This document shows, one piece after another, positions 1 through 29,929 of a stretch of DNA of 29,929 nucleotides. Within the stretch, counting starts at the first letter, position 1; each line of letters begins with the position of its first letter. The DNA is from a virus (lineage: Duplodnaviria; Caudoviricetes). The position numbers were made by a program, and so were the translations under genes. The notes beneath the pieces are model-generated. The model saw only the letters and a list, made by a program, of their open reading frames with translations, ran no database searches and had not been told where the DNA came from. Location of the stretch: the IMG/VR virus record IMGVR_UViG_3300017911_000323, positions 1-29,929 of that record. One strand, written 5' to 3'.

Positions 1-246
1 AACTTGTGCTCTAGTTATACTTGCACCATCTTTTTCTACATTATCTCTTTTATCTACAGTAGATTGTGGTCTTTCATCTGTATATCCAAGTGTTTGTTTG
101 TAGTACTCGTACTCAGACATATTATTTTTATCACCTTCTCTTTGATAAAATTGTACTTGAGCTACTTCACCATTAGGACCGTAAACAGTTACTTGTTCAC
201 CTGCTGGTCCTGCTGCTTCTGGATTTATAAAAGGTCTTGTTGCCAT
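1..246 (-). CDS. Partial (runs off window) putative virion protein, starts MATRPFINPEAAG
   Basis: ATG at 246-244 overlaps the upstream stop (TAATG); frame open for 82 codons to the window edge; not in ORF track. Confidence 0.75.
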   Translation of the reverse strand, partial: MATRPFINPEAAGPAGEQVTVYGPNGEVAQVQFYQREGDKNNMSEYEYYKQTLGYTDERPQSTVDKRDNVEKDGASITRAQV

Positions 247-1610
247 TATCTAATTACCACTCCTCCTAAAGATTTCTGCAAGCTAGTTGCTAATCTTCTA
301 TTAAAAAATTCATTACCTGTATCGTATGCATGTTGCATATAAGCTTTGCTAGCATCTGTTACAGATTTACCAATTTGTTCTAACCACACAGCATCTTCTT
401 CATCTGGTGCTTCACCAAATGCTTTTGTCCAAGGTGTTACATACTTAGCTTTAATACTTGCAAAGTCTAAGTTCTTACCTTCATACTCTGGATAGTATTC
501 TGCAAACATATCTTTTAACATTTGCTTTGCAGCATCAGGACTGTCATTGTACATAAGAATTATTTCATTCTTTTTAGATTCACTTAAGCTATTGTAGTTA
601 GCTAAACCAATTGTATTTATAGCTAGTGTTTCAGCTTTTAAAGAGTTAGCATAAACTGTACTTGTTAATGAAAACTGTGCATCTTTTACATTTTTTGATA
701 CAGCACTAAATAAATTAGTTATAGCTTGGTCATCTGGCTTTTCATATCCTTCTACACCAAGTACAAACCCTACAAATTCTGTCATAAGCGTAGGAGATAT
801 ATCACCTTTAACTAATGTATCTAATAATTGTTTATAGAACAATTTGTTTTCTTTTTCAAATAAGTCATCGTCAAATCCTAAATCTTTTAATGACTGATTA
901 AATAATCCTTCTACTTTGCCTACATGGTCAACATATTTTTGATTTAAAACTTTTTCACCATTAACTATCATTTCAAATGGATTATCAGAATTTAGATTTG
1001 CAGTTCTAGAATTTAAATAATCTAATTTTAGTGATGATACATTAGCACCAATACCTGCATTTTGTAAATCTACTGGAGTTACAGATAACCCTTGACCTAG
1101 TCTTGAAAATAATAACTCTAAACCTGGATACTCTCCATCTACTTTATCAAAAAAGAAACTATAATTAATAAGTAAATCTTTATAACCGTCATTGATTAAT
1201 TCATGCAAATCAACAGTATCTTCTAATGGGTCTATACCTCTTGAAGGGTCAGCTTGTCCTAATGTAAATAATTGAAAGCTACCACCATCAATAACAACAC
1301 CTTCTGGTTTACTTCCTATTCTTGGTCCTGTTCTTTGTTTACCTGCACCATCTGTACCCCAGTTACCTTTGTATTGTGAAATACTTACTGTAGGTGCAGC
1401 ATAAGAAACAAATGTAGGGTCTCCACCAAAGAGTGGTGATAAGTCATATACAAAATATAAAACTCCATTCTCAACATATGCACCATCAGCTACAAGTTTA
1501 TTAGAACCAGCCCAGTTAGGTGTACCAATAGAAGCTGCTTCTGCTGCAGCTTGTTCTTCTTTCTGTTTATCTAGTTCAGATTGTAATCCAGGGTCTATAT
1601 CATTTTCCAT
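246..1610 (-). CDS. Hypothetical acidic protein, probable internal virion protein (454 aa)
   Basis: Long ORF in late operon, GGAGG RBS, overlaps both neighbours. Confidence 0.75.
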   Translation of the reverse strand: MENDIDPGLQSELDKQKEEQAAAEAASIGTPNWAGSNKLVADGAYVENGVLYFVYDLSPLFGGDPTFVSYAAPTVSISQYKGNWGTDGAGKQRTGPRIGSKPEGVVIDGGSFQLFTLGQADPSRGIDPLEDTVDLHELINDGYKDLLINYSFFFDKVDGEYPGLELLFSRLGQGLSVTPVDLQNAGIGANVSSLKLDYLNSRTANLNSDNPFEMIVNGEKVLNQKYVDHVGKVEGLFNQSLKDLGFDDDLFEKENKLFYKQLLDTLVKGDISPTLMTEFVGFVLGVEGYEKPDDQAITNLFSAVSKNVKDAQFSLTSTVYANSLKAETLAINTIGLANYNSLSESKKNEIILMYNDSPDAAKQMLKDMFAEYYPEYEGKNLDFASIKAKYVTPWTKAFGEAPDEEDAVWLEQIGKSVTDASKAYMQHAYDTGNEFFNRRLATSLQKSLGGVVIR

Positions 1611-3090
1611 TATTACCTCCTAGCATACCATACATACTTGAAAAATTAGCTGTGTAATTTTGATTGATATCTTTTGTATTAACACCGTACATATTAAAAT
1701 CTCTTTGTTCATCAGGCAATGCATCTATAACTTTATTTGTAGCTATCGCAGTAGGACTAATCTTTTCTATGGCTTGTATATTCTCTATTACTTTTTGTCC
1801 ATATGTTTTATCATCTTTAGGTGTATCTTTTAGTGATGGAAATATCAATGGCATTAATGGTTCTAATGCAGGTCCACCTATAGCACCGCCAAGTAAAGCT
1901 AACTCATATACATCTAGTAAGTTAATACCATCACCTAAAATACCTATTAATCTATTTTTAATAGCTCTAGTTACTGCACCTTTACCACCAGGTAATGCTT
2001 CAAAACTTTCTCTTTTCATATTTGCTGCAGCATCTGCTAATGCATTATCAATCATCTCTGCTTGTGTTGGTGTAATTTTTTTGACATCAGGTGTAGCCTC
2101 TTCTACTTCTTCCATAAGTTTTTTTAATTGTGCTTCTCTAAAGTCAACTACATTATCTTCTACATTTGCATCAGAAACAAAATCTAAATCTCTTAATTTC
2201 ATTTCATCAAGCAAACCTGGTAGTTCATTTTTAAAATTTTTATTTAAATCAGCTATTGCATCATCTATTCTATTTAACTGTTCTAATGACAATTTTTCAT
2301 CAGGTATAACAACTATATCTTTATATTTTTCATCAAGACCATAAGTTCTATCATTAACTCTTTCTACAAGTAATTTTTTATCTTCAGTAGATAAATCTTT
2401 TGCATATTCACCAAGAATGTCGTACATATTTAAAATTAATTGTGCAAATTTTTTACTTCTTATTTCATTAGCTACACTACCTTTTATTATTTTCATTCGT
2501 GAATATTCAGTTGTACCTTTTAAATCATCAAATATTTTTGGTATTTCTGCTTCATAATTATTAAGACCAGTAAATTCTTCTATAGGTACATTTGTATTAG
2601 AAGTTAAACCTGGACTTTTTTCAGTAATAGAACCATCAGGGTTTAATGTTATATCTGGTTCGTCTAAAGGATTCTGTTCTACTATTTCATCAAATACTTT
2701 GTTGTAATAATCTGCTTGAGGTATTTCATTTCTTGGTGTAATTGTCATTCCGTTCCTAATATCACTTGGTAGGTCTGTCATATTTGATACATCAAATTGA
2801 TTTAATAAAGCTAGGTCTGATTGTAAATCAATAACGCTGACATTAAATTTCTTTTTAATTTGTTTATCTAATGCTGTTATTTTATCTCCTAATTCCAAAC
2901 CTTCTTTTTGTAGTTGTTGTAAAACATAATCCATATTTTGACCTTGGTATTGGTCTAAGGTAAGGAGTTCAAGTTCATCCATAGCCATTATTCTGTAAAC
3001 TTCTTTTAGTCTTTTACCTAAATCTATTCTTTCAGGAAAATCTTTATTTATACTATTTAATAACTGTTCAATTCTTTCTTTATCTGTCAT
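1600..3090 (-). CDS. Hypothetical acidic protein, probable virion protein (496 aa)
   Basis: Long ORF, AAGGA RBS, position between lysozyme and other virion genes. Confidence 0.7.
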   Translation of the reverse strand: MTDKERIEQLLNSINKDFPERIDLGKRLKEVYRIMAMDELELLTLDQYQGQNMDYVLQQLQKEGLELGDKITALDKQIKKKFNVSVIDLQSDLALLNQFDVSNMTDLPSDIRNGMTITPRNEIPQADYYNKVFDEIVEQNPLDEPDITLNPDGSITEKSPGLTSNTNVPIEEFTGLNNYEAEIPKIFDDLKGTTEYSRMKIIKGSVANEIRSKKFAQLILNMYDILGEYAKDLSTEDKKLLVERVNDRTYGLDEKYKDIVVIPDEKLSLEQLNRIDDAIADLNKNFKNELPGLLDEMKLRDLDFVSDANVEDNVVDFREAQLKKLMEEVEEATPDVKKITPTQAEMIDNALADAAANMKRESFEALPGGKGAVTRAIKNRLIGILGDGINLLDVYELALLGGAIGGPALEPLMPLIFPSLKDTPKDDKTYGQKVIENIQAIEKISPTAIATNKVIDALPDEQRDFNMYGVNTKDINQNYTANFSSMYGMLGGNNGK

Positions 3091-3838
3091 AAACTTCCTT
3101 TGTAAAATCAGCTTGTCTATCCATAGCTTTATTTATATCAAACAGTTCTCTTACCTTTCCGAATATATTTGTAAACATACTTTGTTCTGGTTTAGTTTCT
3201 GGTTGAGGAGCTTTATATATTTCAGGAAAAGGACTTGTAACACCATACAATTTTTGTAAAACATCTGACCATATTTCAGCAGTAGCATCTTCTGATACAA
3301 GTTCTCTACCTACTAATCTATATCTTTTTGTTTCTTTTTCTTGTACAGGTTCTGTATCTTCAGGTTCTGTATCTTCAGGTTCTACTACTGTAGATAAACT
3401 ATTTTGATATGCAGCTTCTTTATCTAATCTATTTATGTACCAATCTTCTGCTGTACCTTTTTCTTCTTCATAAGCATTTATCTGAGATTGTTTAATTATT
3501 TCTGGGTTACCTGTCTTTATAGCTTCCATAGTTTTTCTAAGTACCCATGGTCTATTAAAAAATATAAGAGTCATATACTCTTTTGTACCAGCATCAACTT
3601 CTATGTTTGCATTCTTTAAATGATTACCTACATGAAAAAAAGCTTGGTCTATATCTTTCTGTAATATATCTAGTGCTTGTTCTCTAGTTACAGTTGTATC
3701 TTCATCAAAGTCAAATGTTTCAGTAGCACGAGTATGACCAAAGCCTATAGTCAATACACCATTTCTGTCATAGTAAGCTGTACTACTAAATCCTTCTAAG
3801 TCTTCTATGTGTTCTATTAAGTCTTCTGTTAATTCCAC
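3080..3838 (-). CDS. GH24 (phage lysozyme) domain protein, probably virion-associated
   Basis: IEDLEGFSSTAYYD-RNGVLTIGFGHT matches the E-x8-D-x5-T catalytic motif; likely GTG start at 3838 just after upstream stop, AGAGG RBS. Confidence 0.85.
   Translation of the reverse strand: MELTEDLIEHIEDLEGFSSTAYYDRNGVLTIGFGHTRATETFDFDEDTTVTREQALDILQKDIDQAFFHVGNHLKNANIEVDAGTKEYMTLIFFNRPWVLRKTMEAIKTGNPEIIKQSQINAYEEEKGTAEDWYINRLDKEAAYQNSLSTVVEPEDTEPEDTEPVQEKETKRYRLVGRELVSEDATAEIWSDVLQKLYGVTSPFPEIYKAPQPETKPEQSMFTNIFGKVRELFDINKAMDRQADFTKEVYDR
3346..3383. repeat. 15-bp in-frame tandem repeat (about 2.5 copies) encoding an EPEDT linker
   Basis: caggttctgtatctt x2 + caggttct. Confidence 0.9.
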
Positions 3839-3839
3839 A

Positions 3840-5558
3840 CTAACCTCTTGAGGTGTAGCTGCTAAGAGCACCAATGGTATTAAGTAAACTAATAAGCGTT
3901 GTTTGCATTGCTTTCTGTTGGTCTTCACCTGTTATCGCCTCCCCATATTGTTCACGCACATAATTCTGCATTGCATTTGGTAATGCTGTTTGCAAATCTA
4001 TTTGTTGTTCAAGAGATGGCAATTCAAAGTCTGTAGTTCCTTGTAAGAAGTTTTGATATCTAGTTTCTTCTCCAGCTAACTGTGTTTGAATATTTCTATT
4101 TCTTATTTCAAAGTTTTTCTTTTGTAAGTCATAAGATACTTGATTGTAATAATCAACAAAAGAGTTTAACTCTTCACTTGATACAGGTCTTCCTAATCCT
4201 CTTTCTAATGCATACTGTATGTCAGCTTGTGCATTGATTAAGTTAGGAGATTGATATTGAAATAATTCTTTATATCCTTGTGAATATCCTACAGTTGAAT
4301 GTGGTTCAAACTTACCTGTTCCATAACCATAATCTTCTAATGTATCTTTAAAAAACTCTTTGACAAATGTTAACAAGTTAGAGCTAGTTGCACCAGGTGC
4401 TAAAAGTATAGAGTATAAATCTTCTTTTGATATTGTATCTGCATTTAAATTAAACCTAGACATAGCAGAGTTAAGTGCTGCTAATGTTCCACCATCAGGT
4501 TGATTAAAATCTATTACACCATATGCAAATGAATATGGATTTAAAAATCCAGCTTCAACTAATAAGTTTTGTACTTCAGCTATTTCTTCTGGACTAGCAC
4601 TAGCAAATAGTAGTCTATCCATACCTGTTTCATATAATGGTACTAAGTTACCTTGTTCTTTATTACTGTATATTTCTTGGTCATATTCTTCTATACCAAT
4701 AAAACCAAACTGTGATGGGTCTGCAATTCTACCTGCTAACCAAGGGTCAAACATTTCTTGTGGTATGTATGCACCAGGATTTTCAACTATAGATATAAAT
4801 TCATTAGGCGATACTTCTCCTGTAGAAATAATTATATTATCCATTCCATCTAAATACTCTGCTGAAGTTATCTTACCTTCTTCTAATTGTGTAATTAAAT
4901 CTGTTGCTGTTCTGTTATCTAGTTGCTGAGCAGCAGCAGTTTTAATCTGTGCATCATATTGATTTTTAGTTAAGAAAGATTTGTATGCTAAGTCTGCTTC
5001 TGATGAATACTCTGATGTTATAGCTGCACCAATTACTGCATCATCAATATGCTTGAAACCTTCTGGTAATTCACCATTTTTAGAATACACATTCTTAAGA
5101 ACTGTTGCATCTTCTGTTATCTTATCTGCAAGTTCAACTACTAATTCATCTTGATACTGAAACATATCGTAGCTTTGTAATATCATATCCTGTGTATTAG
5201 GTGGTAAGTCAGCAAATACTTTACCTGTTTGTGCTTCCCAAACTAATATAAAGTCAGCCATAGATACTGGATTTACATCTGCAAATGGTGTATCTCCTGG
5301 GTCTCCACTTTGAAATAAAGCAACAACCATATCTACTACTTGGTCTAATGCTGGACCAAATATGTCAGCACCAAATATTCTAAGTAAGTTTCTTACCTTG
5401 TCTTTATTTACCTTTTTAGGTTTTCTGTTTGCAGGATTATATCCTGGTGATGTTTCATAACCTTCTGCCCAGTTAATAAGACTTGGTAAGTTCTCATATC
5501 TTTCTTTAGCTAGTTCATCTAGAACCGCTTGCTCTTCTGGACTTAGTTCTTCAATCAT
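3840..5558 (-). CDS. Putative internal virion protein with possible peptidoglycan-binding-like helical segment (572 aa)
   Basis: Long acidic ORF; SPEEIAEVQNLLVEAGFL...YGVID...TLAAL resembles PG-binding domains. Confidence 0.65.
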   Translation of the reverse strand: MIEELSPEEQAVLDELAKERYENLPSLINWAEGYETSPGYNPANRKPKKVNKDKVRNLLRIFGADIFGPALDQVVDMVVALFQSGDPGDTPFADVNPVSMADFILVWEAQTGKVFADLPPNTQDMILQSYDMFQYQDELVVELADKITEDATVLKNVYSKNGELPEGFKHIDDAVIGAAITSEYSSEADLAYKSFLTKNQYDAQIKTAAAQQLDNRTATDLITQLEEGKITSAEYLDGMDNIIISTGEVSPNEFISIVENPGAYIPQEMFDPWLAGRIADPSQFGFIGIEEYDQEIYSNKEQGNLVPLYETGMDRLLFASASPEEIAEVQNLLVEAGFLNPYSFAYGVIDFNQPDGGTLAALNSAMSRFNLNADTISKEDLYSILLAPGATSSNLLTFVKEFFKDTLEDYGYGTGKFEPHSTVGYSQGYKELFQYQSPNLINAQADIQYALERGLGRPVSSEELNSFVDYYNQVSYDLQKKNFEIRNRNIQTQLAGEETRYQNFLQGTTDFELPSLEQQIDLQTALPNAMQNYVREQYGEAITGEDQQKAMQTTLISLLNTIGALSSYTSRG

Positions 5559-8500
5559 TAAAAGTATCCTGTTCCTAGACTCTGCTCTTCTGCTTCAAGT
5601 CTAAATAAATCATAGTAAACATAGTAAAAGTCAGGATACTTAGTCATAAGCTGGCTAGCAGTATTTCTAAGTATCTTTCTTGCTTCACTAGCTTCTGCTC
5701 TACTAATACTAGCATTTGCACCGTATCTTTGCCTGATTCCTTCTAATAAGAACTGTCTAGTTATTATGTATTGCATAGCACCTTGTATTGCAGGTAAATC
5801 TTTAACAAATGTTTTACTACCATCAGGCATTGTTATTTCTGTATCTTGTTCTGTATTTACAAAGTTTATAAACAATTCAATCTTTGAATTTGTATCTAAT
5901 GATGGTGCAACTGTAGATGTTTGTCCATATCCAGGGAATTGTTTTTGTAACTGTAATCTAAACAAATACAATTGTTCAAACTTTTTATTTAATGGAACTC
6001 TAGTAAACATAGGTCCATCCATAAGCATTCTTCTAAAGTTTTCATATGCTAATGAACCTTGTGCCTGTCTAACAGCTTGTTTATATTGTTCATCAGTTAA
6101 ATCTATTCTATCTCCAGCAGTAAATGCATCTGCCCATGCTTGATAATCAAACTCATCTAATGGAGAATCAGGGAACATATAGTATGCAACATCAGGATGT
6201 TTGTCCATAATCTCTTTATTTTGTTTGTAAAAGTATCCACCTTCTACTGTATATGATGAAGGTCTTATTCTCTTTGACTTAGATGTAAGTAATGCTGTAG
6301 GGTCAAATCCAAACATCTTTATAAACTTACCAGTAGCTTGTATTCTATCTCCTTGGAACTCTGCTAAGAACTGATAGTAAGCATCTGACAATACTGTTTC
6401 TGCAAAGTAATGATGATTAGGGTCTTCATCTTTTATCTTTGTTGGGTCTAAAAACTTACTACCTTCAGGACCAATATTGTATTCGTATTTAGTTACTGGA
6501 CCTGTAGGTGCAATAGCTTGTACAATACCTCTGATTAATAACATTTGACTTGCAGTTTTTCTAGCTCTTTGTAATGACTCTTGTTCTGCAGCAGGAGAAC
6601 TATCATCGTATATTCCTGTAGTCATCATAGCTCTAAGAACACTCTTAACTTCGTTTGCGTATTGTCTATCTAAGTCTTTATCTAAAGAACCACCAGCAGC
6701 TAATATCTTTTTGTACCAGTTAGGTAATGCAGAGTTAACATAAAATCTAGGGTCATACCAATCACCTTCAGGTCTTCCATATGGAAAGAACACATCATCT
6801 ATTGTTTGCCTACTAGGTAACACTGCACTAGCAGGAAGTGAAGCCAAAGGACCAAGACCAGGAACTACTGAACCAGCTACCATGTTTAGTCCACTAGCAT
6901 AACCTTTCATCTTAGCTTTGACAGATGGTGTACCTATGTCAGGTCTCCCAGTTATAGGATTAATTGCTACATCTGATTCATCTGGATTATTTAACATTCT
7001 GTCAACATTAAATCCAAAATCAAAACCTGCCATGTTATACATCTCTTGACCTGTCTGTTCATCTGTAGTAAAGAAACCTTCATCTTCTTCTGTACCAAAT
7101 ACACTAGGCTTTCTAAAAGCTTCTACTGTTCTTTGTAGTTTTCTACCGAATAATGTCTTTTGTGTTTTAAGTAACTTAGTCCATGTACCAGCTATCTCTA
7201 AATAAACTTCTGCGAATGGAAATATTAATCTTAACTGGTCAGCAATTACATGCCTTTTGTTTAGGTCATATAGTAAACCTTTTGTTTCTTGCAATGCATA
7301 TGACTTAGCTAAATCATCTATAGCTCTTAAATCATCTACAGTAATAGCTTTTGTTACATCTGCTTTACCCATAGTTTCTAAATTCTTAATAAACTTACTA
7401 GCTTTAGAACCTGGCAGACTTCTACCCATTACATCTTTAGCTTGTTCTAATATCTTAGCTCTAGCAACATCATCCATATTTGCATATGCACCTTCAATAA
7501 ATCTCCAGTAGAACTGTCTAAATGCTGATGACCTTGATAATTCATTAGTAGGAACACCCATAAGAGTTGCATAGAATGTTTCTATTATCTGGTCAGCTCT
7601 AGCAGCGTAATCTCTGTCTGCTTCAAACCTAGATGCTTTTACTTTAAAACTATCTCCTACAGCATCTGACTTATAGTTATTTAACCAACTTGAATACTTT
7701 CTAAATTCACTTCTTGACATCTTTCTATTGAAAGGTATCTTTTCATACTCTTTACTTTTACTATTAAATATTTCTACAAACTGGTCTGCATCATCTTTGT
7801 AACCAGTAGCAATATGTCTAAGCAACTCATGGTCACCAGTCTTTTCTATTTCATATCTAATTACATTGTTAGGATTTGTAGGTCTAGGTGTTTCTAAATC
7901 TAATGGTATTTTCTTTCCATTAACAACTTCAAAAGCCCTATACTTACCACCTGTCTTTAAATGAACTCTAGCTACTATTGATTCAATATAGCTATCAGAC
8001 CATTTTTTATCTTCCATAATAAGTTTCTTTAATTGCTTAGCATCATCATCACTATTAGCAACTAATGCTTTTCTCCATTGTGACAAGTCACCAGACCAAA
8101 AGTCTTCTTTAATTTTATTGATACTATTTACAAAAGCTTCACTTGTAGGTTCACCAACAATAGTTGCATCAGCAATTCTAGAAGCTAACTCATCACTATG
8201 TAACTGTATAATTTCTGATGACCAAGCGTTATAAAATCCACCTTCACCTTTACCAACAGTCTTAAATCCTCTAGCCCTTCTAGGGTCAAGACCAAACAAT
8301 ATACCAGAGTGAGATTGTGAAGCAGCTTGTTGCCACTCAACAGATATCTCTAATGATTCATCAAGTATATCTTTTTCTCCTCTACCTAAATTCCATGTAT
8401 CTGCTAAGTAGTCATCTCTTAATGCTTCTCTCTCTTTTTGTAAGAACTGTCTGTTTCTTTGTGGTTTTCTACCTATAACCCAAGATAAAGCAGATAGTGG

Positions 8501-11500
8501 ATGTGCAAATACATTATCTAAGTCTGCAGCCCACATTCTCATTTGTTCTTCACCAACAACTCTTAGTACCCAAGCTGGTCTAATTAGTACAGATGGTTTC
8601 CATAATCTCTGCATATAACCATCAGCTATCTGTGTAAGTAAACCTTCTGATATTTGATTAATACCATCTTCATCAACATTCATTTTTATTTTTGTTCTTG
8701 CACTTTTAATCCATAACTTTACATTCTCTTGAATTGTTCTATCTTCTTTTAATGCAAGTTCAGCTAAGTCAGATATAGGTTTAGCAAGTAACTTATCAAA
8801 ATCTTCTTGTGGTAATGAACCTTTGCCTCTTAGTCTTAGTCCTAGTTCTCTCATAGGTCTAAATACTCTTAGGAACAATCTTGCATCTGGCATAGGAATA
8901 AAACCATCATTGTAATATTCAGATATCAAATGAGCTGTAGGTCTAGCTTTAGATACTTGACCTTCTTCTATTTTATCTACAAAGTTTATATTCTTTAATT
9001 CATCAATTAATTCATCTAGCATTCCACGAATTTCACCTTCATTAATAACTAAGTCACCTAAGTCATCTGTGCTATCTAAGTAATCTTCTAATGTTCTAGA
9101 TAAATTACCTACTGTGTTTGTTAGATTATCTGTTGATTCAGTTTGAAATATTATGTTATCCATAAGTGTTTTAAGTTGTACTGATTCATCTGCTGTTAAA
9201 CCACTAGAACCTACAACACCTAAATCATTTATTTTATTAGTTTTAATAAACTGTTGTATCTCTCTTATTTCATCTGCAGTATATGCTTTATTTGGATTAA
9301 CCACTATATGTGGTATGTTTCCTTGATATAGTCCAGGAGATAAATCTACTTGTTTACCAATAAGACCTTTTTTATTTAAAATGTTTGTCAAAGCTTCTGC
9401 TTGGTTTACTCTTCCTGGTTTACTAAATGAATCTACTAATTTAAATCCTTTATTCATTTTATTAGCAAGGTTTTGTATTAAGTCTGGATTTTCTGCTGCC
9501 CACATTGACCATAGCTTTTCATATTCAATTTTACTTTTATACAATCCTTGACCATATAAAATACTATCTCTTGCTGGTGGTTTATTTTTTCCAGATTTTT
9601 TAATTGTATTTTGCCATACATCTTCTATGGTTCTACCTGCATATGGACCTGATTTAAACTCAGCAAACAAAGCAGAAAACTGTTGTCCTAATGTATCTCC
9701 TCTACTTGATACTTCAAATGGTAAAGAATCTTCTAAATCATCCCACTTACCATTTTCTAAAAAGTTTTTACTAGACTTTAATCCTTTGCCAGGTTTATCA
9801 GCATCAGACAATATAACTAATACACCATCAGAGTTAGATAAGTTATCAGCAGCAGCTTTTCTAAAATCATCTGCAGTTGGTTCTATTGAACCCCAATCTT
9901 TAGTTAACTCATCATATTTAGGTTTTTTAGCATTTACGCTTTGTAGTTCTTTAAATTTAGGAATATTGTTTTCTAAAAAGGCAACTTGGTCTTGTACTTG
10001 TTTTTGTATTCTATTTAGGTTTTCATCTAAATTAGCTATAGCTTGGTCTAGTGTTACGGCAGTTTGTCTTCCTCTACCTCTGGCTATTTCTTCTGATATT
10101 TCATCAATAACTTTTTCACCTGTAACTTCATCAATGTATGCTTCTCTAGTTACAGTCTTTAATTCAAATGCTTCTTTAGTTACAGGGTTATCTAATTCTA
10201 TTTTTTTATTTGCTTGTAACCATGCAACTGCTTCATCTTCTTTAACAATCTCTGATAATGTTTGTAGATTATCTCCATCTCTTTGTTGATATAAAGGAAC
10301 TTGTATTTCTGTTCCATTATCTAAAATAACTGTTTTCTTTTGATTAGTTTTTACATAACCTTTTGATTCAGCTATTCGTAATCTAGCAAAACCTATATTG
10401 GCTTTAGTAGGAGAGTACTTAGCAATAATTCCATCTTTTTGTGTTTGCAATGATTCTCTTGCAGCATTTAATCTAGAAGCAGCTTTTTCTGATTCCTCTA
10501 GTTGACTCATGGCTAATTTTACTTTGCCTTGTTTTTGTCTAGGTAATTTATTTAATTCATCCTGTAACTCAACTTTAACTTTATCTGATAGGGTTCCCCA
10601 ATCATATTCCATTCGTGCAATATCGGAATTAAGATTGTCTGATAGTCCAAGCTGTAACATTCGTTGTCTGTTTGAGTCGTATCTTCCTTCTATGTTTAAA
10701 GGCTTATACTCTATTTGGTACATAGGGAAACCTTTATCTAAACCTTTTTCGTACATTCTTTTTTGGAATGCATTCTCTGTCCAACCTTCTTTAGAAATAA
10801 TATCTTCTAGCAATACTCTTCTTTGTGGATTAGTAAATAAATCTTTAGGTAGCTTTCTTATCTTTGTTACTTCTACTGCAACTTCTCTACCTTTATTGTC
10901 AGTAAATAATATACGTTGACCTCTAAATGGTAATGAAAACTCTTCACCTTTTTGCTTACCAAATCCAACAGCCCAAGCACCTTCACTTCTAGTTGTAGAA
11001 GTTCTTTTACCATCAAGTATTAAATCCATAGTTGTAGTATTTAATCCATATATATTTTCATCAGGTAACATTTCAAAGTTCATACCGTGCCTACTCATAT
11101 TGGTAGTATCTATAGCACCAGCAGCTACTTTACCTGTATAACCATATGGAACTCTACCAGCAGTACCAATACCTAATTCCTCTGCAATATCTAATGCTGC
11201 TTGTTCTGCACCTGTGTAATATCCTGAGTTTATTCTTTGTACAAGCTGTCTAGCTTCTGGTTCTGTAATATTGTTAGCAGCTTCTTGTATTCTTCTTAAT
11301 ACATCATCTACTTCAGAACTATCTACTTTTTTATTTTTTCTAAACTTTGAAATAATTCTTTCAGTTAACAATCTTGTTTCATCTGGTGACAATGCTTCAG
11401 CAACAAGTTCTCTAGTTTCTTTTGGTATAATCTCATACTTAGAACCTACAAACCATTCAAGTTCACCTAGCTCATTAACAAAGTACATTCTTGTTTGGTC

Positions 11501-13132
11501 AATTGATGACATCCATTTACGAACACCTTTAACTAATTCTTCAGGTAAACCTACATTCTCAAACTTTGAACCAATGTGTGTAAGTACTTGATTCCATATC
11601 TCTAGAACTTCATTCATGTTTTCTATAGCATTGACTGGTTGTTCTAACTCAGGATTAAGTATCTTAGCCTTTTGTGCTATTGCTAAGTCTGCTAATTTAT
11701 CTAATGCAGGATTTGCAATATCATCATCTACTTTTGCAAACTTCATCCAATCTCTTAAATCAAAGAATGATTGGTCTAAATCATTTACATAAAGTTTAGG
11801 TACAGGAAAAGCAGAAAATATTCTACCTAACTGTGAATCATCAATAGATTTCTTGACAGCACCTTTTACACCAACTGCTTGTCCAAAATCACCTGCTATT
11901 GCTCTACCTAAACCAGAAGATATTTTTCCTCTCATTACTAATGATGTAGGATTTAGTTTATTTAATACTTGTCTTTCTTCTATTGCATCAATAAGTAAAC
12001 TTTGTATTTCACCTCTGCTATTACTATCTTTCAAAGCTTTATGTAAAGTTGCATCTCCTTGTCCTTTTAATAAGTTATTAATTGTTTGAAAGTCATCAGC
12101 TAATACAAACTGGTCAACTATCTTTTGACCTGCTTTAGTTTTAGTAATGTACTGAGTTGCAGAAGGAATATGAACTGTTTTTCTTATAGCGTTGTTTATA
12201 ACTCCAGCTCTAGATAATGCTATAGATTGGTCTAAACTTCTAACAGCTTTACCTGCTTTATTAAGATATCCACCAACTAATATTGTTGGGTCAGCTAGTA
12301 AAGTTAATGCACCATCAACTACACCTGACACTAAGTTATAAGCTCTAGTACCAGGTTCTATAACAGAAGCTACAAGTGGTGCTGCAGGAGTTAACTTAAT
12401 TGTTTGACCACTTCTAGATTTAAAAGTTAAACCTTCATCTCTAGCTCTTTCCTGATTAGTTATATCTTGACCATAATACGATTGAACTATCTCTTTAGTT
12501 TGTTCTGGGTCTGCACCTCTAGCAATCATTTCTTTATATATATCTGTTTCTTCAGCTACTGTAGAGTTTGCAAAGTATCCTTCACCTAGGTTTACCTTTT
12601 TACCTGCTGTTAAGTTCTTTAATGCTTCTCTACCTACAGATGGACCTAATTGCTTTTTAACCTTTTGCCATTCATTCATTGCATCTCTATTTGTGTATAG
12701 TTGCAACATTGCACCAGCTAAACCAATACCTTCATTGTATTTTTTGTCATTAAGGTATTTCTGTGTAGCTAATAAAGGTTTTTTAACTAACTCATCTTGT
12801 AAAGAATCAAATACTGTAAATGCAGTTCTTATAGTTCCTCTACCTACAGCTTTTAATTTATCCCAGAAATTCTTTTCAGTATCTAACCATCTCTCCACAA
12901 TAGGTGCTAGCTCAGGACTTTCTGTAGTTAAACCTATTAAAGAAGCACCAACTAATACATCTTTTGGTAAATAAAAATGTTCTTGTATTAAGCCTTGTAA
13001 GTTTTGTGATAGTTGAGGATTAGCTTCAATATAGCTAGTTATAGTTTTGGCTTGTTGTATTCTATCTTCTTGTGCTTGATTTTCATAATCTTGCATATAT
13101 GGTGGTTGCCACCACCATCTTACCTCTGCCAT
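5558..13132 (-). CDS. Giant internal virion/ejection (polyvalent-type) protein, 2524 aa, with SLOG(cpYpsA)-, ASCH- and NADAR-like inserts
   Basis: Size and position after portal; GGAGA RBS; motifs TGAEQAALDIAEELG, DLILDGKRTSTTR, NSDGVLVI, FEVSSRGD..FSAL..GRTIEDVWQ. Confidence 0.8.
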   Translation of the reverse strand: MAEVRWWWQPPYMQDYENQAQEDRIQQAKTITSYIEANPQLSQNLQGLIQEHFYLPKDVLVGASLIGLTTESPELAPIVERWLDTEKNFWDKLKAVGRGTIRTAFTVFDSLQDELVKKPLLATQKYLNDKKYNEGIGLAGAMLQLYTNRDAMNEWQKVKKQLGPSVGREALKNLTAGKKVNLGEGYFANSTVAEETDIYKEMIARGADPEQTKEIVQSYYGQDITNQERARDEGLTFKSRSGQTIKLTPAAPLVASVIEPGTRAYNLVSGVVDGALTLLADPTILVGGYLNKAGKAVRSLDQSIALSRAGVINNAIRKTVHIPSATQYITKTKAGQKIVDQFVLADDFQTINNLLKGQGDATLHKALKDSNSRGEIQSLLIDAIEERQVLNKLNPTSLVMRGKISSGLGRAIAGDFGQAVGVKGAVKKSIDDSQLGRIFSAFPVPKLYVNDLDQSFFDLRDWMKFAKVDDDIANPALDKLADLAIAQKAKILNPELEQPVNAIENMNEVLEIWNQVLTHIGSKFENVGLPEELVKGVRKWMSSIDQTRMYFVNELGELEWFVGSKYEIIPKETRELVAEALSPDETRLLTERIISKFRKNKKVDSSEVDDVLRRIQEAANNITEPEARQLVQRINSGYYTGAEQAALDIAEELGIGTAGRVPYGYTGKVAAGAIDTTNMSRHGMNFEMLPDENIYGLNTTTMDLILDGKRTSTTRSEGAWAVGFGKQKGEEFSLPFRGQRILFTDNKGREVAVEVTKIRKLPKDLFTNPQRRVLLEDIISKEGWTENAFQKRMYEKGLDKGFPMYQIEYKPLNIEGRYDSNRQRMLQLGLSDNLNSDIARMEYDWGTLSDKVKVELQDELNKLPRQKQGKVKLAMSQLEESEKAASRLNAARESLQTQKDGIIAKYSPTKANIGFARLRIAESKGYVKTNQKKTVILDNGTEIQVPLYQQRDGDNLQTLSEIVKEDEAVAWLQANKKIELDNPVTKEAFELKTVTREAYIDEVTGEKVIDEISEEIARGRGRQTAVTLDQAIANLDENLNRIQKQVQDQVAFLENNIPKFKELQSVNAKKPKYDELTKDWGSIEPTADDFRKAAADNLSNSDGVLVILSDADKPGKGLKSSKNFLENGKWDDLEDSLPFEVSSRGDTLGQQFSALFAEFKSGPYAGRTIEDVWQNTIKKSGKNKPPARDSILYGQGLYKSKIEYEKLWSMWAAENPDLIQNLANKMNKGFKLVDSFSKPGRVNQAEALTNILNKKGLIGKQVDLSPGLYQGNIPHIVVNPNKAYTADEIREIQQFIKTNKINDLGVVGSSGLTADESVQLKTLMDNIIFQTESTDNLTNTVGNLSRTLEDYLDSTDDLGDLVINEGEIRGMLDELIDELKNINFVDKIEEGQVSKARPTAHLISEYYNDGFIPMPDARLFLRVFRPMRELGLRLRGKGSLPQEDFDKLLAKPISDLAELALKEDRTIQENVKLWIKSARTKIKMNVDEDGINQISEGLLTQIADGYMQRLWKPSVLIRPAWVLRVVGEEQMRMWAADLDNVFAHPLSALSWVIGRKPQRNRQFLQKEREALRDDYLADTWNLGRGEKDILDESLEISVEWQQAASQSHSGILFGLDPRRARGFKTVGKGEGGFYNAWSSEIIQLHSDELASRIADATIVGEPTSEAFVNSINKIKEDFWSGDLSQWRKALVANSDDDAKQLKKLIMEDKKWSDSYIESIVARVHLKTGGKYRAFEVVNGKKIPLDLETPRPTNPNNVIRYEIEKTGDHELLRHIATGYKDDADQFVEIFNSKSKEYEKIPFNRKMSRSEFRKYSSWLNNYKSDAVGDSFKVKASRFEADRDYAARADQIIETFYATLMGVPTNELSRSSAFRQFYWRFIEGAYANMDDVARAKILEQAKDVMGRSLPGSKASKFIKNLETMGKADVTKAITVDDLRAIDDLAKSYALQETKGLLYDLNKRHVIADQLRLIFPFAEVYLEIAGTWTKLLKTQKTLFGRKLQRTVEAFRKPSVFGTEEDEGFFTTDEQTGQEMYNMAGFDFGFNVDRMLNNPDESDVAINPITGRPDIGTPSVKAKMKGYASGLNMVAGSVVPGLGPLASLPASAVLPSRQTIDDVFFPYGRPEGDWYDPRFYVNSALPNWYKKILAAGGSLDKDLDRQYANEVKSVLRAMMTTGIYDDSSPAAEQESLQRARKTASQMLLIRGIVQAIAPTGPVTKYEYNIGPEGSKFLDPTKIKDEDPNHHYFAETVLSDAYYQFLAEFQGDRIQATGKFIKMFGFDPTALLTSKSKRIRPSSYTVEGGYFYKQNKEIMDKHPDVAYYMFPDSPLDEFDYQAWADAFTAGDRIDLTDEQYKQAVRQAQGSLAYENFRRMLMDGPMFTRVPLNKKFEQLYLFRLQLQKQFPGYGQTSTVAPSLDTNSKIELFINFVNTEQDTEITMPDGSKTFVKDLPAIQGAMQYIITRQFLLEGIRQRYGANASISRAEASEARKILRNTASQLMTKYPDFYYVYYDLFRLEAEEQSLGTGYF

Positions 13133-13139
13133 AATTCTC

Positions 13140-13475
13140 CTATAAGTTTTTAAGCAAAGCTGCTATTTCTTTACTAGGTAATACTCTGTACATAGCCTGT
13201 AATATCATCTCTGCATCGTTTGCTAAGAAAGGTGCATCAGTAGCAGAAAGTCTTGTATTAGCAGCCTCAAAAGGTCTTTCAGTACTTCTATAAGCATCTT
13301 GTATCAACCTACCTAAGTTTGCTGGTGTTTGTTGTTGTTCTACATTTTCTGGTGCTTCTACAACTGGTTCTTCTACAGCAGCCATAGGTGCTGCACCTTG
13401 TAATGTATCTAACTCAGTAGCACCACCATATCGCTCTGCTTGAAATTCTCTTTTAGGTTGTCTGTTTCTAGACAT
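13140..13475 (-). CDS. Hypothetical protein (likely start MSRNRQ)
   Basis: GGAGG RBS before ATG at 13475; late operon. Confidence 0.7.
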   Translation of the reverse strand: MSRNRQPKREFQAERYGGATELDTLQGAAPMAAVEEPVVEAPENVEQQQTPANLGRLIQDAYRSTERPFEAANTRLSATDAPFLANDAEMILQAMYRVLPSKEIAALLKNL

Positions 13476-13689
13476 TATATCCTCCACTCTCATCTGGAGT
13501 AAATACAATATCTATTCTGCCTACACCAGGAAGTACAGCTACTGTAATTACTTCATATGTTGTATAGTCTATTAAATGACCATCTTCTCCATCTACTAAA
13601 TAATCTTCTTCATAAACATATTCTTCAGGAAAATTTTGTGCAACTATCTTTGCAAATTCAATATCTGTTGGTTCTGGAACTGCTGGCAT
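13468..13689 (-). CDS. Small acidic hypothetical protein (73 aa)
   Basis: TAATG coupling to portal, GGAGG RBS. Confidence 0.65.
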   Translation of the reverse strand: MPAVPEPTDIEFAKIVAQNFPEEYVYEEDYLVDGEDGHLIDYTTYEVITVAVLPGVGRIDIVFTPDESGGYNV

Positions 13690-15425
13690 TACCCACCTCC
13701 CAGTAGTGCAGCTAAGTTAGGTGGACCTTGTGGTCCTGCTGGTCCTTGCTGCCCCATCATTTGTTGCTGTAACATAGCTTGTTCTTCTGGACTTGGTTCA
13801 TCACCAGTAGCACTAAAGAACTTTTCTAATATATTTCCAATACGCTTTGGATTATTGTATATCTCTACTATTGCCATCATTGCAGATTTATCACCCTGTT
13901 GGGATTGTTGCAATAACATCTGATATAAAACATCTTCTGTCTTTTGTTTTGTAATTCTTTCGTTAATCTGTGATAGATTCTCTAAACCATCCATTTCTTG
14001 TTGCATAGTTTCTCTATCTATAATTCCAGCTTGCATTAGCTGTAAACCTGTAATTATTTTATTAGGAGCATCGAAAGAAGCCATAGCTCCATACTTTCTT
14101 TTAGTTACATAGTTTTTATCTATGTCACTAGCAGGAGTATAGCTTTCTGAGAATGATGCACCTTTGTAAGTACCTGTTAAAGGTTTTCTTTTATTAGCAA
14201 AAAGTATCTCATCTAACTCAAGTCTTTTAGCATCTACTTCTTGCAAAGCATATTCTAATATTGTGTGATACTCATTAACCATTTGACTTACGCCAGATTC
14301 CAGTTCCTCCAGACCTCTACCTGTTACAAATGAATTTGGTGATATAGCATCGTCCTGAACTGGATACCCAGCAACAACTCTTAATTGTCTTTCTAATCTA
14401 CCTACAGCTTCAAACAACTGATATGGCAAGTTAGTAACTGGTTTTACTACTTGTGAACCAGGAGTTAAATAGTTTATTGCATTTCTACCTTTTCTATATT
14501 GTCCTGATTCTATTTCTCCAACAATATTAGTTTCTGTAAATACAGCATCTTCCATAGCTATAACAGATAAAATGTTTATCTTAGCCATAGATGCCATTAG
14601 TCCTACTACTTGGTCAAACTGACCTTGTAATCTATCAAAACTAAATCTTTTAGCAACTACAAATGCTGGTCCTGATTTAAGTGGATTAGGTACAAAATCT
14701 ACAATTTTCTTTGATGCAACATGAACTACATATGTTCCTTCAATATTCATGTACTCTAATATGACATCACCTGACTCATTAGAGTTTTCCCAACTACCAT
14801 CATCTGTGTAGTTAAGGTTGTAACTATCCCAAGATTCTTTTTCATCATCTTCACTTTCAAACCAGCTTTTAAGTTCAGGGTACATTTCCATAAGTTTTCT
14901 TATAGGTACTTTCTGAATTATTGCTAATTCATCTGGTTGTTGTGTATTTCCAAAATAACCAGGAAAACAATCGTATGGATTTCTTAGTTCTGCACAAGGA
15001 TACATATGACCATTCATATCCATCTTTGTTGTTATTACCCAGACTGCAAATCCATATCCTGGTAACCACCTAGCTACTTGAGGTAATTGTAATTCTAATT
15101 TTTGCATACTGTCATATGCAGAAACAATTCTTTCTAGCTTATCTTTTTTAGCTTTGTTTCTTTGTGAATCTCTAGCATTTGTAATATGAACATCTAAAGA
15201 AGGTACTTTACCTATCTTTTGTGACAATCTATCTAATGCAGATAACATTAAGTTAGGTGCTGGTATAGTATAAGCTTCGTTGTTATCTAATCCAGGACCA
15301 AGTAATTGTCTTAATCCATCCTCTCCACCATTTAAAATTGCTCTAAATCTTGCTCTATCTATGAGAACATCATCATGCATTTTTTTCAGATGTGTTGCTC
15401 TCTCAATAATATCTTGCGGTTTCAT
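13689..15425 (-). CDS. Portal (head-tail connector) protein
   Basis: 578 aa directly after terminase; portal-like size and Q/G/P-rich C-terminal tail. Confidence 0.8.
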   Translation of the reverse strand: MKPQDIIERATHLKKMHDDVLIDRARFRAILNGGEDGLRQLLGPGLDNNEAYTIPAPNLMLSALDRLSQKIGKVPSLDVHITNARDSQRNKAKKDKLERIVSAYDSMQKLELQLPQVARWLPGYGFAVWVITTKMDMNGHMYPCAELRNPYDCFPGYFGNTQQPDELAIIQKVPIRKLMEMYPELKSWFESEDDEKESWDSYNLNYTDDGSWENSNESGDVILEYMNIEGTYVVHVASKKIVDFVPNPLKSGPAFVVAKRFSFDRLQGQFDQVVGLMASMAKINILSVIAMEDAVFTETNIVGEIESGQYRKGRNAINYLTPGSQVVKPVTNLPYQLFEAVGRLERQLRVVAGYPVQDDAISPNSFVTGRGLEELESGVSQMVNEYHTILEYALQEVDAKRLELDEILFANKRKPLTGTYKGASFSESYTPASDIDKNYVTKRKYGAMASFDAPNKIITGLQLMQAGIIDRETMQQEMDGLENLSQINERITKQKTEDVLYQMLLQQSQQGDKSAMMAIVEIYNNPKRIGNILEKFFSATGDEPSPEEQAMLQQQMMGQQGPAGPQGPPNLAALLGGG

Positions 15426-17336
15426 TTAACTCCAGGGTGTTTCATTCCATTGTATACTATTATAACCTTCAAAGCTAGGAGTGTAGTCGATTCCTATATC
15501 AGCATAAACAAGTTTTGTCAACTGTCTAATAACTTTCATTGGAAACCAACTAGCCATTACAACATCTGATTTATAACCTCTACCACCTTTACCTTTAGAT
15601 GCAAAGTAAACTAACTGTTTTGTATAGGTAATTGACTTTTGTTGTGCATCAGCATCTAAGAATGGTAGTTCTATCATTTCATCGCTAAACATAGGTGCTA
15701 ATGATGTAACACCAAATTTTTCATCCCATTTATTTTTATGAGTTTCGTGTCCTTCTAACTTAATACCTTGAACATTACAATATTCTTTTATTCGTTGGTC
15801 TTGCCTAATAGCTTTTTGAAAACCATTTTCTTCTATTACCCAGTGATAACAATTGTATTTTTCATACCAAGTCTTAATTAATTGAAATGCTTCATCTAAT
15901 CCACCACCATGATGATTTTCCATATCTACCATAGTTAGTTTTATTTCTGAACCTGTTTCTACTGCCCACAAAAATCCTGCTTGATAACCTGTTGCAGCAG
16001 GGTCTAGTCCAGCAACTAAGTAAGAACCTGATGGTATATGTCCTAATGGCATACTAGGTCTGTAACATTTCTCTATTTGTTCAGGATTAAACAATCTTAA
16101 ACTATCACTATGTGCTTTGTTTAAATAAACCATTTCAAAATTCTTAAGACCACCAGTAGTCATAGCATCACGCTTTCTATCCATTAACCATTTGAATGTT
16201 CTTTTACTACCCCACAACATACAATCAACATGTTCTTCTTCTTCAAACTCTGGTTTTACACATAAGCTATCATGTGCTTCTTCTACTATTGTTTCCCATG
16301 CTTCTGATTCTAAAAGAGCAGAATACAAATCATCTGGGTGCTGTCTTGAACCAATCACCAACATAGCTGTATGTTCCTCTTTTCTAGAACCTAAAGTTGT
16401 TGTCCACCAATTCTTAGTATTATTTCTAGATGATGGTTGCATAGTAGAACTGTGGTCTTCAATGTCGTCAGCAATAATTATGTCACAGTCACGAGAAAGT
16501 ATCTTACCACCTCTACCAATACCAATCATTGTAGGAGATTTAATACCTGATACAGTTCGTGTAGATACTGTAAAACCATTTCTAGACCACATCTTTCCTG
16601 CTCTAGTTGCAGGTTTAAAAGAACCATTAGGTCCACAAAAATCTTCTTTTAACTTTTCGTTTTGTTCTAGTGTATCCATAACAGACATAACAGAGTTCAT
16701 AGCAATATCTTCGTTACCACCTACCCACATAATTCTGATATTAGGATTTCTACATATAAGCCAAATAACAAAGTGTATAAGTAATTCTGTCTTACCATGT
16801 CGAGGTGGACTTAATATCATTTGCTGACCACCATTAAGTAAAGCTTTATTAATACCTTTTATCCATCTGTTGTGAAAGTCTGCTGTCTCAAAAGGTACTC
16901 CCTGTTCTGTAAGAAAGTATCTATCTCTAAATTCTGTAAAGTCTTCTAATGATTGCAAAGCATCAGTAGATACTTCCCATTCAGCAACTTCCTTATCTTT
17001 TCTAGCATCTTCTTCAAAAGCACCAAGTAATCTAGATATGTGTGCTGGTGTACATTTAAGCTCCTCAGCTATTTGATTTCTATTTAATCTGCCTTGTATT
17101 AAGTCCATGGCGTAACCTTCATTAACAAACTTGTCGTATAAAGCACCTCTACGAACTTGCGTTACTTTACCTTTGTTAACTTCTTTTATCTCTGGTTGGT
17201 ACTCTCTGCCTTTTTCTTTATATCTAGCTTTGCGTTTAGACTCTCTGTAATAACAAGTTTTACCACAGTATTTAGTTTTTCCAGGCGGTAAAAGGTTTTC
17301 GCATTCAGGTGCAATGCAAATTACATTCTTTACCAT
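15426..17336 (-). CDS. terL: Terminase large subunit with N-terminal Zn-finger/HTH extension
   Basis: Walker A PPRHGKT, Walker B IIIADD, nuclease motifs AGLDPA and SDVVMA. Confidence 0.93.
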   Translation of the reverse strand: MVKNVICIAPECENLLPPGKTKYCGKTCYYRESKRKARYKEKGREYQPEIKEVNKGKVTQVRRGALYDKFVNEGYAMDLIQGRLNRNQIAEELKCTPAHISRLLGAFEEDARKDKEVAEWEVSTDALQSLEDFTEFRDRYFLTEQGVPFETADFHNRWIKGINKALLNGGQQMILSPPRHGKTELLIHFVIWLICRNPNIRIMWVGGNEDIAMNSVMSVMDTLEQNEKLKEDFCGPNGSFKPATRAGKMWSRNGFTVSTRTVSGIKSPTMIGIGRGGKILSRDCDIIIADDIEDHSSTMQPSSRNNTKNWWTTTLGSRKEEHTAMLVIGSRQHPDDLYSALLESEAWETIVEEAHDSLCVKPEFEEEEHVDCMLWGSKRTFKWLMDRKRDAMTTGGLKNFEMVYLNKAHSDSLRLFNPEQIEKCYRPSMPLGHIPSGSYLVAGLDPAATGYQAGFLWAVETGSEIKLTMVDMENHHGGGLDEAFQLIKTWYEKYNCYHWVIEENGFQKAIRQDQRIKEYCNVQGIKLEGHETHKNKWDEKFGVTSLAPMFSDEMIELPFLDADAQQKSITYTKQLVYFASKGKGGRGYKSDVVMASWFPMKVIRQLTKLVYADIGIDYTPSFEGYNSIQWNETPWS

Positions 17337-17620
17337 TTGACTTTATCAGCCCAGTATGCTGCGGACATCTTGCCCTTTTTAATATTTTTAGCATGCCTGG
17401 CTTTAAAAGATTTTCTCCTTGCTTTTTGTTTTGCTGATGATGGACTCTTACCTGCACCTTTTACACCTTGTTGTCCAAATCTAATTAACTTTAATTTATG
17501 ACCTTCTTGTGCTAATACAACATGTGATTTCTTAGGATGTTTAGGTGTACGCTTTGGTTTGTTTACACCTTTAAGTCCATGCTTTTTAAGTAATGCTTTT
17601 TTACGATTATCGTGTGCCAT
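17330..17620 (-). CDS. Lys/Arg-rich small viral protein (96 aa)
   Basis: IRFGQQG...RRKSFKARH...SAAYWA pattern recalled from small basic proteins of marine phages/giant viruses; TAATG coupling. Confidence 0.8.
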   Translation of the reverse strand: MAHDNRKKALLKKHGLKGVNKPKRTPKHPKKSHVVLAQEGHKLKLIRFGQQGVKGAGKSPSSAKQKARRKSFKARHAKNIKKGKMSAAYWADKVKW

Positions 17621-17814
17621 TATTTCTTTTTCTTCTTAGTAGCTCTTGATTTCTGTACAGCTTTCAAATCTATTCTCCTGCCTTCTTTATACGCTTTAGC
17701 AGTCCTTTTAATCTCACGAGCAACACTCGACTTTGAATTTTTTTTATTCTTAAGATATTTTGCAGGTACTCCTTTTTCATACTTTACCTTGCGTCTACTT
17801 TTTTTTCTTGGCAC
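17620..17814 (-). CDS. Very basic small protein (about 64 aa, MPRKKSRRKV...)
   Basis: GTG at 17814 with AAAGG upstream; coupled to downstream gene. Confidence 0.65.
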   Translation of the reverse strand: MPRKKSRRKVKYEKGVPAKYLKNKKNSKSSVAREIKRTAKAYKEGRRIDLKAVQKSRATKKKKK

Positions 17815-18082
17815 GAGACTTACCTTTTTTCTTGATGTCGTTATCTTGAGAATGTCCACCTCTAATAAAACTATTTACTCTACCCATAGCCCAAGCAGCC
17901 ATAGAAGCAGATTTACTACCACTAGATAAATAAGCGCCTTGTCCTCTGCGGTAGACCTGCGCCAACTGTCCGTAAGTATATTTAGAGTTTTTAGCCTTCT
18001 TTTGCAAAGTAGCTTTAGTCTTAGCATTAATAGGCTTTCTTGCAGGTTTTTTTCTGCTACTACTCTTCTTCTTTGGCGGCAT
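17795..18082 (-). CDS. Basic small viral protein (MPPKKK...)
   Basis: GGAG RBS; QVYRRGQGAY..SG...WAMGRVNSF pattern recalled from viral DUF proteins. Confidence 0.8.
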   Translation of the reverse strand: MPPKKKSSSRKKPARKPINAKTKATLQKKAKNSKYTYGQLAQVYRRGQGAYLSSGSKSASMAAWAMGRVNSFIRGGHSQDNDIKKKGKSRAKKKK

Positions 18083-18263
18083 TTGCAATCTCCATATTCT
18101 GGTTATAATTTACAACAAATTTATCTACCAATGCATCTATCTTAGAAATGTTTGGTTTCTTATTGGTAATTATACTACCACATGCATCTGATAGTTCCAT
18201 AGCCCACTTTTTTAATTCTTGTGGGCTAGAGAAAATGTTTGCTCCACTCTTTATCTTAGCCAT
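18060..18263 (-). CDS. Hypothetical protein (67 aa)
   Basis: TAATG-coupled to upstream peptide; fills operon. Confidence 0.6.
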   Translation of the reverse strand: MAKIKSGANIFSSPQELKKWAMELSDACGSIITNKKPNISKIDALVDKFVVNYNQNMEIANAAKEEE

Positions 18264-18334
18264 TAGAGTTTTTTGTACTTACTCTTCTTCTTGGCTTTGT
18301 ATCTCATTTTTTTGCCTTTTTTGTCTATTGGCAC
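18263..18334 (-). CDS. 23-aa protamine-like peptide MPIDKKGKKMRYKAKKKSKYKKL
   Basis: AGGAGA RBS, GTG start, stop overlaps next ATG; below ORF-track cutoff. Confidence 0.6.
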   Translation of the reverse strand: MPIDKKGKKMRYKAKKKSKYKKL

Positions 18335-18446
18335 GATTTCTCCTAACTTGTACATTATATTTTATACAACCTAGATTAACACATTGCCACTTTTTATTCT
18401 TTAATTCTATTTGTTTTCCACACTTGTCACAGTGATTGTTTAACAT
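18279..18446 (-). CDS. 55-aa Zn-ribbon protein (CDKC...CVNLGC)
   Basis: Manually translated; TATAAT 7 nt before ATG suggests a leaderless transcript. Confidence 0.6.
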   Translation of the reverse strand: MLNNHCDKCGKQIELKNKKWQCVNLGCIKYNVQVRRNRANRQKRQKNEIQSQEEE

Positions 18447-18459
18447 TCTATGTATTATA
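18447..18459 (-). promoter_or_regulatory. -10 box TATAAT for probable leaderless mRNA
   Basis: TATAAT (18459-18454) + 7 nt + ATG, no RBS. Confidence 0.45.
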
Positions 18460-18979
18460 GTTTATCTAACAAATGGTAGCTAACATTAAACTCACCACAT
18501 ACTCCAGTGTTTATAAGGTCTTCAATAGGTACTATCAATGAGCGTGAAAAAAAATTTTTATTTTGAGCATCTACAATTCTGTATTCTTTGTTTATTACCC
18601 AGTCCATGATATAAGGAATTAACCTATCTGGATTCCAGTAAAGGACACGACTAGTTGGATATACCCAGTACATGAGAAAGTCAGGGAATGTTTTTAATGC
18701 ACATCCTATACGCTTGTCTGTATCCCCATACACTACTTGTATTTCTAATGCTACATTCCCTGTCTCCTCTGCTCTAGTGTCGGTTTTTACTTCGACATAC
18801 CTAGTGCCTAATTCTTGATTCATAATAAAGAAATCTGCACCTTTTAGTTGTTCTTCTTTAAATGCATCTCTAACTATATATTTTCTTTTACCTTCATCTG
18901 TCTGTTGTGATTCGTAGTAAGACTTAATTAGTTTCTCACCTTTCTTACCAACTTCTAGTTGTTCATCAAAATCAAACAT
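18455..18979 (-). CDS. PD-(D/E)XK restriction-endonuclease-fold protein
   Basis: GKKGE...GADF...VEVKTD...TGNVALE motif arrangement. Confidence 0.7.
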   Translation of the reverse strand: MFDFDEQLEVGKKGEKLIKSYYESQQTDEGKRKYIVRDAFKEEQLKGADFFIMNQELGTRYVEVKTDTRAEETGNVALEIQVVYGDTDKRIGCALKTFPDFLMYWVYPTSRVLYWNPDRLIPYIMDWVINKEYRIVDAQNKNFFSRSLIVPIEDLINTGVCGEFNVSYHLLDKL

Positions 18980-19274
18980 TTGGATTCTCTACTTCATACA
19001 TAGTGTAGGTTACTGTTAGTTCCTCACCAGCTTCTATAGGTCTAATTGTCCATAAAAACTTATGTCCTTCTAATTCACTTAACTTACAGTTAGGTTTGTC
19101 ACTATGATTAATAAAACCACCTAATGGTGTTCTAATTATTCTTGTACCTAATATTACATGCGTATTACCTAGGTTCGTATCTGAACCTATATGCATCATT
19201 GTAAATAAACCTAATCCATCTAAGTCACTAGGTTTAATTGTTAATCCCAATGGTAGGGGTCTATAAGTTGCCAT
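18972..19274 (-). CDS. Minimal SET-domain protein-lysine methyltransferase
   Basis: DGLGLF, FINHSDKPNC and IEAGEELTVTY SET motifs; AAGGAAGG RBS. Confidence 0.92.
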   Translation of the reverse strand: MATYRPLPLGLTIKPSDLDGLGLFTMMHIGSDTNLGNTHVILGTRIIRTPLGGFINHSDKPNCKLSELEGHKFLWTIRPIEAGEELTVTYTMYEVENPNV

Positions 19275-19425
19275 TATTACCTTCCTTTAACTTGTTATAT
19301 ATTTAGTATAGTACTATAGTTATTTTAACAGGCATCATTAACTACCTGCTCTAGGAAATAGTTTTTGAGAACAGGCGAACTTATAAAGTGGACTAGCAGG
19401 ACCATGGTAACTAGCGTTAGAGGCT

Positions 19426-19461
19426 ATTACTTCACATATTTATTTATAGGTCAAGTCGAAC
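19426..19461 (-). promoter_or_regulatory. Leftward copy of conserved element GTTYGACTTGACCTAT-N14-AGTAAT
   Basis: Inverted twin of 20108-20143; TTGACC-N17-AGTAAT spacing identical in both. Confidence 0.55.
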
Positions 19462-19605
19462 AAACATTATTGTCACTAAACTTATTTACTGGCTGGGAGG
19501 GAGTGACACAGGGCTCGCTGTACGCAAAACACACTCCAATCGTACTATAAAGAAAAGTATCTAAAATACTTTCTCTTTACTGTAAGAGTGTGCTAAAATA
19601 GGACA

Positions 19606-19689
19606 ATAGGAACGGTGGTGTAGATTAATTATCTATACCTTCCTTGATAATCACAAACGCCTGGCTACACCACCTACCTAAATCTTTTT
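19606..19689 (+). ncRNA. Candidate stand-alone small RNA with anti-SD loop
   Basis: Extended -10 TGC-TAAAAT (19591-99); stem ggtggtgtag/ctacaccacc; inner hairpin exposing tataccttcctt; T-tract downstream. Confidence 0.55.
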
Positions 19690-19983
19690 GTCCAACAATT
19701 ACCAGCAATTTTTCTAGGTGTTACATAATGATATACCCCACCCACCATGTTAAAACCCCCTATACGCACGGTGCAAACACGACACGCAATACTATACTAT
19801 TTCTTTATTTACAACTGCAATACAACGCAATCATTTGTAGACAAATGTACCGCATGTACTGTATAACTACTACTTAATCTAAACACCCTAGTAGCCTACA
19901 TTGATATCTCAATTGTTCACATGTCACTCATATGTTTCAATGGGGAACACTTATCATAACACATGGTAAATTCAAATTCCTAA

Positions 19984-20099
19984 ACACATACTAACTAACA
20001 CTTCATACATATCTTTCATCACAAGCCTTACTACTTACTCTATTATCACTATGTCTTGTGAGATAAAGATATGAAATATGAACCACGTAAGTTATGTGT
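19984..20099 (+). other. Long imperfect inverted repeat (about 115-nt hairpin)
   Basis: Nested pairs acacata/tatgtgt, ttcata/tatgaa, catatcttt/aaagatatg, tcacaag/cttgtga. Confidence 0.7.
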
Positions 20100-20107
20100 A
20101 TTAGGCG

Positions 20108-20143
20108 GTTTGACTTGACCTATGTGTTAAAGATAAGAGTAAT
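20108..20143 (+). promoter_or_regulatory. Rightward copy of conserved element, likely promoter of the first early gene
   Basis: TTGACC (20115-20)-N17-AGTAAT, 10 nt before the AGAAAGGA RBS. Confidence 0.55.
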
Positions 20144-20165
20144 TTAGTCGAGAGAAAGGAATAAC

Positions 20166-20960
20166 ATGACTAATGAACAAATAACCAATCTACTTAATCA
20201 AAGTGGATTAGAAGTATCCAATGTAACAAGTAAGTCCAAGAGTGACACACAACCTACTCAAGATATACTAGAACAGTTATCCATTGAGAAAGGACTTACT
20301 CTACAATCTAGCGTAAGTAAATCAAAAAAGACTTGGCTAGGTCGTAAGACAAAAGCGAATGCTAAGTTCAACAACCAGATTGTAGCAGTTACATTTACCT
20401 ACAAGAGAGTGCTTGGTAGCGAAGTTGGCGATACCGAAGGTGCAGAGAAAAATCGCTTTGCGCTTTACATCGACAACAAGTTCTACACTGGCGTATACTT
20501 TAAGCAACTTAGTGCTGTGAAACAGTTTGAGTTCATGCTTAAGTATAACCAAGAACTTCTTACCGATGATGCATTCTCTGCATATCACATTGGTAGCGAC
20601 TGGAAGTTGCCTACTCAATTTCTCAATGACCTTGGGAAAAACAAATGTTTGGCTTGGACTTCCAGTCATGGTGTACCAGTCATGGTGCCAACCATATTCC
20701 AATGCCAAAATTACGACAACACAAACGATATGAATGGTACACCATTCTCACGACCTAATAAAATTATGTCCAAGAATGATGCAGGCTTATCTGCTATCCA
20801 GATTGGTCAAGTCTACCAAAGTAATATCCCAGTGATGTCACCAGATAGATGGACTTCCATTACGAAGTCTATGCACGCTGGTACTACACCTTCTGTATCA
20901 CCAGATGAACAGGCATTTATCAAATACTATATGGAACTTGTTTCCAAAGTAAAAGCCTAA
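20166..20960 (+). CDS. Hypothetical protein (264 aa), monocistronic first plus-strand gene
   Basis: Strong RBS AGAAAGGA and its own terminator. Confidence 0.85.
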   Translation: MTNEQITNLLNQSGLEVSNVTSKSKSDTQPTQDILEQLSIEKGLTLQSSVSKSKKTWLGRKTKANAKFNNQIVAVTFTYKRVLGSEVGDTEGAEKNRFALYIDNKFYTGVYFKQLSAVKQFEFMLKYNQELLTDDAFSAYHIGSDWKLPTQFLNDLGKNKCLAWTSSHGVPVMVPTIFQCQNYDNTNDMNGTPFSRPNKIMSKNDAGLSAIQIGQVYQSNIPVMSPDRWTSITKSMHAGTTPSVSPDEQAFIKYYMELVSKVKA

Positions 20961-20967
20961 CCACACT

Positions 20968-21003
20968 AAAAACTCGGTACGCGTTGCGTACCGAGTTTTT
21001 TTT
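20968..21003 (+). terminator. Intrinsic (possibly bidirectional) terminator
   Basis: aaaaactcggtacgc-gtt-gcgtaccgagtttttttt. Confidence 0.93.
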
Positions 21004-21344
21004 ATGATGAGAACTAAATTAATTACAAAAAAATATACGCAATTCGTTTGCCCAATCAACACCATAGTCTGCTCTACTACACGAACTTATATTCTTAATT
21101 ACTATGTCATAGAATATAAATACTAAACACACACAACATTACAGAAAAAAAAATCTACAATAACACACATCAATAAGAATCATCTTTATGACATGTTATG
21201 TTAAAGTCTGTCAAATTTTATTTAATCATGAAAGAAATCTTGAAGGCACTGATAAAGAAAATGCTAAAGTTTTTTTATAAATTATTTTTATTTTCTTATT
21301 ACATTTTTCGTGTATGTATGCATGAGAGGAAGGAGCTAACAAAT

Positions 21345-21743
21345 ATGAAAAAGTATAGAGTATCAAATCCCCCAAGTCCTAGCCTTGCTAGTACAGGTGA
21401 GTATGTGTTACCAAGCGACAGAATACAGGGTACACAAGACTGTATATTCTGTGGCAGTTTGACAATGTCATACCGAAGGGTATGCAACAAATGTAAATGG
21501 TCTGTGTCACCTGAGCGTTTGGAAATACTCCAACGCAAACGACAAGGTCAGATAGAAGCAATGCAACAAGAACGCATTGACAAAGCTAACAAAGAGTATT
21601 CATTTGCGAGTGATAAGGTAGAGCTAGTTGATACCAGAGAAGAACGCGTATGCAGTCTGTGTTATCTGTTCTCATTCAATATGAAACAAACCTTCATGTG
21701 TTTCAGAACAGAAGTAAACATATGCACAGATTGTAAAAGATAA
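21345..21743 (+). CDS. Double Zn-finger-like protein (132 aa, start MKKYRV)
   Basis: GGAAGGAG RBS before ATG 21345; CxxC pairs CIFC/CNKC and CSLC/CTDC. Confidence 0.75.
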   Translation: MKKYRVSNPPSPSLASTGEYVLPSDRIQGTQDCIFCGSLTMSYRRVCNKCKWSVSPERLEILQRKRQGQIEAMQQERIDKANKEYSFASDKVELVDTREERVCSLCYLFSFNMKQTFMCFRTEVNICTDCKR

Positions 21744-22008
21744 GCTACTACTCCGACACGATACATCTAGACATGTGTCTCCTTTCTCATTGTCGGAGTG
21801 TAGCTAGAAGTACATGGGTGGTATTTCACACATACCACATTACACATACCACAAGCCACCTGTGTACTTCTAGCTATTCACATGAGTAAAAGCAGTTTCC
21901 CCTGTCTGTGCATTGAAAGTGTGAGTAGCGTGAAGTCTATGTGTGTACATATTAACTAATACATAACATATCTACTACAACATGTAGGCTTCACGCTACG
22001 CCAGTAGC
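21743..22008 (+). ncRNA. Array of four interlocked stem-loops (plus a terminal mini-hairpin); candidate multi-sRNA precursor
   Basis: Stems of 15, 22, 11 and 20 bp; loops 32, 32, 35 and 35 nt; TAGC/GCTA junctions shared; all 8 non-WC pairs are G-U. Confidence 0.75.
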
Positions 22009-22021
22009 AGAGAGGATATAT

Positions 22022-22180
22022 ATGGATATAGTTTGCGATAACTGTAGACAAGGCAAGATGGTCGTGACAGGAACATATGCCAATGTCAAATCATCTGTAC
22101 TCAATATGGTCAAGTGTTTCACCTGTGGGTATGGAAGTGTAAGAAAAGAAAACAACAAGAGGAGGTTACACAGTGAGTGA
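22022..22180 (+). CDS. 52-aa Zn-ribbon protein MDIVCDNC...CFTCG
   Basis: AGAGGA RBS, two CxxC; below ORF-track cutoff. Confidence 0.75.
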   Translation: MDIVCDNCRQGKMVVTGTYANVKSSVLNMVKCFTCGYGSVRKENNKRRLHSE

Positions 22181-22601
22181 AGCCAAAGACAATGTGAAAG
22201 ATGATGCTATGCAATTAGCAGAACTAATTGGAAAGATGATAGGTGATATACAACAACTCAAGAAAGATGTTGAGTGGTGTACCAGAAACATGGCTGACAT
22301 GATGAGTAAGTTAACAACGATTGGAACAATACAGTTGACTCATATCGAACACAGTCATGACTCAAGACTATACGATAAGGTGCAAAAAATAATGATGCAG
22401 AACAAAGACTTTCTAAATCATGCACTTGATGACACCTTGGAGAACATGACACCAGAACAGATTGCTGATGAAATAATAAAGAGTGATGTGTTCCCAGATA
22501 CAACTGAAAGCGATAGGCAATCGTTGATTGATAACTTTGAAGCAGTCAAAGAAAACTTGACTATTGCAAGAATGGAACATGAGATGAGCGAGGAGGAATA
22601 A
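22173..22601 (+). CDS. Hypothetical coiled-coil protein (142 aa)
   Basis: AGGAGG RBS, GTG start. Confidence 0.8.
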   Translation: MSEAKDNVKDDAMQLAELIGKMIGDIQQLKKDVEWCTRNMADMMSKLTTIGTIQLTHIEHSHDSRLYDKVQKIMMQNKDFLNHALDDTLENMTPEQIADEIIKSDVFPDTTESDRQSLIDNFEAVKENLTIARMEHEMSEEE

Positions 22602-22834
22602 TGCCTGATGTAATGCCTGATGTTAGCGACATCATAGCTTACTTTCATTGCAAGACTTGCTTAGAGGAAATACCTGAAGGGGTATCTCCTGCTACGTGGT
22701 CTGACCAACAAGCAGGGTGGACAATGTATGGCTTACAAGTGTGGTGCAACAGGCACAATAAAAACATAATAGGTCTTGAGTTCAATGAAGTAGCAAACCA
22801 AATTACTTTAAGAAAGCAAGAGGAGGAGGAATGA
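22601..22834 (+). CDS. Small putative Zn-binding protein (HCKTC...VWCNRH)
   Basis: TAATG coupling, GAGGAGG RBS. Confidence 0.8.
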   Translation: MPDVMPDVSDIIAYFHCKTCLEEIPEGVSPATWSDQQAGWTMYGLQVWCNRHNKNIIGLEFNEVANQITLRKQEEEE

Positions 22835-23440
22835 ATGGGTGAAAAATTTGAAAGGCATGCGTTTGACAACATGCCAAAGAAAGTAGGCGATGAAGCTAAG
22901 AACTTAGGCTACACCGATGCAAGGTTCTTACAAATGCAACAAGCAATGTCAGCTTATGGCGTGAGATTGTTTGGTGATTATGGTAATGATGATGAAGCAG
23001 ATATCAATGGAGTTAAGTTTGCTATTGGTGCTCACAACTTACAAGATGCTTTGTTGGAAGCAATCAAAGTTACCAACTCACAAGCAATGTCCAATGTAGT
23101 TCATGGAGTTATTAAATACATCTATGATTTGTTGAAAGAACCTGAAGAAGGTACTGAGAAACACGAGTTATGGAATAGGTCTATGAATAGAACATGGGAA
23201 CTAGATGACATCATAGATTTTCTGGGGCAAATCGAGAAAGCATTCTTTGGTGAGGATAAGCTAGTTATAGATTTCATTGATGGCGTCATGAGTCATGAGC
23301 CACAGCTTATGATGGTTGGCGACATGCAATCTGTTGCTACTGCCAATGGGCAGAAGTATAACGGAGAGTTGTCTGATGATGATGAAAGGCAACTAACAGA
23401 ACTGCTTAAACAAGCAGTGAAAGAAAGCGAGGAGGAATAG
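22835..23440 (+). CDS. Hypothetical acidic protein (201 aa)
   Basis: RBS and operon context. Confidence 0.8.
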   Translation: MGEKFERHAFDNMPKKVGDEAKNLGYTDARFLQMQQAMSAYGVRLFGDYGNDDEADINGVKFAIGAHNLQDALLEAIKVTNSQAMSNVVHGVIKYIYDLLKEPEEGTEKHELWNRSMNRTWELDDIIDFLGQIEKAFFGEDKLVIDFIDGVMSHEPQLMMVGDMQSVATANGQKYNGELSDDDERQLTELLKQAVKESEEE

Positions 23441-23441
23441 T

Positions 23442-23945
23442 ATGAGTGAATACAAATACTCTGGCATAGAAGGACATGAAGAAGATATGCGACATGCCAC
23501 TATGCAAAAGAATAGTTGTGCTATCACAAAAGATATATTGAAATATCTAAACAACTTATCTATTCAATATGGATACAACAGGCAACTGATTGATACCATA
23601 TTCGAGTCAAGAGATACAGTTGATGATGATAGCTTGACAGATGTGATTGATGAAAGGTTTCCATGTTTCATGACAATGGCAATGCCTCATTATCACAAAC
23701 AAGGTAAGAAAACAGACATGCATTACAGAACTGCATGGGCTTGTATTTTCGTAGGCAACCAAACAAAGCCTGTAACATTGATGGTAGACATACCAGCTAC
23801 AGCATTTGAATTGTTGCCAGATGTTCCCCAGATAAAATATCTGAAAGCCGATGAATGGAAAGAATGGTGGGAACAAGAGAAAGAACAAATGACAAAAGAC
23901 TTTATCGACTCAGTCGAATATTGGTCTAACGAGAAAGGAAGGTAA
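23442..23945 (+). CDS. Hypothetical protein (167 aa)
   Basis: RBS and operon context. Confidence 0.8.
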   Translation: MSEYKYSGIEGHEEDMRHATMQKNSCAITKDILKYLNNLSIQYGYNRQLIDTIFESRDTVDDDSLTDVIDERFPCFMTMAMPHYHKQGKKTDMHYRTAWACIFVGNQTKPVTLMVDIPATAFELLPDVPQIKYLKADEWKEWWEQEKEQMTKDFIDSVEYWSNEKGR

Positions 23946-23947
23946 TC

Positions 23948-24676
23948 ATGGATTGCTGGGATTTATTATCCAAAGTACTACCTGCGACACCAAGAGTTTT
24001 ACTCTATGGTCCTCCAGGTACAGGAAAAACTTATATTGCGAACACAGAAGGGTTGAGAGAAAATCAAGATGTTTTCCAAACAACGCTTACACAGGACAGC
24101 ACTGCTGCCGAATTGTTAGGACACTATGTACCAAATGAAAGTGGTGCATTTGAATGGCTTGATGGTCTTGGTATCAAGGCATGGAAGCAAGGCTCAAGAC
24201 TTGTTATCAACGAGATTGATAACGCTGGTGTTGATGTAATGACATTCTTACATGCGTTGCTTGATGACCCCAAGTTTGCGAAGTTTACTTTGCCGAACAA
24301 AACAAAAGAAGTTGTAAGACCTGCTAATGGTTTTCAAGTAGTTGCAACTATGAATGGTACACCAGATGACTTGCCAGAAGCATTGGCTGATAGGTTTCCT
24401 GTGAAACTTAATATGGACAAAGTCAATCCGAAAGCCATTGAGTTGCTACCAAACAACTTGCGTGGTGCATACAACGACTACACAAATGCAAACTCTGTGT
24501 TCTCTGTTCGTAAATGGATTGCGTTTGCAGAACTAATGGACGCTGATATTCCTGTAGATGAAGCAGCGTTGGCAGTATTTCAAGAGAATGCAGATGAACT
24601 AGTGAATGCATTGGCTATACAAGATAGCGATGACATTCCTGAAGTAGAAGATACAGATGAAGAAAGTGATGAGTGA
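23948..24676 (+). CDS. MoxR/CbbQ-type (AAA_5, CobS-like) AAA+ ATPase
   Basis: GPPGTGKT, LVINEID, VATMN, ALADRF. Confidence 0.92.
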   Translation: MDCWDLLSKVLPATPRVLLYGPPGTGKTYIANTEGLRENQDVFQTTLTQDSTAAELLGHYVPNESGAFEWLDGLGIKAWKQGSRLVINEIDNAGVDVMTFLHALLDDPKFAKFTLPNKTKEVVRPANGFQVVATMNGTPDDLPEALADRFPVKLNMDKVNPKAIELLPNNLRGAYNDYTNANSVFSVRKWIAFAELMDADIPVDEAALAVFQENADELVNALAIQDSDDIPEVEDTDEESDE

Positions 24677-24682
24677 TAAGTT

Positions 24683-26497
24683 ATGGATATCTTTGCAGGT
24701 AACAAGCTAAAGAAATCTACTAACAAACCACTACTGCTACCAAACTTAGCATTGAGAGGGAACAGGGCTGTTAACTATAGTCTTAACAAATCCTCCTCAG
24801 TTGATACAGATGGGAAGGAACTTAGTGTTCCTTCCCTTCCGTATGCTAGTAAGTTTGAGGAAAGAAAGATGGCTAACTTAATCATGTTCGCTAACAAACA
24901 TTATCGTTTCGATAGGTATGTTGGTATTGAACATCCACAGATATTGCAGTTAGCCAAAGTAATTGCAGGTGGTTTCAATGCAAGGTTACTGTACAGAAAG
25001 CTACAGTTACCAAGCAGGTTTAAGGTTAGTAGGAAAGAAGCACAAAGCTACTACGCTAGAGAAGAAATCATGAAGTTTCGTTCCTATGCTCAAGATGCTT
25101 TTAATAAAGCAAGAATAGATAATCAAAAACTTCTTGAGAATTTGAGAGAAGAAAACAAAATGAAAGCATCTGACAAGTTCTATGATGTTCTTGACATATG
25201 GAAAGATTTGATTGATGACAAAGAAGTTATCAATTACTTGACATACAAAGCAATGGAAACAAATATATATCCAATCGTTGATGGTAGATACTTATCAATG
25301 GTTGTGCAGAATGCAGTTGACATGTATTACAATACAAAAAATCCAATGGCAACTGCGATGTATATTGTTGAACAAGTCGCAGTAGTATCATCTGAATATT
25401 ACAGAAGTGCTTTTTATGATGAAATAGAAGCTGCTGTTAGAAGGAACATACCATTTGGTATGGATGAAGAAGTCATCAAAGGAGATATGTCTTTCTTTAA
25501 TGAGTTCATATCTACAGTTCTATCAACTTGTTCACAAGCTAAAAGATTGCCTGAAGGCGCGAAAGGATATCAAAAGTTTCATCGCTGGGATAACAGTGCC
25601 AAAGGTTGGAAGTCTCGTGAAAAGATTATTAACAAACCGAAAGGTTTAGTTAGAAAGATATACAATCAACTTACATTCGACTCATATTGGCAACAAGAAA
25701 GAGTAGCAAGATTTGATGCTAGATACTTACCATCTGAGATTGCACATGAAATGAAAGAAACTATGGAAGGTGGTATCAAGCTACCTGACAATCTATCCGA
25801 TGAACTTAAAGAAGAAATCATGGAAGAAGGCAACAACAATCATAACTATAGGTTCAATCATAGAGCAGAGTATGGTGGTGTAGGTAAACATGGTAAAGCT
25901 TTGATTAGAAAGTTTAAGCCAAACATTAGGATACAAAAAGCAATCAGAGAGATACAAAAGCGTAACTCTGATATTGGTGTTGTTCCTAAGAACATGCACA
26001 GAATGACTATTGATAGAAAGGTATTTAGCAGTAGGAAATCTGTTGCAGGTGGTTCAATGATGATTGACTTCTCAGGTTCAATGGGTTGGAGTGATGATGA
26101 AGTTAGAGAGATTATTGACTTGCTACCAGCTTCTACGATTGCTGGCTATGTAGGATACAACAATCTGATTGATGGTTACGATGGTAGAATTAACATCATT
26201 GCAGAGAATGGTAAAATGGATAGCACTGCAATCAATGATTTGTTGCAATGGGGTGCTAACTCTGTTGACTTAGATGCATTGAAGTGGCTAGCCAAACAAC
26301 CTGAACCAAGGATATGGGTATCTGACCAAGCAGTTTATGGAGTTGATGAGAGAGGTTACAACAGAGAACTACCTTATCAATCTAAGCTAGAGATACTAAG
26401 ATTTATGCAAACGCATAACATCATACCTATTGAAAGCTACGATACAGTTTACAAAGTTGCTAAGCAACTAGCAACCAATGTGAAACGCAAAAGGTAA
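24683..26497 (+). CDS. VWA-domain partner protein (CobT-like)
   Basis: C-terminal MIDAS motif MIDFSGSM and later WVSD; adjacent to MoxR-type ATPase. Confidence 0.85.
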   Translation: MDIFAGNKLKKSTNKPLLLPNLALRGNRAVNYSLNKSSSVDTDGKELSVPSLPYASKFEERKMANLIMFANKHYRFDRYVGIEHPQILQLAKVIAGGFNARLLYRKLQLPSRFKVSRKEAQSYYAREEIMKFRSYAQDAFNKARIDNQKLLENLREENKMKASDKFYDVLDIWKDLIDDKEVINYLTYKAMETNIYPIVDGRYLSMVVQNAVDMYYNTKNPMATAMYIVEQVAVVSSEYYRSAFYDEIEAAVRRNIPFGMDEEVIKGDMSFFNEFISTVLSTCSQAKRLPEGAKGYQKFHRWDNSAKGWKSREKIINKPKGLVRKIYNQLTFDSYWQQERVARFDARYLPSEIAHEMKETMEGGIKLPDNLSDELKEEIMEEGNNNHNYRFNHRAEYGGVGKHGKALIRKFKPNIRIQKAIREIQKRNSDIGVVPKNMHRMTIDRKVFSSRKSVAGGSMMIDFSGSMGWSDDEVREIIDLLPASTIAGYVGYNNLIDGYDGRINIIAENGKMDSTAINDLLQWGANSVDLDALKWLAKQPEPRIWVSDQAVYGVDERGYNRELPYQSKLEILRFMQTHNIIPIESYDTVYKVAKQLATNVKRKR

Positions 26498-26520
26498 TCC
26501 ATATACCAACACAACGAAAG

Positions 26521-26621
26521 AAAGGCGTGTAGAAATACACGCCTTTTTTTTTGGTCTAAAATAATCCCTATGGCGTGTAGAAATACACGCCTTTTTTTTT
26601 GGTCTTTTTTTTTCCCTATGG
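26521..26621 (+). terminator. Tandemly duplicated intrinsic terminator (48-bp unit x2)
   Basis: ggcgtgta-GAAA-tacacgcc-T9-ggtct at 26524 and 26572. Confidence 0.92.
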
Positions 26622-26623
26622 TG

Positions 26624-26651
26624 TTGCACATTCGCGATTGCGTGCTAGCAT
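26624..26651 (+). promoter_or_regulatory. Housekeeping-sigma-type promoter for leaderless mRNA
   Basis: TTGCAC-N16-TAGCAT with TG extension; ATG 6 nt downstream, no RBS. Confidence 0.6.
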
Positions 26652-26657
26652 GTGAAC

Positions 26658-26921
26658 ATGAGTAATAACAAAGAAATAAAAGCATTGCTTGAAAAGGCAA
26701 TGTCATCAAAGCAAGGTGGTCTTATACCATGGTACGAACAACTTCCTGACGAGGTGAAACCATTCGTTGAGGGTTTGAAATCTATCATGAGGCAAGGCAA
26801 GAAACCTAACGCAACTGCCGTATCACGAATACTTACAGATGAGTTTAACTTTCCTGTATCTCGTACTCGTGTATCGCATTGGATAAGAGAATATCAAAAT
26901 GAGCTTAAGCAAGAAGGATAA
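26658..26921 (+). CDS. Small putative HTH-like DNA-binding protein
   Basis: ATAVSRILTDEFNFPVSRTRVSHW helix-turn-helix-like pattern. Confidence 0.65.
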   Translation: MSNNKEIKALLEKAMSSKQGGLIPWYEQLPDEVKPFVEGLKSIMRQGKKPNATAVSRILTDEFNFPVSRTRVSHWIREYQNELKQEG

Positions 26922-27954
26922 GCAATTAGCAGAACTTCTAGCTGAAGTTGAAAGCGATAAAATCAAAGAGCTTAAAGATACGAATGAAAGGTTATTAAAA
27001 CAAATCGATAAGCTTAAAGATAAAAAAGCTGACTTAGTAGAAGCTGTTTATCGTGGAGCGAAAGATGGAATGTCTACGCTGTCGCTACCAAAAATACAGA
27101 AACCAGTCAAGACAACTTCTAAGAAAGGAGAAGAAATCTGTGTTCCATTGTTATCTGATATACAGTTAGCAAAGAGAACATCTACATACAGCACAGAAGT
27201 TGCAGAGGAAAGAGTGGTTAGGTATGCAGAAAAGATTGTCAAGATTGCAAGGATACAAAGAGCTAATCACATTGTAAAGAGATGTGTAGTCTTTGCACTC
27301 GGTGACATCATTGAAGGAGAACTTATATTTCCTGGTCAGGCACATGAGATAGATAGTTCTTTATATAGACAAGTAACAGTTGATGGTCCAAGAATACTAT
27401 CAAAGTTCTTTAATATTCTGTTATCAGAGTTTGAAGAAGTTGAATGTCATTGGGTCATAGGTAACCATGGTGCATTAGGAGGAAGGTCAAGAAGGGATTA
27501 TAATCCTGAATCTAATGCAGATAGAATGTTAGGAAAGATACTTCAAACTATGTTTGATAAACAACCTAGAATGAAGTTCCATGTTCCAGAAAAATCTTGG
27601 TACACAGTAGCAGACCTTGGTGTTAAAGCTAAGTTCCTATTGTTTCATGGCGATAACATTAGAGGAACAATGGGCGTTCCTTTCTATGGATACAATAAAA
27701 AAATACTAGGTTGGAAGTCACTAGGTTCTGCTGGATTAATGGAAGAATTTACACATGCAGTTTGTGGTCACTACCATACACCTACACATCTATACATTAA
27801 TGATGTAAGAGTCTGGGTTAATGGAAGTACTGAAAGCCATAATCCTTATGCACAGGAACAACTAGCAAGTATGGGAAGACCATCTCAATATACATTGTTT
27901 GTTAAACCTAGCAAGGGTGTAACTGCTGAGTACCTAGTGGATTTGGAGGAGTAA
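26899..27954 (+). CDS. Calcineurin-like metallophosphoesterase/nuclease with N-terminal coiled coil
   Basis: LSDIQ, LGDIIEG, IGNHG, FHGD and CGHYH motifs. Confidence 0.9.
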   Translation: MSLSKKDKQLAELLAEVESDKIKELKDTNERLLKQIDKLKDKKADLVEAVYRGAKDGMSTLSLPKIQKPVKTTSKKGEEICVPLLSDIQLAKRTSTYSTEVAEERVVRYAEKIVKIARIQRANHIVKRCVVFALGDIIEGELIFPGQAHEIDSSLYRQVTVDGPRILSKFFNILLSEFEEVECHWVIGNHGALGGRSRRDYNPESNADRMLGKILQTMFDKQPRMKFHVPEKSWYTVADLGVKAKFLLFHGDNIRGTMGVPFYGYNKKILGWKSLGSAGLMEEFTHAVCGHYHTPTHLYINDVRVWVNGSTESHNPYAQEQLASMGRPSQYTLFVKPSKGVTAEYLVDLEE

Positions 27955-28094
27955 TGGGTACAGTAGAAGCTATAGAGTTTGCAGGTGTGGGTACTATCCC
28001 ACACCTTGTAATCAAGATAGATGGGGTATATGAGTATGTGCCTGTAAAAACAGGTATAACAAAAATAGTTAACATTAAATTAGAAGAAGAATAA
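27954..28094 (+). CDS. 46-aa hypothetical protein MGTVEAIEFAG...
   Basis: TAATG coupling, GGAGGAG RBS; below ORF-track cutoff. Confidence 0.7.
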   Translation: MGTVEAIEFAGVGTIPHLVIKIDGVYEYVPVKTGITKIVNIKLEEE

Positions 28095-28117
28095 AATGGA
28101 TATGTCAAGGAGGTTGA

Positions 28118-28894
28118 ATGCCAAATTTTAATTTAGAAGAATATGAGTTAGTTGAAGACCGACTCAAAGCATTTTGGAAAGAAAATCCAAATGGAAATAT
28201 TAATACAGAAGTTGTCCACATTACTGATGATGGAACTTGTGTGACTATAAAAGCAACAGTATATATATTCAATGAAGATGAAAGTATAGTTGCAGTATCT
28301 ACAGGTATAGCACAAGAAACAAAAGGTCAAGGTGGCTTTGCTAACAAAGATGCTTGGGTAGAGAACTGCGAGACATCTGCTATTGGTAGAGCTTTGGCTA
28401 ATTGGAAGTATCAAGGTAGTAACAAAAGACCATCAAGAGAAGAGATGTCAAAAACGCAGAGTGCAGAAAAGGTCACTGAAAGTAAACCAGCACCGACATA
28501 TCAGGAGAAGAAAGCAGATGTACCTAGTACCCCTAATGCATCTGCCGAATCTCCTGTTGAACAAATTAAAGATGCTGGCTTTGGTGATAGAAAAACAGAC
28601 AAGCATCCTACAGGAGAACCTGCATTAAATGATAAAGGTTTGCAATGTATCTGTGGTGCTAGAGTCAACTACATAAAAGCTGAAGAAAAGAAATCACCAA
28701 AGAGTCCAGACTTCAGATGTTCTGCTATGGGTCAATGCACAGCAGGAGATACTGTAGATGGAAAAGTATTTGCAAAGTCATGGTGGATGGATAATAAACA
28801 AACTCCAGAATCATGGAAAGATTTTGCAGCAGTTCAAAATGGAATTAAGTTACCAGATGTCAAGACACTTGATGATGGTGATTTACCCTTTTAA
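28118..28894 (+). CDS. Rad52/Sak-like ssDNA-annealing protein with C-terminal Zn domain and SSB-like DLPF tail
   Basis: ENCETSAIGRALA motif; CICG...DFRC...C; ends DDGDLPF; AAGGAGG RBS. Confidence 0.7.
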   Translation: MPNFNLEEYELVEDRLKAFWKENPNGNINTEVVHITDDGTCVTIKATVYIFNEDESIVAVSTGIAQETKGQGGFANKDAWVENCETSAIGRALANWKYQGSNKRPSREEMSKTQSAEKVTESKPAPTYQEKKADVPSTPNASAESPVEQIKDAGFGDRKTDKHPTGEPALNDKGLQCICGARVNYIKAEEKKSPKSPDFRCSAMGQCTAGDTVDGKVFAKSWWMDNKQTPESWKDFAAVQNGIKLPDVKTLDDGDLPF

Positions 28895-28944
28895 TTAAAA
28901 CAAGCAAGAGCCGAGGTAGAAAGGATAACACCCTCGGCTTTGCT
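28895..28944 (-). terminator. Terminator between convergent operons, 15-nt loop reads anti-SD on the minus strand
   Basis: agcaagagccgagg/cctcggctttgct stem followed by TGTTTT on the minus strand. Confidence 0.75.
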
Positions 28945-28948
28945 ATAA

Positions 28949-29158
28949 CTATCGAGAAACTTTTTTAACTGGTGTAGATACTTTTTTCTTAGCAAATGAC
29001 TTCAACACAGATAACACAGCAGCACCACCAGATAAGGCAGCAACTTCTAATGTACTTATGTCAACACCTAATGCAGGTGTTATGACAAGTGTTGAAGCAA
29101 ATGTTTCTACGAATGTCCAGAGACATCTCTCTAATAAGTCTTTATATTCTTCACTCAT
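28949..29158 (-). CDS. Holin, r1t-like family
   Basis: LLERCLWTFVETF..., two hydrophobic segments, basic tail, next to endolysin. Confidence 0.8.
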   Translation of the reverse strand: MSEEYKDLLERCLWTFVETFASTLVITPALGVDISTLEVAALSGGAAVLSVLKSFAKKKVSTPVKKVSR

Positions 29159-29772
29159 TGTATTAGTCTTCCTAACTTTAACTTGTTTTGTATATCTTCT
29201 AGTATATCAATAATCTTATCCATTTTCTCTTCAAAGCTTTGTGGTATATAGTTTGCTGGTGGACTATCGTTGCTTACTTCTGGAACAATCAATCCTTCTA
29301 CTATCTTTTGTCTCCATGCATCACCAGGACAACTTGTTTGCTTAAACGAGGAGTGAGGTCTTAGTTCTCCACCAACTTGTTCGTGTAACCACTTAACAGA
29401 TTTAATAGCTTTATCTGAAGGTTTGTCGGTAGGTTTGCTACCACCAAGCCAACACACAGCAACATAATGCTTATTGTTGTAGTTAATCTCTTGCCTAGAG
29501 TTACCACCTTGTGCTGCACTTCTGTTTCCAAATCCTCTCCCTTCATATATCTGACCTGTATCTCCTACTAAAAAGTTATAAGCTATATCATTCCAACCTC
29601 TGTCAACTTGATGTAACCTTTGTATTGTCTTACACTGGTCCATCTCTGCTTGATTACCTATTGCTATAGGATAAGCAGACCAGTGTATTACTAAGCCTTT
29701 GACTTCTCCTAGTTTACTAAACCTAGTTTTATTAGGCTTAGCACCCCAACTATCTCTTGATATTATATTCAT
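29155..29772 (-). CDS. Endolysin, N-acetylmuramoyl-L-alanine amidase (Amidase_2/PGRP-like)
   Basis: IISRDSWGA, VIHWS, RGWNDIAYNFLV..GQIYEGRG, PH...TSCPG. Confidence 0.93.
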   Translation of the reverse strand: MNIISRDSWGAKPNKTRFSKLGEVKGLVIHWSAYPIAIGNQAEMDQCKTIQRLHQVDRGWNDIAYNFLVGDTGQIYEGRGFGNRSAAQGGNSRQEINYNNKHYVAVCWLGGSKPTDKPSDKAIKSVKWLHEQVGGELRPHSSFKQTSCPGDAWRQKIVEGLIVPEVSNDSPPANYIPQSFEEKMDKIIDILEDIQNKLKLGRLIQ

Positions 29773-29927
29773 TAGCCACCTATCTTAAATAATAGTTCTG
29801 TAAAATTACTTTCTAACATATCTAGTTCAGCATTCATCTCATTAACCATAAGGTCACAGCCTAACTGATGTTGTTTTATTTCCTCTATTGAGTTAAACAC
29901 CCAACCAAATGCACCAAGCATAGCTGA
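29772..29927 (-). CDS. Partial small membrane/coiled-coil protein of the lysis region
   Basis: Open frame ..AMLGAFGWVFNSIEEIK..KIGG-stop, TAATG-coupled to the amidase. Confidence 0.6.
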   Translation of the reverse strand, partial: SAMLGAFGWVFNSIEEIKQHQLGCDLMVNEMNAELDMLESNFTELLFKIGG

Positions 29928-29929
29928 TA

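Follow-up and report, generated by a model that had tools for sequence, protein, structure and literature searches.

The DNA stretch analysed here (the window, 29,929 nt, corresponding to a 29.9-kb virus record) was found to carry a predicted small RNA, designated RNA2, between a leftward and a rightward gene block that diverge from each other. Judged by covariation in related phages, RNA2 is a real, clade-wide structured RNA element, and it is probably a stand-alone trans-acting antisense RNA that would block translation of the first gene of the late operon. Its conserved target is, by complementarity that co-varies between phages, the leader at the head of the leftward late operon, whatever gene comes first there. 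RNA2 is thus predicted to be a likely translational brake on this operon, which would hold late protein synthesis until the right time.

The leftward operon contains, in this order, a SET-domain gene, a gene for a 174-aa protein, small genes, the terminase large subunit (TerL) gene and then large virion genes. The rightward block starts at 20166 and includes genes for an AAA ATPase, an exonuclease and one further protein, followed by leftward holin and amidase genes. The genes of main concern were the following:

15426..17336, - strand: terminase large subunit gene (phrog_38, E 7.8e-59), in the same tightly packed operon as the SET gene
18455..18979, - strand: 174-aa gene, the first late gene in most relatives (gene list, leader comparison)
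18972..19274, - strand: SET-domain gene (PF00856), which opens the late operon in the window
23948-24676, + strand: AAA ATPase gene (AAA_5, PF07728)

The SET gene overlaps the start of the 174-aa gene by 8 nt, from which we infer translational coupling of the two. The 174-aa protein has a D...EVK motif that we take, as a lead only, to resemble that of PD-(D/E)xK nucleases; a search for a relative in PDB found none, and its Atlas clusters are unnamed, with PF13020 as the rank-20 hit on 18% of members. The major head protein is encoded downstream in the same leftward block in one complete relative. Tyrosine integrase (PF00589) and resolvase (PF00239) domains were found in none of the four relatives rated complete (44.6-61.9 kb), and the phages of the RNA2 clade are apparently lytic. 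No repressor, sigma factor or RNA polymerase was named among the 30 proteins of the window and 48 selected proteins of two relatives, most of which are without family.

The phages of the clade are uncultured and for the most part marine, and the host is likely a marine actinobacterium. Several relatives are contigs whose names come from marine surveys, and one relative is a contig in an Actinomycetota metagenome-assembled genome (MAG), an assignment by binning that is not proof of host. The 58-kb contig C30 of the Actinomycetota MAG G001 is a phage genome (about 42 kb) in which about 16 kb are repeated; a block of repeated genes and not host flanking DNA is seen on it, and further related terminase genes are present on contig C36 of the same MAG. 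A 16S search of the MAG holding a relative gave no match. Comparison with GenBank phages showed no DNA relative of the intergenic region beyond AT-rich fragments of 20-45 nt, and the nearest GenBank phage terminases, from Streptomyces phages, were only 24-30% identical. Three Actinomarinales phage sequences are described in PMC7771536.

RNA2 and its counterparts in related phages

The elements of RNA2 and the sites complementary to its loop are located as follows:

19591..19599, + strand: extended -10 box TG-C-TAAAAT (TG 19591-92, TAAAAT 19594-99), with the transcript start predicted at about 19605-19607
19606..19690, + strand: RNA2, a predicted small RNA of about 70-90 nt with an uncertain 3' end (fold, alignments), one copy in the window
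19607-10/19677-80, + strand: outer base pairs TAGG/CCTA (sequence)
19614-23/19665-74, + strand: closing stem, in which GGTGGTGTAG pairs with CTACACCACC
19628-33/19646-51, + strand: inner stem ATTATC/GATAAT presenting the loop (sequence, alignment)
19634-45, + strand: loop TATACCTTCCTT (sequence)
19636..19645, + strand: seed 1 TACCTTCCTT, antisense to the first late leader, with a predicted unpaired probability of 0.99 (L036 row, identical to the window sequence)
19658..19663, + strand: seed 2 CGCCTG with CCTG core, complementary to the 5' part of an upstream element, RNA1 (alignment)
19685-89, + strand: five T (sequence)
19278..19287, - strand: target 1, AAGGAAGGTA, in the Shine-Dalgarno region of the first leftward late gene, exact complement of seed 1
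23935..23944, + strand: second exact complement, in the Shine-Dalgarno region of the AAA ATPase gene, lineage-limited

The extended -10 box, the stems, the loop and the T run, which were named in a preliminary description of this DNA, were all confirmed in the sequence at the positions listed above. The region 19591-19700 folds into the RNA2 structure at -28.2 kcal/mol (z -4.38), and none of 200 shuffled sequences was as stable. A scan for consensus promoters and terminators, which requires a -35 box and a T-run at most 2 nt from the stem, detected neither signal at RNA2. The RNA2 locus had no match in Rfam (the four window matches at E<=1 are elsewhere and all under the gathering score), no Rfam family, including c4 (RF01695), was matched in 16 related loci, and ARAGORN found no tRNA or tmRNA genes in the window. 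An alternative 5' hairpin, GGTGTAGAT/ATCTATACC, that would hide part of seed 1 was 2-5 kcal/mol less stable than the rod in all 17 type A sequences (see below) and was not adopted; it showed one compensatory change, in L175. Immediately ahead of the RNA2 promoter an AT-rich hairpin (19549-19582) is present that recurs with changed sequence in all types and is a possible terminator of RNA1.

Related loci were gathered from viral and metagenome contigs by searching for proteins and patterns, and RNA2 counterparts were located in them by the extended -10 pattern, giving 181 partly redundant loci that represent 48 distinct sequences. In these 48 the TGnTAwnRT box is situated 277-316 nt from the first late start codon; since the box was the search anchor, its invariant letters are invariant by construction. 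Five loci with enough DNA were missed by the anchor (L089, L091, L235, L236 and L237), of which L089 and L091 carry a variant RNA2 (type F) and L235 and L236 are differently organised. The interior of RNA2 divided the 48 sequences into types A (17), B (7), C1 (5), C2 (6), D (9) and E (4).

The 12-bp closing stem of types B-D was paired in 264/264 cells of 22 sequences, with 7 of the 12 pairs changed on both sides. Forty-four of its cells are G-U, which would be A-C mismatches if the opposite strand were folded, and the + strand is therefore taken to be the folding strand. GCAA/GCGA tetraloop hairpins are also found on the + strand in types B-D. In type A, 97.5% of the closing-stem cells were paired, with only one-sided G-U changes, and the inner stem showed changes on both sides at four of six pairs; only 62.5% of its cells were paired, partly because the A2 rows are shifted by one column. 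Behind the stem, a U-tract is present in 26/27 type B-D, 6/17 type A and 0/4 type E sequences. The T-tract that had been placed after the hairpin is present in the window but lies about 10 nt past the core stem, and because of this distance and its presence in 6/17 type A sequences only, the length of 84 nt proposed for the RNA is uncertain.

A covariance model of type A (R1) found a single locus in the window, besides the reverse strand of the same locus, and nothing among the type B-F loci or L242 that it was given; the types are thus linked by position, promoter, architecture and CCTG core, and not by a model hit. Type A comprises one TerL clade plus L175 (FastTree, midpoint-rooted). In the corresponding tree of the 174-aa protein (FastTree, midpoint-rooted), the window group nests among types B/D, yet it keeps a type A leader.

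The same features could be read at the DNA level. The matches would then be a protein-binding or promoter motif repeated in inverted orientation around a region for control, replication or packaging, and the hairpin would function as a terminator or simply as DNA. GTTACAGG is indeed inverted on both sides of the divergent promoter in types B-D, and the region is placed between divergent operons and upstream of TerL; the records of related Streptomyces podoviruses start at such a place, with TerL about 0.7-1.1 kb into the record. However, the covariation tolerates G-U and is strand-asymmetric, the GNRA loops are on the + strand, tandem CCTGTAAC copies are variably spaced (7-12 nt) and the differences between seeds and leaders are of the wobble type, and a DNA-level role is considered very unlikely. 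When genome ends were looked for near RNA2, contig ends were seen there without a sharp pile-up. A conserved AATTACCAGCAAT block is located at 19697-19790, followed by C/G runs, CCCCACCC...GTTAAAACCCCC, which could be a packaging or end signal.

Complementarity of seed 1 to the first late leader

The 10-mer of the RNA2 loop is, as reported in the preliminary description, exactly complementary to sites upstream of both the SET and the AAA ATPase genes, each ending 3 nt before the ATG. A genome-wide count bore this out: AAGGAAGGTA occurs in the window three times versus 0.07 expected, namely in the loop itself (19636-45, - strand) and in exactly two other copies, at 19278-87 (- strand) and 23935-44 (+ strand), and none of 100 shuffles reached at least three copies. 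The SET and AAA leaders were the top two (tied) of 31 leaders in the window. RNA2 (19606-19690) does not overlap its target at 19278-87, the late transcript probably starting near 19298.

The comparison of relatives upheld the leader of the first late gene as a target but not the SET gene as such, which comes first in only 2/48 distinct sequences; in 45/48 this place is taken by the 174-aa gene (the first ORF of L175 not being among these). Seed and leader were found to differ together between types. In type A, the seed TACCTTCCTT or TACCTTCTT faces AAGGAAGG-like leaders, AAGGAAGG(TA), and in types B and D the seed CCTGTAACTT faces the leader AAGTTACAGG. The type C2 seed CCTGTAAGTAAC can form 12 bp, one of them G-U, with the leader GTTATTTACAGG, and the type C1 seed CCTGTAATGTAAC 13 bp with a 2-nt bulge with the leader GTTACAATTTACAGG. 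Mismatches between seed and leader were often G-U wobbles, as read from the alignments of L002, L187, A2, C2 and L110.

Mean pairing energies of type A RNAs were -11.2 with leaders of their own class versus -7.9 to -8.6 with others, and the own-class means of C1 and C2 were -16.0 and -15.7. Several B and D RNAs fitted C1 leaders better than their own (mean -13.5 versus -12.6), and type E RNAs favoured none of their own. Permutation of seeds against leaders, from which L175 was left out, gave 0/50000 for 20 sequences, p=0.00035 for one sequence per type (8), p=0.008 for five classes and p=0.04 for four classes. With gene starts called by a simple script, the own first late leader ranked among the top three of 19-35 predicted leaders in 13/17 loci and at 4, 5, 7 and 12 in the remaining ones; the weaker ranks included L135/L072 (7 of 22), L080 (5 of 27) and type E (12 of 31). 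In addition, when each leader was shuffled 40 times, 43 of the 48 RNAs scored better with their own leader than with at least 38 of the shuffled versions; the failing ones were L015 (3/40) and all four of type E, which is without a leader match (4/4).

The motifs matched in the leaders were not found to be common ones. TTACAGG was present in 23/31 first-late leaders versus 0/699 other leaders of B-E phages, and AAGGAAGG in 6/10 first-late versus 4/229 other leaders of A1/A3 phages and in 0/730 B-E leaders, which shows that neither is a background Shine-Dalgarno form in the clade. The type A seed is nevertheless, by its letters, largely anti-Shine-Dalgarno, so that part of its match would be generic. 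Furthermore, the leader, RNA1 and RNA2 are all located within about 400 bp and are passed on together, and type A consists of a single TerL clade plus L175; the number of independent co-changes is therefore about 4-5 and not 48. Taken as a whole, the idea of a trans-acting antisense RNA put forward earlier gains from the covariation of the structure and the co-variation of seed and leader, with the RNA itself being a prediction and its list of targets in need of correction. An exposed predicted seed that is complementary to the translation-initiation region and co-varies with it was found, with type E, L089 and L091 as exceptions.

The RNAs of L089 and L091, which were held out, have a merged seed. 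Their anti-Shine-Dalgarno match to the own leader was -10.5 and -12.9, with a small matching change between the two, and they fitted B/D leaders far better (up to -22.9 and -18.3, L121 excepted), matching most of them over 12-13 nt. This would favour a target outside the phage itself, with RNA2 acting either as a generic anti-Shine-Dalgarno RNA against host mRNAs or as a weapon against late leaders of co-infecting related phages. The type A loop, which we take to resemble the 3' end of 16S rRNA, would count for the same reading. On the other side, the B-D seeds are not anti-Shine-Dalgarno, and the A, C1 and C2 RNAs were best on their own leader class, hence the phage would silence itself too; we give an outward target little credence compared with the phage's own late leader.

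The preliminary description would make the SET and AAA ATPase genes both specific, co-regulated targets, and as a check it named co-variation of the loop and the two ribosome-binding sites among relatives. For the late leader this co-variation was found, as it switches together with the seed. For the AAA ATPase gene the exact site is present in the window, L001 and L002 and a partial one in L187, i.e., the match is limited to three of the five closest lineages, and the AAA leaders of L067, A1b, A2, A3 and B-D that were listed do not match their own seed. The three AAA matches are from close relatives and represent about one event, and AAA was among the top three leaders in 2/16 loci only. In favour of the proposal, besides the two exact 10-mers and their top ranks in the window, a start-associated AAGGAAGG was found 13 times in 17 type A loci (seven of them at rightward genes) and never in 31 B-E loci, so that AAA may have been added to the targets only recently. 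In the sub-lineage of the window this may apply to a few rightward genes, the AAA ATPase gene among them. A genuine additional role of AAA as a target in this lineage is a tentative possibility, and it is compatible with the late leader as the conserved target.

RNA1, seed 2 and the proposed mode of action

Seed 2, RNA1 and a hairpin array (next section) are elements that were not included in the preliminary description. The features of RNA1 are as follows:

19326..19445, + strand: RNA1, upstream structured element with stems 19335-44/19359-68, 19388-91/19402-05 and 19412-15/19423-26
19345-50/19395-400, + strand: RNA1 loop-loop (kissing) helix of 6 bp (alignment of 8 sequences)
19329-33 and 19372-77, + strand: RNA1 sites CAGGC and CAGGCG, complementary to seed 2 (sequence)
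19310-05, - strand, and 19315-20, + strand: overlapping divergent -10-like hexamers TATACT and TATAGT, the putative promoters of the late mRNA and of RNA1 (sequence, alignments)

In eight sequences, type A RNA1 showed 24 pairs with 98.4% of cells paired and 13 pairs changed on both sides, which was reached by 0/500 shuffles. RNA1 had no match in Rfam, and the topologies of hammerhead, HDV-like, twister and pistol ribozymes were not fitted by eye. RNA1 could act as a sponge or as a ribozyme, or it could be an RNA of the packaging type. The non-A types and L175 have a different, highly conserved RNA1 (e.g., L015:4855-4935, approximately) with helices that cross and co-vary, as seen by eye: GGTAA/TTACC, GCTGAC/GTCAGT with an invariant G-U, GGG/CCC and CGGAC/GTCCG. 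L175 and L239 are mosaics that combine a type A RNA2 with a non-A RNA1, and their seed 2 is altered to fit their own RNA1, with which, judged by eye, it can form 11 bp and one bulge. In a distant relative (TerL 51%), L242:4518-4835 on contig C36 of MAG G001, an RNA1-like stretch and the TTACCAGC block are kept and no obvious RNA2 is seen; CCCTGTT units like those of the array are found near 7627-7944 of the same locus. RNA1 and the array may thus be older than RNA2.

The complement of seed 2 is on the + strand just past the divergent promoter, at the start of RNA1. The CCTG core of seed 2 was invariant in 17/17 type A sequences and CCTGTAAC in 22/22 B-D rows. It could therefore be argued that RNA1 is the main partner of RNA2 via this seed, as a regulator, as the second half of a two-piece RNA or as part of one long transcript, with the leader match being secondary. 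CCTG also persists in types E and F, whose leader lacks a complement while RNA1 keeps GTTACAGGTA, and the flanks co-vary (ATGCCTGT/ACAGGCAT in type A versus ACCTGTAAC/GTTACAGGT in non-A types). The RNAs beat shuffles in 37/48 cases, in a test that is circular as the RNA1 window was centred on the motif. However, seed 2 and RNA1 can form only 5-6 bp in the window, compared with 9-13 bp in A1b/A2 and B-D relatives, type A RNAs showed no own-class preference (-9.5 versus -9.7 to -10.0), and the seed-1 changes of C1, C2 and A that follow the leader are left unexplained. RNA1 as main partner is accordingly judged unlikely, and the late leader is preferred as the principal target.

For RNA2 acting on the late leader, the following course is proposed. 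The host RNA polymerase would start RNA2 from the extended -10 box soon after infection, and the + strand would fold into a closed rod with single-stranded seeds, as supported by covariation. Seed 1 would then form 8-13 bp with the late leader, at or beside the Shine-Dalgarno sequence, as suggested by their complementarity and co-variation. With the first gene blocked, leaky late transcripts would be silenced, and translational coupling or polarity would carry the block to the genes behind, so that a threshold for late expression would be set. The block would lift once late mRNA outnumbers RNA2. Release may be helped by RNA1, which would come from the overlapping opposite promoter with its complement to seed 2; this last step is speculative and rather doubtful.

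The c4 antisense RNA controls an antirepressor in temperate-phage immunity. It is known from phages P1/P7 and is represented by Rfam family RF01695 (PMC2864571). RNA2 is, by prediction, like c4 a small structured phage RNA that acts in trans on the phage's own mRNA via short single-stranded segments, with two seeds for two sites; unlike c4, it has no Rfam match and its target is the first leader of the late operon, with no temperate context. The CI RNA of satellite phage P4 pairs with the upstream same-strand seqA, is processed from a primary transcript and terminates transcription in lysogeny, as given in PMC4825925. By comparison, seed 2 could likewise pair with the upstream same-strand RNA1, whereas RNA2 has a promoter-like box of its own, and the target that co-varies best with it is an opposite-strand ribosome-binding site. 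The two single-stranded seeds with separate sites that characterize c4 and CI are found in RNA2 by prediction only, seed 2 being weak in the window; a temperate phage with an antirepressor or replication-leader target is not what was found here, since the co-varying target is the late leader.

The phage RNAs sar, OOP, aQ, PAK_P4as15 and STnc6030 overlap their targets on the opposite strand. Unlike sar, OOP and aQ, RNA2 is encoded about 320 nt from its target without overlap and matches it over 8-13 nt only. P22 sar, lambda OOP, aQ, PAK_P4as15 and BTP1 STnc6030 are presented in a section of PMC12197685 as antisense RNAs by which phages dampen genes of their own, and of these aQ indirectly delays late genes and PAK_P4as15 is proposed to delay lysis. 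The phage antisense RNAs in that section mostly serve lysogeny or superinfection exclusion, and RNA2 would instead aim at the entry of the packaging and capsid operon. For the Vibrio cholerae satellite PLE, a trans-acting sRNA with separate seeds, SviR, is described (10.1101/2022.04.08.487710), which reduces the translation of what is putatively a structural protein of a phage. Trans action through separate seeds is also predicted for RNA2; SviR is, as far as described there, a weapon of the satellite against another phage, in contrast to RNA2, whose seed follows the phage's own leader.

No description of the RNA2 family was found in the main texts of the open-access PMC/bioRxiv literature. 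RNA2 is a family without an Rfam model and a member of none of the c4, CI and SviR families, to which it is similar in its predicted mode of operation. Natural matched variants of seed and leader are provided by types A, B/D, C1 and C2.

The hairpin array and neighbouring features

Downstream of the 264-aa gene of the window a strong, bidirectional-looking terminator hairpin is present (20957-21011). It is followed by a Cys-rich gene (21198-21743), for which an ATG near 21345 with the Shine-Dalgarno sequence GAGGAAGGAG is the likely start. The leaders of its homologues scored high with RNA2 (L161, L135, L170) and with seeds of the hairpin array, which comprises:

21749..21999, + strand: array of three closed hairpins (fold), at about 21749-21800, 21800-21877 and 21925-21999

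Long closed hairpins, often back to back, were found upstream of the 52-aa gene (at 22022 in the window) in all 22 loci examined. The array hairpins and RNA2 have in common that a seed is presented by a closed stem. In the window, array hairpin 1 has a seed that is complementary to 20152-20172, the leader of the gene that opens the rightward block, and the own early leader ranked 1 of 18. Many array hairpins hold CCTTT seeds that fit their own early leaders, these seeds having been picked by pattern. When array seeds were compared with leaders across loci, the own leader ranked first in 4/18, and the diagonal was favoured (p=0.00012).

A circuit can be pictured in which the whole infection is timed by RNA: RNA2 would shut the late operon, RNA1, with its kissing loop or pseudoknot and transcribed from the other face of the late promoter, would soak up RNA2 and so free the operon, the array would shut early genes, and the seeds would be swapped and re-matched as modules. 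This wider scheme is unlikely as it stands. If RNA1 and the array did belong to the same circuit as RNA2, this would explain how a small phage without a recognisable regulator among the proteins scanned orders its expression.

Stem repeats common to the array hairpins, GTAGGTAGCTTG...CAAGCTATCTAT, enclose variable payloads (e.g., in L165, L154 and L147), and a CCCTGT...GAAAGT unit is also recurrent. The block GGGAGGGAGTGACACAGGG (19475-19530) is nearly invariant in type A, and its ACAGGG is complementary to the CCCTGT unit of the array (21899-21905). The GCAA hairpin of type C1 RNA2 was found to recur in the array of L048.

Follow-up and report, generated by a model that had tools for sequence, protein, structure and literature searches.

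RsaE and RNAIII are Gram-positive sRNAs in which C-rich loops pair to Shine-Dalgarno (SD) sequences. In Neisseria, the constant inverted arms of Correia elements form RNase III substrates, and viral microRNA clusters are polycistronic hairpins that silence viral as well as host mRNAs by means of a guide taken from the stem. Compared on these properties, the hairpin array that we report here differs from Correia elements, which are dispersed mobile repeats, and from microRNAs in that its proposed seed lies in the loop.

Four further systems are compared here. The prophage sRNA DicF (bioRxiv 10.1101/2023.04.14.536235) and the phage c4 antisense RNA (PMC12197685) resemble the array in its proposed working; however, they are single RNAs, whereas the present arrays consist of 2-8 unrelated cassettes on interlocked carriers that are exchanged between phages, and the array shows no sequence or Rfam match. 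RsaA (PMC3961350), another Gram-positive sRNA with a C-rich loop, likewise uses pyrimidine-rich loop seeds to pair with the SD, but each RsaA-type sRNA has a chromosomal gene to itself, with a promoter and a terminator of its own, unlike a shuffled phage array. TIGR-Tas (PMC12045711) is also a phage stem-loop array with variable palindromic stems that is processed to single units; it depends on a Nop protein and on spacers between boxes C and D. Pfam and PHROG searches over the 30 ORFs of our record, which is ~71% complete, gave no Nop-domain (Tas) protein, and paired 8-12-nt spacers between box C and box D were not seen by eye in the alignments. Moreover, the present units have no fixed size, and they are predicted to target the start regions of mRNAs instead of DNA. 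CRISPR arrays and the Racr RNA anti-CRISPRs (PMC10651486) share the repeat-cargo-repeat build (with 22-nt repeats in the relatives of our array) and the encoding of small RNAs by phages. In CRISPR arrays, the repeats are like-oriented, whereas here successive repeats point in opposite directions and pair with each other over the intervening cargo. The cargos are folded and conserved and are no copies of targets, and a cas gene was not seen. Searches of full-text literature, mostly outside subscription journals, gave no description of such an array. The array is real, widespread and unlike catalogued systems.

Results

An interlocked hairpin array in the early region of a marine phage

The stretch of DNA analysed here in its full length of 29,929 nt (the window) is a 29.9-kb marine phage record with genes that include those for terminase, endolysins, a holin, an AAA ATPase and an exonuclease. 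The array sits in a region of small, early-type genes on the + strand, past a strand switch near 19.3-20.1 kb and close to where the GC skew changes sign (near 21-22 kb). It fills the gap between the stop codon of a 132-aa ORF and the ribosome-binding site (RBS) of a zinc-ribbon-like ORF (Table 1).

A sequence-only reading of the window had described four interlocked hairpins and a closing mini-hairpin in this gap. The stems were borne out, with 15 bp in H1 (T21749 bulged), 22 in H2, 11 in H3, 20 in H4 and 5 bp in the mini-hairpin, and so were the interlocked junctions, at which neighbouring arms overlap by 5, 4, 5 and 5 nt, the loop lengths of 32, 32, 35 and 35 nt, and the eight non-Watson-Crick pairs (three in H2, two in H3 and three in H4), each of which is G-U on the + strand. 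The folding energy of positions 21730-22020 on the + strand (-103.2 kcal/mol, z -8.0) was equalled by none of 200 shuffles, and the minus strand of the same interval gave z -4.2. Within the whole window, this array is the sole chain of four long stems. As the same reading had held, the hairpins are not terminators, a terminator being absent from the gap, and scans for tRNA and tmRNA in the gap were negative. One qualification concerns loops 1 and 3, neither of which is open: a 7-bp inner hairpin lies within the first, and the third contains an AGUA/GAA internal loop and an inner stem.

Table 1. Features of the hairpin array and of the surrounding early region (window coordinates).
Feature	Position	Strand	Remarks
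First early gene, ORF 20166-20960, 264 aa	region 20140..20960	+	no matching family or fold
RBS region of ORF 20166, GAGAAAGGA	20152-20160	+	predicted self-target of H1
Terminator-like hairpin with T-run	20968..21000	+	parts first early gene from array-bearing unit
Upstream early ORF, 132 aa	21345..21743	+	CxxC pairs, no family
Cassette H1, class A	21743..21805	+	15-bp carrier, inner hairpin 21760-21779
H1 seed, single-stranded	21780-21788	+	TCCTTTCTC
Cassette H2	21801..21876	+	22-bp carrier, 32-nt loop without G
12-nt direct repeat in H2 loop	21828-21839, 21842-21853	+	
Cassette H3, class C	21873..21929	+	11-bp carrier, internal loop AGUA (21885-88)/GAAA (21915-18)
H3 apical seed	21900-21906	+	CCCTGTC
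Cassette H4, diverged class B-prime	21925..21999	+	20-bp carrier
H4 seed	21968-21975	+	ATATCTAC
Closing mini-hairpin (empty carrier)	21995..22008	+	directly 5' of RBS 22010-22016
Downstream ORF, 52 aa, zinc-ribbon-like	22022..22180	+	

The family of the 132-aa ORF lies upstream of 33 of the 138 distinct arrays described below, and the zinc-ribbon family follows 39 of them. Because the zinc-ribbon gene was not found in the genome bin that holds the array of locus L302, it is probably no obligate partner; we rejected it in that role on this ground and because arrays occupy at least six gene contexts, with no fixed neighbour gene. For ORF 20166, searches of the atlas, of PDB sequences and of folds gave no match, the fold model being weak (pLDDT 60). 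At the position of this first early gene (20166-20960, + strand), relatives carry unrelated families (264 aa here, ~148 aa elsewhere); those at the same position in L005, L019 and L302 include none with a known family.

Elsewhere in the window, a 48-nt terminator-like hairpin with a T-run occurs in two tandem copies that are 88% alike (26524-26619), either a duplication or an assembly artefact. A 2524-aa protein (5558-13132, minus strand), a candidate internal virion protein, matches PHROG only over a short stretch and the SLOG family only weakly, and a stand-alone SET-domain protein of 100 aa is encoded at 18972-19274 (minus strand). A MoxR-type AAA ATPase is followed by a 604-aa unannotated protein (23948-26497, + strand), presumably its vWA-type partner, and the pair is conserved in relatives.

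A family of swappable hairpin cassettes

Related loci were gathered by means of the AAA protein (20 loci), the downstream zinc-ribbon ORF (76 viral loci and the best 80 of 119 metagenomic ones) and the junction word (at least 124 loci, ~210 estimated). A parser that required stems sharing GC at every join found arrays in 194 of the 301 related loci and in none of 80 shuffled loci. The GC linker itself is not singled out by this result, since the parser demanded GC and a TA control gave equally long chains; an unbiased count of stem overlaps, which is of low sensitivity, was flat. Altogether, there are 138 distinct arrays of 2-8 units each and 442 distinct units, and these counts are rough because some loci were picked up by more than one scan and, in a few cases, parsed units extend into coding sequence. 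At the 3' end of related arrays, closing by a mini-hairpin is common too.

Two near-constant stems, carrier X (9 bp; 186 of the 442 units) and carrier Y (14-15 bp; 124 units), strictly alternate along the arrays (207 mixed joins: 113 XY and 94 YX; no XX and no YY). The other 132 units, among them all four of the window, have other stems. Thus, stems that are unrelated in sequence, as had been claimed, are a property of the window copy but not of the family, in which 310 of 442 units sit on one of two stems. The same is true of the uniform loop size: loops measure 32-35 nt in the window, but inner loops in the family range from 3 to 101 nt (median 43; 56 of 442 units at 30-36 nt), and the uniformity in the window is therefore incidental. 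Unit length varies from 16 to 135 nt. Each of the two junction words recurs as a 22-nt direct repeat, and one is nearly the reverse complement of the other, with differences at G-U positions.

The 414 cargos group into 208 clusters. Unit turnover, a point that the sequence-only reading had raised, is evident between relatives: of 57 units shared in identical form, 25 lie next to different units, and 8 of 84 multi-member cargo clusters are found on both carriers. A contig from a seawater RNA library is identical to positions 1263-1451 of L076 (189 nt) and then has another cargo right after the carrier arm. Cargo pairs in inverted orientation were not found (0 vs 398 same-strand pairs), which led us to reject an invertible, shufflon-type cassette system. 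The carrier junction word had no match in 185,579 cellular genomes, and the array of L119 none among 50,697 phage records. Judged from these sequence comparisons, the window array is a member of a widespread phage family of swappable hairpin cassettes. The exchange of cassettes would most simply occur by homologous recombination between like-oriented 22-nt junction repeats.

Two recurring elements were observed among the cargos. Some carry a tRNA T-arm (L119 4362-5053; clusters 50 and 172), one of them identical over 18 nt to a host-group tRNA-Met, and a small hairpin with the word CACGCAAGTGAT is found just upstream of the array in L001, L002 and L003 and inside cargo clusters 42 and 160.

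Strand bias and covariation point to an RNA from the + strand

From the G-U pairs, selection on the + strand had been proposed, and the family agrees with this: sense is better than antisense in 192 of the 194 array loci, and stem bases show 447 G-U vs 28 A-C. The stems of class C covary, with double changes at 12 of 15 pairs, a level reached by none of 500 shuffles; over the 41 sequences, 94.9% of cells are paired, beyond 500 shuffles and all slid controls. Amid this covarying stem, AGUA and the CCCUGU loop are invariant. The class C seed is present in 93 of 131 array loci (class A in 57, class B-prime in 20) and occurs at 1.28 per kb in arrays vs 0.06 outside and 0.04 on the other strand, a 20-fold excess over the flanks. 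The cargos, too, are folded (mean MFE z -1.2). There is no enrichment of cargos that could form a pseudoknot (7 of 191 vs 3.9 ± 2.0), and the idea of a pseudo-antitoxin was dropped on this account. The sequence-only reading had claimed no Rfam family, and Rfam 15 gave no match at the gathering score in the window and none in 20 array loci, with only sub-threshold matches in 15 loci. A single 151-nt contig from one RNA run (word share 0.07) covers 21966-22116 and is silent on strand, ends and level; no meaning attaches to the stretches that it leaves uncovered. Taken together, covariation and strand bias point to an RNA from the + strand, and it is very likely that the array is transcribed, probably within the early operon.

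A likely Actinomarina-type host

The best terminase matches are to Streptomyces phages (25%). A related phage contig with an array is binned in a 1.1-Mb Actinomycetota MAG, the nearest genomes to which measure 0.8-1.1 Mb. One of these, of 1.01 Mb and 31% GC, fits the figures for Ca. Actinomarinales, for which ~1.1 Mb and 32.5% GC and the lack of toxin-antitoxin and CRISPR systems are reported (PMC7771536). The one binned phage contig thus suggests a likely host of the Actinomarina type. RNase III is encoded in 4/4 host-group genomes. We note that the 58-kb MAG contig L302/L303 has the same phage region twice and is probably a circular genome that was assembled with overlap and binned with its host.

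Conserved loops complement start regions of early genes and of genes of the likely host

Long matches of the cargos to the putative host genome, to its start regions or to further phage DNA are not in excess, and the cargos are therefore not spacers; that they are folded and vary widely in length also contradicts spacer-like target copies. A CRISPR array was rejected on the lack of this excess and on the alternating repeat orientation. The earlier proposal of antisense guides fails for such copies but is supported for the conserved loops of classes A, B-prime and C.

The seed of class A is anti-SD-like, and its extension is longer on the phage's own start regions than on those of other phages (9.81 vs 8.50). 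Among 45 pairs, whose rows are non-independent and include the 150 nt upstream of arrays, 24 reach at least 10 paired bases vs 9.5 expected; with one cassette per cluster, pairing energies are -14.8 (own) vs -13.5 kcal/mol (p = 0.017), and 14 of 19 beat the null median. The post-seed bases vary by lineage, each matching its own target (L132, L066, L127, L143, L054, L070). A matrix of first genes (n = 15 loci) gave p = 0.25 overall and 0.018 within family. For loop 1 of the window, the best of 30 own start regions is that of ORF 20166, which lies in the top 1.6% of non-self sites and is not significant alone. The predicted targets of class A are mostly upstream of the array and, in the window, beyond a terminator.

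The groES leader reached a geometric-mean rank of 2.7 of 1168 (best null 23.6) when the B-prime loops were scanned blind for duplexes. This leader, from an Actinomarina-like genome, ranks first of 1168 for 6/6 B-prime loops, forming 13-16 contiguous pairs immediately upstream of the SD, and groES is in the top ten for 9 of 34 B-family loops. Loop 4 of the window matches more weakly (groES ranked 53rd and 26th), and only 6 of 11 small host-group genomes carry the groES site.

For class C, clpX came first in the blind duplex scan (8.9, null 30.5), with near ties; for loop 3 of the window, clpX ranks 13th, a weaker match. Of the relatives of the host bin, 11 of 13 with small genomes and 0 of 10 with larger ones have AACAGGG at the SD position of clpX, and ACAGGG occurs in 1 of 888 phage start regions. 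The window carries CCCTGTC, a rare variant of the class C seed (2 of 67 contexts), and one small genome has the complementary GACAGGG. Of the recurrent cargo 9-mers, 5 of 14 have a conserved host upstream complement vs 0.9 ± 0.9 (sense 0), and these five collapse to two motifs. The target of the class C 9-mer is conserved before clpX and a gene that we take to be smc in two genomes (724 orthologues), the second of which was picked after both sites were known there and was therefore not blind; in the same two genomes and orthologues, 1.2% of permuted seeds have any conserved target. With the variant genome G012 included, neither the clpX nor the smc site passes the conservation test. A class C model run over the 1.01-Mb host-group genome gave no match. 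In G010 and G011, an identical 10-11-nt word with AACAGGG precedes both clpX and the putative smc; the phage may here be exploiting a regulatory site of the host.

The SD of dnaK, GAAAGGA, is conserved in 13/13 small genomes. We rejected dnaK as a specific target on account of its low ranks, 61st with class A and 133rd with class B, one B member being the exception. Separately, a conserved word, AGAGAACAA, lies ~30-50 nt upstream of dnaK in small genomes (L453-L468), and 11 nt of one class B cargo are complementary to it.

For the remaining cargos, the picture is different. No relative of H2 was found (119 loop-pattern matches in viral contigs, none in array context) and no target, a 12-nt match to the start region of one relative being within chance for that search, as is a 14-nt match of loop 4 to the start region of another. 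No target was found for most accessory cargos; 204 cargo clusters together showed no antisense excess to host start regions, and over 425 cargo instances, phage start regions of self beat non-self only slightly. The ~200 accessory cargos are probably target-specific antisense RNAs or protein decoys. A single-stranded conserved seed that is complementary to a start region, the mark of a trans-acting antisense sRNA, was found for classes A, B-prime and C. These complementarities support the antisense reading of the three core classes with moderate strength, and we consider antisense action of these classes fairly likely.

Discussion

Based on these observations, we favor a model, on balance a probable one, of a swappable cassette array that is likely transcribed and cut, with loops that would silence the phage's own early genes and genes of its likely host. 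In this model, the second early transcript would include the array. Each carrier would fold locally, and through the alternation of X and Y, identical arms would be kept from pairing with the wrong partner. The units would then be freed at the shared junctions as separate small RNAs by a nuclease of the host, probably RNase III. In the relatives, carriers can be extended to a 22-bp helix because the junction words are near reverse complements. Such a length is possible for X/Y carriers; in the window, pairing past the junction amounts to only 4-6 bp. The 22-bp helix would be centered on a self-complementary GC, and a staggered cut after GC in both strands would leave each unit with a 2-nt 3' overhang. 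Such an overhang corresponds to the geometry of RNase III cleavage. We give cutting of the junctions by the host RNase III close to an even chance. The seeds of the freed loops would cover ribosome-binding regions and block translation. In other words, RNAs of the H1 type would act as a feedback brake on the first early genes of the phage itself, while those of the H4 type would block groES of the likely host and those of the H3 type clpX and probably smc.

The loops could instead be protein-binding decoys or aptamers, processed or on one long scaffold RNA, with seeds that are protein motifs and mRNA matches that are due to chance. The folding of the cargos, the T-arm words and the 18-nt identity to a host tRNA, the absence of a nucleic-acid target for most cargos and the AGUA/GAA internal loop retained by class C are all compatible with binding of proteins. 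However, chance matches are hard to reconcile with class A extensions that follow each phage's own start regions and with B-prime loops that form long contiguous pairing to one leader, and pseudoknots are not enriched. The likely host order is also reported to lack toxin-antitoxin and CRISPR systems (PMC7771536), and the usual decoy targets would therefore be gone. Decoy action is unlikely as the explanation of the array and is probably true for part of the accessory cargos. An action of the core loops on the ribosome, with B-prime on 16S rRNA at ~680-700 in two pieces, C on AACAGG at ~760 and A as an anti-SD sponge that mimics the 16S 3' tail, strikes us as quite improbable. The two B-prime motifs do complement 16S rRNA in the right order, which they do nowhere else in the 1.01-Mb genome, the sites in question are the leading antisense hot spots on 16S, and the 16S 3' end of the host group reads CACCTCCTTTCT; nevertheless, groES scores above the 16S window for 6/6 B-prime loops, the third invariant C of class C is unpaired in 16S, class A is tuned to own genes, and the overall enrichment on rRNA is weak (p 0.01-0.65, many tests).

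We see very little chance that the array holds guides for a phage protein effector in the manner of TIGR. Tandem phage stem-loop units beside small uncharacterised proteins would suit such a system, but no Nop, Cas or IS110 family is found among the 30 ORFs of the window (with the record ~71% complete, an unlinked effector may lie beyond it), ORF 20166 has no fold match, as judged from a weak model, no neighbour gene is fixed over at least six contexts, units range from 16 to 135 nt, and spacer-like matches were not found. An element that acts at the level of DNA or purely in cis, such as a set of recombination sites, an origin or the leader of the next gene, would account for the alternating inverted 22-nt repeats, the sign change of the GC skew and the position of array ends directly 5' of an RBS. 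Against it stand the one-strand G-U bias, the RNA-type internal loop, the absence of inversions, the unrelated genes that follow arrays and the position of the predicted class A targets, mostly upstream of the array and in the window past a terminator, and we likewise hold it to be very improbable.

Returning to the silencing cassettes that we favor, we tentatively suggest a wider reading in which the arrays may be recombination-shuffled libraries of small RNAs that are released from their carriers by RNase III and comprise antisense RNAs as well as aptamer-like decoys. The conserved few would time early genes and silence the chaperonin and ClpX, and the ~200 accessory cargos would be a traded arsenal against host factors or rival phages, and the arrays a counterpart in prokaryotes of viral microRNA clusters, with integron-like exchange.

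Known phage regulatory RNAs are single genes, whereas here a modular, exchangeable RNA array is found in abundant marine phages. The window copy is invisible to repeat finders and the family to Rfam. The ~200 cargo clusters represent a natural library of compact folded RNAs, and the array provides a natural design for the multiplexed expression of sRNAs from one transcript. It also yields testable predictions in the form of named pairs of seeds and targets with natural compensatory variants. Finally, the array suggests that these phages may steer host protein quality control by means of RNA, in a streamlined host that is reported to be without CRISPR and toxin-antitoxin systems.

Follow-up and report, generated by a model that had tools for sequence, protein, structure and literature searches.

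The RNAIII and RsaE RNAs of S. aureus pair with Shine-Dalgarno (SD) sequences through open, pyrimidine-rich loop seeds without Hfq, phage P4 attains immunity through the pairing of its CI RNA with a leader, and T7-type RNase III processing hairpins are found in phage early mRNA between early genes. The C4 RNA of phages P1 and P7 is a structured phage RNA cut from a longer transcript, in which one loop segment lies on the ribosome-binding site (RBS) and another, acting upstream, sets the specificity, and it underlies heteroimmunity (PMC5320573, PMC12197685). TIGR loci in phage genomes are built of stem-loop units arranged in tandem; their loops vary, and some of their guides consist of two parts (PMC12045711). 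Phage non-coding RNA arrays of structured units, single units of which are gained or lost, are likewise described for UG27 (10.64898/2026.09.22.753630).

Here, we describe an array of four hairpins in a marine phage genome fragment that we call the window, by which we mean the whole stretch of 29,929 nt that was analysed (record IMGVR_UViG_3300017911_000323, Caudoviricetes, completeness ~71%). Loop 1 of this array is predicted to pair in trans with the SD and start codon of the first early gene (gene 1, 20166) and to block its translation, a reading to which we assign a probability of roughly 0.6. The 31 window proteins that were scanned include a terminase, a lysozyme, an amidase, a holin and a MoxR-type ATPase, and neither an integrase nor a repressor was recognised among them. 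The minus strand encodes the late genes, and the early genes run on the plus strand from 20166 onwards (Table 1). Annotated phage records gave no DNA match, and fold searches with the gene 1 protein ended without a match at a best Z of 3.4, which shows neither a new fold nor the absence of a known one. A hairpin similar to the terminator-like one behind gene 1 is present after this gene in 27 of the 42 phages compared. Elsewhere in the window, the non-coding stretch 19272-19980 between the divergent gene blocks is conserved at the DNA level in most relatives and is a candidate origin, packaging site or RNA, while the SET-domain gene at 18972-19274 is present in G007 and absent at the same place in L002-L004.

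One GTDB genome, that of an Actinomycetota bacterium, contains a portal relative, which sits there on a phage contig repeating after 43.9 kb, so that the host link rests on binning. The family of this genome has 65 members of 0.6-1.1 Mb, and the one genome fetched whole (G070) has 34% GC and a 16S tail ending CACCTCCTTTCT. Published descriptions of Ca. Actinomarinales fit these features (PMC7771536, PMC3747508), and the host is probably Ca. Actinomarinales-like, the name being taken from that fit. Profile searches detected RNase III in 4/4 and Hfq in 0/4 genomes of the family; the Hfq profile was PF17209, and PF01423 missed the E. coli control.

Table 1. Features of the hairpin array and of the early region around it, in window coordinates.
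Feature	Position	Strand	Remarks
Gene 1, first early gene	20166..20960	+	264 aa; without family or fold match
Predicted target at gene 1 (its leader, SD and start codon)	20146..20172	+	
Intrinsic-terminator-like hairpin	20968..21005	+	separates gene 1 from the transcript of the array
Gene 2, second early gene	21345..21743	+	CxxC-rich, 132 aa; directly 5' of the array; RBS at 21322-35 a possible secondary target
Hairpin 1	21744..21804	+	starts one base past the gene 2 stop codon
Loop 1	21759..21790	+	predicted antisense guide, with an inner hairpin and an open anti-SD tract
Open 9-nt seed	21780..21788	+	exact complement of 20152-20160, the extended SD of gene 1
Minus-strand mini-ORF	21748..21774	-	8 codons; judged a by-product of the antisense sequence
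Hairpin 2	21801..21876	+	stem of ~23 bp, CA-rich loop
Hairpin 3, module type C	21878..21924	+	AGUA/GAA internal motif, presumably loop-E-like; apical CCCUG seed, C-for-U variant
Hairpin 4, module type D	21925..21999	+	loop with UAUCUAC
Zinc-ribbon-like gene (gene 3), conserved	22022..22180	+	directly 3' of the array; anchor for collecting relatives

The four abutting hairpins (21744-21999) stand between the gene 2 stop codon (21743) and the gene 3 SD (22022). Folded as RNA, the array (21735-22015) reaches -103 kcal/mol with a z of -7.3, none of 200 shuffles being equally stable, and the z of its minus strand is -3.7. In L002, L003 and L004 the stem of hairpin 1 has another sequence and retains its pairing. 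No Rfam family matched the window at its gathering score, the sub-threshold matches being to miRNA hairpins only, with E up to 5; a scan with 14-mers of the stems returned mostly unrelated matches, and no target was found for hairpin 2. A preliminary description had read loop 1 as the antisense of a complete translation-initiation region, and the reverse complement of 21759-21790 is indeed an SD, a 5-nt spacer and ATG TCT AGA TGT; the inner hairpin that it proposed, GATACAT/ATGTGTC, is present in the minimum free energy fold and leaves UCCUUUCUCAU open, the unpaired probability being at least 0.9 at 21781-21790 and 0.6 at 21780. It had also likened the loop to the actinobacterial 16S tail, and the 16S tail in the putative host family indeed has the ending CACCTCCTTTCT given above, but this ending is not known to be specific to actinobacteria.

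Relatives were collected with the zinc-ribbon gene as an anchor. A total of 156 loci were fetched, and together with the window and L323, 79 distinct loci had at least 2 kb upstream, of which 52 passed the filters and 42 were left once duplicates had been removed. Loci were dropped when they lacked gene 2 (8), gene 1 (4) or, by the filter, an array-like region (15); L296 is among these last 15, yet an array is present there. Related phages carry their arrays at the same place, with hairpins that vary in number and order and with loop types that recur and are exchangeable: an anti-GAAAGG tract is found in 29 of the 42 arrays, type B in 22, type C in 35 and type D in 18. Anti-SD content is thus conserved in the homologous loops, as the proposal of an antisense RNA demanded. 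The plus strand folds more stably in 39/42 arrays, and the AGUA/GAA motif, which we take to be a loop E, is present in 16 of 19 type C hairpins; the strand bias and this motif together provide evidence at the RNA level. On these sequence comparisons, the array is a real, conserved RNA feature, with a modular layout that is apparently undescribed among phage antisense controls. Such arrays are not mentioned in the accessible parts of three reports (10.64898/2026.10.21.760802, 10.64898/2026.04.03.716425 and PMC5628999), where preprint supplements could hold the family; more generally, no description of the array family or of the host small RNA presented below was found in the literature covered, subscription journals and preprint supplements lying outside it. 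Some clades (L198, L202, L303, L306, L314, L318, L321 and others) have the anchor gene without an array beside it. Further plus-strand hairpins with anti-SD-like loops stand outside the array at L002:2307-2360, L006:1906-1948, L020:10437-10477 and L013:10370-10476, one of them in a late region, and hairpins of this kind were not seen at the corresponding place in the window.

Two other accounts of the hairpins turn on their strand and position. They could be RNase III processing or stabilising stems of the early mRNA, with the loops as passengers, given their long stems, a recurring basal motif, their location between early genes and the presence of RNase III in the host family; hairpins 2 and 4, in particular, are stems of ~20 bp or more between early genes, as in the T7 type. 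Such stems leave unexplained the covariation with a site 1.6 kb away described below, as well as the recurring loop types and the seed common to a host element, and we regard this account as very unlikely. Alternatively, loop 1 could be a genuine minus-strand RBS serving a short peptide or a CreT-like RNA toxin, since the minus strand carries a strong SD, an ATG and an AGA codon. In only 5 of 15 homologous loops, though, does a start codon follow the SD, and the peptides are unrelated, so that the minus-strand peptide from 21774 is not conserved; no CreT-like arrangement of conserved SD, start codon and short ORF on the transcribed strand was found in these loops. L003 has ATA in place of the start codon, tolerated only as a plus-strand G-U pair, and the better fold lies on the plus strand in all but three of the 42 arrays. 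We give this account almost no credence.

The evidence for gene 1 as the target comes from comparison between phages. Searches for exact complements showed that loops match the first early gene of their own phage, and the whole array region of each of the 42 phages was then scored against each phage's gene-1 start region, with permutation across clades; to allow for kinship, a single draw was made per clade, rather than independent pairs being taken from a tree. Self pairing exceeded non-self pairing for gene 1 with p values of 0.001 (19 clades), 0.002 (9 clades) and 0.053 (4 clades, near the floor of the test). None of six controls was significant, namely gene 2 (p 0.07-0.34), gene 3 (0.17-0.65), the array minus strand (0.16-0.62), gene-2 coding DNA, gene-1 coding DNA and DNA further upstream; a signal for gene 3 (p 0.006) was due to overlap with the last stem and was gone once this had been trimmed. 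GAAAGG marks gene 1 in 38 of the 42 phages, while GAAAGGA is rare in the start regions of the host genome G070 (10 of 1144, as delimited by our own gene calls). The bases just 5' of this shared GAAAGG core also fit the phage's own site better than the sites of other phages, with a value of 1.60 against an expectation of 0.76 for 14 clades (p 0.001) and of 1.94 against 0.94 when 8 clades are distinguished (p 0.006). In the window's clade, these bases form a block-diagonal matrix of three states, GA, ATA and GTTAAAC, each matching its own group only. Moreover, loops of unrelated sequence reach the gene-1 start in L170 (15 nt), L273 (14), L282 (13), L196 (12), L323 (11 nt), L199 (11 nt) and L228 (two segments), and the guide of L296, split and permuted around an inserted arm, still forms 22 pairs with its own gene-1 start. 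In L219-L221, a single-stranded stretch of 12-15 nt 5' of the first hairpin, as well as the loop of the last hairpin, also complements the gene-1 leader, and the type G loop of L219 has a 13-nt match to a small gene after gene 1.

A match of this kind could also arise at the DNA level, either from an inverted protein-binding site or because the loop guides a DNA-binding protein of an RNA-guided kind that went unrecognised. As the TIGR loci show, phage arrays of tandem stem-loops can serve as guides (PMC12045711), and the neighbouring proteins have no known function. The enrichment, however, is confined to the antisense orientation, no Nop, Cas or reverse transcriptase domain was recognised in the 31 window proteins, and the sequences differ completely between clades, all of which makes a DNA-level origin highly improbable.

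Within the window itself, the picture for the predicted pairing of loop 1 with gene 1 is mixed. The seed at 21780-88 pairs with 20152-60 and places CAU in register on AUG; the spacer of the loop is 3 nt shorter than that of L002/L004 and equals the spacer of the window's own gene 1. The own gene-1 site ranks 1/28 by duplex energy (-23.2 vs a mean of -14.7) and 5/28 by alignment score, and the duplex comprises 9+5+3 pairs only. When opening costs are included, the net energy of 22601 (-14.7) is better than that of 20166 (-11.8), and 21345 is close (-11.2). Across the phages, the 5' extension is lacking in 7/25 guide-site pairs, the CCTTTC tract is missing in 13/42 arrays, some of which use another guide, and in L422, a 49% gene-1 homologue that came up later, no loop of the array matches the gene-1 site. 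A comparison of all hairpins with all own start regions gave no enrichment (16 vs 12 expected), most hairpins being without a self target. In the small share of two metatranscriptomes that was covered, as contigs, none extended over loop 1.

These energies bear on the idea that loop 1 is a broad anti-SD RNA, acting as a damper on early phage mRNAs as a class (20166, 21345, 22601 and 23948) and not on one gene. Several window sites have similar net energies, 23948 carries the same 9-mer, the site at 21322-35 pairs with the window-specific end of the loop, and GAAAGG occurs in 38/42 gene-1 and 34/42 gene-2 start regions. The self-specific signal, by contrast, is significant for gene 1 only, and the guides of L323, L199 and L228 pair with leader bases outside the SD, so that we consider such a broad role unlikely. 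Both in-window sites put forward in the preliminary description, 21322-35 before the upstream gene 21345 and an exact 9-mer at 13467-75, exist. The former is at most a secondary target, its cross-phage pairing falling short of significance, and the latter has to be set aside: the start region of 13140 has the lowest raw duplex energy of the 28 window start regions (-30.2), but its site is buried, with a net of -5.3 kcal/mol, and the loop is not tracked in relatives, where the start regions of the G001 and G002 orthologues fail to match the loops of the respective phage. The core proposal of an RBS-occluding antisense RNA on the plus strand survives both of the refuting conditions named with it, while its named targets give way to 20166, the covarying site, which had gone unmentioned.

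Loop 1 might instead act mainly against an mRNA of the host, or against that of gene 1 in a different clade, its self match being secondary. On the 3' side of the seed, the loop retains bases that mismatch its own site; in the clade of the window, these fit the gene-1 site of another clade better: among 281 early leaders, the best match of the L175 loop is the L296 gene-1 site. The type C module, discussed below, also makes host-directed modules plausible. When, on the other hand, 11 loops of the same type as loop 1 (type A) were compared with the 1144 start regions of the one host genome G070, they did not converge on any single gene; the implied site is found in 0/65 host-family genomes at 1 mismatch, and a looser pattern in 5/65, like the control. 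In IMG/VR there is no exact site for the window's loop, and a pattern of the L002/L004 type has 9 matches, including those two arrays themselves. The flank, moreover, covaries with the phage's own site. A principal target in the host or in another clade is therefore, in our judgement, quite improbable. Separately, the gene-1 leaders at L168:1127 and L169:1268 hold a 15-nt complement of the type D loop of other clades, a loop of which window loop 4 is a variant form; the L168 clade alone shows this site, and type D targets in host genomes are near the control level. Together, the L175-L296 and type D-L168 matches give a hint of possible cross-clade targeting.

Hairpin 3 belongs to a different module. 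The preliminary description took its loop for a second anti-SD loop exposing UUUCCCC; this stretch is exposed, but the conserved part is CCCUG, and type C is a separate conserved module. It exposes CCCUGUU, the complement of which lies, in the host family, just 5' of genes that we take, by recognition of their sequences, to be clpX (30/30 loci), eno (28/30) and smc (30/30); ACAGGGT is conserved just upstream of these start codons in L499-L588, and a conserved upstream 7-mer is lacking in 5/6 neighbouring genes with enough loci. In a MerR-type regulator of the host, the seed complement spans the start codon. By themselves, the three seed matches are unremarkable, as 18/140 permuted 7-mers do equally well, and the ranks of smc, clpX and eno are circular because these genes were chosen by the seed. 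The window's loop 3, with C for U, fits the three leaders more poorly (ranks 30-138 of 1144). The same open seed recurs in a host intergenic element (L371:11740-11860; G070:C1 near 429,700) that has promoter-like boxes, a hairpin, an open CCCUGUUG seed and a terminator; it is present in 53/65 family genomes, the seed and a long invariant block are present in 30/30 loci, and Rfam holds no match to it. This element is a small-RNA candidate, apparently undescribed, and the predicted pairing of type C with the host smc, clpX and eno leaders is a strong lead. In G070, a MerR-type regulator and citrate synthase also carry GATTAACA beside the start codon, which is complementary to the conserved 3' segment of type B.

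Compared with the C4 RNA, the array is alike in that guide and target change together between relatives, and the two-part guides of L199, L228 and L296, which covary with the target, recall C4 further, whereas the guide of the window is a single loop. The three-stem fold of C4 contrasts with the long single hairpins of the array, and a search with the C4 sequence and structure model (three stem-loops) found no such RNA in the window. The target of C4 is the antirepressor operon of a temperate phage, while that of the array is predicted to be gene 1, for which no sequence or fold match was found; and the guide of the array is one module among 2-6 or more in tandem, unlike that of C4. By this analogy, the array is best described as working like the P1/P7 C4 RNA without being a member of its family. 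With TIGR, the phage arrays share tandem stem-loops, variable loops and some two-part guides, but the TIGR units are marked by box C/D motifs, come with a Nop-domain Tas protein and target DNA, whereas the predicted targets of the array are mRNA start regions. No box C/D motifs were recognised in our catalogue of array loops, nor a Nop-domain Tas among the 31 window proteins, of which only gene 1 was folded, in a record that is 71% complete. The UG27 units have one shared fold, a reverse transcriptase beside them and no obvious complementarity to genomes (10.64898/2026.09.22.753630); the array differs from them in having several unit types and complementarity as its main signal, and no reverse transcriptase was found among the 31 proteins of this incomplete record. 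RNAIII, RsaE and P4 CI, for their part, are single genes, in contrast to the exchangeable, polycistronic modules of the array.

A course of events can be proposed in which the array would be transcribed together with the second early gene. Given the terminator-like hairpin after gene 1, the array probably belongs to a second transcript, from which it would act in trans. Cutting or stabilisation, with host RNase III as a candidate enzyme, would then turn it into small RNAs. As no Hfq was found, the open seed would initiate the pairing, in the course of which the inner hairpin melts, and the presence of RNase III together with undetected Hfq suits a seed in an open loop. Gene 1 would be made first and turned down as the second early transcript accumulates, and once the RNA has built up, gene 1 of a superinfecting phage whose leader matches would be silenced as well. 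For the remaining modules other targets are predicted, with type C acting on the smc, clpX and eno leaders of the host by copying the seed of the host small RNA. The array is thus predicted to be a modular small-RNA cassette that likely represses the first gene of its own phage or of kin and may mimic a host regulator. A bolder version, which we advance tentatively and at somewhat less than even odds, sees in this polycistronic, exchangeable cassette a bacterial-virus counterpart of a microRNA cluster, in which the gene-1 guide, evolving fast, would double as a protein-free code of kin immunity, with some guides acting across clades, and a further, conserved module would copy the seed of a core host small RNA, apparently undescribed, to repress smc, clpX, eno and the MerR-type regulator.

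The phage has no recognisable repressor, and an RNA that tracks the gene-1 leader would give it a protein-free timing switch; if so, abundant marine phages would gain a means of excluding kin, and the natural guide-target variants lend themselves to a swap experiment. With the type C module, a candidate small-RNA regulon comes into view in a bacterium that is among the smallest free-living ones and apparently lacks Hfq, together with a phage that may copy the seed of a host small RNA; the module also supports the host assignment independently of binning.
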